Shown here: piece after piece, positions 1-64,000 of the stretch | Position numbering within the stretch: the first letter of the stretch is position 1 | Layout: every line of letters begins with the position of its first letter | Assembly: GCA_024408565.1 (NCBI GenBank) | Contig: JAKSUW010000001.1 | Span: 28,498 to 92,497, forward strand | DNA from: Bacilli bacterium | GTDB taxonomy: Bacteria > Bacillota_I > Bacilli_A > RFN20 > CAG-826 | Direction of reading: 5' to 3' | DNA: 64,000 bases | Program-made: the position numbers and the translations under genes | The notes under the pieces: generated by a model | Told to the model about the DNA's origin: nothing | Databases searched by the model: none | Seen by the model: the letters and a program-made list of their open reading frames with translations, nothing else

Positions 1-1987
1 TAACATGCGCTAAAGCACTGACATATTGACCTTGGAATTGGCCTTCACCACCACAACCTTGGCGAATCCAGGAACCATAAGGTTCGGCTCCTTTCGTGTC
101 AACGCCTGATACCAAACGATAATGATAGAGTAGACGATCTTTATCTAAGCCGAGCATCCAATCTAAATTTTCACTTTCCATTAATAGCTGGTAAGATGCA
201 GTGTTATAAGCTTCTTTAGACAAATCATTGTTTTTACGAGCGATACTTGGAACTAAAGTAGGAGTAGTTAGTGTATAGCTCTTTTTAATTGAATAAGTAC
301 CACGCGAGAAAGTCATCGTGTAATCACATTTTTTACCTTGAGCAAGGAAGTTACCTTCTTGATCAATTAAATCCAAATTTTTAGAAGTGAAATCTACTTT
401 TACACCATCATCTAAATGGCGACTTGGATAAATACGACCGCCGCCATCGCGAAGACATTGATTGATGTTAAATGATCTAACCGCTTGTTCAACCGCCGCT
501 TTATCATCATTACTATGAACATGTCCTAAAGAGTCTTGGATATCTGAATCACTTAACGCCGTTGAATACATTTTAAAATCATCTATATAACAATGTAATG
601 GTTTATCACCATAAAAATTCGTACGCCCAACATAGAAACCACAATTTTTGTTATCATACAAGAAAGATGGATAATATTGAGCTTCTTCATTACTAGTAAT
701 TAATTCACCATCAACATATACCTTACATCCATGACCGGTCATAACCATCGTGAGGTTTAACCAACGACGGATTGGCATAATATAATCAGGATTGGTAATA
801 ACCGGTTGTTGTTGCTCTTTGTCCTCATCAGGCACAATACGCAATACGCAACGGTTCGTATCATATAAATTATATTTAAAGCTCATATGACGCATTCCGT
901 CATTAGACGAAAAATCAAAAACTCGCAAATGCGTATCGTGCTCATTGCGTGGTTCAATGTAAATATTAGTTGCAATGGTTAATTCGTTATGGCCCATTAA
1001 AACCTGTTTTGGTAAATAGAAACCAGAACGATCATCGCCAGTATCATCACCTTTACCATTTAAATACACAACGTCGCGATTATCTTTGTTAACGAAACTA
1101 ACGTTTTCGCGCGCTTCTTCGTGAATAGTGCCGTTATAACCACGGACACTATCATCTAAATTTCGGTTATTAAAATTTAAATTTAAGGTATTAAAATCTT
1201 TATAATTAGCGTCGAAATCATGGTAATAATCATCTTCGCTAATCTCTGTATTATAAACACGAACATCAGCAATAGAACCAACAAAATCATTGGTGGTTGA
1301 ATGAGTAGAAGTACCGATTGTAAAGGAAGAAACGTTTTTATTTTTAAAAGAATAATTGCCATCATACGACAATAGTCTCTTTCCGTTTTGGTACACATGT
1401 AAACTAGTTGAGGAAAAAGAGAATCCAATTAATTGCCACGCATCGGGCGTTGATTCTAATGTTCCGCCAAATGGCGCTATTGTACCATGTACTTTTTCAG
1501 ATTTTGGCACATCGGTTAAATTTTGCTCTTCGCGACCATTTAATTTTGAGTATAAAGCATAACCATTCCACGAATTCGTTGAGTAAGGTGAAGCATAAAA
1601 ATATTCATCGCCACAATCTACTCCGAAAAGCGGTCGATCTGACATCGATGAAAGATTATTAGGTATACGAACCCACATAGCGACCGTAGTTATATCGTTG
1701 TTTAAAACGTTGGATGGTATACTGATGAAATTTGTGCCATGATCAGCATCGCCAAAAGTTAAAACAGAAGAGTCTTTGAACGCCCCAGTAACTCCCATAT
1801 TGGCATTTTCAATAGTGGCGTCATCATAATGGCCAACATTACCTGTATTCTTGCCTAGATTTTCTTCATCATTAAAAGCTAATCGATAAAGCAAATGTTG
1901 ATAAACTGGCGGATTAGGAGAACCACCGCAACTCGCCAACGCGCAAAGTGATGCCATCGGCACTAAAAATTTTAAAATTCTTTTCAT
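1..1987 (-). CDS. Secreted lipoprotein, partial (the C-terminus runs off the window start). After the signal peptide come LamG/concanavalin-like regions, then a DUF1680/GH127-like six-hairpin glycosidase-like region (…LDKDRLLYHYRLVSG…).
   Basis: The reverse-strand frame stays open from the ATG at 1985-1987 to position 1. The N-terminus reads MKRILKFLVPMASLCALASCGG, a lipobox. The ORF track shows no competing long ORF. The domain call is from memory of motifs and is tentative. Confidence 0.55.
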   Translation of the reverse strand, partial: MKRILKFLVPMASLCALASCGGSPNPPVYQHLLYRLAFNDEENLGKNTGNVGHYDDATIENANMGVTGAFKDSSVLTFGDADHGTNFISIPSNVLNNDITTVAMWVRIPNNLSSMSDRPLFGVDCGDEYFYASPYSTNSWNGYALYSKLNGREEQNLTDVPKSEKVHGTIAPFGGTLESTPDAWQLIGFSFSSTSLHVYQNGKRLLSYDGNYSFKNKNVSSFTIGTSTHSTTNDFVGSIADVRVYNTEISEDDYYHDFDANYKDFNTLNLNFNNRNLDDSVRGYNGTIHEEARENVSFVNKDNRDVVYLNGKGDDTGDDRSGFYLPKQVLMGHNELTIATNIYIEPRNEHDTHLRVFDFSSNDGMRHMSFKYNLYDTNRCVLRIVPDEDKEQQQPVITNPDYIMPIRRWLNLTMVMTGHGCKVYVDGELITSNEEAQYYPSFLYDNKNCGFYVGRTNFYGDKPLHCYIDDFKMYSTALSDSDIQDSLGHVHSNDDKAAVEQAVRSFNINQCLRDGGGRIYPSRHLDDGVKVDFTSKNLDLIDQEGNFLAQGKKCDYTMTFSRGTYSIKKSYTLTTPTLVPSIARKNNDLSKEAYNTASYQLLMESENLDWMLGLDKDRLLYHYRLVSGVDTKGAEPYGSWIRQGCGGEGQFQGQYVSALAHV

Positions 1988-2032
1988 ATTGTTATTATAT
2001 AACAAAAAAAGGCGAGATGTCTTTCTCGCCCT

Positions 2033-2716
2033 TTGACTAAGTGTGATATTTGCCTTTCTATTTATAACTTAATTCTTTTGTTATACAATTACTTTCGTAT
2101 GATTCCTGATTCATTGTGGGTAATGCTTCTATTGTTAGTCATATCGATTGTTTTGGCTATTGCTTTAAAAGAACAAAAAAACAGAATTTACGTTATTTTT
2201 GGCACCTTATTTGGTTTAACGGGTGATGTTTTCTTAGGAATTCACGGCATTTCGTGGCGGGCGTTCGCTGGTGGCGCAGCTTTTTTAGTAGAGCATATTA
2301 TTTATATTGTGATGTTGTTTTCGTTAATTAAAAAAGAGAAACTGAAGATATTTAATATTGGATTTTATATTGGAATTATTTTCTTTGTTATTACTACAAT
2401 CACAATTGAGGCGCTCGCCTTTACGGTCGTAAAAGATCAAAATATTGCTTTAGGATGCTTAGTGCCTTTTTATATATTAGGATTAAGCTTAAATTTAGCC
2501 TTAAATTTCTCTTATTCATACCAAAAAAAAGGCACTTACTATTTCTTTGCATTAGGCATGTTAATTTTCTTTGTTACGGATATTTGGGTTTTCTTAAATG
2601 TTCTCCACATCAATGGAGATTTAAGTAAATTTATATGGTACTTCTACCAAATCGGTCAACTCTTGCTTATAATCTTCAATAACGAATTAGATTTTAAAAG
2701 TAAAAAAGTTAGCTAA
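2033..2716 (+). CDS. YhhN-family integral membrane protein. The more likely start is M at 2099 (MIPDSLW).
   Basis: Multi-TM protein with the …FGLTGDVFLGIHG… motif typical of the YhhN/TMEM86 family. Confidence 0.5.
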   Translation: MTKCDICLSIYNLILLLYNYFRMIPDSLWVMLLLLVISIVLAIALKEQKNRIYVIFGTLFGLTGDVFLGIHGISWRAFAGGAAFLVEHIIYIVMLFSLIKKEKLKIFNIGFYIGIIFFVITTITIEALAFTVVKDQNIALGCLVPFYILGLSLNLALNFSYSYQKKGTYYFFALGMLIFFVTDIWVFLNVLHINGDLSKFIWYFYQIGQLLLIIFNNELDFKSKKVS

Positions 2717-2721
2717 TTTTT

Positions 2722-3144
2722 TTATTTAATAACGCCTTTTTTAATAATGATGTTACCGTAGATTCTTTCTTCGCCGGTCTCAATCACTAGATAGGCTTTC
2801 TTGCTTCTTTCATAGAAGGCAAAACGTTCAATCATCTTTTTCTTCACGTTCTTATCAAGACTATTAGCAATCTTATCGTATTCAGTCCAAATATCTGGAG
2901 TGGGGTCGCCATTGGTCGTTTCCATTAACATGAAGTTTTCACTCGCATAGGTATCAAGTGGGATGACCGTTAAAATCGCTTTTAACATATCCGTACCAGA
3001 AATGCCATCCGCCCGAATAACATGCGCGTTCATACTGTGGGCGGGAAAGTTTGCGTCCGCGATGACAAGTTCATCGCCATGCCCCATTTCGCTTAACGCT
3101 TTGAGTAATTCTGGACTTAAGAGTTTCGGAGTGTTTTTTAACAT
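2722..3144 (-). CDS. fucU: L-fucose mutarotase / D-ribose pyranase (RbsD/FucU family).
   Basis: 140 aa. MLKNTPKLLSPELLKALSEMGHGDELVIADANFP… and RFAFYERSKKAYLVIETGE…YGNIIIKKGV align closely with E. coli FucU as I recall it. Confidence 0.8.
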   Translation of the reverse strand: MLKNTPKLLSPELLKALSEMGHGDELVIADANFPAHSMNAHVIRADGISGTDMLKAILTVIPLDTYASENFMLMETTNGDPTPDIWTEYDKIANSLDKNVKKKMIERFAFYERSKKAYLVIETGEERIYGNIIIKKGVIK

Positions 3145-3155
3145 AATGCTTCCCC

Positions 3156-4718
3156 TTATTTAGCGGTTTCGCTCGCCCGGTATTCCCGGATAACGTTAAT
3201 CTTAATTTCGCCTGGATAGGTGACACCGGCTTCAATCTTTTCTTTGAGTTTTCTGGCTAATTTAAAGGCCGCATCATCGTTAATTTCTTCTGGCACCACC
3301 ATAACACGAACCTCACGTCCAGATTGCATCGCAAAGGCTTTGGCGACACCTGGTTCTTCCGTACAAACTTTCTCTAACGCTTCAATCCGTTGGATATAAG
3401 TTTCCATGGTTTCGCTTCTTGCGCCTGGACGCGCTGCACTTAAAGTATCAGCGGTGGCAACTAAGGTCGCAATCACGAACTTACTTTCACTATCACCATG
3501 GTGCGAAGCAATCGCGTTCACGACCACATCGGGTTCACCATATTTTTTCGCTAAGCGAGCACCAAGTTCTACGTGAGTGCCATCAACTTCGTAGTCAATC
3601 GCTTTGCCAATATCGTGTAATAAACCAGCGCGCTTGGCAGCGACTTGGTCTAAGCCTAATTCTGCGGCCATAATACCCGCTAAATAAGCAACGTCCATTG
3701 AGTGATCATAAGCGTTTTGACCATAGGAACTTCTAAATTTTAACCGACCGACATAGTCAAGTAATTCGGGAGCAATGTGGGGTAAGCCTAATTTAAAGGC
3801 GGCTTCTTGTCCCGCTTTATGGATTTGTTCATTCATTTCTTCCGCCGCTTTCTTCGCGTACTCTTCAATTCTTGAAGGTTGGATTCTTCCGTCTTTCATT
3901 AAATATTCGAGTGTCCGACGAGCAATCTCACGCCGTAAGGGGTTAAAGGAACTCACGGTAATGACTTCAGGGGTATCGTCGATAATTAAATCAACACCGA
4001 GCAATTGTTCAAGGGTATGAATGTTACGACCTTCACGACCAATAATCCGCCCTTTCATTTCATCACTTGGTAGTTGAACGGTGGTGACACTATGCATCGT
4101 GATTTCGTCTTGCGCATATTTATTAGTGGCTAAAGCAATGAGGTTACGCGCTTTATCCGCGGCTTTTTCTTCCGCTTCTTCTAAGCGTTTCTTCATATAA
4201 CCCGTAATTTCGTTATCCATCTTATCCTTCACTTGGGCTAAGACTTCTTTCCGGGCTTCTTCTTTGCTCATCTTGGCGACTTTTTCAAGTTCGACAATGA
4301 TAGAATCAATCTTCTTTTGAAGTTCGGCTTGTTTACTTTCGGTGACTTTTAATTCACTATCAAGCTTTGCTTGCTTGGCGTCTAAGATCTTTTCCTTTTC
4401 GTTTAGATTAACATCGCGACGTTCGATGTTATTCTCCCGTTGATTAAGTTTGTTTTCTAAGCTCACCACTTCGGCTTTTCTTTCCTTAATCTCTTTGTCC
4501 GCTTCTTGTTTCATTTCGTAAGCGGTTTGTTTGGCCTCGACCTGCGCGGTATGAAGTATTTTGTTACTTCTTTCTTCGGCAGCGGCAATAATTTTTTCGG
4601 CCTTCTTGTTCGCATTAGTACCTTTTTTATTTTGGATAATTAAAAAGATGACTAAACCAATGCACGCTAAAATAGCGACAACGGCAATCGCGAGAAAGGC
4701 TCCTGCTAAACCTGTCAT
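3156..4718 (-). CDS. rny: Ribonuclease Y (N-terminal TM, coiled coil, KH and HD domains).
   Basis: 520 aa with an N-terminal TM helix, a KH motif (GRIIGREGRNI) and an HD domain (HSMDVAYLAG…LLHDIGKA). An AGGAGG RBS precedes the ATG. Confidence 0.92.
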   Translation of the reverse strand: MTGLAGAFLAIAVVAILACIGLVIFLIIQNKKGTNANKKAEKIIAAAEERSNKILHTAQVEAKQTAYEMKQEADKEIKERKAEVVSLENKLNQRENNIERRDVNLNEKEKILDAKQAKLDSELKVTESKQAELQKKIDSIIVELEKVAKMSKEEARKEVLAQVKDKMDNEITGYMKKRLEEAEEKAADKARNLIALATNKYAQDEITMHSVTTVQLPSDEMKGRIIGREGRNIHTLEQLLGVDLIIDDTPEVITVSSFNPLRREIARRTLEYLMKDGRIQPSRIEEYAKKAAEEMNEQIHKAGQEAAFKLGLPHIAPELLDYVGRLKFRSSYGQNAYDHSMDVAYLAGIMAAELGLDQVAAKRAGLLHDIGKAIDYEVDGTHVELGARLAKKYGEPDVVVNAIASHHGDSESKFVIATLVATADTLSAARPGARSETMETYIQRIEALEKVCTEEPGVAKAFAMQSGREVRVMVVPEEINDDAAFKLARKLKEKIEAGVTYPGEIKINVIREYRASETAK

Positions 4719-4845
4719 AAGGTTTCCTCCTAAAAAATCGTAATAGTTACTAAAAGAAATATGATTTATATATAACTTTAAGAAATATTAACTGGGATAC
4801 GAACGCTCGTATCGCATAACTATTATATATAATAATTGTTAATAA

Positions 4846-4881
4846 AAAATAAAAAATAAAAAGAGACCCTATGGGTCTCTC
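4846..4881 (-). terminator. Rho-independent terminator (hairpin AGAGACCC-TAT-GGGTCTCT plus U-tract) after the 214-aa gene.
   Basis: Perfect 8-bp inverted repeat at 4863-4880. An A-run on the plus strand becomes the U-tract on the minus strand. Confidence 0.7.
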
Positions 4882-4886
4882 TTGGT

Positions 4887-5531
4887 TTACTTTAGCAAAC
4901 TTTTTACTTTCTTTTTGTAATCATCAATGTGATTGAAGAAGATTTCTTTCATTTCGTTCGCGGTTAAAGCGGGGTCTTCTTTCTCTTTTCGGTTATCAAC
5001 ACTAATAAAAGCTTCATAAATCTCTGCGAAGGTTGGTAAAACATCTAAAAGGCGGTTCCGTTTACTTAACCGATTCACCACTTGGAAGGCTTTCATCATC
5101 CGGACACGAATGGGTTCAATATATTCAAAGATACAAGTTTTAAAATAAAGAACATCTTCAGGCGTTTGGTCCGGCAACATTAAATAAGTGCATTTAAACC
5201 GCTTATCGTTCTTTTTAAGAGTGTCCGCTAAATAGTGATCAAGCCGTAATTCAAAATCACCAATATCAGCAATATATAGCATTTCTAAATACGACACTTT
5301 TTCATTTGAAGTACCAACATCTAATAAAGAATATTGTAAAAGTTCATTGAAGTCCTTCCGCATATTCTTAAAACCCATTGAATCGGGCGAATCGTTTAAT
5401 TTCTTACTTTTATCGTTAAATAACTCTTTTCGCGCGGTTAAGGGTAAAACACAATAAAGTTTAAATAAATGTTGAATCATTTCTTCATAGGCGACTTTTC
5501 CACGCCGGAAGATATCAGGGATTTGTTCCAT
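4887..5531 (-). CDS. Hypothetical cytoplasmic protein (214 aa).
   Basis: Intact ORF with host-like codon usage. No motif recognised. Confidence 0.45.
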   Translation of the reverse strand: MEQIPDIFRRGKVAYEEMIQHLFKLYCVLPLTARKELFNDKSKKLNDSPDSMGFKNMRKDFNELLQYSLLDVGTSNEKVSYLEMLYIADIGDFELRLDHYLADTLKKNDKRFKCTYLMLPDQTPEDVLYFKTCIFEYIEPIRVRMMKAFQVVNRLSKRNRLLDVLPTFAEIYEAFISVDNRKEKEDPALTANEMKEIFFNHIDDYKKKVKSLLK

Positions 5532-5585
5532 AAATTACCTCACTCTGGGGTGATTATAGCAAAACGCCACTAGTGATTTCAAATA

Positions 5586-5612
5586 ATTTAAAAAAGCACC
5601 CCATAGGGGTGC
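5586..5612 (-). terminator. Rho-independent terminator (GCACCCC-ATA-GGGGTGC) after the 246-aa membrane gene.
   Basis: 7-bp GC-rich inverted repeat at 5596-5612 flanked by T/A runs. Confidence 0.7.
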
Positions 5613-5631
5613 TTATTTTTAACTTATCTTT

Positions 5632-6372
5632 TTATTTTTTTAGGATTTGTCTAGCTAATTTATTAGCGGTAGCTTGGTTCGCCACGATGTTCCGGTAATG
5701 GATCCGTGAACGATACGCTAAGATAAGACCCACCACATATAATGGATTAAGCCAAATAAGCATATAATAAATAACTTTTTGACCAACCGTGTAACTAGCG
5801 AAAGTATCAAGTGTATAGATTGTCATTAAGATACCAATTGTCACTGAGACAACTAAAGCAACTAATAAATAGATACCAGTTAATTTCTTGTTAGTTAAGC
5901 GTTGGGCAGCGCCAAACACCATTACTGCGACAATCGCGTCCGCCACAGCACAAATCGTACCAACCACAAACTTTTCGCCCAAAACATCCACATTATAACA
6001 ATCAGCGGCAATCGAAATAATCGCTAGTAAGGTGATTGTGTAAAACGGTATATATAGGAAAGCGTGGGAGCGTTTATGACCAAAAATCGTGTAAATACAA
6101 AGTGAGAGCCCTGCTAAAATAGAAGCTGCTCCTGCTATGTAAGTCATCCAAATATTATAAGGAGCAAAGCCTTCTTCTTTCGCGTAGTGAAAAGCGAAAC
6201 CGCCAACGACTAAGCCGGCCGCAAGAATGGCGAAGTTAAAAATCCATTCAGCTAAGATGCCTAAGCCATTCGAGAATTTGTGTTCACTCGGCATTTTTAA
6301 ATGAGTGAGGGCTTCAACCCGGGCCGCTTGTTGACTCTTAGCAGTTAATTTTGTTATTCGTTTTTTTGCCAT
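5632..6372 (-). CDS. Integral membrane protein of unknown function (246 aa, about 6 TM helices).
   Basis: Hydrophobic-segment pattern. It lies between recA and rny, as pbpX does in Bacillus, but no PBP motifs are present. Confidence 0.45.
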   Translation of the reverse strand: MAKKRITKLTAKSQQAARVEALTHLKMPSEHKFSNGLGILAEWIFNFAILAAGLVVGGFAFHYAKEEGFAPYNIWMTYIAGAASILAGLSLCIYTIFGHKRSHAFLYIPFYTITLLAIISIAADCYNVDVLGEKFVVGTICAVADAIVAVMVFGAAQRLTNKKLTGIYLLVALVVSVTIGILMTIYTLDTFASYTVGQKVIYYMLIWLNPLYVVGLILAYRSRIHYRNIVANQATANKLARQILKK

Positions 6373-6410
6373 AGAAAATCTCCCTACTTCTCTACATTAT
6401 AGCAAATTAT

Positions 6411-7424
6411 CTAATCTTTTGTTGTTTTCGTCTTATCGTCGTTTTTCTCGTCTTTAATACGCGCTAAAAGGTCATCGATTAAGGCTGGATGGTCTTTTAA
6501 ATAGTCTTTCGCGGTTTCGCGCCCTTGACCAATCTTCTCACCATCAAGTTCATACCAAGAACCAGCTTTTTTAATAAAGCCTTTCGCAATGGCCATATCT
6601 AAAATTTCGCTTTGGATCGAAATGCCTTGGCCATAAATAATATCGATTAAACAACTCTTAAATGGTGGCGCAACTTTGTTCTTCACCACTTTTACTTTCA
6701 CGGTGTTACCGATAATGTCGTTACCATCTTTAATGGCTTCGCTCCGCCGGATATCTAAACGAACCGTCGCATAGAATTTTAGTGCGCGGCCACCCGTAGT
6801 GGTTTCGGGGTTACCATACATCACCCCCACCTTTTCTCTTAATTGGTTAATAAAGATGACTGTGGTGTGAGTTTTATTTAAAACGCCCGCTAATTTACGC
6901 ATCGCTTTGCTCATTAAACGTGCTTGTAAACCAACTTGGTTATCACTCATGACGCCATCAATTTCCGCTTGGGGAACTAAGGCGGCTACCGAGTCAACCA
7001 CAATAATCGAAATTTCTCCTGATTGAGCTAACATTTCAGTAATTTCTAGTGCCTCTTCACCACTATCAGGTTGCGATAAGATTAATTCATCAATATCAAC
7101 CCCTAAGTGTTTCGCGTACACTGGATCAATTGAATGCTCAGCGTCGACAAACGCCGCTTTCCCGCCTTTCTTTTGGGCTTCGGCAATCGCGTGTAAGGCT
7201 AAAGTGGTTTTACCACTACTTTCGGGTCCGTAGATTTCAATAATCCGACCTTTTGGATAACCACCAACACCTAAAGTGTTATCAAGTAATAAGGAACCAG
7301 TGGAAATCGTATCAACATCCACGGGTGGACGGTCACCTAAGCGCATCACGCTTCCTTTCCCATAAATCTTCTCAATACTTTTTAAAGCATTTTCGAGATT
7401 AACATTTTTTTCTTCTTTTGACAT
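6411..7424 (-). CDS. recA: Recombinase RecA.
   Basis: Walker [13 protein letters not shown] and the canonical RecA core, 337 aa. Confidence 0.97.
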
Positions 7425-7455
7425 ATCTTGTCCTCCTACTTATAAATACGGAAAA

Positions 7456-7944
7456 TTACTTCTTCAGTTGACGCACAATTTTTAAAGTTTCCTCAATCAT
7501 CGTGGTCACAACCTTCGCTCTAATCGTGTTTCTCGAACCATGATAGACATGATAAATATTTTTTATTAAACCACGCTTTGGTTTACATAATATAGCGATA
7601 TGAACTCCTCCTACGGGAGCACCACCGGGTTCTTTACTTGGCCCCGCGTTACCCGTACAAGTGACCACTAAATCAGTTTTTAATAACTTCTCGCCTTCTT
7701 GTGCCATTGCGGTAGCAATCTCTTTGCTCACAACACCATATTTTTTGATTGTCGTAGATTTAATACCGAGTAAAGCAGTTTTAAAATTACTTTGATATGT
7801 TACAAGTCCACCACGAACAACTTTAGAAGCACCTGGGACTTCGGCTAAAGTGGCCACAAATAAACCCGCGGTTAACGATTCAACACTACCAATGGTTAAA
7901 TGATGCTTAGTTAATAATCTAACTAACTTAGTGGCGTTTTCCAT
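7456..7944 (-). CDS. cinA: CinA C-terminal domain protein (PncC-type NMN deamidase domain only).
   Basis: 162 aa. …SVESLTAGLFVATLAEVPGASKVVRGGLVTYQS… matches the CinA_C motif. The N-terminal MoCF domain is absent. Confidence 0.75.
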   Translation of the reverse strand: MENATKLVRLLTKHHLTIGSVESLTAGLFVATLAEVPGASKVVRGGLVTYQSNFKTALLGIKSTTIKKYGVVSKEIATAMAQEGEKLLKTDLVVTCTGNAGPSKEPGGAPVGGVHIAILCKPKRGLIKNIYHVYHGSRNTIRAKVVTTMIEETLKIVRQLKK

Positions 7945-8488
7945 GACTTAATCCTTTAATTAATTTATTTAAATCAACGGGTGCGTATTTAGTTTTCTCA
8001 ACACAAACGCAACAACAATTCTTCACCTTATCTAATGGGGTCTTTTTGTGATGGGTATGTCCATAAATATAAAGAAAATCTTTACTGACATCCGTTAGTT
8101 TTGGTGGTTCATGCATTAAAATCACGTGAGGATTGTAGAGAATAGGTTTCCTTACTGCTTCTAGAAATCCAAGGTCTAGATAATATTGTGGCTTTTTCGC
8201 ATCGTGATTACCCATAATTAAAATCTTTTGGCCTTTCAGCATATGGGTTAAATTTAATAGTTTTTGTTTATCTTTATGTTTTAAAGCGTAATCGCCTAAG
8301 ACATAAACGATGTCATTATCTTTTACTACTTTATTCCATCTTTGCATTAACACTTTGTGCATTTCTTTTAGTGATTTAAAAGGCCGATGACACGCTTTAA
8401 CGATTTCCCAATGAAAGAAATGGGGATCAGCAATGACAAAAACGTGCTTGGCCTTTTGTTCAATATTTTGCATTTGTTGATTATTCAT
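7928..8488 (-). CDS. Calcineurin-like metallophosphoesterase.
   Basis: DPHFFHW…VLGDYA…GNHD…GHTH metallophosphoesterase signature motifs. Confidence 0.7.
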   Translation of the reverse strand: MNNQQMQNIEQKAKHVFVIADPHFFHWEIVKACHRPFKSLKEMHKVLMQRWNKVVKDNDIVYVLGDYALKHKDKQKLLNLTHMLKGQKILIMGNHDAKKPQYYLDLGFLEAVRKPILYNPHVILMHEPPKLTDVSKDFLYIYGHTHHKKTPLDKVKNCCCVCVEKTKYAPVDLNKLIKGLSHGKRH

Positions 8489-8490
8489 AT

Positions 8491-9207
8491 TTATTTACTT
8501 GGTTTTAAAACCTTACGGTTTTGGATGACATAGATTACACCACTTATAAGGGAAAGAGCCGTGGTTAAATAAACAAAGATGGCGACAATTCGACTCGCTT
8601 GAGGCCAAGTGTAGTCAAAATAGCTAAACGGCCAGCCGTTAAGTAACACTAATGGGATAGTAATCATTTGGGCAACCGTTTTGGCTTTACCAAAGATGTT
8701 AGCCGCAATCACAATCTTCTTTTGGGCAGCGATAAATCTTAAAGCGTCAACCACAATATCGCGTCCCACCATTAAGATGACGCAATACGCAGGGATGATA
8801 TATTGTTTTCCAACCGGCCAAGAAGCAAATTCGTTATAAATCGCTAAGAAGATTAATAAAGAATTGACCAATAATTTATCGGCAATCGGATCTAAGAACT
8901 TGCCTAAATCAGTCACTTGGTTATTTTTTCTTGCTAGATAACCATCTAAGGCATCGGTTGAAGCCGCGATGATAAAGATAATGCACACCACAAAATAAAC
9001 AACATTAATTGGGGTATCGCCTAGTGAGATGGAAAAGATCGGAAGAAAGAAATCACGATTCACCGCACACAAGATTTCAATCGTCGCTAAACCTAAGATC
9101 ATTAAAACGACTAGGATAATGCGCGAAAAAGTAATTTTTGTTGGCGTATTCATAGACAAAAATATTATACAATAATATTTTGTAATTAACACAAAAGTTA
9201 ATGTCAA
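8491..9207 (-). CDS. pgsA: CDP-diacylglycerol--glycerol-3-phosphate 3-phosphatidyltransferase.
   Basis: CDP-alcohol phosphotransferase motif DALDGYLARK…G…D. Multi-TM. Synteny pgsA-cinA-recA as in Bacillus. Confidence 0.85.
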   Translation of the reverse strand: MTLTFVLITKYYCIIFLSMNTPTKITFSRIILVVLMILGLATIEILCAVNRDFFLPIFSISLGDTPINVVYFVVCIIFIIAASTDALDGYLARKNNQVTDLGKFLDPIADKLLVNSLLIFLAIYNEFASWPVGKQYIIPAYCVILMVGRDIVVDALRFIAAQKKIVIAANIFGKAKTVAQMITIPLVLLNGWPFSYFDYTWPQASRIVAIFVYLTTALSLISGVIYVIQNRKVLKPSK

Positions 9208-9229
9208 TTTATATCAAACATTATCTTAT

Positions 9230-9255
9230 AAATAAAAATCTACCTCGCGGTAGAT
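9230..9255 (-). terminator. Rho-independent terminator of rnpB (TCTACCGCGAGGTAGA plus U-tract on the minus strand).
   Basis: Perfect 6-bp stem with a TCGC loop at 9239-9254, followed by A5 on the plus strand. Confidence 0.7.
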
Positions 9256-9261
9256 TGTTAA

Positions 9262-9597
9262 TTGGTCTCCGACCCGATAAGCCATGTTTTGTCGTGGGTG
9301 ACAATTTATCTAAGCATTGCTTATAGGTCCTCACTTCAGTTCGTGGTTCCTATTTCCCTTACCATTATTTAGGTTTCTCGCTTGTGGGGTTTACCAACGT
9401 TTCACTCTGCTAATTCCTTAGCAGCTCGTCTCTGTGGCACTTTCAGGAGCTTATTGTCCTTTAGGGATGCGGCTCCGCCGTTATACACCGCTATACCTAG
9501 CGTTATTTTTTCCGCTAGCACAATCACTACTAACATCTCAGTTAGTGCGAGCATGGACTTTCCTCTAGTTAACTAGTAGTCACCTAGGTCGGAGTGT
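9262..9597 (-). ncRNA. rnpB: RNase P RNA, type B.
   Basis: The minus strand contains UAGAGGAAAGUCCAUGCUCGCAC (P4 region), which matches B. subtilis rnpB as I remember it. The P1 helix is CUCCGACC (5') paired with GGUCGGAG (3'). A TTGCAA-17-TAATAT promoter sits just upstream and a terminator downstream. Confidence 0.85.
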
Positions 9598-9740
9598 AGA
9601 TATATTACATTCTTGATGATAATTTTGCAAATCAGCCATATTTATCAGTTAGGTTCTTGTTAGTTATTTTATATAATTATTGCTAATATATTAGCGTTTT
9701 ACTTGCTTTTTATCTATAAAATGATAATATATTAACAATT

Positions 9741-10040
9741 ATGAAAGAACAAACACGCTTAATCGATATTGGTGATTTTATTAGCATTACTACACCAGAA
9801 AAAATGAAATTAATCATTTTACGTAATGTTATTGCGCGGAGAAAAGAAAGAAAGATATCGCAAATAGCTTTAGCCGAAAAAGCCAAAGTCAGCTATGGAT
9901 CGATTCGTCGTTTCGAAAAAACGGGCGAAATATCATTAAATTCATTACTAAAAATCGCTTTGGCCTTAGATTGCATTGAAGATTTTCGCGAAGTCTTTTC
10001 TCACGCGATTATTACTAATCTTAAGGACTATCAACCATGA
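9741..10040 (+). CDS. hipB: XRE-family HTH transcriptional regulator (HipB-like antitoxin candidate).
   Basis: 99 aa. The HTH reads …ISQIALAEKAKVSYGSIRRFEKTGEISLNSLLKIALAL. The stop overlaps the hipA-like start by 4 nt (ATGA). Confidence 0.65.
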   Translation: MKEQTRLIDIGDFISITTPEKMKLIILRNVIARRKERKISQIALAEKAKVSYGSIRRFEKTGEISLNSLLKIALALDCIEDFREVFSHAIITNLKDYQP

Positions 10041-11134
10041 TAAAAGAAATCGATAAGGTTACCGTTAAATATCAAGATCGCGTTGTTGGTTATTTAGTAA
10101 GAAATAAGGACCAACGCATTAGTTTTCAGTACGATGATGAATGGATACAAAATGGTTTTTCAATTTCTCCGTTATCTTTAAAATTAAGTAATCAAATATA
10201 TATCAACACCAAAGACCCATATAGTTTATTCGGCGTGTTTAATGATTCTTTACCAGATGGATGGGGCGAACTATTAGTCGCTCGCTATTTAGCAAGACAA
10301 GGAATCGATTATGATAAATTATCACCATTGACGAAACTAACCTTAATATCTAATAACGGCTTAGGCGGATTAAAATACGAGCCGACCCAAGGAGTTAGTC
10401 TACCTAATGATAAAAATTATGATTTTGATAAAATGGCGCAGGCAATCAAGGAACTTTTAAATGACGACTACCAAAAGAAAACCTTAGATGAGATATATCA
10501 ATTAGGCGGATCAAGTGGTGGCGCGCGCCCAAAAGCGCATATCAAAATTAAGCAGGAAGACTGGATTGTTAAATTCCCATCGCATATCGATTCGAAAAAT
10601 ATTGGGCAAGAAGAATACCACGCTAATTTATTAGCCAAAGAGTGCGGAATTAATGTCCCAGAAATTAAATTATTTCCTTCAAAAAAATGCCATGGATATT
10701 TCGGTGTGAAACGATTTGATCGGCAAAGTAACAAACCAATTCATATGATTTCGTTAGCCGCCATATTAGAAACGAGCCACCGCTTAGCTAATCTAGATTA
10801 TATTCATCTTTTCCAAGTAATTTCTATCATCGGTACAACCAATGATTTATATGAAGCGTTCCGGCGAATGTGCTTCAACGTTTATTACATGAATAAAGAT
10901 GATCATAGTAAAAATTTTTCATTTATCTATGATGAAAAAACGAATCATTACTATTTATCTCCCGCCTACGATCTCACGAAAACGAAAGATAAATTAGAAC
11001 ACGAAATGACCATTAACGGATCGCCTGACCCAAGCGACGATGATATATTAGCGGTGGCTCGTCGTTTTAAACTTGATATAAAGGTTTGCCAGGAAATCAT
11101 ACAAACGATAAAAGAGGTGGTTCAATATGATTAA
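10037..11134 (+). CDS. hipA: HipA-like Ser/Thr kinase (type II toxin-antitoxin toxin family).
   Basis: 365 aa. HipA N-terminal motif (…SLPDGWGELL…), a P-loop-like GGSSGGARPK, catalytic NKDDHSKNFS and SPAYDLTKT. Confidence 0.7.
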   Translation: MIKEIDKVTVKYQDRVVGYLVRNKDQRISFQYDDEWIQNGFSISPLSLKLSNQIYINTKDPYSLFGVFNDSLPDGWGELLVARYLARQGIDYDKLSPLTKLTLISNNGLGGLKYEPTQGVSLPNDKNYDFDKMAQAIKELLNDDYQKKTLDEIYQLGGSSGGARPKAHIKIKQEDWIVKFPSHIDSKNIGQEEYHANLLAKECGINVPEIKLFPSKKCHGYFGVKRFDRQSNKPIHMISLAAILETSHRLANLDYIHLFQVISIIGTTNDLYEAFRRMCFNVYYMNKDDHSKNFSFIYDEKTNHYYLSPAYDLTKTKDKLEHEMTINGSPDPSDDDILAVARRFKLDIKVCQEIIQTIKEVVQYD

Positions 11135-11705
11135 ATATCCAAACGGTGGCAGTTTCTCGCCAACGAGCAAAAAGAGTAAACCCCATAAACATATCGCGAG
11201 TGCCGCTAACCGCGGGATGAGTTTTGAAGACGCGATTAACCAAAGTAATGAGTTTTATCTTGAACGCGATATTGCGGTCATTACTAAACGCCCCACTCCG
11301 ATTAATGTGGTGAAAGTGGATTATTCGCACGGAGCGAAAATCACCCACGCCTATTTTGAAAAACAATCAACGACTGACTATAACGGCGTGTATAAAGGTC
11401 GTTATCTAGATTTTGAAGCTAAGAGTAGTAAAAATCCTACCTCATTCCCACTTAATAACATTACCCCACACCAAATTAAGCATCTAGAACGGGTGTTAAA
11501 GCACGGCGGAATTGCGTTCTTTTTAATCGAACTCACAAGTTTACACGAAGTATATTATTTATCCGCGGAGTACGTGATTAACTTTTATCATCACGCTAAA
11601 CGGAAATCCATCCCAATTAAAGACATTAAAAAAAGTGGGTATTTAATTAAGCCCACTCTTTTACCCCGCTACCACTATTTAGCGGTGGTCGATAAACTCT
11701 TATAA
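11127..11705 (+). CDS. recU: Holliday junction resolvase RecU.
   Basis: MIKYPNGG…NRGMSFEDAIN…TDYNGVYKGRYLDFEAK…FPL aligns with B. subtilis RecU as I recall it. The start overlaps the hipA-like stop by 8 nt. Confidence 0.9.
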   Translation: MIKYPNGGSFSPTSKKSKPHKHIASAANRGMSFEDAINQSNEFYLERDIAVITKRPTPINVVKVDYSHGAKITHAYFEKQSTTDYNGVYKGRYLDFEAKSSKNPTSFPLNNITPHQIKHLERVLKHGGIAFFLIELTSLHEVYYLSAEYVINFYHHAKRKSIPIKDIKKSGYLIKPTLLPRYHYLAVVDKLL

Positions 11706-12085
11706 CTTTTTAAAATTAAATAATAAAGATAGTTAAATTGATCATTCATTGCGCTGGAATAAAACATGATGCTTTGGTGAGGTGTCGTAAAGCACTTATT
11801 AATTAATTGATCTTTAATCTTTAAGATTTGTTTAATTTCAGCGTTTGCTTTCTTCTTACTACTCTTATAAAGTTTCATCCAACGCTGCAAGATAATCATG
11901 GTTTCGCCATAGGCGAGTAAAACTTCACTCGCGTTTTTAAAAGGTTTAAATTTCTTTTGGTAATCTTTTGGGAATTTAATACTTTTTGGATCCACAAAAT
12001 AAAAGGGAACTAGATACATATCACAAAAGATCCCATGGTGTTTAATTTTACTTTTCATCGTTCTTCCCCCACTTCTTTTCAACAA
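11675..12085 (-). CDS. Hypothetical small basic protein (136 aa). Overlaps the 3' end of recU convergently and is coupled to dnaD.
   Basis: Intact ORF directly downstream of dnaD. Possibly occupies the YpoC position of the Bacillus dnaD-nth-ypoC cluster. No motif recognised. Confidence 0.35.
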   Translation of the reverse strand: MLKRSGGRTMKSKIKHHGIFCDMYLVPFYFVDPKSIKFPKDYQKKFKPFKNASEVLLAYGETMIILQRWMKLYKSSKKKANAEIKQILKIKDQLINKCFTTPHQSIMFYSSAMNDQFNYLYYLILKSYKSLSTTAK

Positions 12086-12707
12086 TATCTAAAGTTTGGT
12101 TAATGTTCTTCTTCCAATTCCCGCTAATGGCGGTGTGCCCCACGTTTTCCATATCATCTCGCGCTTGCCATTTCATTAAAATCTTATCGACCGCTTTTAA
12201 GGAGTTCTTCCGTTTACTAAGCGCTTCGTGTAAGGCTTCAACGCACACTTCTTCGCTATAACCATTCATGACCCATTCATCAATTAAGGATAATTCCACC
12301 GGTGATAAAGTACGACCAAGTTCCCGTTCAAAGACTTCATAGATATTCTTCATCGCTTTGAGATTAGCTTCGTTAAAACGTTGACTCGCGTCTTTGGCGA
12401 TTTCCATTTGATACATTTCGCTTAACTTCTCCTCTAGAGGATGAAGGGAAGTGACTAAGCCTTTAGAAGATTTATTGTAGGCTAAATACTTTTTATGCAT
12501 TAAATTTACTAAGATTTGGTCAATCTCACTAACGGGCAGGTTCATTTTAATCGCTAATAAATCCGCCGTAATTAAACTATTATTTTGTTCTAATAAATGC
12601 TTAATCATGAATAACACCGCAACATCATTTTCGCTTAAAGAAAGTTTTTTATAAAACTCCATTAAAGCGTATTCGAAGTTAATGGCTAAGATTGTATTGT
12701 TATTCAT
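12048..12707 (-). CDS. dnaD: Replication initiation / membrane attachment protein DnaD.
   Basis: 219 aa. The N-terminal winged-helix-like region plus a DnaD-domain C-terminus (…WVMNGYSEEVCVEALHEALSKRKNSLKAVDKILMKW…). Confidence 0.7.
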   Translation of the reverse strand: MNNNTILAINFEYALMEFYKKLSLSENDVAVLFMIKHLLEQNNSLITADLLAIKMNLPVSEIDQILVNLMHKKYLAYNKSSKGLVTSLHPLEEKLSEMYQMEIAKDASQRFNEANLKAMKNIYEVFERELGRTLSPVELSLIDEWVMNGYSEEVCVEALHEALSKRKNSLKAVDKILMKWQARDDMENVGHTAISGNWKKNINQTLDIVEKKWGKNDEK

Positions 12708-12734
12708 AGGGAGAAATATATTACCACATATTTA

Positions 12735-13358
12735 TTAAATATGAGAACTTTTCTCTTTCGCGAGTTCTTGCTTAATTTTGTTCGTGTTAATTTTATCGAT
12801 TAATTTATAAAGTTTTTTCATCGCTAAATACGCGTTTTCTTCAATTTGAAAGCCTAAAGTTTTGGCGAAGCGTTCTGCGCGTAAGATCCGGAGTGGATCT
12901 TCTTTAATCCGGGTAGTTGGATCACCAATAAAACGAATAATCTTCGCTTTTAAATCATCTAATCCGTGACAAAAGTCATAAACTTTTTCATTAATATCAA
13001 TATATAAAGCGTTAATAGTAAAGTCACGCCGCGAATAATCTTTTTCGATTTGACGTGTAAACACTACTTTTCGTGGATGGCGATAATCACTATAATCTTC
13101 CTCTTCGCGGAAAGTCGTAATATCGATATGTTTTAAATGAACATTACCAAAACGTGCGAAGGTAAAATCGGCATCGGGTAAGAATTCTTTTATCTCACTA
13201 GGCGTGGCGTCACTTGCTAAGTCTAAATCAAAGAAAGGACGTTTAAGTAAATAATCACGCGCACTTCCACCAACTAAATATAATTGATAGCCATTACGCT
13301 TAAATAGTTTGGCGAGTTTAATAAATTCTTTTGGTAGCATAACAGTAGTATATACCAA
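12735..13358 (-). CDS. Short polymerase-beta-superfamily nucleotidyltransferase (CCA-adding enzyme / poly(A) polymerase head domain only, 207 aa).
   Basis: LVGGSARDYLL…DLDLAS, TFREEEDYSDYRHPRKVVF and RDFTINALY head-domain motifs. Only 27 bp separate it from the dnaD start, so no body or tail domain can be encoded. Confidence 0.6.
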   Translation of the reverse strand: MVYTTVMLPKEFIKLAKLFKRNGYQLYLVGGSARDYLLKRPFFDLDLASDATPSEIKEFLPDADFTFARFGNVHLKHIDITTFREEEDYSDYRHPRKVVFTRQIEKDYSRRDFTINALYIDINEKVYDFCHGLDDLKAKIIRFIGDPTTRIKEDPLRILRAERFAKTLGFQIEENAYLAMKKLYKLIDKINTNKIKQELAKEKSSHI

Positions 13359-13362
13359 AAAA

Positions 13363-13395
13363 AGAACCGCCGAAGCGGTCCTTTTTAGTAAACTA
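13363..13395 (-). terminator. Rho-independent terminator after hup (GGACCGC-TTCG-GCGGTTC plus U-tract).
   Basis: Near-perfect inverted repeat with a tetraloop and T-run on the minus strand. Confidence 0.65.
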
Positions 13396-13408
13396 TTAAT
13401 TCCTAGAA

Positions 13409-13678
13409 TTAAAGTTTAGCTTTTAAAGCTTTAGAAACTTTGAAAGCAACAGTCTTGCTGGCAGGAATCTTAATTGGCTTACGAGTGGCTGGGTTAATAC
13501 CAGTCCGGGCCTTTCTACTCTTACGAGCAAAAGTGCCAAAGCCAGTTAATCTGACTTCGTCGCCCTTCTTAAGAGCACCTTCTGTCGCACAAATGACGGC
13601 ATTGAGTGCAGCTTCTGCGTCCGCTTTGCTAAGTTTAGCTTTTGCGGCAACAGCTTCAACTAATTCTGCTTTGTTCAT
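13409..13678 (-). CDS. hup: DNA-binding protein HU.
   Basis: MNKAELVEAVAAKAKLSKADAEAALNA…GFGTF…R…RNP. The true start is at 13678, preceded by an AAGGAG RBS. The ORF-track upstream extension is spurious. Confidence 0.92.
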   Translation of the reverse strand: MNKAELVEAVAAKAKLSKADAEAALNAVICATEGALKKGDEVRLTGFGTFARKSRKARTGINPATRKPIKIPASKTVAFKVSKALKAKL

Positions 13679-13804
13679 TAAATTTCTCCTTTGCTTATTC
13701 AGCACTACTAAATTAGCACATATCATCGGCATTTTGCAAGTTTTTTCGCACAAAAAGAAAAATGATGGAAAAATCCTTAATCGCTAGATATGATGCGATG
13801 AATA

Positions 13805-15109
13805 CTATTTTTTCTTCCGAAAAAGGATTTTTAACGGTACGTTATAGAAGCTAAAAGCGTCCCGTAAACGGTTCTCTAAATAGCGGACATACGAGAAGTG
13901 CGCATACGCTGGATTATTAGTAAAGAAAACAAAGGTTGGCGGTGCACTATTAATTTCTTCCGCGTAATAAATTTTTAATCGTCCACCGTTAAAATCCGGT
14001 GCTTCATTCATTTGAATCGCTTCTAACACCACGTCGTTTAAAGTACTAGTCTTAATCCGCGTATGGTACGCTTCATGCGTCGCTAGTAATTCTTGGTAGA
14101 CTTGATCAAGATGTTGTTTTTTAAGCGCACTAATAAAAAGAATATGCACATAATCTAAGAATTTAAATTCGCGGCGAATATCTTTAGTAAAAGAAGCGAT
14201 ATTAAATTCTTTTCTCTTGTTATCCCATTTATTAACTAAGAAGATAATCGCCTTATTGGCATCATGGGCATAACCAACAACATGTTTATCTTGTTCAGTG
14301 AGACCTTCACTAGCGTCCACTAAAAATAAAGCAATTTCCGCGCGGTCAATCGCTTTTAAGGTTCTTAAAGCGGAATATTTATCAATGCTTTCAAAGATCT
14401 TACCCCGCTTCTTTAAACCCGCGGTATCAATCGCCACATAATTTTGTCCATCATGCGTAAAAGGGGTATCCGTCGCATCGCGCGTCGTACCCGCAATACT
14501 AGAAACAATTGCCCGTTTCTCATTTAAAAGTGCGTTTAATAAGGTTGATTTACCAACATTCGGTCGGCCAATTAAGGCAAAGCTAATCGCGTTTGGATAA
14601 TCAACGTAACGTTTCTTTGGCAAAGTCTTAACAATCTTATCAAGTAGGTCACCTACCCCAATGCCGTGTTCACTTGAAATCGGTAGTGGATCGCCTAAAC
14701 CTAACGCATAAAATTCACTCGCTTCATCAAGTTTTTCTACACTATCGACTTTATTAACCGCTAAGATAATTGGCTTATGACATTTATAAAGCATCCGGGC
14801 AACTAACTTATCATCATCGGTTAAACCAATCTTTGCGTCGGTGACAAACACAATTAAATCCGCTTCCGTAATAGCAATCTCTGCTTGGGCGCGTATTTCT
14901 TCTTGAAAGGGCCGTTTATGAAGTTCAATCCCACCGGTATCAATTAAATAAAAGTCTTTAGTAAGCCAAGTGGCCTTCGCGTATAAGCGGTCACGGGTAA
15001 TCCCAGGCGTATTATCAACAATCGCTCTTCGTTCCCCAACGATACGATTAAAAAGCGTGGACTTACCAACGTTAGGTGAACCAATAATTGCCACCGTGCC
15101 TAAAGCCAT
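13805..15109 (-). CDS. der: Ribosome-biogenesis GTPase Der (EngA), two GTPase domains plus a KH-like domain.
   Basis: Two G1 motifs, GSPNVGKSTL and GRPNVGKSTL. 434 aa. Confidence 0.95.
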   Translation of the reverse strand: MALGTVAIIGSPNVGKSTLFNRIVGERRAIVDNTPGITRDRLYAKATWLTKDFYLIDTGGIELHKRPFQEEIRAQAEIAITEADLIVFVTDAKIGLTDDDKLVARMLYKCHKPIILAVNKVDSVEKLDEASEFYALGLGDPLPISSEHGIGVGDLLDKIVKTLPKKRYVDYPNAISFALIGRPNVGKSTLLNALLNEKRAIVSSIAGTTRDATDTPFTHDGQNYVAIDTAGLKKRGKIFESIDKYSALRTLKAIDRAEIALFLVDASEGLTEQDKHVVGYAHDANKAIIFLVNKWDNKRKEFNIASFTKDIRREFKFLDYVHILFISALKKQHLDQVYQELLATHEAYHTRIKTSTLNDVVLEAIQMNEAPDFNGGRLKIYYAEEINSAPPTFVFFTNNPAYAHFSYVRYLENRLRDAFSFYNVPLKILFRKKK

Positions 15110-15110
15110 A

Positions 15111-15782
15111 CTAGGCTCCTAATTTATCATTAATAATCTTCATCATTGCCGTAACGACTTCCGGAATCGTTAAAGGCGAAGTATCAAGTTCAATCGCGTC
15201 ATCGGCTTTCTTTAAAGGTGCAAAGTCGCGGTGCGAATCGATATAGTCTCTTTTCTTAACGTCTTCACGAATTTCTTCGATTGTACAAGGAATCTTCTTT
15301 TCCATGTTTTCCTTGTAACGTCGTTGTGCGCGACATTCAACACTCGCAATCATGAAGATCTTCACTTCCGCGTCAGGAATAACGTAGGTACCAATATCGC
15401 GTCCATCCATGACCACGTTATGGGTTTTCGCAAATTCCTTTTGCATACCGGATAAGACTAAACGAATACCTTTCATCGCCGCGATATAGGAAACATTCGC
15501 ATTCACAATCGGCGTGCGAATCTCGCGAGTAACATCTATATCTCCACAATAAACCGTGTTATCAGGTCTTAAATCAATCTTAATATCATTAATTACTGCC
15601 ACACACGCTTTCTCGTCTTGGCAATTAATGCCGTGTTTTAAACAATACCAAGTGACAACTCGATACATCGCACCGGTATCCATATAGGTATAATTAAGTT
15701 TCTTTGCGATAATTTTCGCAATGGTTGATTTACCAGCGGCCGCTGGTCCATCAATCGCTATTCTTACTAATTTCTTTTCCAT
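15111..15782 (-). CDS. cmk: Cytidylate kinase.
   Basis: IAIDGPAAAGKSTIAK P-loop and Cmk-like overall sequence, 223 aa. Confidence 0.93.
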   Translation of the reverse strand: MEKKLVRIAIDGPAAAGKSTIAKIIAKKLNYTYMDTGAMYRVVTWYCLKHGINCQDEKACVAVINDIKIDLRPDNTVYCGDIDVTREIRTPIVNANVSYIAAMKGIRLVLSGMQKEFAKTHNVVMDGRDIGTYVIPDAEVKIFMIASVECRAQRRYKENMEKKIPCTIEEIREDVKKRDYIDSHRDFAPLKKADDAIELDTSPLTIPEVVTAMMKIINDKLGA

Positions 15783-15847
15783 AACAGCAATATTCTATTA
15801 TATTTATTAAACATTGTGTTTAATTTATCACTACATATGTATACATA

Positions 15848-15932
15848 AAGGGCAAAATGATAAAGTGTCCCCATAAGACTAGATTGGTGTGTTATCATTA
15901 GTGTAGAGGGGGGGACTTTTGCCCCTTTTTTA
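15848..15932 (+). other. Candidate structured RNA leader ending in a terminator-like hairpin plus U6, directly upstream of the AT-rich ORF.
   Basis: GGGCAAAA (15850-57) is complementary to TTTTGCCC (15917-24) and GTCCCC (15867-72) to GGGGAC (15911-16). This nested long-range helix competes with a local GGGG/CCCC hairpin followed by T6. A G7 run sits at 15908-15914. Confidence 0.3.
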
Positions 15933-15943
15933 TTTCCATAATT

Positions 15944-16429
15944 ATGAAATTAATAAACATTAAAAAAGAGAAAGATGCCTTAAAGGAATTATCAAAATTA
16001 AAAAGAAGGGAATATGTCTATAGTGAAATTCGAATAGACAACATCCACCTCAAACATTTAAACCTTCTTGTGAAAGACTACATTTTCACTAAAAACGCAA
16101 TATATGTCAGACCGAGTACATTATGGGCAACTATGAAAAGTGGAGGAAGAAATAATTCACATAATTTCCATGCACTGTCTATTGAAGAAGCATTTAAAAC
16201 CCTTAATGCTATAGATCATCCTAAAGAAATATATGAATCCTTAAAAAGAAGCAAAAGATACATTATCGTAACCGATGTTTTGTTTAAGAACAAAATAAAT
16301 ATTATTGTAATAATCGAAAAGGATGTTGCATTAATCAATAAAATAGATGCTAACATTAACAAAATCATTACTATTTATCCAAAAGATAAGATATCTTTGC
16401 TAAACAATAAGTTACTTTACAAAAGATAA
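15944..16429 (+). CDS. Hypothetical protein (161 aa), compositionally foreign (very AT-rich, AGA/AGG and ATA codons).
   Basis: Intact ORF. GC is clearly below that of the flanking genes and Arg is encoded by AGA/AGG, unlike the host genes that use CGN. No Shine-Dalgarno sequence before the ATG. Confidence 0.45.
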   Translation: MKLINIKKEKDALKELSKLKRREYVYSEIRIDNIHLKHLNLLVKDYIFTKNAIYVRPSTLWATMKSGGRNNSHNFHALSIEEAFKTLNAIDHPKEIYESLKRSKRYIIVTDVLFKNKINIIVIIEKDVALINKIDANINKIITIYPKDKISLLNNKLLYKR

Positions 16430-16570
16430 AAGAAAAAGAGAGCCGAACGGTGCTCCAATTGCATTCCATGGACTCTCAATTCAATTATCATTATATATTA
16501 GTATTTAATAAAAACAAGATGGTAATAAAGAAAAACCTTTTTTAGGCACTATTTTAACGAAAAGTTCAAT

Positions 16571-16606
16571 TTGCCATTTATATAATAAATAAGGTATAAT
16601 CTTACT
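16571..16606 (+). promoter_or_regulatory. Sigma-70-type promoter of the ferredoxin gene (TTGCCA-18-TATAAT).
   Basis: -35 at 16571-16576 and -10 at 16595-16600. A GGAGG RBS at 16613-16617 precedes the ATG at 16626. Confidence 0.5.
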
Positions 16607-16625
16607 ACTGTTGGAGGTAGTAACT

Positions 16626-16799
16626 ATGGCAGTTAAATTAAAAGTAAATAAAGACGTATGCATCGGTTGTGGTGCGTGTGTCGGCGCATTCCCAGATGCT
16701 TTCACCTTCGATAACGATGGCAAAGCCGAATGCATTAAAGAAGTCGACAAGGCTGACGAAGTCAAAGCCAATTGCCCTGTTAGTGCGATTTCTGAATAA
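16626..16799 (+). CDS. fer: 4Fe-4S ferredoxin (single-cluster, small).
   Basis: MAVKLKVNKDVCIGCGACVGAFPDAF…ANCPVSAI. The ORF-track start at 16611 is a TTG artefact and the ATG is at 16626. Confidence 0.85.
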   Translation: MAVKLKVNKDVCIGCGACVGAFPDAFTFDNDGKAECIKEVDKADEVKANCPVSAISE

Positions 16800-16817
16800 C
16801 ACTAAAAGCAATAAAGA

Positions 16818-16841
16818 GGCCGCCCGTGTGGCGGCTTTTTT
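16818..16841 (+). terminator. Rho-independent terminator after the ferredoxin gene.
   Basis: GGCCGCC-CGTGT-GGCGGC followed by T6. Confidence 0.75.
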
Positions 16842-16861
16842 AATGATTAAAGTATTAAACT

Positions 16862-16912
16862 TTATATTTATTATATAAATATATTAATAAATTCGCGTCT
16901 TTTAACGCTCTT
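16862..16912 (+). promoter_or_regulatory. Copy C of the conserved ~45-bp promoter-proximal box (…ATAAATATATTAATAAATTCGCGTCTTTTAACGC…), upstream of the 16942 gene.
   Basis: It is the reverse complement of the box found at 38096-38150 and 38672-38725. The CGCGTC core lies about 45 nt upstream of the ATG. A likely -10 TATATAAG is at 16921-16928 and an AGGAGG RBS at 16930-16935. Confidence 0.5.
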
Positions 16913-16941
16913 CCTACATATATATAAGTAGGAGGAATTTT

Positions 16942-17244
16942 ATGGATAAATATCAAAGTGAATTCATGAATGCATTAGAGGTGATGGAGGTTTTAAAAAA
17001 ATGTCCACTAGATATATTTCTTAAGGTGTATCATAAAATTAAAGGAACACCCGGTAAGATAGTAATGAAAAAGAAAACGCACAAAGTTACATTAGAACAA
17101 GTCGTTAATATGATGAACGACGGTTTTAAGAAGATGGACGCGAAAATGGACGCTGGGTTTAAACAAGTTAACACGCGGATTGACGGTATTGAAGCGCGTC
17201 TAGACTATAACGGTCTTAAAAAGTTACCCACCAATTACAAATAA
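16942..17244 (+). CDS. Small coiled-coil protein, paralog of the 38156-38644 protein (the shared C-terminus GFKQVNTRIDGIEARLDY resembles the Mollicutes DUF16 family).
   Basis: 100 aa. The C-terminal 25 aa are near-identical to the C-terminus of the 162-aa repeat protein. Good RBS. Confidence 0.5.
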   Translation: MDKYQSEFMNALEVMEVLKKCPLDIFLKVYHKIKGTPGKIVMKKKTHKVTLEQVVNMMNDGFKKMDAKMDAGFKQVNTRIDGIEARLDYNGLKKLPTNYK

Positions 17245-17277
17245 AAAGACCTCCAACATTGATGGGAGGTCTTTTAA
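17241..17277. terminator. Bidirectional rho-independent terminator between the 16942 gene (+) and rpsI (-).
   Basis: AGACCTCC-AACATTGAT-GGGAGGTCT hairpin at 17247-17272 with A/T runs on both sides. Confidence 0.7.
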
Positions 17278-17290
17278 GCTGATAGATTGA

Positions 17291-17680
17291 TTAACGCTTG
17301 CTGAATTGTGGCGCGCGTCGAGCACCTTTTAAGCCGTACTTCTTTCTTTCCTTGGCACGAGCGTTACGAGTTAACATCCCCGCATCCTTTAAAGTCGCAC
17401 GGTCCGCTCCACTATCAAGTAAGGCCCGCGCAATCCCTAAACGGATCGCACCCGCTTGACCCGTAAAGCCACCACCATAGACATTAACATTAACATCATA
17501 CTTTTCGGTATTACCGGTTAAAGTTAATGGTTGTTTTAAATCGATGACTAAAGTCTCGTAAGGCATATAGTCTTTGACATCTTTGCCATTGACAGTAATT
17601 TTGCCTTTACCTTTTGTAATCACGACCCGGGCGACGCTACTTTTCCGTCGACCAGTACCGCGAAATTGTTCTTTCGCCAT
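17291..17680 (-). CDS. rpsI: 30S ribosomal protein S9.
   Basis: 129 aa, canonical S9 ending …[14 protein letters not shown]. Confidence 0.96.
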
Positions 17681-18132
17681 TATCGTTTACCTCCGTATTT
17701 TAATTCATACTTAACTGGTTTTTGCGCTTCATGATCATGTTTATCTTCTGGATAGACAAATAATTTCTTAATCATTTGACGACCTAATGGGCCTTTTGGG
17801 ATCATACCCCAGACCGCTCTTTGCATCATTTCTTCGGGATAGTGTTCTAACATTTCCCCAGCGGTTCTCGTTCTTAAACCACCTGCAAACCCAGACACAT
17901 TATAGTACTTCTTATTATGAATCTTATCTCCGCTTAAAGCGACGTGCTTCGCGTTAATAACAATCACATTGTCACCACAATCGGTATTTGGGGTATAGGT
18001 TGGTTTATGCTTGCCCATGAGTAAAATAGCGACTTGACTCGCTAGGCGTCCTAATGGTTGATCTTTAGCGTCAACGACATACCAGGCGCGTTTAATGTCT
18101 TGGCTTTTCGCTAGACTTGTTTGACGTTGCAT
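17680..18132 (-). CDS. rplM: 50S ribosomal protein L13.
   Basis: 150 aa, canonical L13 (…KRAWYVVDA…LGRLAS…). Confidence 0.96.
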
Positions 18133-18268
18133 AAATAACTCTCCTTTACTAACGTAATTTATTCTTACCGGGACTAAATTAAGGTTTAGTAATTTTAAGC
18201 CGTGCTATATATAATAGGTAGTTTATAAGATGGTGTCAAGCATTTATCAAAGTAAAACTAGTTTTAAT

Positions 18269-18883
18269 TTACTTTGGTTCATCGCCGTTTGGACGATAAG
18301 AATTAGGGTAGGCGATATCGCTGGCGACTTCACGCGTCACCTTTTCGATTATTTTATAAACTTCGTAGGGGTTTTCGATATCAATAATGCCGCCCGTTGG
18401 AGTTTGGGTACCGTTTCGCGAAATAACAATATCCCCAACCTTGGTAAGACGGTCGATTAACCCAATGTGAATCGTAATCGCGTTAATTTCTTGATAATAG
18501 AAAGAGGTATAGCCCGCTGCAATTACACCACTTTTAACAAGAATTCTGCGATCAGTGACCGCGTATTCGGTGAATTTATATTCACGAGCAGCCATCACAA
18601 TCCGACTAACCCAAATCCATACCGGTGCCAAATGAAATAAAAAGAAGATCACAATAAAGGCGATAAATACAGGTGGGATTTGATCAATGATAAAACGAAA
18701 GAAAGCGAAAATGAAAAGTCCATCAAGCGCAAGCCAAAGCAAGGCAAACGGCATCATCGTGATAATTCGATTTAAAATAAATGCATTCTTTTTGGGCCGA
18801 CCTTGCCAAATAATTTTTTCGTTGGGCGAAATAAGGTTTTCAATCTTTTCGTTCAACCGATATTGATTTTTATACTTGTTCAT
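18269..18883 (-). CDS. Membrane protein with a bacterial PH domain (YdbS/YdbT-like bPH_2).
   Basis: Two N-terminal TM helices followed by …TEYAVTDRRILVKSG…YQEINAITIHIGLIDRLTKVGDIVI…. Confidence 0.65.
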   Translation of the reverse strand: MNKYKNQYRLNEKIENLISPNEKIIWQGRPKKNAFILNRIITMMPFALLWLALDGLFIFAFFRFIIDQIPPVFIAFIVIFFLFHLAPVWIWVSRIVMAAREYKFTEYAVTDRRILVKSGVIAAGYTSFYYQEINAITIHIGLIDRLTKVGDIVISRNGTQTPTGGIIDIENPYEVYKIIEKVTREVASDIAYPNSYRPNGDEPK

Positions 18884-19048
18884 ATCCTTATTTATTATCC
18901 CATTTATTGCGTTTTGATTCTACGCCAATTACCAATTACATAAACAAAAGTTAATTGATGTAAGCACTTTCACAAGTTTAACGCTTGCTTATTATGTAAT
19001 AATAAATACGTTGATAGAAACCAAACGGAATTTATCAATTTTCTTTTT

Positions 19049-20395
19049 TTGGGGGATTATAAAATGAAGAAACAATTTAAATTTATTGCTCCATTAGCGT
19101 TAGCCGCTATTATGGCAACTAGCTGCGGAGGTAGTAATCATACACGTTACGTTCCTGGAACCAAACTAAAAGTTGGTTTAATTTGTCTAGAAAGCTCTGC
19201 TTCAACTTATGATGACAACTTTATCAAAGCCTTTGAATCAGCTTGTGGAAAAGCTACGGAAAAAGGGCAAATGGATAAAAATGGTTATGAAATTGAAACC
19301 GACATTCCAGAATCTCAAGAATGCAGTCAAGCTGCTCAACGTTTAATTGATAAAGGCTGCAATGTTATTTTCTCTGATAGCTACGGTCACCATGCTTTTA
19401 TGAAACAAATGGCAATTGAAAATCCTGAAGTTATTTTTTCTAGTGCGACTGGCGATGACGCTTATGCTTCAGGTGTTCAAAATTATCACAATGCATTCGC
19501 ATCAATCTATGATGGGCGCTATTTAGCAGGTTTTGCAGCAGGTAAATATCTAGAAAAAAAATGCTCAGAAAAAGTAACTACACCCTTCAAAATAGGCTAT
19601 GTTGGAGCACACCCATACGCCGAAGTCATTTCTGGGTACACCGCTTGGTATTTAGGAGTTAAAGCCGGGCTTGCAGATGCACATAGGGATAATTGCAAAA
19701 TGGTGGTTAGTTATACAGGATCATGGTATGACGAAGACAAAGAGTATACGACTGCCAATTCTCTTATAAAAGATGATAAATGTATTCTCATCTCACAACA
19801 CGCAGATTCCAAGGGCGCGCCGAGAGCTTGCAAAGACAATAACAATACACCCAACGTTTCATATAATATATTTGAAGACCCTGAAGAGTTCAAAGATTCG
19901 TACGTAGCATCTTCTAGAATTAATTGGGAACCGTACTTTGAACAAGTTATAGATAGCACATATCAAGGTCGCACAATCGCTGGTGAAATAGACCGAAACT
20001 GGACAGGCGGTTTAGGCACTGCTCCTGCGAGTGGATCAGTTAATTATGATGTAAATGATAGTTTTGTAAGCGAAATCTTAACAGAAATGCTAACCAAAGC
20101 AAGCAATTTAAAAAGTGGCATAGAATTTGTGTTTGATACCAAAAACTTTACGGTGAAAGACCACCCTAGTACAGAAGAAGGCGGACCAAATGAGGGTAAA
20201 GACTTTTTAACTAACAATGAAGGCTACCTCACTCATTTTAAACCCGACATTACTGGTGATTTCATTCCAGATAAAGAAGAAGCTGTACTTTCTAACGGAG
20301 GCACCGGTACGCATGTTGCAGAATCATACTATCGTAGTGCTCCGTATTTTGATTTACTCATCGACGGAATTACAATTAAATCTACCACTAAATAG
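19049..20395 (+). CDS. BMP-family (PnrA-like) ABC transporter substrate-binding lipoprotein, probably for nucleosides. The likely start is M at 19064.
   Basis: Lipoprotein signal MKKQFKFIAPLALAAIMATSCGGS. BMP family fold. First gene of an SBP-ATPase-permease-permease operon. Confidence 0.75.
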   Translation: MGDYKMKKQFKFIAPLALAAIMATSCGGSNHTRYVPGTKLKVGLICLESSASTYDDNFIKAFESACGKATEKGQMDKNGYEIETDIPESQECSQAAQRLIDKGCNVIFSDSYGHHAFMKQMAIENPEVIFSSATGDDAYASGVQNYHNAFASIYDGRYLAGFAAGKYLEKKCSEKVTTPFKIGYVGAHPYAEVISGYTAWYLGVKAGLADAHRDNCKMVVSYTGSWYDEDKEYTTANSLIKDDKCILISQHADSKGAPRACKDNNNTPNVSYNIFEDPEEFKDSYVASSRINWEPYFEQVIDSTYQGRTIAGEIDRNWTGGLGTAPASGSVNYDVNDSFVSEILTEMLTKASNLKSGIEFVFDTKNFTVKDHPSTEEGGPNEGKDFLTNNEGYLTHFKPDITGDFIPDKEEAVLSNGGTGTHVAESYYRSAPYFDLLIDGITIKSTTK

Positions 20396-20399
20396 ATTA

Positions 20400-20427
20400 A
20401 AAAGCCCGGAGATAACCGGGTTTTTTA
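20400..20427 (+). terminator. Rho-independent terminator (or attenuator) between the SBP and ATPase genes.
   Basis: CCCGG-AGATAA-CCGGG followed by T6. Confidence 0.7.
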
Positions 20428-20439
20428 CATATTCAATCT

Positions 20440-22341
20440 ATGAAAGAAGCCATTAGGTTTACAAATGTAACAAAAACATTTGGCAAGACAATTGCCAATA
20501 AAAATGTTTCTTTCAGTGTCGAAAAAGGAAAAATTTACGCAATTTTAGGAGAAAATGGAAGTGGCAAAACCACTTTAATGAATGTCGTTGCTGGCATTTA
20601 TCGCCAAGATACTGGAAAGGTTTACATCAACGGAAAAGAAGCCGATATCAAATCGCCGCTTGATGCTTACAAATATCAAGTTGGAATGATTCATCAACAC
20701 TTTAAATTGGTTGATGCTTTTACGGCTGTCGAAAATTTAGCGCAAGGCGTTAAAAGATCTGACACTCCAGAATATCGGTTACTCAAAAACGAAGAAAAAG
20801 AATTAGGAACATTGCGACAAATTAAAAAGAAAATCAAGAAATTAGAGCAAATGGTTGCTAATGAAAAGTTGATCGATAGAGAATTACTCAGTCGTAAACT
20901 TAAAGCGGCAAGAGAAGACTATGACACCATTAAATCGCTTAAAAAAAGTGAAAGAAAAGTGAAATTTTACAATTTAAAAACAACTGAAAAACGGATGAAT
21001 ACACTTTGTAAGCGTTATGGATTTGTGATTGACCCACGAAAGCATGTTTATGATATGTCCGTTTCTGAGAAACAAACATTGGAAATTGTTAAAGCTATTA
21101 ATCGTGGCGCAGATATTTTAATTCTTGATGAACCAACTGCTGTTCTTACCCCTCAAGAAACTAGACATTTATTTGATGCACTGCGTAGTATGAAAGAACA
21201 CGGGCATACAATCATTATCATTACCCACAAGTTAAATGAAGTTAAAGAAATTTCGGACAAAGTCGTTATTTTACGACAAGGGGAATATGTTGGTGAAATT
21301 GAAACCAAAAAAGCGACTATCTCGCAATTAACCGAAATGATGGTTGGGCATAAAGTTAATTTGGCAATTAAACGTGACAAGCCAGTGAATCCACAAGATC
21401 GTTTAATTGTTAAAAATTTAAAGGTGGTTAACAACGAAAATCATGTTGTTGTTGATAATGTAAGTTTCGTGGCACATTCAGGCGAAATACTTGGTGTTGC
21501 TGGCATTTCTGGCAATGGACAAAAAGAATTATTAGAAGCTATATCTGGCTTATACCCAATTAGTAGCGGCAGCATAACTTTAATTAACCCCAAAAAGAAT
21601 AAACCACTTACTATCCTTCATAAAACAATGAAAGAAGTTAGAAAGCTCGCTCATGATGGCGCCTTCCATTATAGTGACGGCAAAAGAGTTGATTTAACTA
21701 AAGTATCCAATCAAAAGATTAGAGAATTAGTTAAAGAGAAGAAAATTGTTTTTAACGATAACGAAATTGTTGACTTAGGTACAAAAGATCCTTTACAAAT
21801 TCGTGAATCAGGCATCCATCTAGCGTTTGTTCCAGAAGACCGACTTGGTATGGGTCTTGTTGGTGAAATGGACATTACTGATAATATGATGCTTAGAACC
21901 TATAAACACGGCAAAGGCTTATTTGTTAGAAGAGAGAAACCTGGTCAATTAGCAGATAAAGTTATTAAAGATTTGAGTGTTGTTACTCCTAGTAAAAATA
22001 CTAGAATTCGCTTTTTATCCGGCGGAAATATTCAAAAAGTTTTGGTTGGGAGAGAGATTGCATTCGCGCCAAAAGTGTTTATGACCGCTTATCCAGTTCG
22101 TGGGTTAGATATTAACTCTTCTTACGCTATTTATAATTTATTACAAAAACAAAAACAAAATGATGTAGCGGTAATTTATGTTGGTGAAGATCTCGATGTT
22201 TTATTAGATTTATGCGACCGGATTATGGTGCTTTGCCAAGGCAAAGTCGCTGGTATTTTTGATGCTAATAAAGTCACCAAGGACAAAATTGGTTTGTTAA
22301 TGACGAATGGAGGGAAGGGCAATGAAGCCAGCAAAAATTAA
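20440..22341 (+). CDS. ABC transporter ATP-binding protein with duplicated NBDs (nucleoside/sugar type), carrying a ~110-aa charged coiled-coil insertion in NBD1.
   Basis: Walker A GENGSGKTTL in NBD1 and a second NBD with GISGNGQKELLEAISG. 633 aa against the usual ~510. Confidence 0.85.
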   Translation: MKEAIRFTNVTKTFGKTIANKNVSFSVEKGKIYAILGENGSGKTTLMNVVAGIYRQDTGKVYINGKEADIKSPLDAYKYQVGMIHQHFKLVDAFTAVENLAQGVKRSDTPEYRLLKNEEKELGTLRQIKKKIKKLEQMVANEKLIDRELLSRKLKAAREDYDTIKSLKKSERKVKFYNLKTTEKRMNTLCKRYGFVIDPRKHVYDMSVSEKQTLEIVKAINRGADILILDEPTAVLTPQETRHLFDALRSMKEHGHTIIIITHKLNEVKEISDKVVILRQGEYVGEIETKKATISQLTEMMVGHKVNLAIKRDKPVNPQDRLIVKNLKVVNNENHVVVDNVSFVAHSGEILGVAGISGNGQKELLEAISGLYPISSGSITLINPKKNKPLTILHKTMKEVRKLAHDGAFHYSDGKRVDLTKVSNQKIRELVKEKKIVFNDNEIVDLGTKDPLQIRESGIHLAFVPEDRLGMGLVGEMDITDNMMLRTYKHGKGLFVRREKPGQLADKVIKDLSVVTPSKNTRIRFLSGGNIQKVLVGREIAFAPKVFMTAYPVRGLDINSSYAIYNLLQKQKQNDVAVIYVGEDLDVLLDLCDRIMVLCQGKVAGIFDANKVTKDKIGLLMTNGGKGNEASKN

Positions 22342-23443
22342 TTTCCCATTTCGCATTGCCAAACGCGCTAATATTACAAACACAAAGGCCTGGATTATTC
22401 GTGGCATCTCAATTGTTGCTGCTCTTCTAGTTAGCGGTATTGTTTGTACATTATTTAAACCTGGATCTTTTTTAGATTTCTATAAAGGTCTCGTAGTTGG
22501 TTGCTTTGGTACCACTAATTATATTTTTGAATTATTATGCTGTATCAGCATTTTCTTGTTATTGTCCATTGCTGTAACCCCGGCATTTAAAATGAAATTT
22601 TGGAATATTGGTGTAGAAGGACAAGCAATGATTGGCTGTATTTTAACTGCTGTTATTTTGTTGCTTATGCCATCGGCAATTCCTGGACCGTTAGTCATTA
22701 TCATTGCACTACTTGCTTCTGTAACTGGCGGAATGATTTGGGCAATTATTCCTACTATTTTTAAAATTAGATTTAACACTAATGAAACTTTATTCACGCT
22801 GATGATGAATTATGTGGCTACAATCCTTGCTGCTGTTACAATCGCTATAGTGTCTCCTGGTGGCAGCCAAACATTTCCACTTATTACTGATCCATCACGC
22901 CTATTAATAAACATCGGCACCATTAAATATATTCCTTTTATTATTGTAACAATTCTCTTCACAGTTATGATGTATTTCTATTTAAGAAAAACGAAAGAAG
23001 GGTTTGAATTATCCGTGATGGGCGATTCTATTAACACAGCGCGTTATGTCGGTATCAAACCGCATTGGATTATGTTTAGAACTATGTTAATTAGCGGCGG
23101 TCTCGCTGGATTGTGTGGGTTCTTAATTGTTTGTGGCAAAGAAGCAACTTTATCTAAAACGCTTGTGGGCGGTCGAGGTTTTACTGCCGTCCTAATTGCA
23201 TGGCTTGGCCATTTCAATCCCGCTGAAATTACGATTTTCGCTTCTTTAGTCGGAATCTTGGAACAGGGAGCCACATATACTGCTGGATTAATTAAAATTT
23301 CTTCGAAGAAATATTTTTCCGGTGTCATTATCGGTTTGTTTATTTTAATTGTCATCGTTTCTGAATTCTTTGTTAATTACCAAGTCAGATTTAAATCAAA
23401 AAATAAATTGATATCAAACAATAAACCAAAGGAGGCTAAATAA
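22307..23443 (+). CDS. ABC transporter permease (first TMD). The likely start is M at 22322.
   Basis: Multi-TM, BPD-type transporter permease. Overlaps the ATPase stop. Confidence 0.8.
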   Translation: MEGRAMKPAKINFPFRIAKRANITNTKAWIIRGISIVAALLVSGIVCTLFKPGSFLDFYKGLVVGCFGTTNYIFELLCCISIFLLLSIAVTPAFKMKFWNIGVEGQAMIGCILTAVILLLMPSAIPGPLVIIIALLASVTGGMIWAIIPTIFKIRFNTNETLFTLMMNYVATILAAVTIAIVSPGGSQTFPLITDPSRLLINIGTIKYIPFIIVTILFTVMMYFYLRKTKEGFELSVMGDSINTARYVGIKPHWIMFRTMLISGGLAGLCGFLIVCGKEATLSKTLVGGRGFTAVLIAWLGHFNPAEITIFASLVGILEQGATYTAGLIKISSKKYFSGVIIGLFILIVIVSEFFVNYQVRFKSKNKLISNNKPKEAK

Positions 23444-23445
23444 AT

Positions 23446-24414
23446 ATGGTAACTTTAATTCCTTTAGCACTCCGCGCTATGGCTGTTTATATTTTTGGTG
23501 CAACCGGTGATACCATCATTGAAAAGGGTGGACATCTTAATATGGGCGTCCCTGGTATCATGTTCATCGGTGCGCTTGGAGCAATTGTTGGAGAATCTCT
23601 ATACGCTAATAATATTCCTGCTGACCAAATTAACGTAGTGCTAGCAATCATTGTTCCAATGATTTTTGCGATGATTTTTGCTGGTCTAGCAGGATTGTTA
23701 TATTGTTTCCTTACTGTCACTTTAAAATGCAATCAAAATGTTGTCGGATTATCTTTAACTACCTTCGGTGTTGGTTTTTCGCGTTACTTTATCGCTATAT
23801 TCGCCGAAATGGCTGATTCCAACATTCCGGTTGCTGGTGATATGATTCAACATTTATTTCCAAACTATGCTCAAGCAGGTGCCTTCGGTGAGATGTTCCT
23901 TTCTGGAAGTTTTTTCACTTACTTCTCAATTCTCCTAGCTATTTTAATTTCTATTTTATTTGTGAAAACGAAAGTTGGGCTTAATTTAAGAGCGGTTGGC
24001 GAAAATCCTGCTTCAGCCGACGCCGCCGGCATCAATGTTACTGCCTATCGCTATATTGCCACCATTATCGGTTCGATGGTAGTCGGAATTGGTGGCTTAA
24101 CTTATGTGTTAGACCTTAAATCTGGAAGTTTTGCTGCAACTAATGATGTTGATGCGTTCGGCTGGCTCTGCTTATCGATCGTTATCTTGTCTGCATGGAG
24201 AAGTTGGATTACCATTCCTGTTAGTTTTGCAATCGGTCTATTAGATAGATTACCAGCTGCTCTCGGATTAGGGGCTGGACCTTTAGGCCAATTCATTGGT
24301 ATCCTCCCATATATCGCAACTATTGTTGTTCTTATTATTTCAAGTGCGATTAGTAGCAAAAAGATGCAACCACCAGCGGGCTTAGGCCAAAACTATTTCC
24401 GTGAAGATCGTTAG
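23446..24414 (+). CDS. ABC transporter permease (second TMD).
   Basis: Multi-TM, paired with the preceding permease. Confidence 0.8.
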   Translation: MVTLIPLALRAMAVYIFGATGDTIIEKGGHLNMGVPGIMFIGALGAIVGESLYANNIPADQINVVLAIIVPMIFAMIFAGLAGLLYCFLTVTLKCNQNVVGLSLTTFGVGFSRYFIAIFAEMADSNIPVAGDMIQHLFPNYAQAGAFGEMFLSGSFFTYFSILLAILISILFVKTKVGLNLRAVGENPASADAAGINVTAYRYIATIIGSMVVGIGGLTYVLDLKSGSFAATNDVDAFGWLCLSIVILSAWRSWITIPVSFAIGLLDRLPAALGLGAGPLGQFIGILPYIATIVVLIISSAISSKKMQPPAGLGQNYFREDR

Positions 24415-24566
24415 TCAAAGACGCCGTTAACAAGCAAGATTGAAATAATCACAATCGCAAGAAAAATAATTACACAAAAGATAAATAAGCCATTCACTGT
24501 GCGTTTATGTCTTTTCGCCTCTTCGGGTGTCATTTCTGGTTCTAAATCAGGAACTTTCTTCTTCAT
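24411..24566 (-). CDS. Possible small single-TM protein (51 aa, MKKKVPDLEPEMTPEEAKRHKRTVNGLFIFCVIIFLAIVIISILLVNGVFD), not in the ORF track.
   Basis: The ATG lies 3 nt after the stop of the 259-aa membrane gene. Weak GAGAG SD-like sequence. Overlaps the convergent permease stop by 4 nt. Confidence 0.25.
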   Translation of the reverse strand: MKKKVPDLEPEMTPEEAKRHKRTVNGLFIFCVIIFLAIVIISILLVNGVFD

Positions 24567-24568
24567 AG

Positions 24569-25348
24569 TTACTCTCTTATTTTAATCGTTTTACTCGCTA
24601 AGAAACATAAATAAGTAACAATCACTGTGTTCGCAGGGATATAAATAAACGCTAAGAAGAGAGAGGGAAAGAAGATAATTTCAAAATTCTTCACTTCCAT
24701 GAGCCACATCTTGGCAAAGACGTTAATAAATAAAGTAAATACTACCTCCACCACTACGACAATAAAGGAAACTTGATATGGCGAAGGAAGATTAGGTAAT
24801 TCTTCTCGTCTTTTCTTAAAGCGTTTATTAAGGAAATAGGTAAATACACCAAATAGACTCATGATGATTAACGCGATAATCGGGACAAGGATACGTGCTA
24901 CTAAATTAATCGTAAATTCATGGTCAAATAAAGTAATACTAGGAGCGATACTCATATAAATAGTTAGGGAAATAACAATTACACTGAGTAAGGTAAAAAA
25001 GAAAATGGAATAGATAAAATCTTTCTTTTTAAACTTTCTAAACAAGATCATGATTAACGCTGGTGTTGCCCCCATTAAACCATAAGAAATTGTCATAAAC
25101 GGATTAATTACCACATTACCCATATAAGGCATAATCACCGCCCCAAGTAAATCACCGGCAACACCAACTACTGCACCCGCAATCGGGCCTAACATAATGG
25201 ATGAAAAAATTAAAATAGCAATCCCTGCGCTTAAACGAACATATGGTGTGACTGGTACCATTACAAAACGAGTTGCCACCGTATAAAGCGCAAGCATTAG
25301 GGCAGTTAATACCATGCGTTGAAGAACGCTCATCTTATAAACATTCAT
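24569..25348 (-). CDS. Integral membrane protein, possibly an ECF-transporter S-component-like substrate-capture protein.
   Basis: 259 aa, about 6 TM helices. Glycine-rich …GPIAGAVVGVAGDLLGAVI… as in ECF S components. Tentative. Confidence 0.4.
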   Translation of the reverse strand: MNVYKMSVLQRMVLTALMLALYTVATRFVMVPVTPYVRLSAGIAILIFSSIMLGPIAGAVVGVAGDLLGAVIMPYMGNVVINPFMTISYGLMGATPALIMILFRKFKKKDFIYSIFFFTLLSVIVISLTIYMSIAPSITLFDHEFTINLVARILVPIIALIIMSLFGVFTYFLNKRFKKRREELPNLPSPYQVSFIVVVVEVVFTLFINVFAKMWLMEVKNFEIIFFPSLFLAFIYIPANTVIVTYLCFLASKTIKIRE

Positions 25349-25349
25349 C

Positions 25350-25835
25350 TTAATAAACCGCCTTCCCTTTGTTCTTTAACACTTTCCGAATTTCGCGTTG
25401 TTGATCTTTCTTCTTAATCACTTCCCGCTTATCATATAGTTTCTTGGGTTTACCTAAGGCAATCTCTAATTTTGCGCGCCCTTTCTTAAAATACATCTTG
25501 GTCGGGATTAAGACTTGATTCGTGGTCTCGACGGCGACTTGATAACGCATGATTTCTTTCTTATGCATTAATAAACGACGCGTACGAAGTGGTTCATGAT
25601 TAAAGATATTGCCTTTCTCGTAAGGCGCGATATGCATGTTAATAACATAGGCTTCGCCTTTTTTAAAAACAACATAAGCGTCGTTAAGCGTTACTCCGTG
25701 GACTCGGAGTGATTTAATCTCCGTCCCTTTTAGTTCTAGTCCACATTCAATAAACTCACTTAAAAAATAGTTAAAGTGCGCTTTCCGGTTACTAGCAATT
25801 AGATGTGTATTACTCTTTTTCTTTTCCATCTTCAT
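25350..25835 (-). CDS. smpB: SsrA-binding protein SmpB.
   Basis: …NRKAHFNYFL…GTEIKSLR… and a basic C-terminal tail. Confidence 0.9.
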   Translation of the reverse strand: MKMEKKKSNTHLIASNRKAHFNYFLSEFIECGLELKGTEIKSLRVHGVTLNDAYVVFKKGEAYVINMHIAPYEKGNIFNHEPLRTRRLLMHKKEIMRYQVAVETTNQVLIPTKMYFKKGRAKLEIALGKPKKLYDKREVIKKKDQQREIRKVLKNKGKAVY

Positions 25836-28491
25836 TTCCTTGATTCATTACTTCCGCATGGGTGTCTTTAACATTCCGTGACTTACTAGGTACTTTAAGT
25901 AAGGCCGCCGCGGTATCACTCTGACTTAAGACGGAATGAGACATATATTTAAATGCGTGACCAATCTTAATAAGAATAAGTTTCGTATAGTTAAAGAAAT
26001 ATTCATCCCGTAACGCTAATAAGACAACATAATAAATCGCGGCGCCCATCCCCATTAAGATTAATAGATTCGCGAGATTATTCACATATCGCGCTTCGTC
26101 TAATAGTAAATAGTAAAGAAGCATACACGCTAAAAGCATCACGCCACCAGCGACAAGATACCGCCACACTAACTTACCAATCTCTTTAAGGGATAGATAT
26201 TCATGGAGATAGATATATTCCACAAAGAGAATGGCAAACTCAGAAATAAGGGTACCAATAATCGCCCCAACGGAACCAAAGAAGGGGATTAAGATACAGT
26301 TAAACACTAAGTTAGTGATAAAACCAATACCAACGGAAATCGCGTATTGTTTATCACGCTTAATCGGTAACATATATTGAGCACCTAAGATATTACTACA
26401 ACCCGCAATCACAATAACGGGAGCGTAAATCATTAAAAGTAACGCCACCTTATCATAGCCTTCCCCAAAGAAGAGGGGGACAAAGGAGTTAGCGACCGCC
26501 ATTGCGCCTAAGGCCATCGGAACACCAATCGCGAAAACAAACCGGAAGGAACGATAAACGTTTTGACGGATTAAATCTGGACGTTTGGAAGAATATTCAA
26601 TCGCGTTCTTGGTGCTCATTACCGTGCCAAAGGCTAAGATAATGGAAAGAATAGCCTTAATAATTCGATCGGCCTGGAAATAGTAACCATTCTCGAGGTC
26701 ACTAATATTCACAATAACCGAAATATAACCAATCTTTTGAATGGTTTGACCATGCACTAATATACCAATTAATGTTTTATCTAAAATCGCGTAGATAGAA
26801 ACGGCCGCTACGGGAATAAAGAGGGCTAAAGTTGATTTCATGTGTTTCTTAAAATCAAGATTCTTGAGTTTTACCCGGGCAAGGTTAAAAGGTAGCCCAA
26901 TCCAAGTGGATAAATAGCTCCCGAACACCATTAACGAATATAAAAGAATGTATAAATCAAGATCATAAGGGGTACGAACAAAGGCAAAGATTGAGATTAA
27001 GAAACCTACACGAATGATGAGGTTAATAATCATCACTAAGAAGAAGTTTTCTTTCCCATGGAAATAGAAATTAATATCAAAAGCGGATCCAGCAACGAGG
27101 ATTGAGAAGATTAAAACAAGCGAAGAATATTCACCAAAGACATTACAAGCATAAAGAATAAAAAGAATGCCTAAACTTAACGCGACCGGAACAAGCCGCA
27201 CAATAACAATCTGCCAAAAGACTTTACTTTGATCTTCCCGGTTCGCTTTCTTTTCCGCAATCGCTCGTTGAGCGTATTGGGTAAAGCCTAAGGAAGCGGC
27301 GATGACAAAATAACAAACGATTGTATTGGCAAACGAGAATTGACCAATATTACTAGGGCCAAGAATCCGCGCTACATAGGGAGCGGTAATTAGTGGCGTG
27401 ATTACCACTAAGATTTGGTAAATAACGTTAAAGACGAAGTTTAGATAATCATGGTTTTTATGTTGTTTCTTATCAAATGATTGGCTAATAGTTTCAGCGA
27501 TTTTTTGGTTATCGTATTTTTTTACCATCGCGGGAGTAATTGGCGCAGCAATCACTGGCGAAGTAACGGCCTTAGCCATCTCTTTTAAGCGATAAGGACT
27601 AAAGAAGATGGCTTCATCTTCATCAGCGAGTTCGCGGTTAGCAGCGATGTTAGAAAGAATTAACGGAGTGTTCGTAAACCGCGCATCAAGGACCGCGCTA
27701 GCAAAGCCCTCGTAGAAAGCTGGGTTCACTAATGCGTAAGCGTGCTTTAACTCATTCACATACGCTTCATCGGATAAGTCGTATTGAACAAGGATATGAG
27801 GATTTTTTTCTAGTTTTTTAAAGCGCCGGGCTTCGCGGAAGGTTAATACCTTCTTTTGGACCACCACGTGTAAATCATGCGGCCATTTACTTTCTTCTAA
27901 GGCCGTAATTAGGCGACGTAAGTTCCGGTGTGGAAGATCACGACCAACATAAAGTAAATAATTATCACGCTTAACAGGTTCACCGATATATTGTTGGAAG
28001 GATTTAGTAACACCCGGATGAATAACCGTAATCTCTTTTTTTGTTCCAAAATAGTTTTCAATTCGTTTCTTAGTGAATTCCGAAACGGTAAAGATTTTAC
28101 TCGCAATTCGGTAACTCCGTTTCACAATTCGGCGTTTAATCCAATCCGTATAAAAACGATGATTCCGTCTGGTATAATCGGTAAAGAGCATGTCATGGAT
28201 AATAAAATAACTATTGATTTTTATGCCCCGTGGAATCATGTAGTTAGTGGTTAAATAACAATCATAGTCATTAATCACTTTCGCGAGGTTATGGTTTAGA
28301 TAACCAAAGAAGGAGTGAGGCCGCGCTTTAGCGTGGATAATCTTACATGGTAGGTTTAATGGTTCGAGTAGATTTCGATCACCAATCACCGCGTATTCAT
28401 GATGTTGATAATCAAGGTTTTCAAGTAAGCCTAAAAGAAGGCTACCAATACTGCCCTGATTTAAACTACGCGCATCGATGATGATATGCAT
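25810..28491 (-). CDS. Fusion protein: N-terminal GT4/GT1 glycosyltransferase (~340 aa) plus a C-terminal Wzx-type polysaccharide flippase (PST family, ~12 TM).
   Basis: 893-aa single ORF. The GT fold carries …NPAFYEGFASAVLDA…. The flippase region …ILGPSNIGQFSFANT… has many TM helices. The 3' end overlaps the smpB start by 26 nt. Confidence 0.7.
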   Translation of the reverse strand: MHIIIDARSLNQGSIGSLLLGLLENLDYQHHEYAVIGDRNLLEPLNLPCKIIHAKARPHSFFGYLNHNLAKVINDYDCYLTTNYMIPRGIKINSYFIIHDMLFTDYTRRNHRFYTDWIKRRIVKRSYRIASKIFTVSEFTKKRIENYFGTKKEITVIHPGVTKSFQQYIGEPVKRDNYLLYVGRDLPHRNLRRLITALEESKWPHDLHVVVQKKVLTFREARRFKKLEKNPHILVQYDLSDEAYVNELKHAYALVNPAFYEGFASAVLDARFTNTPLILSNIAANRELADEDEAIFFSPYRLKEMAKAVTSPVIAAPITPAMVKKYDNQKIAETISQSFDKKQHKNHDYLNFVFNVIYQILVVITPLITAPYVARILGPSNIGQFSFANTIVCYFVIAASLGFTQYAQRAIAEKKANREDQSKVFWQIVIVRLVPVALSLGILFILYACNVFGEYSSLVLIFSILVAGSAFDINFYFHGKENFFLVMIINLIIRVGFLISIFAFVRTPYDLDLYILLYSLMVFGSYLSTWIGLPFNLARVKLKNLDFKKHMKSTLALFIPVAAVSIYAILDKTLIGILVHGQTIQKIGYISVIVNISDLENGYYFQADRIIKAILSIILAFGTVMSTKNAIEYSSKRPDLIRQNVYRSFRFVFAIGVPMALGAMAVANSFVPLFFGEGYDKVALLLMIYAPVIVIAGCSNILGAQYMLPIKRDKQYAISVGIGFITNLVFNCILIPFFGSVGAIIGTLISEFAILFVEYIYLHEYLSLKEIGKLVWRYLVAGGVMLLACMLLYYLLLDEARYVNNLANLLILMGMGAAIYYVVLLALRDEYFFNYTKLILIKIGHAFKYMSHSVLSQSDTAAALLKVPSKSRNVKDTHAEVMNQGNEDGKEKE

Positions 28492-28538
28492 ACTACGGTT
28501 ATAATTCTACAAGAATTAAACAAGATAGTATATAAAAC

Positions 28539-29174
28539 TTATTTTGCGTCTTTACCCGATAAAACAACCACAATCGTTTTAAAGAAAATTTTGATATCAA
28601 GAGCGAGGGAACGGTGATAGACATAATAGATTTCCATCTTCACACGGTCTTCATAACGAACATTACTCCGACCATGGGCGCCCCAATAACCAGTTAAACC
28701 GGGTTTAACATAAAACAAATCTTCGTGACCCTGCCAAAGGAGTTGATACTCTTTTTCTTTAATCGGCCGTGGACCAATTAATGACATTTGACCAAAGAGA
28801 ATATTAAATAGTTGAGGTAATTCATCTAACGATGTTTTCCGTAACACTTTCCCCACTTTCGTAATCCGTGGATCGTTATCTAATTTATATTCTTTAAGGT
28901 ATTCCTTATAATCTTCGGGCGATAAAATTTCTTCAATTGGTCGGTCATCTTTTTTCATCGAACGAAATTTAATCACTTTAAATGGTTTATGGTTCTTACC
29001 TAACCGGGTGTCTAGATAAAATGGACCGCCCGGTGAAGTTAATACAATCACTAGGGAAAGAATGATAAGAAGTGGCGATAAAATTAATAACGAAATAAGT
29101 GCCACAAAAATATCAAACAAGCGTTTAATAAATTGATATATCAATTTTCTTTTAAAATTATTGGGCGTATCCAT
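28539..29174 (-). CDS. Small monotopic phosphoglycosyl transferase (PglC/WbaP C-terminal domain family, bacterial sugar transferase).
   Basis: One N-terminal TM helix, then …FKVIKFRSM… and DELPQLFNILFGQMSLIGPRP. Confidence 0.8.
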   Translation of the reverse strand: MDTPNNFKRKLIYQFIKRLFDIFVALISLLILSPLLIILSLVIVLTSPGGPFYLDTRLGKNHKPFKVIKFRSMKKDDRPIEEILSPEDYKEYLKEYKLDNDPRITKVGKVLRKTSLDELPQLFNILFGQMSLIGPRPIKEKEYQLLWQGHEDLFYVKPGLTGYWGAHGRSNVRYEDRVKMEIYYVYHRSLALDIKIFFKTIVVVLSGKDAK

Positions 29175-30174
29175 TGGGATTTAATTTTTGCCAATGATAG
29201 GCATCCTTACACATATCTTCGATGGTATAAAGCGCGGACCAACCAAGTTCTTTTTTCGCTAATTTAACATCCGCGTAATTTTCTGCGACATCACCCGCAC
29301 GACGGGGGCCAAATTGGTAATTAACTTTGACATTATTCACCCGGGCAAAGGTCGTCACTAATTCTAAAACGCTAGTGCCTTTTCCAGTCCCAAGATTATA
29401 AATTTTTAAACCCCATTTTTCTTTAATCGCTTTTAAGGCAGCGACATGCCCCAACGCTAAATCAACCACGTGAATATAATCACGCACACCAGTGCCGTCT
29501 TTTGTTGGATAATCCTTACCAAAGATGGTGAGTTCTTTCCGTCGCCCAACCGCGGTTTGGGTGATATAAGGCATTAAATTATTGGGTGTTCCCCATGGAT
29601 CTTCACCCATGAGTCCACTTTGGTGCGCACCCACTGGATTAAAGTAACGAAGTAAAACAATATTCATACTAGGATCTTGCTTAGCTTCCGCCATCAAAAG
29701 CTTTTCAATTTCAATTTTTGTTTGGCCGTATGGATTAGTGGCTTGACCAATTGGATCAGTTTCTAGTAAAGGGACGTGTTTTGGTGTTCCATAGACAGTG
29801 GCGCTACTAGAAAAGATAATGTTTTTTACTTGGTACTTTTTCATCACCTTAATTAAGGTCTTACTCGAACCCACGTTATTATCAAAATAGAGCTTTGGTT
29901 TTTCGACTGACTCACCCACCGCTTTTAAACCCGCAAAGTGGATTACGGCGTCAAATTTTTCTGACGCAAAACAAGCATCAAGCTTCGCTTCATCCCGGAC
30001 ATCAAACTCATAGAAGGCTGGTTTAACACCGGTAATTTTTTGAATGCGGTTAAGCACTTCTTTATTGGAATTAACCAGGTTATCAATAATCACTGGGGTG
30101 TGCCCCGTTTTAATTAATTCGACGCAAGTATGGGAACCAATATAACCCATCCCACCTGTCACACAAATCTTCAT
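29158..30174 (-). CDS. galE: UDP-glucose 4-epimerase.
   Basis: GGMGYIGSH Rossmann motif, YxxxK and GalE-like overall. 338 aa. Confidence 0.85.
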   Translation of the reverse strand: MKICVTGGMGYIGSHTCVELIKTGHTPVIIDNLVNSNKEVLNRIQKITGVKPAFYEFDVRDEAKLDACFASEKFDAVIHFAGLKAVGESVEKPKLYFDNNVGSSKTLIKVMKKYQVKNIIFSSSATVYGTPKHVPLLETDPIGQATNPYGQTKIEIEKLLMAEAKQDPSMNIVLLRYFNPVGAHQSGLMGEDPWGTPNNLMPYITQTAVGRRKELTIFGKDYPTKDGTGVRDYIHVVDLALGHVAALKAIKEKWGLKIYNLGTGKGTSVLELVTTFARVNNVKVNYQFGPRRAGDVAENYADVKLAKKELGWSALYTIEDMCKDAYHWQKLNPNGYAQ

Positions 30175-31598
30175 TATTTCTTCCTCCGATTTAATTCTTC
30201 AATCATAATTTTACTCGTTAATGCAGGATTAACTTTTCCGCCACTCTTTTTCATTACTTGACCAATTAAAAAGCCAAGCGCGCGGTCTTTACCATGATGA
30301 TAATCGCTAATTGATTGAGCGTTATTATCTAATACTTCAATGACTAACTGACGAATCGTTATATCACTACTATCTTGGTTAACAATACCAAGTTTTTCTT
30401 TGGCGTTCTTCACATCAAGATGCTCTTTTAACATACAGGCGAACACTTCACGGCCCTGTTTATTAGAGATATGACCTAACTCAATCTCGTTAATGAGTTC
30501 AACTAGTTGATTAGGCGTAATGGTTAACTCTTTAATACTTAAACCCGCTTTATTTAAATAGGCAGTAATGTCCACCATTAACCAGTTAGCAATCGCCTTA
30601 TAATGTTTCGATAATTTTGCGCAATCATCAAAATAAGAAGTGATATCTAAACTCGCTAAAAGGATATTCGTATCATATTCACTTAAACCAAATTGTTTTT
30701 GGTAACGTTCCCGTTTTTCACTCGCTAATTCGTGACTAGTTTTAATCGCGTCATTAATAAACTCGTCACTTAATTTAATGGGGATCAAATTATCTTCGGT
30801 AAAGTATTTATAATCAACCGAATCCGTCTTCACCCGCATCGCTTTAGTGGCTTTATGTTCTTCATCATAGCGGCGAGTTTCTTGGATAATTTTTTCACCA
30901 CTTTCAATCGCCTTAATTTGTCGAGCAATCTCGTAATCAAGCGCAATCTTGATGTGGTTAAAGGAGTTAATGTTTTTGACTTCGACTTTTGTTCCTAAGG
31001 TTTTACTATCCGCGCGTTTCACTGAGACGTTAACGTCACAACGTAATTGTCCTTCTTCCATCTTGCCATCACTCACGCCTAAGAAGAGCACAATCTCACG
31101 GATTGTTTCCACATATTTAGCGGCGACTTCGGCACTATGAATACATGGTTTCGTAACAATTTCCATTAATGGAATACCTGCCCGGTTATAGTCCACTAAA
31201 GTGAACTTCGGGAAGTGCAATTGTTTCGCTGTATCTTCTTCTAGATGTAGCCGTTCAATTAAAACTTTTTCTTTGCCAATCATTAAATAACCATCATGAC
31301 CAAGTGGGCGTTTATCTTGGGTGATTTGATAACCTTTTGGTAAGTCACTATAAAAATAATTCTTGCGGTCAAAATGAAGTTCATGATCAATTTCCATATG
31401 TAAAGCGTGAGCGACTTGAATCGCGTTAATCACCGCTTGTTTATTAGGGATTGGCATCGTGCCCGGGAAGGCTAAATCATACGCACTCGTTAAGGTATTA
31501 GGTTCTTGCATAAAGCCAACCGGCGAAGAAGAGAACATCTTCGACTTCGTCTTCATTTCAACGTGGATTTCTAGCCCAATAGTGACATCGTAATTCAT
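30174..31598 (-). CDS. gatB: Asp/Glu-tRNA amidotransferase subunit B.
   Basis: MNYDVTIGLEIHVE… and a GatB/YqeY C-terminal domain. 474 aa. Confidence 0.95.
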   Translation of the reverse strand: MNYDVTIGLEIHVEMKTKSKMFSSSPVGFMQEPNTLTSAYDLAFPGTMPIPNKQAVINAIQVAHALHMEIDHELHFDRKNYFYSDLPKGYQITQDKRPLGHDGYLMIGKEKVLIERLHLEEDTAKQLHFPKFTLVDYNRAGIPLMEIVTKPCIHSAEVAAKYVETIREIVLFLGVSDGKMEEGQLRCDVNVSVKRADSKTLGTKVEVKNINSFNHIKIALDYEIARQIKAIESGEKIIQETRRYDEEHKATKAMRVKTDSVDYKYFTEDNLIPIKLSDEFINDAIKTSHELASEKRERYQKQFGLSEYDTNILLASLDITSYFDDCAKLSKHYKAIANWLMVDITAYLNKAGLSIKELTITPNQLVELINEIELGHISNKQGREVFACMLKEHLDVKNAKEKLGIVNQDSSDITIRQLVIEVLDNNAQSISDYHHGKDRALGFLIGQVMKKSGGKVNPALTSKIMIEELNRRKK

Positions 31599-33052
31599 TT
31601 TTTATTCCTCGCGCTGAGATTAAAATAACCTAATTTATCTTCGAGAGCTTTAGCGATATTAAAAAGTTTAGCTTCCATAAAGGGCTTCGCGGTTAAGTTA
31701 AACCCAAAGGGCATATTATCTTTAAAACCAACTGGAAGGGTTAAGGAAGGATAACCACCAAAGTTACCAATACACATATAGTTATCGGCAATTAAATATT
31801 CATCCTGTAATTGGTTAGTGACGCTATCAAAACGTGGTGCAATTGAAGGCGAAGCAGGCGCATAAATCACATCATAATCTTTGAAGATCTTATTTATCTC
31901 ATCGACAATCTTATGACGGTTCTTCGCGGCCCGTAAAAAGAGCTCGTTTTGGTTTTCTTTCATTAAAGCAAAACTACCTAAGACAAACCGGCGTTTAATT
32001 CTTTCTGAGAAACCAGCGGTCCGCGCTTTCTTCATTACTTCAATATAATTATCCGCATCGTAATAAGGACCAAATTTAATGCCATCAAGATTCGCGTTAT
32101 TACTTGTCGCTTCCGCGCAAGAAATAATGTAATAGGTTGGGAAAAGGGTCATAAGTAAATGTTTATCCAGATGGACATAATCTACTTTCGCGCCAAGGCT
32201 TTGATAAATCTTAATCGTTTCGTTAAAGCGTTTAATAATATCTTGATCAGTAAACGAATCAATAATCTCTTGGATAACAGCAATTTTCACTCCCTTTAAC
32301 GGGTTATTTAGCTCTTTCGTATAATCGTCAACTTGAACAAGGCTTGAAGTATAATCCGCTTCATCATGACCCGCTAAAACGTTTAATAAAATCGCTGCGT
32401 CTTCCACGCTCCGGGTAAAGAAACCTAAAGCGTCTAAACTGGGGACAAAGGGGAATAAACCGAAACGGGAAATCCGGCCCCAGGTGGGTTTAAAACCAAC
32501 TAGTCCCGCAAAACTAGCGGGTTTACGAATGGAGTCACCGGTGTCACTTCCTAACGCAAAGGGAACAATACTAGAACTAACCACGCTTGCTGAACCACAA
32601 GAAGAACCCGCAATCATCCTAGTATGTGATGGATCATAGGGGTTATAAGTTTTGCCTAAATGACCAGTCGTACCAGAGCCACCCATCGCTAATGAATCAA
32701 GGGTGGTTTTCGCAATCATGACCGCTTTCTTCGCTTTTAATTTACTGATAGCGGTCGCATCAAAAATTGGGACATAACCATTTAAGATATCGGCACTTGC
32801 GGTAGTAGGAATATCTTTCGTTGAAATATTATCTTTAACTGCGAAAGGGATTCCCCATAAAGGATTATCTTTTTCAGGTGTAGTAAGAGTTTTAGCAAAT
32901 GCTAAAGCTTCTTGTTCACAAAGATATTCAATCGCGTTATTCTTGTCTTCCTTGATGCGTTTAATCGCTTCGCTAGTTAATTCAAGTGGCGTTACTTGTT
33001 TCTTTACTAACGCTTCATGCATCGCGGTGATGGTTAAATCTAAATAGTTCAT
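31595..33052 (-). CDS. gatA: Glutamyl-tRNA(Gln) amidotransferase subunit A.
   Basis: Amidase signature GGSSGGSA-like (…IAGSSCGSASVV…). 485 aa. Confidence 0.95.
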   Translation of the reverse strand: MNYLDLTITAMHEALVKKQVTPLELTSEAIKRIKEDKNNAIEYLCEQEALAFAKTLTTPEKDNPLWGIPFAVKDNISTKDIPTTASADILNGYVPIFDATAISKLKAKKAVMIAKTTLDSLAMGGSGTTGHLGKTYNPYDPSHTRMIAGSSCGSASVVSSSIVPFALGSDTGDSIRKPASFAGLVGFKPTWGRISRFGLFPFVPSLDALGFFTRSVEDAAILLNVLAGHDEADYTSSLVQVDDYTKELNNPLKGVKIAVIQEIIDSFTDQDIIKRFNETIKIYQSLGAKVDYVHLDKHLLMTLFPTYYIISCAEATSNNANLDGIKFGPYYDADNYIEVMKKARTAGFSERIKRRFVLGSFALMKENQNELFLRAAKNRHKIVDEINKIFKDYDVIYAPASPSIAPRFDSVTNQLQDEYLIADNYMCIGNFGGYPSLTLPVGFKDNMPFGFNLTAKPFMEAKLFNIAKALEDKLGYFNLSARNKK

Positions 33053-33345
33053 GAGACCACCTTAGGGAGTTTAATTTGTCCCGCCATTTTATTTTTTGCG
33101 TTCTTTAAAATCGTTTCACGACTTTCGGGTTTACAAGGAATGTCTTCACGAAGAGAATCAGTCGCAACCGGGAACGGATAAATCATTGGTGAATAATTAT
33201 CAACGCTTTTATCTTCCGCGATTAACGCCATTTGTTTACTGACCGTTTTAAATTCTTCAAGCAGGGTTTTATATTCCGCTTCCGACATATCAAAAAGAAG
33301 ACGATTCGCCGCTTCTTTAAGACTCGCTAACGTTACTTCTTTCAT
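33049..33345 (-). CDS. gatC: Glu-tRNA(Gln) amidotransferase subunit C.
   Basis: 98 aa. Position and size in the gatCAB operon. Confidence 0.8.
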   Translation of the reverse strand: MKEVTLASLKEAANRLLFDMSEAEYKTLLEEFKTVSKQMALIAEDKSVDNYSPMIYPFPVATDSLREDIPCKPESRETILKNAKNKMAGQIKLPKVVS

Positions 33346-33361
33346 CGCAAATATTATATGC

Positions 33362-37605
<4,244 letters not shown>

Positions 37606-37614
37606 TAAGTAATA

Positions 37615-38073
37615 TTATACAATATTACTTCCGTCTTCGCTTTTAATTATTTCCAGGACCGTTTGGCCCCCCGCTCCGTTATTTAAAATGACCCCATTTT
37701 TGACTTCTAAAATCGATGGCGTGCCAATAATAAACACATCCATAATATCGGTTTTTCCTAATGTCTCTTCTACGTCACCATCTGGATAAACAACATAGCC
37801 TTCTGCACAAAAATAAATGGTCTTGTTGCCATGTAAGGCATACTCAATCACTTCGTTTTTAATTTTGTGGCATGAACGACAATGAACACCATAGCAATAT
37901 AGGTAATAGTGATCTTCTGGCTGGCTAAATAATGTCTCCCATTTTCGCTCAAGATGTTCGACCTCGCTATAATCGTGAACCGGAATCACCGGATCACTAC
38001 CTCCACCTCCACTATTAGCACACGCAACTAATGTTAGAGGGGTTAATAAAGTTAAAAATATTTTTCGCATCAT
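37615..38073 (-). CDS. Thioredoxin-fold lipoprotein with an unusual CRSC active-site motif.
   Basis: Lipobox LTLVACANSGGGG. …HYYLYCYGVHCRSCHKIK… (strand-CxxC-helix) and …GTPSILEVKNGVI… (cis-Pro-like region) follow the thioredoxin pattern. Confidence 0.45.
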   Translation of the reverse strand: MMRKIFLTLLTPLTLVACANSGGGGSDPVIPVHDYSEVEHLERKWETLFSQPEDHYYLYCYGVHCRSCHKIKNEVIEYALHGNKTIYFCAEGYVVYPDGDVEETLGKTDIMDVFIIGTPSILEVKNGVILNNGAGGQTVLEIIKSEDGSNIV

Positions 38074-38095
38074 TTGTCCTCCTATAAGAACATAC

Positions 38096-38150
38096 GGAAA
38101 AAACGATTAAATGACGCGAATATTTACTTATATTTATTTATAAATATAAT
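38096..38150 (+). promoter_or_regulatory. Copy A of the conserved ~45-bp box (AAAAACGATTAAATGACGCGAATATTTACTTATATTTAT), about 40 nt upstream (gene sense) of the thioredoxin-like lipoprotein gene.
   Basis: About 85-90% identical to copy B at 38672-38725. The GACGCG core is at 38112-38117. Confidence 0.5.
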
Positions 38151-38155
38151 TTTTA

Positions 38156-38644
38156 TTACTTAGCGCTCGCACTAGGGAGGTCTTTAAGACTATTGGCTTT
38201 AACAATATAATCAAGGCGATTTTCTAATTTATCAATTCGGGCGTTAACTTGTTTAAAACCTTTATCAACTGTTTCTGCTAAAACCATAACAGTAGTGGTT
38301 AATTGATCCACGCGCTTACTTAGTTTATCCACTGTACAACTAATTTGATCAACCCGCTTACCGAGCTTATCAACTGTATAACCAATTTGATCAACCCGCT
38401 TACCGAGCTTATCAACTGTATAACCAATTTGATCAACACGCTTGCCTAAGTTATCGACAGTATTGCTTAGTTGATCAACCTTCTCACCTACTTGATTGAG
38501 TGTATATTTTTTCTTTCGTTTCGGATTTTTAGGTTTCACTAGTTTGTCTCCTTTTTCATCATACACCGGAATTTTGTATAGATGGGATAAATTATCGGGA
38601 ATTTTTCTTATTTCTCCGACGGTCATCAATTTTTTCTTTTCCAT
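38156..38644 (-). CDS. Repeat-containing coiled-coil protein (DUF16-like C-terminus), paralog of the 16942 gene.
   Basis: 162 aa. Internal 14-aa tandem repeats (VDKLGKRVDQIGYT ×3 plus degenerate copies). The C-terminus GFKQVNARIDKLENRLDY is shared with the 100-aa paralog. Confidence 0.6.
   Translation of the reverse strand: MEKKKLMTVGEIRKIPDNLSHLYKIPVYDEKGDKLVKPKNPKRKKKYTLNQVGEKVDQLSNTVDNLGKRVDQIGYTVDKLGKRVDQIGYTVDKLGKRVDQISCTVDKLSKRVDQLTTTVMVLAETVDKGFKQVNARIDKLENRLDYIVKANSLKDLPSASAK
38263..38505. repeat. About six tandem 42-bp repeats inside the coding sequence. Units 38347-38388 and 38389-38430 are identical.
   Basis: GATCAACCCGCTTACCGAGCTTATCAACTGTATAACCAATTT ×2 perfect copies, flanked by diverged 42-bp copies. 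In frame (14 aa per unit). Confidence 0.85.
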
Positions 38645-38671
38645 ATCAATACCTCTTATTTATAAATGTGC

Positions 38672-38725
38672 TAAAAACGCATTAATTGACGCGAATATCT
38701 TTTTATATTTATAGAATAAATATAG
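38672..38725 (+). promoter_or_regulatory. Copy B of the conserved box (AAAAACGCATTAATTGACGCGAATATCTTTTTATATTTAT) in the divergent region between the repeat-protein gene and the membrane-protein operon.
   Basis: The GACGCG core is at 38688-38693, about 45 nt upstream (gene sense) of the ATG at 38644. TTGACG…TATATT also reads as a plus-strand promoter toward 38752. Confidence 0.5.
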
Positions 38726-38751
38726 ATTTTAGGGCTATAATAACAATAACG

Positions 38752-39636
38752 ATGTTTAAAGAGAAAGAAACCTTACTCCAAAATATGGCCTTCATGGCAA
38801 TTATTGCGGCGATTGATATTGTTATGGCTATCTTATCCGCGCTTTTTCCGGTGGCGGGTGTTTTTATCATGATTCTGCTACCGTTTTTTAGTGCGGTTGT
38901 GGCGTTATTATGTAAGTGGCGTTATTACCCTATCTACGCGATTGCTGCGATTGGCGTCTCGTTTATTGCAATGGCCTGGAACGCTAGTTACACGGTCTTT
39001 TATTTACTGCCAAGTTTATTAACGGGCTTTCTTTTTGGTGTTAGTTTTCGTAAGAAAATGCACCCTACCTACGCTTTACTCATGACCTCGATTGTTCAAT
39101 GCGCGATGACATTTGTGTTCATTCCGTTAATTGACTTTCTTTACGAAGTGAACACAATTGAACAATTCCTTTTTTGGTTTAAAGTCAGTGATATTCCATA
39201 CATTCATGAGATTGTTTTGCCATTTGTCTATTTCATTAGTTTAGTGCAAATGGTGTTCTCCTATATCGTCCTTACTAATGAGTTAAAAAAGTTCCATTAT
39301 GAGGAAAATTATTTATGGGAAACGTTCTTACCCACCTTTGGTTTTGTTTTCACTTTATTAGTGATTCCTTGTAGCTTTATTAGCACCGCTTTTGCTTACT
39401 TCTTTATGATGCTTGCTCTTTTTATTGGTGTTCATGAATTAGTCCAGATAATTAGTAAAAAAGAAAAAGTGATCGCGATCATTAGTGGAGCCGGAATCTT
39501 CTTATCCATTGTTTTAGTCTTTTCGCTTTACCAAGTGGTTAAAATGCCCCATACTTTACTTTTATTTAACAGCGCGAATCTTATTATCTTTGTTACGCGC
39601 ATCGTATATAATTTAAGAAGAAAACAAATATGTTAG
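38752..39636 (+). CDS. Polytopic membrane protein of unknown function (about 8 TM). The true start is the ATG at 38752, not the ORF-track start at 38686.
   Basis: Hydrophobic-segment pattern. The ORF-track start at 38686 would lie inside the conserved promoter box. Confidence 0.45.
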   Translation: MFKEKETLLQNMAFMAIIAAIDIVMAILSALFPVAGVFIMILLPFFSAVVALLCKWRYYPIYAIAAIGVSFIAMAWNASYTVFYLLPSLLTGFLFGVSFRKKMHPTYALLMTSIVQCAMTFVFIPLIDFLYEVNTIEQFLFWFKVSDIPYIHEIVLPFVYFISLVQMVFSYIVLTNELKKFHYEENYLWETFLPTFGFVFTLLVIPCSFISTAFAYFFMMLALFIGVHELVQIISKKEKVIAIISGAGIFLSIVLVFSLYQVVKMPHTLLLFNSANLIIFVTRIVYNLRRKQIC

Positions 39637-39959
39637 AGTTTTTAAAACGCTTCGGCCTTGGCATCCTCTACATTATCATTTCCCCTTTTTTAGTCGCCTT
39701 TTTAGCACTATGGCTAGCTTACAACATTATTACTTATTTTATTGAAGTGATAAGAGGCATCAAACATTTCTTTAAGGGCGAAAAATTCTTCGCTCCGTTT
39801 CCTGAAGAAGTACAAGCGAAAGCGATTTTAAATACCTATACCGCAACTGGCGCCACTACTAAAGAAACACCAGCTGAACAAACCGCGCCTGCAGCAACGT
39901 CAACACCAGAAGTAGCGCCAGCGGTAAACCCAACACCAGGAGACAACCAACATGTTTGA
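39630..39959 (+). CDS. Small membrane protein with an Ala/Thr/Pro-rich disordered C-terminal tail.
   Basis: 109 aa, 1-2 TM helices. Overlaps its upstream and downstream neighbours by 7-8 nt, so is likely translationally coupled. Confidence 0.4.
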   Translation: MLEFLKRFGLGILYIIISPFLVAFLALWLAYNIITYFIEVIRGIKHFFKGEKFFAPFPEEVQAKAILNTYTATGATTKETPAEQTAPAATSTPEVAPAVNPTPGDNQHV

Positions 39960-40623
39960 TAGTAAGTTTCCTATACTAACTTTAAGCGAAAACGAAAGAC
40001 GGGTGCTAATCACTTTAGTCGTGTTGATTCTTTTAGTGTTTGTAATTGTTGGTTATATCGGTTTGCTCGTTGAGAAAACTATGAAAAAACAAGGGAAACG
40101 AGCGAGCACGATGATGTATGATGTCGTGACCGCAAAGGTGATCACCACCGAAAAAGGTTTCCGTCGTTTAGGTCACAAAAAGAACAATCAATTATTTGCC
40201 CGCCAAGCGACGCCAGCGTTCTTAATTTTAACGCTCGCGGGTATCATTTACATTATTCATGGAGCAATTAGTAAGCTTTGGCTTTTTAATCTTTTTGATA
40301 AAGACACGGGCTTTGGTAGCATCATGTGGCTTTGGGATTTCGCTCATGTTAAACGAGTTCAGGTTTTTGGGATGTGGATTATTGCTGATTGGCCCCCACT
40401 TTTAAACACACCCCACTTTGTCGCCGCCGCGTGGGCTAGTTATATTATTGTCCCGTGTTTATTTGTTGGTGGTACCTGGTTATTAGTTGCCACTCAAGCT
40501 CACATTGCTCGCGCGTTTAAACTTAGACATTTAGCAAACACCGTGTTTAATCCATCACTAGAAGCACCAGAATTAAACCAAAATAAAAATAATGCCCCAA
40601 CGACACCAACTAAAGGTTCATAA
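39952..40623 (+). CDS. Membrane protein of unknown function (223 aa, about 4 TM).
   Basis: Hydrophobic-segment pattern. Third gene of the overlapping trio. Confidence 0.45.
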   Translation: MFDSKFPILTLSENERRVLITLVVLILLVFVIVGYIGLLVEKTMKKQGKRASTMMYDVVTAKVITTEKGFRRLGHKKNNQLFARQATPAFLILTLAGIIYIIHGAISKLWLFNLFDKDTGFGSIMWLWDFAHVKRVQVFGMWIIADWPPLLNTPHFVAAAWASYIIVPCLFVGGTWLLVATQAHIARAFKLRHLANTVFNPSLEAPELNQNKNNAPTTPTKGS

Positions 40624-40776
40624 AGAGCATAATTAACGCGTAAATTAAATACGCAAAAAGTCCGATATCGATTATTAAGAAAGCGAAAAATAAACGACGA
40701 TGCGAACGTTTGGTAATCAGCGCACGCTTTTCTTCATCAGGTAATAAATTAAAATTCTCTTCGTTTTCCATTGTTA

Positions 40777-42168
40777 TTAATATTTTACACTGCCAGGTGT
40801 CCGCGGGAAGGGTTGCACATCGCGGATATTACCCATTCCAGTGACATACATTAAGAGTCGATCAAAGCCGATGCCAAAGCCAGCGTGTGGACAACCACCG
40901 TATTTCCGTAAATCAAGATACCATTCTAGACCTTTGGTGTTACCAATTTCGTCCATCTTTTTCTTGAGATAGTCATACCGTTCTTCGCGTTGACTACCAC
41001 CAACGAGTTCACCAATTTGGGGCACTAATAAGTCACAAGCGGCAACCGTCTTTTGATCATCGTTAAGCCGCATATAGAACGCTTTAATATCTTTTGGATA
41101 GTTAATGATGAAGACTGGACCTTTCACCACTTGTTCAGTGATATAACGTTCGTGTTCGGTTTGTAAATCCATTCCCCACTTAATATTCTTGTTTTCAAAT
41201 TTATGACCATTCTTCACAGCCTCTTCAAGTAACTTAATCGCATCCGTATAATCTAAGCGTTTAAATTCACTGTTAAGGACATGCTTTAAACGATCTAATA
41301 AAGTCTTATCAATCATGCTGTTAAAGAAGTTCATTTCATCGGGACAATGCTTTAAGACATAATCGATGCAGAATTTTAAAGATGCCTCAATGACTTTCAT
41401 ATCATCGTTTAAATCCGCAAAGGCAATTTCTGGTTCGACCATCCAGAACTCTGAAGCGTGAGTCGTTGTATGACTCTCTTCCGCTCGAAAGGTTGGACCG
41501 AAAGTATAAACATCGCGGAAGGCCATCGCAAAGGTTTCGACGTGGAGTTGACCAGAGACAGTTAAGCACACTGGACGACCAAAGAATTTATCGGGACTTT
41601 TACCAGTATAAACGTTAAATGTTTCACCCGCGCCTTCCGCATCGTTAGCGGTAAAGATTGGTGTATGGACCCACATAAAGCCTTCACCTTGGAAATAAGT
41701 GTGAATCGCCATCGCGAGAGCATTCCGCACCCGGTTCACCGCGTTAAAGGTGTTAGCCCGTGGACGAAGGTGAGCAATGTCTCTTAAGAATTCAAAACTA
41801 TGTCTTTTCTTTTGTAGTGGATAGTCTTCTAAGCATGTGCCAATAGATTTAATTTCTTTCGCCGCGATTTCAAAAGGTTGTTTCGCGTTTGGCGTGAAGA
41901 CAAAATTACCTACCACCGCGATTGCTTCACCGGTAGCGAGTTTACTAATCTTCGCAAAATCTTTGACTTTCGCTTGATCATAAACGATCTGAACATTTTT
42001 AAAACAAGTGCCATCATTAAATTCGATGAAACCAATTGAACCATTGTTGCGATTAGTTCTCACCCAGCCTTCAAGAGCAACTTCTGCTCCGTTAAAACCG
42101 TTTTCGGCGGTCTTAGATTTTTTGTCATACGCAATCGCGTATAACTGACGAACTAAAAATTTATCCAT
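40777..42168 (-). CDS. asnS: Asparagine--tRNA ligase.
   Basis: Class II aaRS motifs and an N-terminal OB fold. 463 aa. …FRAEESHTTTHASEFWMVEPE… is AsnRS-specific. Confidence 0.95.
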   Translation of the reverse strand: MDKFLVRQLYAIAYDKKSKTAENGFNGAEVALEGWVRTNRNNGSIGFIEFNDGTCFKNVQIVYDQAKVKDFAKISKLATGEAIAVVGNFVFTPNAKQPFEIAAKEIKSIGTCLEDYPLQKKRHSFEFLRDIAHLRPRANTFNAVNRVRNALAMAIHTYFQGEGFMWVHTPIFTANDAEGAGETFNVYTGKSPDKFFGRPVCLTVSGQLHVETFAMAFRDVYTFGPTFRAEESHTTTHASEFWMVEPEIAFADLNDDMKVIEASLKFCIDYVLKHCPDEMNFFNSMIDKTLLDRLKHVLNSEFKRLDYTDAIKLLEEAVKNGHKFENKNIKWGMDLQTEHERYITEQVVKGPVFIINYPKDIKAFYMRLNDDQKTVAACDLLVPQIGELVGGSQREERYDYLKKKMDEIGNTKGLEWYLDLRKYGGCPHAGFGIGFDRLLMYVTGMGNIRDVQPFPRTPGSVKY

Positions 42169-42192
42169 AACAAAAAAATTATAGCAATTTTT

Positions 42193-43317
42193 TTAGATTG
42201 TTTTACTTATTTCGCTAAATAACTTAGTAAAAGCGTTCGCAAATTGTTGGTAATTAAATAGCTCTTTAGCCCGTGCCATACCATTCTCCGCATAACGATT
42301 TCTTAATGCCTTATTCGATCTTAAAACATTGATCGCATCACGGAAGGCGGTGACATCTTTATTGGGGCATTCAATCCCGGTTTCTTCGCCCTTAGAAATA
42401 TAGTTCACACCACTTCCAGGGATAGTAAAAGTAATTGGCGATTTACCTAACGCTATCACTTCGATAAGGGTAATCGGGAAAGCTTCGTTTTTGGCAATTG
42501 AAGGGAAAAGATAAAAATCACAAGCGTGGAGATATTTAATATATTGTTCGCGGTCTAATTGGCCAAGATAAATAACATTAGGTCCACCCCGATCAATCGC
42601 GTGTTCAAGATGGCGATTAATTTCGCCTACCCGTCCCACTAAGAAGAGAACATTATCCATATTCTTCACGGCTTTAAGAGCGAGATTTAATCCCTTGGTA
42701 GGGGTATGGCGACCCGAAAAGAATAACAAGGTTTTACCCCGATAACGTTTTTTAATCTTTGCGACTTCTTCTTGCAGTTTTTCGTCTAAAACAAAATCAC
42801 TCTCTTTATAGCAAAGAGGAATAATTTTTATCTTCTCTTTAAAGTGTTGAAGTTCTTTACTACCATCAACGTATTGTTGGGAATGACATAAGATGACATC
42901 CGCCCGACGCTTCGTCCGATATTCAATCGGTTTAACTAAGTGTTTTAAAATCTTTTGCCGCCAGATATCAAGGTGGTGATAAACAATTACTTTGCCACGA
43001 AAATCAATGTGTTGAAAATAAAATTCCACTAAGGGATTAGGCGTATGGATTAAAACAATCTCCGGCGCAAACTTAGCGACTAATTCGCGTAATTTACGGC
43101 GATAGCTAAGCGAAATCGGTTGCGAACGAAATTTAAAAGCGTACGGAACGCGGGTAACGCGAACATCATCAACAATGTGTGGACCATCACCAAAACAAAT
43201 CACACGTTGTTCATATTGACCACTACTTTTAAGTGCGTTCACTATATCGCGAGTCGCAGTTTCAATCCCACCAACGTGTGGATAGTAATAATTAGTGATG
43301 TGTAATACCTTCACCAT
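42193..43317 (-). CDS. Glycosyltransferase family 4.
   Basis: MVKVLHITNYYYPHVGGIE… and a GT4 C-terminal domain. 374 aa. Confidence 0.75.
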   Translation of the reverse strand: MVKVLHITNYYYPHVGGIETATRDIVNALKSSGQYEQRVICFGDGPHIVDDVRVTRVPYAFKFRSQPISLSYRRKLRELVAKFAPEIVLIHTPNPLVEFYFQHIDFRGKVIVYHHLDIWRQKILKHLVKPIEYRTKRRADVILCHSQQYVDGSKELQHFKEKIKIIPLCYKESDFVLDEKLQEEVAKIKKRYRGKTLLFFSGRHTPTKGLNLALKAVKNMDNVLFLVGRVGEINRHLEHAIDRGGPNVIYLGQLDREQYIKYLHACDFYLFPSIAKNEAFPITLIEVIALGKSPITFTIPGSGVNYISKGEETGIECPNKDVTAFRDAINVLRSNKALRNRYAENGMARAKELFNYQQFANAFTKLFSEISKTI

Positions 43318-43322
43318 ACTTA

Positions 43323-44333
43323 TTAAAATACCTTATATTGATCAATTTTCCAATTTGGATCGACCGCGAGAGTAAGCGGAGCGAAAAGTTTCTTTTGATA
43401 TAAATGTTCAGCTAGTTTAGCAATCATGGCGGCATTATCAGTCGTACACCAAATCGGTGGTAAAACTATTTCAATCCCACTCGCTTTTAGGCGTCTTACT
43501 ATCTCTTCGCGTAAATAAGAGTTAGCGGATACTCCACCCGCTAAAACAATTTGTTTAACCTTATATTGCTTAGCGGCTTTAATCGTTTTAGCAATAACCA
43601 TCTCAACCGCGGTATCTTCGAATGAACGGCACATATCTTTGACATTAATCTTATGCTTCTTCATCTTCTCTTGGTTCACTAAATTAATGACTGCTGTCTT
43701 TAAACCTGAATAAGAAAAATCATAACCCTTCTTCGCTAGGGGCGAAGGTAACTGATAAGTATGTTTTCCTTCTTTCGCTAATTTATCGATCGGGATACCA
43801 CCCGGATAAGGTAAGCCTAAGACACGTGCGACTTTATCAAAGCATTCACCAATCGCATCGTCTTTCGTCTCGCCAACAATCTTAAAATCCAAATGTTTCT
43901 TCATATACACAAGTTCCGTATTGCCACCACTTACCACCAGCGAAAGTAGTGGGAATTTGAGTTTCGCGACGTATTCACTCGCGTAAATATGGGCGGCTAA
44001 GTGATGAACGGGAATTAACGGAATATCATAAAGCATCGCGATAGTTTTGGCGGCTTGTAAACCAACATGAAGCGCTCCAATTAGACCTGGGCCACGCGTC
44101 ACCGCAACAGCATCAAGATCAGTTAATTTAATCTTGGCTTCTTTAAGCGCCGCATCTAAGACAATCGTAATGTTTTCGTTATGGAGACGCGAAGCGATTT
44201 CAGGCATTACTCCACCATATAAACGGTGCATTGCGATTTGGGTAGAAACAGCATTACTTAAAAGATGACCATCTTTAATAACGGCAACACTTGTCTCATC
44301 ACAACTACTTTCAATTGCTAAAATTAATGCCAT
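43323..44333 (-). CDS. tsaD: tRNA N6-adenosine threonylcarbamoyltransferase TsaD.
   Basis: MALILAIESSCDETSVAV…, Kae1/Gcp family. 336 aa. Confidence 0.95.
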   Translation of the reverse strand: MALILAIESSCDETSVAVIKDGHLLSNAVSTQIAMHRLYGGVMPEIASRLHNENITIVLDAALKEAKIKLTDLDAVAVTRGPGLIGALHVGLQAAKTIAMLYDIPLIPVHHLAAHIYASEYVAKLKFPLLSLVVSGGNTELVYMKKHLDFKIVGETKDDAIGECFDKVARVLGLPYPGGIPIDKLAKEGKHTYQLPSPLAKKGYDFSYSGLKTAVINLVNQEKMKKHKINVKDMCRSFEDTAVEMVIAKTIKAAKQYKVKQIVLAGGVSANSYLREEIVRRLKASGIEIVLPPIWCTTDNAAMIAKLAEHLYQKKLFAPLTLAVDPNWKIDQYKVF

Positions 44334-44776
44334 TAGAGTAACACCTTCATCATATAAACTGCGTCATCACCATTATGGTAATAACCTTTTTTTACACAAA
44401 CATCTTGATAACCATTCTTCGCGTAAAGAGCGTACGCACCTTTATTCTTCTTTCTTACTTCTAGCGTTACATTCTCAATCACACCATAGCCTGGTTTTAA
44501 TAATTCTTTTTCCATCGCCTTCAATAAATTCGTGGCGATACCTTGTCGTTGATATTCTGGATGCACTGCAATTTGCACAATCGTCGCACTATTAAAAGTC
44601 ACCATATAAATCAAAAACCCACGGATTATCTCTTCTTCATCCACTAAAATCTTTGCGAATGGGTTATCACGATATTCATAGGTTAACTGTTCTAAAGAAT
44701 AATGACCATCGCTAAAAGTCTTGTCTTCAATGGTTGATAATGCCACTAAATCTTCATTCTTCGCCAAGCGAATCAT
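44333..44776 (-). CDS. rimI: Ribosomal-protein-alanine N-acetyltransferase (GNAT).
   Basis: GNAT motif …QRQGIATNLL…. Located between tsaB and tsaD. Confidence 0.8.
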   Translation of the reverse strand: MIRLAKNEDLVALSTIEDKTFSDGHYSLEQLTYEYRDNPFAKILVDEEEIIRGFLIYMVTFNSATIVQIAVHPEYQRQGIATNLLKAMEKELLKPGYGVIENVTLEVRKKNKGAYALYAKNGYQDVCVKKGYYHNGDDAVYMMKVLL

Positions 44777-45366
44777 AGATAAGACTCCTTTAGATACATT
44801 GGCTTTACTTGATTAACATCACGCACCGGTTTAACTGTTTTTAATAATGCGTTCATATTAGCTAAAACATCGACTTGTTCACCAGTTAAATTAAGATACT
44901 TTAAATCACCAACTAGGTGATAATGATAGTGCTTTTTAATAAGTTTTTTAACTTCTTCATTGGGTAATGCTTGTTCTTTTAACAAGGTTTTATTTTTGTT
45001 AAAAATCGCGATATAACTCCGATTACTCCGAGCGTTAAATAAGACAATCGAAGGAGCGTTTAAGACACCATTTACTTTAAGCGTAGAAATAGGATAAAGC
45101 GGAATCTTTAAAGCAAACGCCATAACTTTAGCGATAGTTAAAGCAATCCGTAAACCTGTATAAGAGCCCGGGCCAATCGTAACCATGATACCCGTTAACT
45201 CAGTCGGTTTAAGTTTATTACGCTTCATGAGTTTTTTAATCTCGGGCACCATCGACTCGCTTTGCCGCTGGAAGCATGGATAAGTGATTTGATCAACGAG
45301 TCGCCCTTGTTTAGAAAGGCCAACGTTTAACGTGACAGACGAACTATCGAGCAATAAATAATTCAT
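44773..45366 (-). CDS. tsaB: tRNA threonylcarbamoyladenosine biosynthesis protein TsaB.
   Basis: MNYLLLDSSS…, inactive Kae1-paralog family. 197 aa. Confidence 0.85.
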   Translation of the reverse strand: MNYLLLDSSSVTLNVGLSKQGRLVDQITYPCFQRQSESMVPEIKKLMKRNKLKPTELTGIMVTIGPGSYTGLRIALTIAKVMAFALKIPLYPISTLKVNGVLNAPSIVLFNARSNRSYIAIFNKNKTLLKEQALPNEEVKKLIKKHYHYHLVGDLKYLNLTGEQVDVLANMNALLKTVKPVRDVNQVKPMYLKESYL

Positions 45367-45836
45367 GCTAACTCCTTAAGTTTCTTTTGGTAGTAGCTAT
45401 CTTTAGCTTTTAAAGTAAATGCCCGTTTGGTGCCACCTAAATTTTTAATATCAATTTCTAAATGCGGAATCTTTAGTAAGCCCGCGATAAAGTTTGGCCA
45501 TTCAATAAAAGCAATACCATCACCTTCAATATATTCTTCTAAACCAATGTCCTTGTTACTATCTTCTAAGCGATATGCATCAATATGATAAAGCGGGACT
45601 CGTGCGTCAAAATAACATTTCAAAATATTAAACGTTGGTGAGATGACATCTTCTTTCACTCCTAAGGTATGGAGCACACCACTTACAAATGTTGTCTTGC
45701 CCGCGCCTAGGTCACCAGTCAGAGTCACGACATCATGGGCACATAAAAGCTTCGCGAGTGTTTTCGCTAAGCGTAAAGTGTCCTTTTGATTTCGGCTCAT
45801 GAATTTGTAATTCATAACGCGAAAAGTATAGCACAC
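45363..45836 (-). CDS. tsaE: tRNA threonylcarbamoyladenosine biosynthesis ATPase TsaE.
   Basis: P-loop GDLGAGKTTFV. 157 aa (possibly starting at the internal M at 45800). Confidence 0.85.
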   Translation of the reverse strand: MCYTFRVMNYKFMSRNQKDTLRLAKTLAKLLCAHDVVTLTGDLGAGKTTFVSGVLHTLGVKEDVISPTFNILKCYFDARVPLYHIDAYRLEDSNKDIGLEEYIEGDGIAFIEWPNFIAGLLKIPHLEIDIKNLGGTKRAFTLKAKDSYYQKKLKELA

Positions 45837-45863
45837 TATAACAATTTTGTTATAATACTTGAT

Positions 45864-46757
45864 ATGAAAAAGATTGCCGTTATTGGGGGCGGACCCATCG
45901 GTTTATATTTTGCTAGTTTATGCGAAAAAGCACACCTAGATTACACCGTTTTTGAAGCGAGTGAAAAGGTGGGTGGACAAATCCATTTATACCCCGCCAA
46001 AAAATTCCTCGATGTTGAGGGCTTTATGAACCAGGAAGCGATAAAATTCGTGGAAGCATTAACTTTACAAATTTGTAAAGATAATATTAAGTTAAACACG
46101 AAGGTTAACGATATTAAAGAAAGCGCTGATAAAGTAACCCTCATTACGACCGCTGGTAATTTTGATTTTGACTATGCGGTGATTGCGATTGGTTTAGGTA
46201 GTTATACTCCACGTCCATTAGGAGTGGAACACGAAGCAGAATGCAAGAATATTATTTACACCATTTCTGACTTTAGTTTTTTAGCCAATAAACGGGTGGC
46301 GATCTTTGGCGGTGGCGACTCTGCGCTTGACTGGGCGAAAGAGATTTCGATGCACTCCGATGATGTTCATTTAGTTCACCGTCGGACTGAATTTAGAGGT
46401 AACCCTGACACCATTAAAGATTGTAAGACTTTAAAAGTTCATCTCCCCTATGTTCCTCATCATATTGCTTTAACGGGTGATCATTGTACAAGTATCACCA
46501 TTAAAAATGTGAATAGTGAAGAGATGATTGAAATCCCGGTTGACTATGTGATTGTTAACTATGGCAGCATCCCCACGATGACACCTTTTAATTATCCCCA
46601 CGAAGGCAACTTCCTTAAGGGTAACGAAAAGCACGCGTTAAGCGCGCGTGTCTACGCGATTGGTGATTGCTTAACTTACCAAGATAAAAAACGTCGGATT
46701 GAACCAGGCAAAGCGGAAGCTAATCTTGTCCTCGCGGCTTTAACTCAACTTGCTTAA
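45864..46757 (+). CDS. Thioredoxin-reductase-like ferredoxin--NADP+ reductase (FAD/NAD(P)-binding).
   Basis: MKKIAVIGGGPIGLYFA… FAD-binding GxGxxG, then a second Rossmann motif VAIFGGGDSALD. The true start is the ATG at 45864. Confidence 0.8.
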   Translation: MKKIAVIGGGPIGLYFASLCEKAHLDYTVFEASEKVGGQIHLYPAKKFLDVEGFMNQEAIKFVEALTLQICKDNIKLNTKVNDIKESADKVTLITTAGNFDFDYAVIAIGLGSYTPRPLGVEHEAECKNIIYTISDFSFLANKRVAIFGGGDSALDWAKEISMHSDDVHLVHRRTEFRGNPDTIKDCKTLKVHLPYVPHHIALTGDHCTSITIKNVNSEEMIEIPVDYVIVNYGSIPTMTPFNYPHEGNFLKGNEKHALSARVYAIGDCLTYQDKKRRIEPGKAEANLVLAALTQLA

Positions 46758-47277
46758 TTACATAATTATCGAAATTAGCAATGTATTGATCAATTAATTC
46801 TTTTTGGTATGGTGGTTCGTGATTTTCTAGGCGCGCAAGATTTACTTCTAGAGTGTATTTAAGAATGCTTTTTAAGTCTTCAGAATAACCATACTTGCGG
46901 CAATGCGCATTAAATTCATTAATATCGAGTACTTTATTAAAGCCGCTAGGGAAACTTTTTATATCTAAATCGTAATCAATAAATTTAATCATCCCTTGGT
47001 CAATAATAGCGGGCGAAGCAATATTGACATAAAAGTGAATGCCATCTTCACGTAAAGTGGCAATCGTATTAAACCATTCATTTTTTGCAAAGATAAAAGC
47101 TGCTTTTTCTTTCGTGTGCCACCGGTGTTCATTACTTTCAATCACCCGAGCGCGATTACTCACGACCACAATAAAATCTTCGTCATCACGCACGACAAAA
47201 GCGTGACTCCAAAGCCGGTGGAAGCTCCCATCGTGCTTGTACGCTTGAATCTGAACAAAGCGGTGATAAAGCGACAT
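46720..47277 (-). CDS. DUF402-family protein (nucleoside tri/diphosphatase Ntdp/YgaC-like).
   Basis: 185 aa. …YVNIASPAIIDQGMIKFIDYDLDIK… resembles the DUF402/FomD-like fold. Moderate confidence. Confidence 0.55.
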   Translation of the reverse strand: MSLYHRFVQIQAYKHDGSFHRLWSHAFVVRDDEDFIVVVSNRARVIESNEHRWHTKEKAAFIFAKNEWFNTIATLREDGIHFYVNIASPAIIDQGMIKFIDYDLDIKSFPSGFNKVLDINEFNAHCRKYGYSEDLKSILKYTLEVNLARLENHEPPYQKELIDQYIANFDNYVIKQVELKPRGQD

Positions 47278-47278
47278 A

Positions 47279-48292
47279 TTAATTTAATTCAGCAATAATA
47301 TCCGCGACGATATCCATGTCTTTTTTAAACCGCTCTAAGGGGATTGGATTAAATTTATCTTGGAGGGGTAAAACCATTAAGCAATCATCATAGCCTAACG
47401 CAAAATAAGTATGGCCTTTACAAATAGAGATAGAGCAGTCCACTAAAATGTTATTAGTAATTAAACTTGTGACTAAGTTTCTTACTTTGTTCGTAAAAAC
47501 AGAGCCATAGTTTTTCGCATTTGAATACACCACTAGTTTTTTTGTCGTCACCACTTTTTCGACACCATCAAAGTTATTTGGCGGTAAAGAACGACTATTA
47601 CCTGGTAGATAAATAAAGACTGGATCTTCGCCCGTATACTTATTATCGGCGATTAAATATTTGCCAATAAAAAGTGGCTCTAATTGTTTAAGCGTGGTTT
47701 TTTGTGCGGCTAAATCACAAATCTTCGCGTTCGCGTCTTTCACTTTAAATTTCACCACGTTCCGGCTACCAATCGTGGAAACATCTTTATAAAGTTTCGC
47801 ATTATTAAACTCATCATTATCAATCTTACCCGCGACATCACCATGCACATCAGAGAATTTGGGGTTTGCAAAGACAGAAGCGTTAGTTTCACCATAGAAG
47901 ATTTTTAAATAATTGCCCATCTTCTTATCATTGAACTTTTTACCAATAAAGTAATAGGCAACAATGATGGCCACACAAACGCCGGTTAAGACAAAGCCAA
48001 GCCATTTTAAGAAATCACGTTGGATAAAATAAATCCAAGAGAAAATAAGTAAACCAATCGCTAAAGCGGCCACAATCCATTTCACAATATTCTGTTTCCG
48101 GACAATCTTTAAAAACGCTTTCCGCCCGTCTTCGATTTTCTTTACATGCTCATCGTTATATTCGATGGGCGCTTTTAAATCAACATCATCAGGATTCTTT
48201 TCTTCTTCCACTTTTTTCGCGGTTAAAGGTTGGCCTTTATCATCTACAAAACCCGCGTTTTTATCTTTGTTTTCATTCGCTTGTTTAAACAT
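47279..48292 (-). CDS. Membrane-anchored protein of unknown function (337 aa: acidic N-terminus, 2 TM, large C-terminal domain).
   Basis: Hydropathy pattern. Operonic with the DUF402 gene (2-nt gap). Confidence 0.4.
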   Translation of the reverse strand: MFKQANENKDKNAGFVDDKGQPLTAKKVEEEKNPDDVDLKAPIEYNDEHVKKIEDGRKAFLKIVRKQNIVKWIVAALAIGLLIFSWIYFIQRDFLKWLGFVLTGVCVAIIVAYYFIGKKFNDKKMGNYLKIFYGETNASVFANPKFSDVHGDVAGKIDNDEFNNAKLYKDVSTIGSRNVVKFKVKDANAKICDLAAQKTTLKQLEPLFIGKYLIADNKYTGEDPVFIYLPGNSRSLPPNNFDGVEKVVTTKKLVVYSNAKNYGSVFTNKVRNLVTSLITNNILVDCSISICKGHTYFALGYDDCLMVLPLQDKFNPIPLERFKKDMDIVADIIAELN

Positions 48293-48338
48293 GAGACTAC
48301 CTCGCTATGCGTTTTCTATTTTACCCTAATTACAATAT

Positions 48339-48887
48339 TTATTGTATTTCTTTTATCTTTGGATACTTTTGGTTAATAATTTTTAATGGTTTTAAAAGTA
48401 ATAAAGATATAGTAATCGCAATTGCTCCTGATATAAAAATATACGGGGCGTTATAAATAAGCGCAGGTACAAACGCTAAATCATAAATAAAAATACTTGA
48501 TAAGGTCGAAGCGATGTAGCGGAGTAAAACCGCTAATAAAGAAGTGAGGAATAGATAAACATAACTCATTTTGTTCTCCGCTAAAATCTTTTTATTCATA
48601 AGTGAAATAAAAACGACACCACTATAAGCTAACGCGTAATCAAGTGGATAAGTAATAATGCCGTGTCCACTAGTTAAACAAGCAATAAGACCATAAACCA
48701 CGCTACTAGCGATTAAGCTTTTCCACCAACTATGACGAATCGCAATAATAAATAAAGGAACCATTGTAAAAGAAATCGAACCCGCGTCCGAAGCAATATG
48801 AATTTTAAAGACGGGTAAATTTAAAACAATCGCGATGGCACTGAAGATAGCGATTTCGGTAATATCTCGAATTGTGTATTTATTCAT
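48339..48887 (-). CDS. thiT: ECF transporter S component, thiamine-specific (ThiT-like).
   Basis: ~183 aa 6-TM ECF-S-like protein directly downstream of a TPP riboswitch. The true start MNKYT is at 48887; the ORF-track start at 48905 lies inside the riboswitch. Confidence 0.7.
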   Translation of the reverse strand: MNKYTIRDITEIAIFSAIAIVLNLPVFKIHIASDAGSISFTMVPLFIIAIRHSWWKSLIASSVVYGLIACLTSGHGIITYPLDYALAYSGVVFISLMNKKILAENKMSYVYLFLTSLLAVLLRYIASTLSSIFIYDLAFVPALIYNAPYIFISGAIAITISLLLLKPLKIINQKYPKIKEIQ

Positions 48888-48889
48888 TT

Positions 48890-48972
48890 TTCCCTCCGCT
48901 AGCATTACCTAGATCAGGTATGGTCGGCTTCACGCCCTCTCAGCCAGTTTCCTAGCTCCCAAAAAGTATTAT
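48890..48972 (-). promoter_or_regulatory. TPP (thiamine pyrophosphate) riboswitch controlling thiT.
   Basis: The minus strand reads GGGAGCUAGGAAACUGGCUGAGAGGGCGUGAAGCCGACCAUACCUGAUCUAGGUAAUGCUAGCGGAGGGA. It contains CUGAGA and ACCUGAUCUAGGUAAUGCUAGCGGAGGGA (about 25 of 29 nt identical to the THI-box consensus as I recall it). The GGAGGG SD is part of the closing helix. Confidence 0.85.
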
Positions 48973-48976
48973 AAAA

Positions 48977-49639
48977 TTAGTGATTTATCCAGTCAATGGT
49001 GTTAACACCATTCTTCGCCAAATATTCGTTCGCGCGTTTAAAATGTTGATGATGAAACCAGCCACCCCGATTCGCACTTAAAGGTGATGGGTGTACGCTT
49101 TCTAAAATAAGGCGATGAGGATTATGAATGTACTGTTTATATTTTTTCGCGTGGCCACCCCAAAGCATAAAAACAATCGGTTGATTTAAAGTGTCGATGT
49201 ATTTTAAAACATCCGCAATAAAAGATGCGTATTCTTTAATGTCGTGACTTAAGGGCTGGTGAGCTCGAACGGACAAGATAGTGTTAAGTAATAAACAACC
49301 TTGTTTCGCTAAATAGGTAAGATCACCATCTTCTTTCATCTTTTCACCATATTCATTTTCAATTTCCTTATAGATGTTTTGTAAACTAGGTGGTAAGGTT
49401 ACCCCACTAGGAACTGAAAATGATAAGCCCATGGCCTGTTGTGGTTCATGATAAGGATCTTGCCCAAGAATCACCACTTTTAATGTAGCAGGATTAGTTT
49501 GGTTAAACGCGTTATGCATTAAAGCGCGTGGTGGATAAACAGTGTAACGGGCATACTCCTCATCAAGAAACGCCCGTAACTTATGAGCGTATGGTTCTAC
49601 TTTAATTTTATCGAACAATGAATTCCAGTCTTTCAGCAT
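48977..49639 (-). CDS. ung: Uracil-DNA glycosylase.
   Basis: …VVILGQDPYHEPQQAMGLSFSV… and HPSPLSA motifs. 220 aa. Confidence 0.92.
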   Translation of the reverse strand: MLKDWNSLFDKIKVEPYAHKLRAFLDEEYARYTVYPPRALMHNAFNQTNPATLKVVILGQDPYHEPQQAMGLSFSVPSGVTLPPSLQNIYKEIENEYGEKMKEDGDLTYLAKQGCLLLNTILSVRAHQPLSHDIKEYASFIADVLKYIDTLNQPIVFMLWGGHAKKYKQYIHNPHRLILESVHPSPLSANRGGWFHHQHFKRANEYLAKNGVNTIDWINH

Positions 49640-49751
49640 GCTTTTATTATATGCTAGCTAATCATTCGCTGCACTTTAACTAGAATGATTCATTGAAATA
49701 ATTGTCGATTATATTTATTTAATGTATATTGAGGGTAAGGAAATAGGTTTT

Positions 49752-50813
49752 ATGCAAAAAATTAAATTATTAATTGTACCCTTTGTAGCGATATCGCTTT
49801 TCGCCGGTTGTAACAAAGGGCCAACCCATCCGATTAACGAAGAAATTACTAAAATCGAAGACGGACTTTACTCAATGACCTTAAGAGATGATTATGTGGA
49901 AAAATATATCAATGCTGGCGGCGGAGATACTGATGGAGACATCTTGGATTTTGCTAAGAAAAATATTTCGGATGACCCGATTTTAGATAAATATCATCCA
50001 TGGGCTGCTTGCTATGGAGATGCTTGCTCTTCTTTTGTTTGCTTAAATAACGATAACGAATATATTCATGGTCGTAATTTAGATTTAATACCCGCTGCTT
50101 TATTACCTAATACGCCATCTCTAATTATGCATAACATCCCAAAAAGCGGTTACGAAAGCATTTCGTTCTCGACTTTTGGTCTATTAAGTTTAGACGCTGG
50201 AGACATTCCTAGCGAACACGCACAAGCTTTTAAAATTTTTGAATTTGTTCCACTAGATGGTATTAATTCGGCAGGGCTAGCCGTCAACGTTAATGTCCTT
50301 CATAAATCAGAGTCTCGCGTCCAGCAAGATACTATAGGAAAAACCGATATCACTACAACCGTTTTAATTAGATTGATTCTTAACAAGGCCAAAAATGTTG
50401 ACGAAGCCGTCAAAATAATTAATAAATACAACATCCATGATAGTAATACTTTACCTATGCCCTATCATTTTATGATTTCCGATCAAAGTGGTGCTTCTTG
50501 TGTAGTTGAATTTTATAACAACGAAATCCAAATTATTAATAAACGTCAAGATGAAAAAATCCTCGCAATGACCAACACCGAAATGAATGAACATTTTGGC
50601 GAAGAGTGGAAAGAATGCGAGAGGTACAAAGCCATCATCCAAACCTTTAACCAATATGGCGGCGAAAAATTAACGCAAGAACAAGCGATGGAAGCTTTAA
50701 AAGCCGCAAAACAAAACCACACAACTCATTCGATTATTTATAACTTAAAAAAGAAATCGGTTTATTTCTGTCGTGGTATGCAATGGGAACAAATGCACTT
50801 TTTTGATATGTAA
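49752..50813 (+). CDS. Lipoprotein of the choloylglycine hydrolase / linear amide C-N hydrolase (Ntn) family, with a ~100-aa N-terminal pro-region.
   Basis: Lipobox SLFAGCNKG. The internal …AACYGDACSSFVCLNNDNEYIHGRNLDL… matches the CGH catalytic N-terminal Cys-x(n)-GRNxD pattern. NCT/AGA codon usage. Confidence 0.55.
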   Translation: MQKIKLLIVPFVAISLFAGCNKGPTHPINEEITKIEDGLYSMTLRDDYVEKYINAGGGDTDGDILDFAKKNISDDPILDKYHPWAACYGDACSSFVCLNNDNEYIHGRNLDLIPAALLPNTPSLIMHNIPKSGYESISFSTFGLLSLDAGDIPSEHAQAFKIFEFVPLDGINSAGLAVNVNVLHKSESRVQQDTIGKTDITTTVLIRLILNKAKNVDEAVKIINKYNIHDSNTLPMPYHFMISDQSGASCVVEFYNNEIQIINKRQDEKILAMTNTEMNEHFGEEWKECERYKAIIQTFNQYGGEKLTQEQAMEALKAAKQNHTTHSIIYNLKKKSVYFCRGMQWEQMHFFDM

Positions 50814-50926
50814 TAGTCTAATTAAAAACTATTTTGCATCGTTTTTATTATGCTATAGAGTTAACAATTTATTTGCTTAATAAGCAAAAATAATATATCT
50901 TATTTTAGTAACGATTGGAGTTAGTT

Positions 50927-51433
50927 ATGAAGAAGTATGTTACGTTCACTAGCCTATTAGCCGTCCTTGGTTTTGTATTTTTAATGCTTTGGTTTACCCC
51001 AGCAGTTCAATTTGTTTCGCACGATGACAGCTATAAACAATTATTAAATTTTTTCCAAAGCGCTTTTGGTACTGGTATTAATATGCCTGGCGTTCAACCC
51101 GCCGTCAGTTCGGTGGCATGTGCTGGTTTAATCGTTGCCTTTATCTTTATGATCTTCGGCATCATTCTTAACTTTATCAGTAACAAAAATAAGTTATTTA
51201 ACTTGCTAGCTGGTGGTTTCTATATCGCTAGTGGCGCGTTAGTCTTATGTGCTTTAGCCATGGTTAATTACGTTAATATTAACGTTGAAGGTAGAATCGG
51301 CACAATGGGAGAGTTCGTTGCTTACGAAGGCTTTATCATTGCGGTTGGCACTTTAACCATCATCTTAGGTGCCTTCTCACTTATTAATGGCATCACTGGT
51401 TTTGTTAAACCAAAAGCGCCAGAAGTTTATTAA
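50927..51433 (+). CDS. Small membrane protein (about 4 TM) of unknown function.
   Basis: MKKYVTFTSLLAVLGFVFL…. Hydrophobic. The true ATG is at 50927. Confidence 0.45.
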   Translation: MKKYVTFTSLLAVLGFVFLMLWFTPAVQFVSHDDSYKQLLNFFQSAFGTGINMPGVQPAVSSVACAGLIVAFIFMIFGIILNFISNKNKLFNLLAGGFYIASGALVLCALAMVNYVNINVEGRIGTMGEFVAYEGFIIAVGTLTIILGAFSLINGITGFVKPKAPEVY

Positions 51434-51450
51434 TCAATCACTATCATAAA

Positions 51451-51476
51451 AGAGATCCGGAAGGATCTTTTTTTAT
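51451..51476. terminator. Rho-independent terminator (AGATCC-GGAA-GGATCT plus T7), shared by the convergent 50927 gene and mntP.
   Basis: Perfect 6-bp stem with a GGAA loop, then a T-run. Confidence 0.75.
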
Positions 51477-52105
51477 AAACCAATATAATGCGAAGCCACT
51501 ACCCAAATCGCTAAACCAATCAATATTACTCCACCAATGATTTGGGAGATTTCGTATTTGCCTTTGAAGAGGCGATTAAAGAAATTACCTAAGAAAACAC
51601 CTAAACACGAAATAATAAAAGTGCAAACTAAAACAATCGCGACATGGAGCCAAATAGTTTGATCTGTAGAAATATTATGGCCATGTAAGGCAAACCCAAC
51701 CGCTAAAGCATCAATGGAGGTTAATAAGCCAAAGAAGAGAACTTCCTTTACCGTAAAATGTTTAGGTTTTCTTTTCTCTGGGTGAGTAACCGCCCGAATC
51801 CCATCAAAACCCATCTTTAAGCCAACGATTAATAATAAAGCAAAAGCAACCCAAGAAACGACCGTACAAGTAATCTCAATGGCTTTTTCGGCGTATTGTT
51901 TAACCGCTAACTCGACCGCCGCCACAATCCAATAGCCAATTAATGGCATCAGGGCTTGCATAAAGCCAAAGACACCCGCGATAAAAAAGCCCCGGCGTTT
52001 ATTCATATCTTGATAGACTAAACCATCAGTAATAGCGATAGCGAAAGCATCCATACTGAGTGCTAAGCCAAAGAGGAAGACTTGAAGAATAATTGATGCT
52101 TCCAT
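51473..52105 (-). CDS. mntP: Putative manganese efflux pump MntP (DUF204).
   Basis: …LFGLALSMDAFAIAI… repeated in both halves, 6 TM. 210 aa. Confidence 0.7.
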   Translation of the reverse strand: MEASIILQVFLFGLALSMDAFAIAITDGLVYQDMNKRRGFFIAGVFGFMQALMPLIGYWIVAAVELAVKQYAEKAIEITCTVVSWVAFALLLIVGLKMGFDGIRAVTHPEKRKPKHFTVKEVLFFGLLTSIDALAVGFALHGHNISTDQTIWLHVAIVLVCTFIISCLGVFLGNFFNRLFKGKYEISQIIGGVILIGLAIWVVASHYIGL

Positions 52106-52195
52106 ACTGCTATCTTAGATAAAATCTAAGATGGTGTCAAATCATTCGTTAAGTTAACTAAAGTTAACTTAAATAGCGAAGTTTAACCAGTAAAG

Positions 52196-52226
52196 AAAAA
52201 AAGGGACTTGCGCCCCTTTTTTCTTT
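52196..52226. terminator. Weak terminator-like hairpin (AAGGG-8nt-CCCTT) flanked by A and T runs, after lemA.
   Basis: 5-bp stem with U-tracts on both strands, 15 nt downstream of the lemA stop. Confidence 0.4.
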
Positions 52227-52239
52227 AAAAATAAACTAA

Positions 52240-52902
52240 TTAAAAGAAAGTGCCACGCGCTTGCTTTTTGGTTTCGGTATCCACGCTGAATGGAATCCGA
52301 GTGGTATAGCCTTTCTTCGCGGCTACCATCTTCTTGGTGGGCCAAGCAAAGATCGCTGCGTTCCATTCTAAGACAGTGTCATTATAAACTTCACGCGCTG
52401 CGGTAATTTCTTTTTGTAAGTAGGCGTTTTGTTGCATCGCATCTTCAAGCTCTTGGTGGGCCTTTAAGTTAGGATAATTTTCAATCGCCACATTGATTTT
52501 CTTGTTCACTTCTTCAATCGCCCGAGCTTGTTCATTACGACCAGCATCAGGATTGTTGCCACTTCTTAACGCGGCAATCTTCGTGAAGGTGCTCTTATCA
52601 AAATCAACCGCTTTGTCTAAGAGTTTCGCGGTGTTCTTAAGAATTTGCACTCTTTGTTCAAGATAGTTATCGATTTGTGAAGCATCGTGGTTCACTTTTT
52701 GTTGTAATGCATTTAAGTAGTTAGTGGCGCTCATTCTGACGAGTAAGAAAATTAAACCCGGAATGATGCCTAACACAAAGAGGACGACAACAAAAATAAC
52801 GCTACCCGCTCCTGTCTTGGGTGCGATTTGTTTTTCAATAACATGAACGTCCCGGCCTTGTTCGTTCACCGGAGCAGTCATCTCATCTAGTTCATTTGCC
52901 AT
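52240..52902 (-). CDS. lemA: LemA family protein.
   Basis: N-terminal TM plus a LemA domain (…NTAKLLDKAVDFDKSTFTKIAALR…NYPNLKA…). AAGGAG RBS. Confidence 0.85.
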   Translation of the reverse strand: MANELDEMTAPVNEQGRDVHVIEKQIAPKTGAGSVIFVVVLFVLGIIPGLIFLLVRMSATNYLNALQQKVNHDASQIDNYLEQRVQILKNTAKLLDKAVDFDKSTFTKIAALRSGNNPDAGRNEQARAIEEVNKKINVAIENYPNLKAHQELEDAMQQNAYLQKEITAAREVYNDTVLEWNAAIFAWPTKKMVAAKKGYTTRIPFSVDTETKKQARGTFF

Positions 52903-52914
52903 AAATTATTCTCC

Positions 52915-54681
52915 TTATTTATTGGTATTATTGGTGTTAATGGCGGTAAATAAAGCGCTCACTAATCCCTTTTGATAGTATACATCCTTAACGGATGAAT
53001 TCGCAAACAATTTTTCATGTTTTTCGCTGATAAACTTTTTACGGTCATCATTAGTTGTTCCAACCATAAGTGGTGTCTTTTTGGAAACCGGTAAATATTG
53101 ATACCAAGTAACTGGCACCATGTAGGTACGACCATTACCAGCAACACGTGGAACCATTTCCACTTGGGGAATTGATTTAAAGGCATGCGCAACAATGTTC
53201 ACTAAGTCATGATCTTTCTCTTTCTTCACAAGTTCTGTCTTAAGAATTGCTTCAGTGGCACTATCTTTAGGCATAAAATGAGTTACATCATAAGCATTCG
53301 CCAAGGATTCAGTTTCAAAAGCTGTCACATTGCTATCAGCGTGGTTATCTTTATAAATATATTCTTTGGCTTTGTAGTTTTGGTAAAGTGGAACACACAT
53401 TAAAGGCGCCATATCAAAATAGAAATTCTTAAAGTATTCATCACAACGGGTGATAAATTTCTCTCGCGCCTTCGCTAAATCAAAATCAAGGAAATCAAGC
53501 GGATTACCACGGTAATCGTGAGTTTGCGCATGACGAGTCTTAATGTAGTTTAATGGTCCCCGTTTCACAAAACAGAAATCATCACCATAAGGGGTTGGTG
53601 TCTTAATTAAATGGAGCATGTTCCGTTGGGCAAGGGGTGTAAAGAGTAAACGGAATTCAACTTCGTTATCACGGTCGGTCGCGTTAAATAACGCTTCAAA
53701 TTCACTATTACCCATTTTGGTAAATTCGTGATCTTTCTTACTCCGCTTCGCTAACTCTTTATTGCTCTTTTTCACTAACTTCGCAATTTCGCGAGCGCTT
53801 AAATCTTTAGTAGCGCCTGGCATCCGGGTGAAATTTAATTTTGGCGCGGCGTCATTACCATAAATTAGCCAAGTATCAACATAATAGTAAGGTGCCGGTT
53901 TCACTATTTCCGCGTGTAAAATTTCGGTTCGCGTTGTAGTAACAGTCCGACCATTAACATTAGTACGGACTGTGTAAGTGACGGTTAAACTACCAAAATA
54001 GGTCCGGGGCACCATTTCTTGCACCCGGTTCATTTCAATCACGAACGGATTACCAAAGATTGAGCCGGATTGAACGTATAAAGTAGAAATATCATTACCC
54101 GCGTGGACACCATAACCATATTTATCATGGAGTTGATAATAACGTTTGTTATCAAACACGGTGTCGACTTGCATTAAAGGAATCGTCTTACCAACTAGTT
54201 CCGCTGGAAGGTTCCAAGAGTAAGCATCATTTAACGCCGCTAACTGGGCGATGGCTTGACCCTTAAGTTCTTCCGCATGCGAATTTTCTACAGCAATATC
54301 GTCATGGATTTTTTTAATCTCCGCATCAATGCCGTGTTTAATCTTTTTATAGAGTAAAACACCAACGGGAATAAGAATAATTAAAATAAAAGACACAATC
54401 ATCAAAAACTTAAAGAAACTCCGCTTCCGTTTTTTCTTACGGGCTTTCTTTTCTAAAGCTTCGATCTCGGTTAACTTATGATAATAATCTTCACAAGTGG
54501 CTTTATTAGCCGCCGCATCGGTCTTCGTGTCCTTTAATAATTGATCAAAATAATCAACCACGTTTTGGTGGTGAATCTCCGCTGCGTGTTCGTAAGCACG
54601 CCGGGGTTCTGAAATGTCTTTTATTGTTTGCATACTCATATATTTTACTATAACTATATCCCGATGGATAATTATTAACAA
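52915..54681 (-). CDS. Membrane-anchored protein of unknown function (about 588 aa, one TM, large C-terminal domain), operonic with lemA. The start is uncertain (M at 54639 or 54633 is also possible).
   Basis: Long intact ORF ending 13 nt before the lemA start. No recognisable catalytic motif. LemA genes typically pair with an uncharacterised membrane partner. Confidence 0.45.
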   Translation of the reverse strand: MLIIIHRDIVIVKYMSMQTIKDISEPRRAYEHAAEIHHQNVVDYFDQLLKDTKTDAAANKATCEDYYHKLTEIEALEKKARKKKRKRSFFKFLMIVSFILIILIPVGVLLYKKIKHGIDAEIKKIHDDIAVENSHAEELKGQAIAQLAALNDAYSWNLPAELVGKTIPLMQVDTVFDNKRYYQLHDKYGYGVHAGNDISTLYVQSGSIFGNPFVIEMNRVQEMVPRTYFGSLTVTYTVRTNVNGRTVTTTRTEILHAEIVKPAPYYYVDTWLIYGNDAAPKLNFTRMPGATKDLSAREIAKLVKKSNKELAKRSKKDHEFTKMGNSEFEALFNATDRDNEVEFRLLFTPLAQRNMLHLIKTPTPYGDDFCFVKRGPLNYIKTRHAQTHDYRGNPLDFLDFDLAKAREKFITRCDEYFKNFYFDMAPLMCVPLYQNYKAKEYIYKDNHADSNVTAFETESLANAYDVTHFMPKDSATEAILKTELVKKEKDHDLVNIVAHAFKSIPQVEMVPRVAGNGRTYMVPVTWYQYLPVSKKTPLMVGTTNDDRKKFISEKHEKLFANSSVKDVYYQKGLVSALFTAINTNNTNK

Positions 54682-54710
54682 TAATTAAATTCCGCGTATA
54701 ATATCTTCGT

Positions 54711-54959
54711 ATGGCGAATGAAGAAGTAATTAAAGCCATTAAAGCCACGCTGGAGAAAGTGCGTCCTTTTTTACAACGCGATGGTGGCGACGTGGAATTT
54801 GATTCTTTTATTGACGGCACCGTTTATATCAAAATGATCGGTGCTTGCGAAGGTTGCGCCTTTATTGATAACACGATTAAAGATGGGATTGAAATTATCC
54901 TTTTAGAAGAAGTTAAAGAAGTTAAAGCGGTTAAACCGGTCAGTGAAAAACCGCAATAA
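54711..54959 (+). CDS. nfuA: NifU-like Fe-S cluster scaffold/carrier (Nfu C-terminal domain).
   Basis: …VRPFLQRDGGDVEFDSFIDGTVYIKMIGACEGCAF…, the CxxC Nfu motif. 82 aa. Confidence 0.85.
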   Translation: MANEEVIKAIKATLEKVRPFLQRDGGDVEFDSFIDGTVYIKMIGACEGCAFIDNTIKDGIEIILLEEVKEVKAVKPVSEKPQ

Positions 54960-54961
54960 AT

Positions 54962-56365
54962 TTATATACTAACAAATAGGTTATTGGTAATTGTAGTAAG
55001 GATAGTTGCTAATGGGAAAGCGATTGCATACGCGGCCGCAACGTCTTCGGTTTTCGCTGCGTTAATTAAGCTCGCTAAAGACGGTGTCGAAGTCATTGAA
55101 CCTGTAATCGCTCCTAAGTTGTTTAATAATGGCAATTTTAAAATCTTTTGGGCAATGATAAAACCAATTAAAGCGGGCAAAATCGTAATCACCGCACCAA
55201 GCACAAAGATATAAACAATGATTAATGGGCCTTGTTCGTTTTGGGAAATCCCTTTAACAATTTGGGCTCCACCGTTAACACCCGCACCAATCAAGAAGAT
55301 TAATAAACCAAGTTCACGGAAAGTCTTATTCGTCTGATCACTCACTTGTAAAGAGACACGACCAAAGTGTCCGAAGTGACCCATTAATAAGCAAGAGAAG
55401 AGGACGCCACCGGTTGTCCCTAAACTAAAGCAAGGGCCGGCAAAGCCTTGCATCGTTAACGGAATTCTAATTAGGCCAACTAAAATACCAGCGATGATGG
55501 CCATAAACATTGGGAATAAGCCATAAGGGTCAAATTTATAAAGTGCCTTCATATCAATGGTACCAACAGTGCGGTCAGTTGAAGCATCGATTTTAATCGC
55601 TGCTCTTTCTTTCGCCATATCCGCATGGAGAATGCGAGGCATTAATTGAATAAATAAGACGACACCGATAACACCAAATGGATAAGTAATGGCATAACCA
55701 ACCGTCACATTCGTGGCTAAAACTGGCGATATTAAACTAGCGGCGTTAAGCGCAGCTGCATACGCTGGAGTAGAAGTCAAAGCGCCAGCAAAAATACCTG
55801 CCGCATAGCCAACACCAATACCTGGTATTGGAGCAATCGCGGCTGCCATTAATTGACCAGCTAAAGATACCACTACCGCAAGGACGATATAGGCTTTCGC
55901 GTTTTGTTGGAAGCTCTTAAAGAATGTTGGACCAGCCATAAAGCCGACCGCACTAATAAAGAGAATTAAGCCAAAGTTTTGTAAGATGTTCGCGTACCAA
56001 TAACCGATATTACCAAGGTCACTCGAAATCGTTGCGGGGTCAATTCTAAAATATTGGAGAATCGGTAAATCCTCCGGAATCATCGTGAAAAGGAAACCAA
56101 ACAAAATAGCCACCAAGAAGGCGCCAGCGGAACCAAGCGAAACATTTTTAATCGAAATTGAACCAAGGAGTTGCCCTAATAAGGCAATCGTGAAAAGGCC
56201 AATAAACATGGCGAGCACTCTATCAATCGCGACCACTTGTTCAGGTGGGGGTGGCGAATCAGGCGAGTCTTGTTTAATGGCAAAGATTGCCCAAGTAACT
56301 AATAAAAGAACGGCTAAAACAGCTAATGTGATTCCAAGAGCCTTTAGACGTTTCTTATTTTTCAT
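54962..56365 (-). CDS. Duplicated-domain permease, possibly of the AAE (aspartate:alanine exchanger / YidE-YbjL-like) family without TrkA-C domains.
   Basis: 467 aa. Two internally repeated halves of about 5-6 TM, each with the Gly-rich …LGSAGAFLVAILFG… / …LGLLIFLIGAGVNGG… motif. Tentative family call. Confidence 0.4.
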   Translation of the reverse strand: MKNKKRLKALGITLAVLAVLLLVTWAIFAIKQDSPDSPPPPEQVVAIDRVLAMFIGLFTIALLGQLLGSISIKNVSLGSAGAFLVAILFGFLFTMIPEDLPILQYFRIDPATISSDLGNIGYWYANILQNFGLILFISAVGFMAGPTFFKSFQQNAKAYIVLAVVVSLAGQLMAAAIAPIPGIGVGYAAGIFAGALTSTPAYAAALNAASLISPVLATNVTVGYAITYPFGVIGVVLFIQLMPRILHADMAKERAAIKIDASTDRTVGTIDMKALYKFDPYGLFPMFMAIIAGILVGLIRIPLTMQGFAGPCFSLGTTGGVLFSCLLMGHFGHFGRVSLQVSDQTNKTFRELGLLIFLIGAGVNGGAQIVKGISQNEQGPLIIVYIFVLGAVITILPALIGFIIAQKILKLPLLNNLGAITGSMTSTPSLASLINAAKTEDVAAAYAIAFPLATILTTITNNLFVSI

Positions 56366-56405
56366 CCTTTATATTATACAATATAAAACGATGAGCTGCT
56401 AAAAG

Positions 56406-57152
56406 TTATTTCGCTTTTCCTTGGTTAGCCACTGCGGCCATTTTCGCTTTCAAAGCCTCTTGATCACCAAGGTAATATTTTTTCATCACATGGAAGTTAT
56501 CATCAAATTCATAGACGAGTGGAACGCCTGTTGGAATATTGACTTCGGTAATCGCTTCATCACTCATTTGATCAAAATATTTCACTAACGCTCTGAGGGA
56601 ATTACCATGCGCCGCAATTAAAACTTTTTTGCCTTTCATCACTTCGGGTTTAATGACTTTGTCCCAATAAGGCACTGCCCGGGCCACAGTAATTTTTAAT
56701 GATTCAGTTAAAGGTAAAAGACTCTTATCAACATCACGATATAAAGGATCATTGACTGGCGCCCGTTTATCATCAAGGGCTAAAGCGGGTGGTGGTACAT
56801 CGTAACTTCTCCGCCAGATTTTGACTTGTGCTTCACCGTATTTTTCCGCTGTTTCACTTTTGTTTAAACCTTGGAGTGCACCATAGTGACGTTCATTTAA
56901 TTGCCAAGCTTTCACAATTGGTAAATTGGTTTTACCCATCGCTTCGAGCACTAGCGCTAAGGTGTGTTGGGCGCGTTTTAAATAAGAGGTATAGCAAAGA
57001 TCAAAATCATAGCCACCATCTTTTAAAAGTTGACCGCCAGTTTTAGCTTCTTCAATCCCTTTTTCGCTTAGATCAACATCGGTCCAACCCGTGAATAGAT
57101 TTAATTTGTTCCATTCACTTTCACCGTGTCGAATGAGTACTAACTTATACAT
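56406..57152 (-). CDS. gpmA: 2,3-bisphosphoglycerate-dependent phosphoglycerate mutase.
   Basis: [12 protein letters not shown]… catalytic His motif. 248 aa. Confidence 0.95.
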
Positions 57153-57179
57153 ATTTCTTCTCCTTATATATTTATATAT

Positions 57180-58907
57180 TTAGTAACGCGAAGCCATGGC
57201 CGAAAACCGTGTTTCGTCTTTCTTCGCGTAACGATTTGGATCTTTATCGCTATTAAATAATTTAGCGATGTTAGCGCAGTGTGCATACACTCTTTCGTAG
57301 CAGTTTAGGATATCAACATAAACAAGGGATAAATAGCTTGCCTTCTCGACTCCTTTCTTTTTCATCTCTCGAGTAAAATAAGCATTCTGATACTTATCAA
57401 GTAATTGAACATAATCACGTCGTTCTTGAATAATCGTGAGGGCAGCTTGTTTATCCGCTGCTTCATAAATCTTCATCGTCCGCATAATAATATCAATGGC
57501 TTCTTTATGCGCTTCCGTTAATTCGGTTTTTTGGTTGGTGTCAAACTTCTCTTTTTTCTCGTACATCGATGAATAGAAATTTAATAAGTTTTCACCATAG
57601 TCACCAATCCGTTCAATATCCTTAATACCGCGCATAATGTACGCGTAGCGAGTTTGATCAGTATAAGATAAACTGCCCGGTACCGCGTGTAAAAGGAAGT
57701 CCGCTAGATGGCGGTCAATGTTATCCACCGCTCTTTCTAATTCCAGAATATAATCTTTCACTTCTTCATCATTTTCTTTCATATATTTATCTAAGCATTC
57801 AAACATCTTAACAACATAATTAAACATCTTAATTGATAAGTCATTCGCTAATGATAAACCGGTTGAAGGGAAAGATTTCATCACCTTTGGATCAAGTTCG
57901 GTGAAAGCAATTTTTTCGCCAACGCTTTTCTTTGATGGAAATACTTTTGCGCTCATCCAACAGAGGAAATTGAGCAAAGGTAAGAAAACTAATACTGAGG
58001 TAAGGTTAAAGATTAAATGGAAAATGGCGATTTGTAACCGCGCGGTGTTTTCAGTCACCCCTAATGAATTTAAGAATGGTTGAACCGCATAAAGTAAACC
58101 CATAAAGACTAAACCCGCCGTCACTTTCATAAAGCCATTAGCGAACGCGACCCGCTTCGCCATCGCGTTACCGCCAAACGCTGATAAAACCGCAGGAATC
58201 ATCGCGCCAATATTCGAACCAATGACAATTGGTAGCATACCGAATAAGGTAATGGGCGAACCACTTAAAACGGCCGCCGCGAAGACACCTTGAATTACAC
58301 CAATGACCGCTGAACAAGATTGGAAAATTAAAGTGACCGCTGTGCCAAATAATAAGCCAAGCCATGGATAGTTATTTAAAAATTCCATGAAGTGGGTAAA
58401 CCAATCTTGAGTCGCGATTCCGTTTTTAATAAAGAATTCCATTAACCAGATACCAAAGAAAATTAAGCTAAAGCTAAAGGCAATCTGGCTCCATTGTTGT
58501 GCTTTCCGGCTATGCACTACCATCATCACAAAGGCCGCTATTAAAGCCACAAATGGCATAAATTGCGAAATACCTGGAATCGAAATTAAGAACGAAGTAA
58601 TACAGGTACCGAGGTTCGCTCCAATCACAATGGCAATCGCACTGCGGTATTCAAGTGCTCCGGCTTTTACTAAGCCAATTGATAAAGCGTAGGTACCACC
58701 ACTACTTTGAATAATCGTGGTAAAGCCGGTCCCGATTGCACAACTTTTAATTGGATTACTGGTGGCCTTCGAGATCATTCGACGAAAACGGTCGCCGTTC
58801 GCTAATTCTTTTAAACTATTCGACAACGAAGTAATGCCATATAAAAATAGGGCTAACCCGCCGATAATTAACGCGATTAAGGGGATTAATTCAAATTTAA
58901 TTTCCAT
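57180..58907 (-). CDS. nptA: Na+/phosphate cotransporter (NptA-like, Na/Pi-cotransporter II-related) with a C-terminal PhoU-like domain.
   Basis: 575 aa. Duplicated Na_Pi_cotrans repeats (…QSSGGTYALSIGLV…, …QSCSAVIGVIQGV…) plus a soluble helical C-terminus. Confidence 0.8.
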   Translation of the reverse strand: MEIKFELIPLIALIIGGLALFLYGITSLSNSLKELANGDRFRRMISKATSNPIKSCAIGTGFTTIIQSSGGTYALSIGLVKAGALEYRSAIAIVIGANLGTCITSFLISIPGISQFMPFVALIAAFVMMVVHSRKAQQWSQIAFSFSLIFFGIWLMEFFIKNGIATQDWFTHFMEFLNNYPWLGLLFGTAVTLIFQSCSAVIGVIQGVFAAAVLSGSPITLFGMLPIVIGSNIGAMIPAVLSAFGGNAMAKRVAFANGFMKVTAGLVFMGLLYAVQPFLNSLGVTENTARLQIAIFHLIFNLTSVLVFLPLLNFLCWMSAKVFPSKKSVGEKIAFTELDPKVMKSFPSTGLSLANDLSIKMFNYVVKMFECLDKYMKENDEEVKDYILELERAVDNIDRHLADFLLHAVPGSLSYTDQTRYAYIMRGIKDIERIGDYGENLLNFYSSMYEKKEKFDTNQKTELTEAHKEAIDIIMRTMKIYEAADKQAALTIIQERRDYVQLLDKYQNAYFTREMKKKGVEKASYLSLVYVDILNCYERVYAHCANIAKLFNSDKDPNRYAKKDETRFSAMASRY

Positions 58908-59110
58908 TTGTTTGTCTTTTATTCGATGTAAACGTCTATATTATACCATAAGATAATTTATGCTAAATTATGAAAGCAAAATTCTTTTTGGTGGCCCAAA
59001 TTTTATCATAAATTTTTGGCTAATTTTTATTTATATAAATAAAATTTAGTGTTATAATTTCTTTAGATTTTTTATTCAAAGAAAATCAATTTTTAAAGAA
59101 GGAACAATTT

Positions 59111-60715
59111 ATGGAAAAAATTGACTTATCTCAATACGGCATTAAAAATGCCACAGAAATTATTCGCAACCCTTCTTATGAGTTTTTATTTAGCGAAGAA
59201 ACTAAACCCGAACTCACCGGTTACGAAAAAGGCGTGCTAACCGAATTAGACGCTGTAAACGTGATGACTGGTATTTATACTGGCCGTTCACCCAAAGATA
59301 AATTTATCGTGATGGATGATCGCTCCAAAGATACTGTTTGGTGGACCACTCCCGAATATAAAAATGATAACCACCCTGCGAGTCAAGCTGCGTGGGAAGT
59401 CGTGAAAAAGATTGCCATCGAAGAATTATCTAACAAGAAATTATATGTAGTTGATGCCTATTGTGGCGCTAACAAAGATACGAGAATGGCCGTCCGCTTC
59501 ATTATGGAAGTTGCCTGGCAAGCTCACTTTATTAAAAATATGTTTATTCAACCAAGCGAGGCAGAATTAGCTAATTTTAAACCTGATTTCGTGGTCTATA
59601 ACGCTTCCAAAGCCAAAGTCACTAACTTTAAAGAATTAGGTTTAAATAGTGAAACTGCGGTGGTCTTTAATATCTCCTCACGCGAGCAAGTCATTATTAA
59701 TACTTGGTATGGTGGCGAGATGAAGAAAGGCATGTTCTCGATGATGAATTATTATCTTCCTTTAAAAGGTATCGCGAGTATGCACTGCTCAGCGAACACT
59801 GACCTTAATGGTAAAGATACTGCCATCTTCTTTGGCTTATCAGGTACTGGTAAAACTACCTTATCAACCGATCCAAAACGTTTACTCATTGGTGATGATG
59901 AACATGGTTGGGACGATAACGGCGTCTTTAACTTTGAAGGTGGTTGCTACGCCAAAGTTATTAATCTTGATAAAGATAGCGAACCCGATATCTACCGGGC
60001 AATTAAACGTAATGCGTTATTAGAAAATGTCACGGTGGACCAAAACGGGAAGATTAATTTCGCGGATAAATCCGTCACCGAAAATACACGCGTGTCTTAT
60101 CCAATTAATCATATTGATAAGATTGTAAAGCCGATTAGTAGCGCACCCGCAGCGAAGAACGTCATCTTCTTAAGCGCTGATGCTTTTGGTGTCTTACCAC
60201 CCGTAAGCATCTTAACCCCTGAACAAACCCAATATTATTTCTTAAGTGGCTTTACGGCGAAACTAGCTGGTACTGAAAGAGGGATTGTTGAACCAACGCC
60301 AACTTTCTCGGCCTGTTTTGGTCAAGCCTTCCTTGAATTACCACCCACTAAATACGCTGAAGAATTAGTGAAGAGAATGCAAAAAAGTGGCGCTAAAGCT
60401 TATCTTGTCAATACTGGCTGGAACGGCACTGGTAAACGGATTTCGATTAAGGATACACGTGGTATTATTGATGCCATCTTAAATGGTTCAATTAACCAAG
60501 CACCCACGAAGACGATTCCTTACTTTAATTTAGCCGTACCAACTGTTTTGCCAGGTGTTGACACTAACATCCTTGATCCACGTGACACCTATGCGAACAA
60601 AGCGGATTGGGATAAAAAAGCGATTGATTTAGCGAATCGCTTTGTCAAAAACTTTAACAAATACACCACTAATGATGCCGGCAAGGCATTAGTGAAAGCT
60701 GGACCTAAAATTTAA
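59111..60715 (+). CDS. pckA: Phosphoenolpyruvate carboxykinase (ATP).
   Basis: …[13 protein letters not shown]… kinase-1a motif plus PEPCK-ATP family length and motifs. Confidence 0.95.
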
Positions 60716-60727
60716 TAAGGAGGATTT

Positions 60728-62098
60728 ATGGGAGTAAAAATTGTCGAAACTTGCCTACGCGATGGTCATCAATCTTTGTTTGCCACGCGGATGAACACTG
60801 ACGAAGTGTTAAGCGCATTACCTGAGCTTGACAAAGTCGGCTACCACGCGATTGAAATTTGGGGCGGAGCAACCTTTGATGCTTGCTTACGTTTCTTAAA
60901 CGAAGATCCGTGGGAGAGATTAAGAAAGGCACGGAAGATTTGTAAACACACTAAATTACAAATGTTATTCCGGGGCCAAAATATCTTAGGGTATCGTCAC
61001 TACGCAGATGACGTGGTGGATAAGTTCGTCGAGAAATCGATTAAAAATGGTATTGATATCATTCGGGTGTTTGATGCCTTAAATGATATTCGTAACTTAG
61101 AAAGAGCGGTCAAAGCCACCAAGAAATATGGCGGTGAATGCCAGATTGCTTTAAGCTACACCACTAGCCCAGTTCATACCGTTAAGTATTATGTAGACTT
61201 AGCGAAGAAAGTAGAAAAGCTTGGTGCGGATTCTTTATGTATTAAGGATATGGCGGGCGTCTTATTGCCCACCACCGCGTATGAATTAATTAGCGAACTA
61301 AAGAAAGCGGTGAAGTTACCAATTGAATTACATAGTCACTGCACTGGCGGCTTAATGGAAATGACTTACCAAAAAGCGATTGAAGCGGGCGTTGATATTA
61401 TTGACTGCGCGCTTTCCCCATTAGCGAGTGGCACTTCTCAACCTTGTACCGAAGCGTTTAACTTCGCTTATCAAGGCACAAAGTATGATCCAAAACTGAA
61501 CGTAGAGATGCTTAATGCTGCCGCTAAGAAGATGCAAGTTGTTCGCCAAAAATATATCGCGAACGGTTTACTAAATCCCAAAGTGTTAGGCTTTAACCCC
61601 AACATTTTAATTTATCAAGTACCAGGTGGTATGCTTTCTAACTTAATTAGTCAATTAAAGCAACAAGGTAAAGAAGATAAATTAGATGAGGTCTTAAAAG
61701 AAGTGCCTCATGTCCGGAAAGATTTAGGTTATCCACCACTTGTTACCCCACTTTCACAAATGGTTGGTACGCAAGCGGTGATGAATGTCATTACGGGTGA
61801 ACGTTATAAGATGGTCCCAAAAGAGATCAATGCTTATTTACATGGTCAATATGGCCAAGCACCTGCTCCGGTTAACGAAGAAATCAGAAAGAAAATCATC
61901 GGTAACGATAAGGTCATTACCTATCGTCCAGCGGATGATTTGAAACCTGAATTTGAAAAGCTCAAGAAGCAATATAAGCACATCGCTAAGACCGATGAAG
62001 ACGTGTTAAGTTTAGCACTCTTCCCCGAAGTCGCGATGAAGTTTTTCGAGCAACGGAAAGCGGATAAAAAACCGACAAGGATTAAATTAAAGGCGTAA
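60728..62098 (+). CDS. oadA: Oxaloacetate decarboxylase alpha subunit, carboxyltransferase domain only (no fused biotinyl domain).
   Basis: MGVKIVETCLRDGHQSLFATRM… and HSHCTGGLMEMTYQKAIEAGVDIID (HxH metal site) of the pyruvate/oxaloacetate carboxyltransferase TIM barrel. 456 aa against about 590 for fused OadA. Confidence 0.85.
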   Translation: MGVKIVETCLRDGHQSLFATRMNTDEVLSALPELDKVGYHAIEIWGGATFDACLRFLNEDPWERLRKARKICKHTKLQMLFRGQNILGYRHYADDVVDKFVEKSIKNGIDIIRVFDALNDIRNLERAVKATKKYGGECQIALSYTTSPVHTVKYYVDLAKKVEKLGADSLCIKDMAGVLLPTTAYELISELKKAVKLPIELHSHCTGGLMEMTYQKAIEAGVDIIDCALSPLASGTSQPCTEAFNFAYQGTKYDPKLNVEMLNAAAKKMQVVRQKYIANGLLNPKVLGFNPNILIYQVPGGMLSNLISQLKQQGKEDKLDEVLKEVPHVRKDLGYPPLVTPLSQMVGTQAVMNVITGERYKMVPKEINAYLHGQYGQAPAPVNEEIRKKIIGNDKVITYRPADDLKPEFEKLKKQYKHIAKTDEDVLSLALFPEVAMKFFEQRKADKKPTRIKLKA

Positions 62099-62102
62099 AG
62101 GT

Positions 62103-62399
62103 ATGTATCAAGGAATTTGGCCCGAAGGTGAATTTACCTTCTTAGACTCATTACTTGTCAGTTTAATTGCGATTCTTCTCGTCTTCTTAGTTTTAATCAT
62201 TATTATTTTGGTCACTCACGGGGTGAAGCTAGGAACGGATAAAGCCGACTCCTTAACTCACATTAACCCGAAGGCCGAAAATAAATTATTAGACGAAGAT
62301 CAAGACGCGGTTGTCGCAGCGTTAACCGCCACGATTGATTTCCACAAGGAAACCGGTAAAAACGCTGAATTAGTCAGTATTGAAAGGATAGATGAATAA
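62103..62399 (+). CDS. oadG: Small single-TM subunit, probably the OadG-like gamma subunit of the Na+-pumping decarboxylase.
   Basis: 98 aa with an N-terminal TM helix. Sits between the alpha and BCCP genes. Confidence 0.5.
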   Translation: MYQGIWPEGEFTFLDSLLVSLIAILLVFLVLIIIILVTHGVKLGTDKADSLTHINPKAENKLLDEDQDAVVAALTATIDFHKETGKNAELVSIERIDE

Positions 62400-62410
62400 A
62401 AGGAGAAAGT

Positions 62411-62773
62411 ATGAAAATCTACAAAATCAAAGTGAACGGAAAGACTTACAAAGTCGAACTCCAAGCGATGGAAGAGGTGAAAACGGGGGCTGCCCCAACC
62501 GCTGTCGCAAGCAAAAAGAAGGAGGCCCCGAAAGCGGCTGCGCCAGTTTCAACTGGTGATGGCACACCGGTCTTAGCCCCAATCCAAGGCCAACTTTTAA
62601 AATTCAAAGTGAAAGTCGGCGACAAAGTGAAGAAGGGCGATGTCCTTTTACTCATCGAAGCGATGAAATTAGAAAACGAGGTTTGTGCACCTTGTGATGG
62701 AGTGATTAGTGAACTCGTTGCGACCGCTGGGAGCATGGTCACTAGTAAACAATTATTATTAAAGATTAAATAA
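62411..62773 (+). CDS. Biotin carboxyl carrier protein (stand-alone biotinyl domain).
   Basis: Ala/Pro-rich linker plus …VLLLIEAMKLENEVCAPCDGVI…, a biotinyl-lysine EAMK motif. 120 aa. Confidence 0.8.
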   Translation: MKIYKIKVNGKTYKVELQAMEEVKTGAAPTAVASKKKEAPKAAAPVSTGDGTPVLAPIQGQLLKFKVKVGDKVKKGDVLLLIEAMKLENEVCAPCDGVISELVATAGSMVTSKQLLLKIK

Positions 62774-62775
62774 GT

Positions 62776-63984
62776 ATGCAACAATTCTGGGACACTATTG
62801 TCGAGTTCTTCAAAGAATCAGGAATTGCTGGCTTCTTTACCGAGCAAGAAGGCTGGAAAAATTTAATCATGATTGTGATCGCTTTAGTACTCTTATACTT
62901 AGCGATTAAAAAAGATTTCGAACCCTACCTATTACTACCTATCTCCTTCGGAATGTTACTAGTTAACCTTCCATTTGTGAAAGACCAAATCTTTAAGGAG
63001 ATTGTAGACGAGGCTGGACATGTTATTGGTTATGAAGGCCTACTGGGTTACCTTTATTACGGGGTTAAATTCGAAATTTACCCATGCATTATTTTCCTTT
63101 GTATCGGAGCCACAACTGACTTTGGACCACTCATTGGCAATAAGAAAACAATGTTATTAGGTGCCGCGGCACAACTCGGTATCTTTATTACCTTCATCGG
63201 AGCGATTTTATTAAAATTTACCCCCCAAGAGGCAAGTGCAATTGGTATTATCGGTGGCGCAGATGGCCCAACGGCAATCTTAGTCACCCAACGTTTAGCA
63301 CCACATCTACTCTCCTCGATTGCGGTAGCGGCTTATAGCTACATGGCTTTAGTGCCAGTCATTCAACCACCCATTATCAAATTATTAACCACCAAAAAAG
63401 AACGGCTGATTAGAATGGACAACGAAGTGGCACCCGTGAGTAAACGCGAAAAGATTCTTTTCCCGATTATTGTCACACTAGTGACGGTGTTATTAGTACC
63501 AAGCTGCGCACCACTTATTGGTTGCTTAATGCTTGGTAACCTCGTTAAAGAGTCAGGCGTTGTACCAAACATCACTCATACCTTAAGTAATGGTTTACTT
63601 TACACCGTGACCATTATCTTAGGTCTTTGCGTTGGTGCGACCGCAACCGCCGCGACTTTCTTAACTTTACAAACGATTGAAATCTTTGCCTTAGGTATCT
63701 TCGCTTTCGCGACCGCGACTGCGGGTGGTGTCTTAGGTGGAAAACTCATGTGCGCTTTAACCCACGGAAAAGTAAACCCAATGATTGGTGCAGCGGGCGT
63801 GAGTGCTGTTCCAATGGCCGCGCGGGTCGTCCACAAGATGGGCCAAAAAGAAGATCCAGAAAACTTCTTATTAATGCACGCGATGGGGCCAAACGTCGCT
63901 GGTGTTATTGGCTCTGCCGTCGCCGCGGGTGTGTTAATCCTCTTATTTAGTAATAGTCCATCTTCAGCGGCAGCGCTTATCTAA
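62776..63984 (+). CDS. oadB: Na+-transporting decarboxylase beta subunit (OadB/GcdB/MmdB family).
   Basis: 402 aa polytopic protein with conserved …IGGADGPTAI… and a C-terminal …GVSAVPMAARV… region typical of OadB. Confidence 0.85.
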   Translation: MQQFWDTIVEFFKESGIAGFFTEQEGWKNLIMIVIALVLLYLAIKKDFEPYLLLPISFGMLLVNLPFVKDQIFKEIVDEAGHVIGYEGLLGYLYYGVKFEIYPCIIFLCIGATTDFGPLIGNKKTMLLGAAAQLGIFITFIGAILLKFTPQEASAIGIIGGADGPTAILVTQRLAPHLLSSIAVAAYSYMALVPVIQPPIIKLLTTKKERLIRMDNEVAPVSKREKILFPIIVTLVTVLLVPSCAPLIGCLMLGNLVKESGVVPNITHTLSNGLLYTVTIILGLCVGATATAATFLTLQTIEIFALGIFAFATATAGGVLGGKLMCALTHGKVNPMIGAAGVSAVPMAARVVHKMGQKEDPENFLLMHAMGPNVAGVIGSAVAAGVLILLFSNSPSSAAALI

Positions 63985-64000
63985 TGACGCGTCTACATTT

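Follow-up and report, generated by a model that had tools for sequence, protein, structure and literature searches.

In-frame copy-number differences of a 42-nt tandem repeat in a small coiled-coil protein gene of uncultured horse-gut Bacilli

Background

The window, by which we mean the whole 64-kb stretch of DNA analysed, includes a small gene with perfect tandem copies of a 42-nt unit inside its coding sequence. The question that this raises is whether the gene differs in length between close relatives, and if so what kind of protein it is that has a middle part of variable length. We think it likely that the locus is an in-frame VNTR, in which 42 nt encode 14 aa or two heptads, and that it lies in the rod part of a small, probably cytoplasmic protein belonging to a multi-copy family.

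The repeat array

The gene and the repeated parts of it are as follows.

38156..38644, minus strand, coiled-coil protein gene, 162 aa (from the ORF list, translation, heptad layout, AlphaFold2 and family alignments)
38198..38491, minus strand, entire stretch that encodes the 14 heptads (coiled coil) of residues 52-149 (from translation, AlphaFold2 and allele alignment)
38303..38470, minus strand, in-frame minisatellite of four 42-nt units, each 14 aa or 2 heptads (from TRF, self-match and unit identities)
38342..38437, minus strand, 96-nt stretch with perfect 42-nt periodicity, including a 54-nt exact self-overlap (from exact self-match)

TRF gives a period of 42 at 38303-38443, with 3.4 copies, 90% matches and a score of 219, and also a longer call at 38303-38480 with 4.2 copies and 84%. 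The score of 219 is by far the highest for any tandem repeat in the window, the next being 75 and then 61, and the array is far beyond chance expectation. There is an exact period-42 self-match of 38342-38395 to 38384-38437, and it follows that 38347-38388 and 38389-38430 are identical and that 96 nt are perfectly periodic, in agreement with the preliminary description, in which these two units were given as 100% identical and in tandem. Comparison of successive units with the perfect unit gave the following identities.

38471-38512 (5' side of the gene), 27/42, marginal
38429-38470, 30/42 (71%)
38387-38428, 42/42
38345-38386, 42/42
38303-38344, 34/42 (81%)
38261-38302 (3' side of the gene), 18/42, background level

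The background for these figures is given by the other 42-mers in the window, which have a mean of 10.9/42 and a maximum of 24, and on that basis there are four clear units and one marginal unit. The preliminary description had about four diverged copies flanking the identical pair, and while diverged copies do exist the total has to be revised from two plus about four to four clear units plus the marginal one. Relative to the perfect pair the outer units carry 8 and 12 substitutions, a good many of which are synonymous, and thus most of the array is not recent. Each unit translates as [L/I][S/G]xTVD[K/N]L[G/S]KRVDQ, which is two heptads and confirms that the unit is a 14-aa block in frame and compatible with a heptad pattern. 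The array is thus made up of head-to-tail copies of 42 nt, or 14 codons, within an open reading frame, and, as discussed below, copy number differs between related genomes. The 96-nt perfect stretch is most likely the part that would serve as substrate for slippage or unequal recombination.

The protein and its predicted structure

The gene starts with ATG and has a ribosome-binding site, AAGAGGT, 8 nt upstream. The N-terminal part of the protein has a short helix, then a basic linker (KPKNPKRKKK) and a KYTLNQ motif, and is followed by a heptad helix of about 100 residues and a conserved C-terminal RLDYIVKANSLKDLP tail. The heptads of residues 52-149 run unbroken as VGEKVDQ LSNTVDN LGKRVDQ IGYTVDK LGKRVDQ IGYTVDK LGKRVDQ ISCTVDK LSKRVDQ LTTTVMV LAETVDK GFKQVNA RIDKLEN RLDYIVK, and the repeat-unit heptads keep strictly to a period of 7 residues, V being at position a and L or I at position d. 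In an AlphaFold2 monomer prediction residues 49-150 form one continuous helix (pLDDT about 85-97), with low confidence for the N-terminal 48 residues. The periodicity, the hydrophobic a and d positions and the long predicted helix are those of a canonical heptad coiled coil, and as far as sequence and model go the product would be the small coiled-coil protein that had been proposed. The best PDB and Pfam cross-matches are to trimeric coiled coils, which is no more than suggestive as to the oligomeric state.

No signal peptide, lipobox or hydrophobic or membrane segment is present in the 162-aa protein, which begins MEKKKLMTVGEIRK; the N-terminus, MEKKKLMTVGEIRKIPDN, has no hydrophobic core and no Cys, and the same is true of the family members that were examined. 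With no signal peptide the protein is probably cytoplasmic.

The exact 162-aa sequence is not in a collection of 15 billion proteins, and its sole other record is a 489-nt sequence in GCA_024500515.1. It may be that in the deposited MAG the gene is unannotated, has been given another start or was assembled differently. The 100-aa paralogue in the same window (see below), unlike the 162-aa protein, is present in the protein collection, as NCBI MAG protein MJ207_00205.

Alleles at the same locus in close relatives

Two other proteins, P0001 (120 aa) and P0002 (106 aa), are near-identical to the 162-aa protein, with the same N-terminal and C-terminal parts, and differ from it in the number of heptads alone. 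The loci have a common gene order, with genes for a DUF2232 membrane protein, the coiled-coil protein, a 152-aa lipoprotein, PcrA, LigA and GatC (as in L002 and L003), and in 100-nt windows on either side of the gene the identity among loci is 95-100%, with 94-96% identity over the wider 1.5-10 kb. In a four-way DNA alignment L001 lacks exactly 126 nt (3 units) relative to the window, while L002 and L003 lack 147 nt (7 heptads) and also a separate 21-nt heptad (DKLENRL). All gaps between alleles are multiples of 21 nt and are confined to the heptad region at 38198-38491, so comparison of the locus across related genomes gives in-frame indels of 126, 147 and 21 nt only within that region. The variable segment has 9, 3 or 2 heptads in the alleles, and no indel disturbs the reading frame or the phase of the heptads. 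It had been predicted that the length would vary between strains, and lengths of 162, 120 and 106 aa at syntenic loci with such similar flanks support the conclusion, as drawn from the alignments, that copy number of the 42-nt array differs between close relatives at one locus.

The window and all of the other alleles are from short-read metagenome assemblies. The second record of the 162-aa allele, GCA_024500515.1, may share its data set with the window and is perhaps not independent. The 120-aa allele is from another run, on a Logan contig for which short k-mers were presumably used and which could in principle under-represent perfect copies. The 106-aa allele is in the horse-faeces genome MAG342, on a 275-kb contig, and is identical in the independent Logan assembly SRR17543911.

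It could be argued that short-read assemblers have expanded or collapsed a perfect repeat and that there is no biological difference in length, and the metagenomic origin of all the sequences, the 54-nt exact self-overlap within the array and the fact that two Logan contigs stop just downstream of the gene all make this worth considering. However 54 nt is shorter than the usual Illumina read and than the larger k-mers of MEGAHIT and SPAdes. In addition the units remaining in the shorter alleles carry substitutions of their own relative to every unit of the window, and these alleles are thus not simple collapses of the window array; a separate heptad (DKLENRL) is also missing elsewhere in P0002, the 106-aa allele is the same in the MAG contig and in the independent Logan contig, and differences in heptad number recur in many members of the family. 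We consider an assembly artefact very unlikely.

A different view would be that the expansion is old, lineage-specific and fixed, the identical pair being the last duplication or a gene-conversion patch in an array that is now stable. There are only three alleles, each from a separate lineage, and with these lineages about 94-96% identical overall the differences could indeed be old, fixed events. The outer units are 71-81% identical to the inner pair and many of the differences are synonymous, which fits such a history, and the tandem-repeat numbers of the DUF16 genes of M. pneumoniae are reported to be unchanged on strain passage (PMC3472980). On the other side, two 42-nt units with zero differences indicate at least one very recent event, and heptads have been gained and lost repeatedly and independently in the family, even between P0022 (96 aa) and P0164 (107 aa), which are more than 90% identical. 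A fixed expansion is possible, but we find it somewhat doubtful.

The paralogue family

A HMMER profile made from the first matches and run against 1.84 billion representatives gave 534 proteins at E<=1e-3, and among the matches listed about 40 fit the profile nearly end to end. A C-terminal R[LI]DY motif is present in 63 of the proteins collected, which have a median length of about 98 aa, and the 162-aa protein is the longest of the 63, the next being P0003 with 146 aa. The family architecture starts with a short helix (..E..LLKNPSP..), an 'xVxVY' stretch and a basic linker that contains proline and glycine, followed by K(Y/M)TL(N)Q(LG), the variable heptad region and GFKQVNxRID...RLDY(IVKA)N.LK.LP. 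All of the named sources are 'Bacilli bacterium' MAGs from horse faeces, and the family has so far been found in uncultured assemblies only.

Adjacent near-identical blocks of 7 or 14 aa are present in about 14 of the 63 members. P0003, encoded at L007, has 7.9 copies of a 21-nt unit; the 135-aa gene of L014 has 14-aa repeats; P0004 and P0015 also show expansions; P0164 and P0022 (above) differ by heptads; and in P0053 and P0099 it is a different segment (RLDYNGLQIEQINK) that is repeated. Members of the family have expanded heptad or 14-aa blocks independently, and some have done so in another segment.

One paralogue without expansion is in the window itself.

16942..17244, plus strand, paralogue of 100 aa without an expanded array, identical in sequence to P0017 / MJ207_00205 and with the same architecture (palindrome at 16863-16883, see below)

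Relative to its positional orthologue in MAG342, with which it has the neighbours MuF_C, ferredoxin, rpsI and rplM in common, the coiled-coil segment of this paralogue is 71% identical, with gaps, and the flanks are 98-100% identical. There is a 12-nt tandem duplication within the gene, at 17130-17153.

Tandem clusters of three family genes are present at L012 (1501-2684) and L014 (1-1213), each gene having its own palindrome. A 109-aa paralogue at L012 has as its first 47 residues exactly those of P0022, which is from another locus, followed by a different coiled-coil tail, and comparison of these two sequences is suggestive of gene conversion among paralogues or of an exchange of domains.

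Identity of the family and comparison with known systems

The 162-aa protein has a match to the Mycoplasma DUF16 family (PF01519), and if this is a true relationship the repeat would simply be the VNTR phenomenon already known for DUF16, now in another host. The Pfam score of 44.2 bits is above the 40-bit cut-off, DUF16 is the family with matches to the largest number of members of a small alignment (five of nine at E<=0.01), and the biology is the same, with multi-copy paralogues, 21-nt and 42-nt indels and short intergenic repeats beside the genes. However the match is restricted to the heptad array, where it is one among dozens to unrelated coiled-coil families. Of 10 typical members two match, at 17.3 and 23.5 bits and thus below the cut-off, and the others do not match at all; P0002 has no precomputed Pfam domain; and no chain named Mycoplasma or DUF16 is in the best 60 PDB rows for either the protein or the family profile. 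Since unexpanded orthologues and typical members do not reproduce the DUF16 assignment we have treated it as a coiled-coil cross-match, and we regard membership of DUF16 as unlikely.

The best 60 rows of the PDB search with the protein (E up to 1), and the best 60 of 143 in the search with the family profile (E up to 10), are to generic coiled coils. The top PDB matches, to 'SAKe' designer propellers, are spurious, being sums of six sub-threshold repeats that match the N-terminal region. The best-scoring named coiled-coil matches are Pfam LPP (32.3 bits) and HSBP1 (32.9 bits), and in PDB spike HR1, Lpp and YadA. For typical family members no Pfam or NCBIfam model was matched. A leucine zipper of the bZIP type was considered and rejected, as the bZIP_1 score, 25.4 bits, is below the cut-off of 27.6 and the basic stretch, which has prolines in it, is predicted to be non-helical. 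A phage XhlA or holin-associated protein and an anti-phage defence protein were likewise rejected, as PHROGs and PADLOC give only coiled-coil cross-matches and the neighbours are housekeeping genes; there was no PHROGs or PADLOC match for the unexpanded paralogue, and NCBIfam gave no specific match for the 162-aa protein. No relatives were found on scanning JGI metagenome contigs and IMG/VR viral contigs with the KYTLNQ motif.

The best-scoring named matches, Braun lipoprotein Lpp, HSBP1 and viral HR1, are short trimeric coiled coils, and as the length of Lpp sets a physical distance there is an analogy to a 'molecular ruler'. The differences are that the matches are confined to the heptads and disappear in unexpanded members, and that there is no lipid anchor in the protein discussed here.

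The variation seen at the locus is of a familiar type, as a coding VNTR has already been described in coiled-coil genes of M. pneumoniae, and by analogy we take these as the closest known parallel. DUF16/RepMP1 has more paralogues than any other family in that genome, and its proteins are conserved in the proximal part and have a variable distal coiled coil of direct 7-aa repeats (PMC3472980). Strains differ by in-frame indels of 21-nt and 42-nt tandem repeats, with VNTRs in mpn127, mpn137, mpn501 and mpn524, and the indels are attributed to slipped-strand mispairing and unequal crossover and have been put to use in MLVA typing (PMC3472980). Beside the genes there are short intergenic repeats (sRepA and sRepB), domains are exchanged between paralogues, and mpn130 is flanked by sRepB direct repeats that mediate its deletion and is missing in some strains (PMC3472980).

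The family in horse-gut Bacilli likewise comprises multi-copy small coiled-coil proteins with 21-nt and 42-nt in-frame indels, and has intergenic short repeats, direct repeats that bracket a gene (compare mpn130) and domain exchange between paralogues. It differs in that no homology to DUF16/RepMP1 is demonstrable outside generic heptads, the host is an uncultured lineage of horse-gut Bacilli, the motifs are KYTLNQLG and RLDYIVKANNLKDLP, and in place of sRepA or sRepB the intergenic element consists of a short AT palindrome and a leader. By this comparison the family has apparently repeated independently the poorly understood organisation of DUF16/RepMP1, and it could for that reason help to explain the purpose of rod proteins of variable length.

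The locus is in itself one more in-frame coding VNTR, and a possible strain marker for an uncultured horse-gut lineage. The wider value is in a multi-copy family of small coiled-coil proteins that is unannotated and has no Pfam or NCBIfam model, with recurrent heptad changes, domain exchange and a palindrome of its own, and we see the family and its private palindrome as a more interesting by-product than the repeat itself.

The AT palindrome and the adjoining lipoprotein gene

The coiled-coil gene is bracketed by 40-nt direct repeats at 38098-38137 and 38673-38712, which are 83% identical, and each copy has at its core an AT palindrome.

38704..38724, unstranded, AT palindrome TATATTTAT-AGA-ATAAATATA, 60-80 nt upstream of the ATG (core of direct-repeat copy 38673-38712)
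38129..38148, unstranded, second palindrome TATATTTAT-TT-ATAAATATA (core of direct-repeat copy 38098-38137)
37615..38073, minus strand, 152-aa lipoprotein gene with a lipobox-Cys signal peptide and a CRSC motif, no Pfam match (from the ORF list and 5' comparison)

The first palindrome is in the divergent intergenic region that the coiled-coil gene has in common with the DUF2232 gene, and the second is between the coiled-coil gene and the lipoprotein gene, just downstream of the stop codon of the former and upstream of the latter. In the window there are exactly three occurrences of the pattern TATATTTA-N3-6-TAAATATA, where chance would give 0, and the three palindromes are those upstream of the coiled-coil gene, of the adjoining lipoprotein gene and of the paralogue at 16942-17244. 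No genome that lacks the coiled-coil gene was found, despite the bracketing direct repeats.

The consensus for the palindrome is TATATTTAY-N0-3-RTAAATATA, with a loop of 0-3 nt. In eight further loci every strict match is 60-110 nt upstream of a family gene, with none elsewhere in the sequences examined; L007 is the exception in having only a looser copy (position 2006). The positions in other loci are as follows.

L008, 3802
L009, 3793
L010, 3895
L013, about 1422
L012 (cluster), about 1420, 1883 and 2330
L014 (cluster), about 230 and 699

In L010, L013 and L007 the innermost pair of the palindrome is changed from T-A to C-G on both sides, and this double change, together with a loop that varies from 0 to 3 nt, is no less compatible with a hairpin than with a binding site for a dimer. 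As RNA the palindrome forms a 9-bp A-U hairpin in all six of the sequences folded. The z-scores for the whole leader are unremarkable (about -0.9), except in the case of the paralogue (-3.85), and a structured RNA leader is thus not established. A promoter scan gave only consensus-level matches, 5 against 3.7 expected, and does not firmly place a promoter relative to the palindrome. ATATTCGCGTC and the rest of the leader are common to close paralogues and the lipoprotein gene, and we infer that the palindrome is a shared promoter or operator, or alternatively a hairpin or other 5' element.

The whole 5' region of the lipoprotein gene, comprising palindrome, ATATTCGCGTC and leader, is homologous to that of the family genes, and with all three elements the same the lipoprotein gene is probably co-regulated with the coiled-coil family genes.

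A search of the whole window with Rfam found two RNAs only, both far from the coiled-coil locus.

9273-9591, minus strand, class B RNase P RNA
48874-48972, minus strand, TPP riboswitch

Class B RNase P is typical of low-GC Gram-positive bacteria, in agreement with the 'Bacilli bacterium' labels. A gut bacterium of this kind (Bacilli/Mollicutes), the presence of tandem in-frame repeats, which are typical of size-variable antigens, and an adjoining lipoprotein gene with a common upstream element could together suggest that the coiled-coil protein is a surface antigen of variable size, comparable to the Vlp and Vsa lipoproteins of mycoplasmas, for evasion of host immunity or phage. It is well known for bacterial in-frame VNTRs, as in the M-like coiled-coil proteins of streptococci and in Vlp and Vsa, that slippage or recombination alters copy number while the frame is kept. 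However those proteins are secreted or anchored at the surface and under immune selection, whereas the 162-aa protein has no export signal, lipobox or hydrophobic segment, as is also the case for the family members examined, and in the AlphaFold2 models of the 162-aa protein and of the paralogue at 16942-17244 there is nothing beyond a short helix, the basic linker and the long helix. A surface antigen seems to us extremely unlikely.

A possible mechanism and role

The mechanism that we propose for the gain and loss of units is replication slippage or unequal recombination between the tandem copies, for which the 54-nt exact self-overlap would be the best current substrate. Each added 42-nt unit would make the coiled-coil rod about 2 nm longer, and with a rise of about 0.15 nm per residue, the standard value for a coiled coil, the alleles would span about 7-15 nm of helix. 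More tentatively, the protein may be an oligomeric spacer or scaffold with a middle part that tolerates changes in length, in which interactions would be made by the conserved ends, namely the N-terminal helix with its basic linker and, at the C-terminus, the RLDY..N.LK.LP motif, and the family may be expressed from a shared promoter or operator that is marked by the AT palindrome.

A more far-reaching proposal, which we put forward as an idea and think decidedly unlikely, is that the genes with their private AT palindrome and leader make up a self-contained system of recombining paralogues, comparable to RepMP1/DUF16 but of independent evolutionary origin, in which the proteins would be oligomeric zippers that bind the palindrome. 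The proline-rich and glycine-rich basic arms would then lie directly N-terminal to the helix, and the palindromes before the family genes and the CxxC lipoprotein gene would be the sites bound. If true, horse-gut Bacilli would have a previously undescribed class of small DNA-binding proteins, autoregulatory or nucleoid-associated, whose coiled-coil length would either drift freely or be tuned by repeat number.

Other divergent segments in the window

Two further segments of the window are divergent from MAG342 in well-conserved surroundings. An ORF of 161 aa with a phage MuF C-terminal domain, at 15944-16429 on the plus strand, adjoins the ferredoxin gene, and its 3' part (16240-16439) is 85-86% identical to MAG342 where the surroundings are 98-100% identical. 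The other, at 39656-39955 on the plus strand, belongs to an ORF of 109 aa that lies downstream of the DUF2232 gene, of which ORF it is the Pro/Ala/Thr-rich C-terminal part, and is only 84-88% identical to MAG342 in surroundings that are 96-99% identical.
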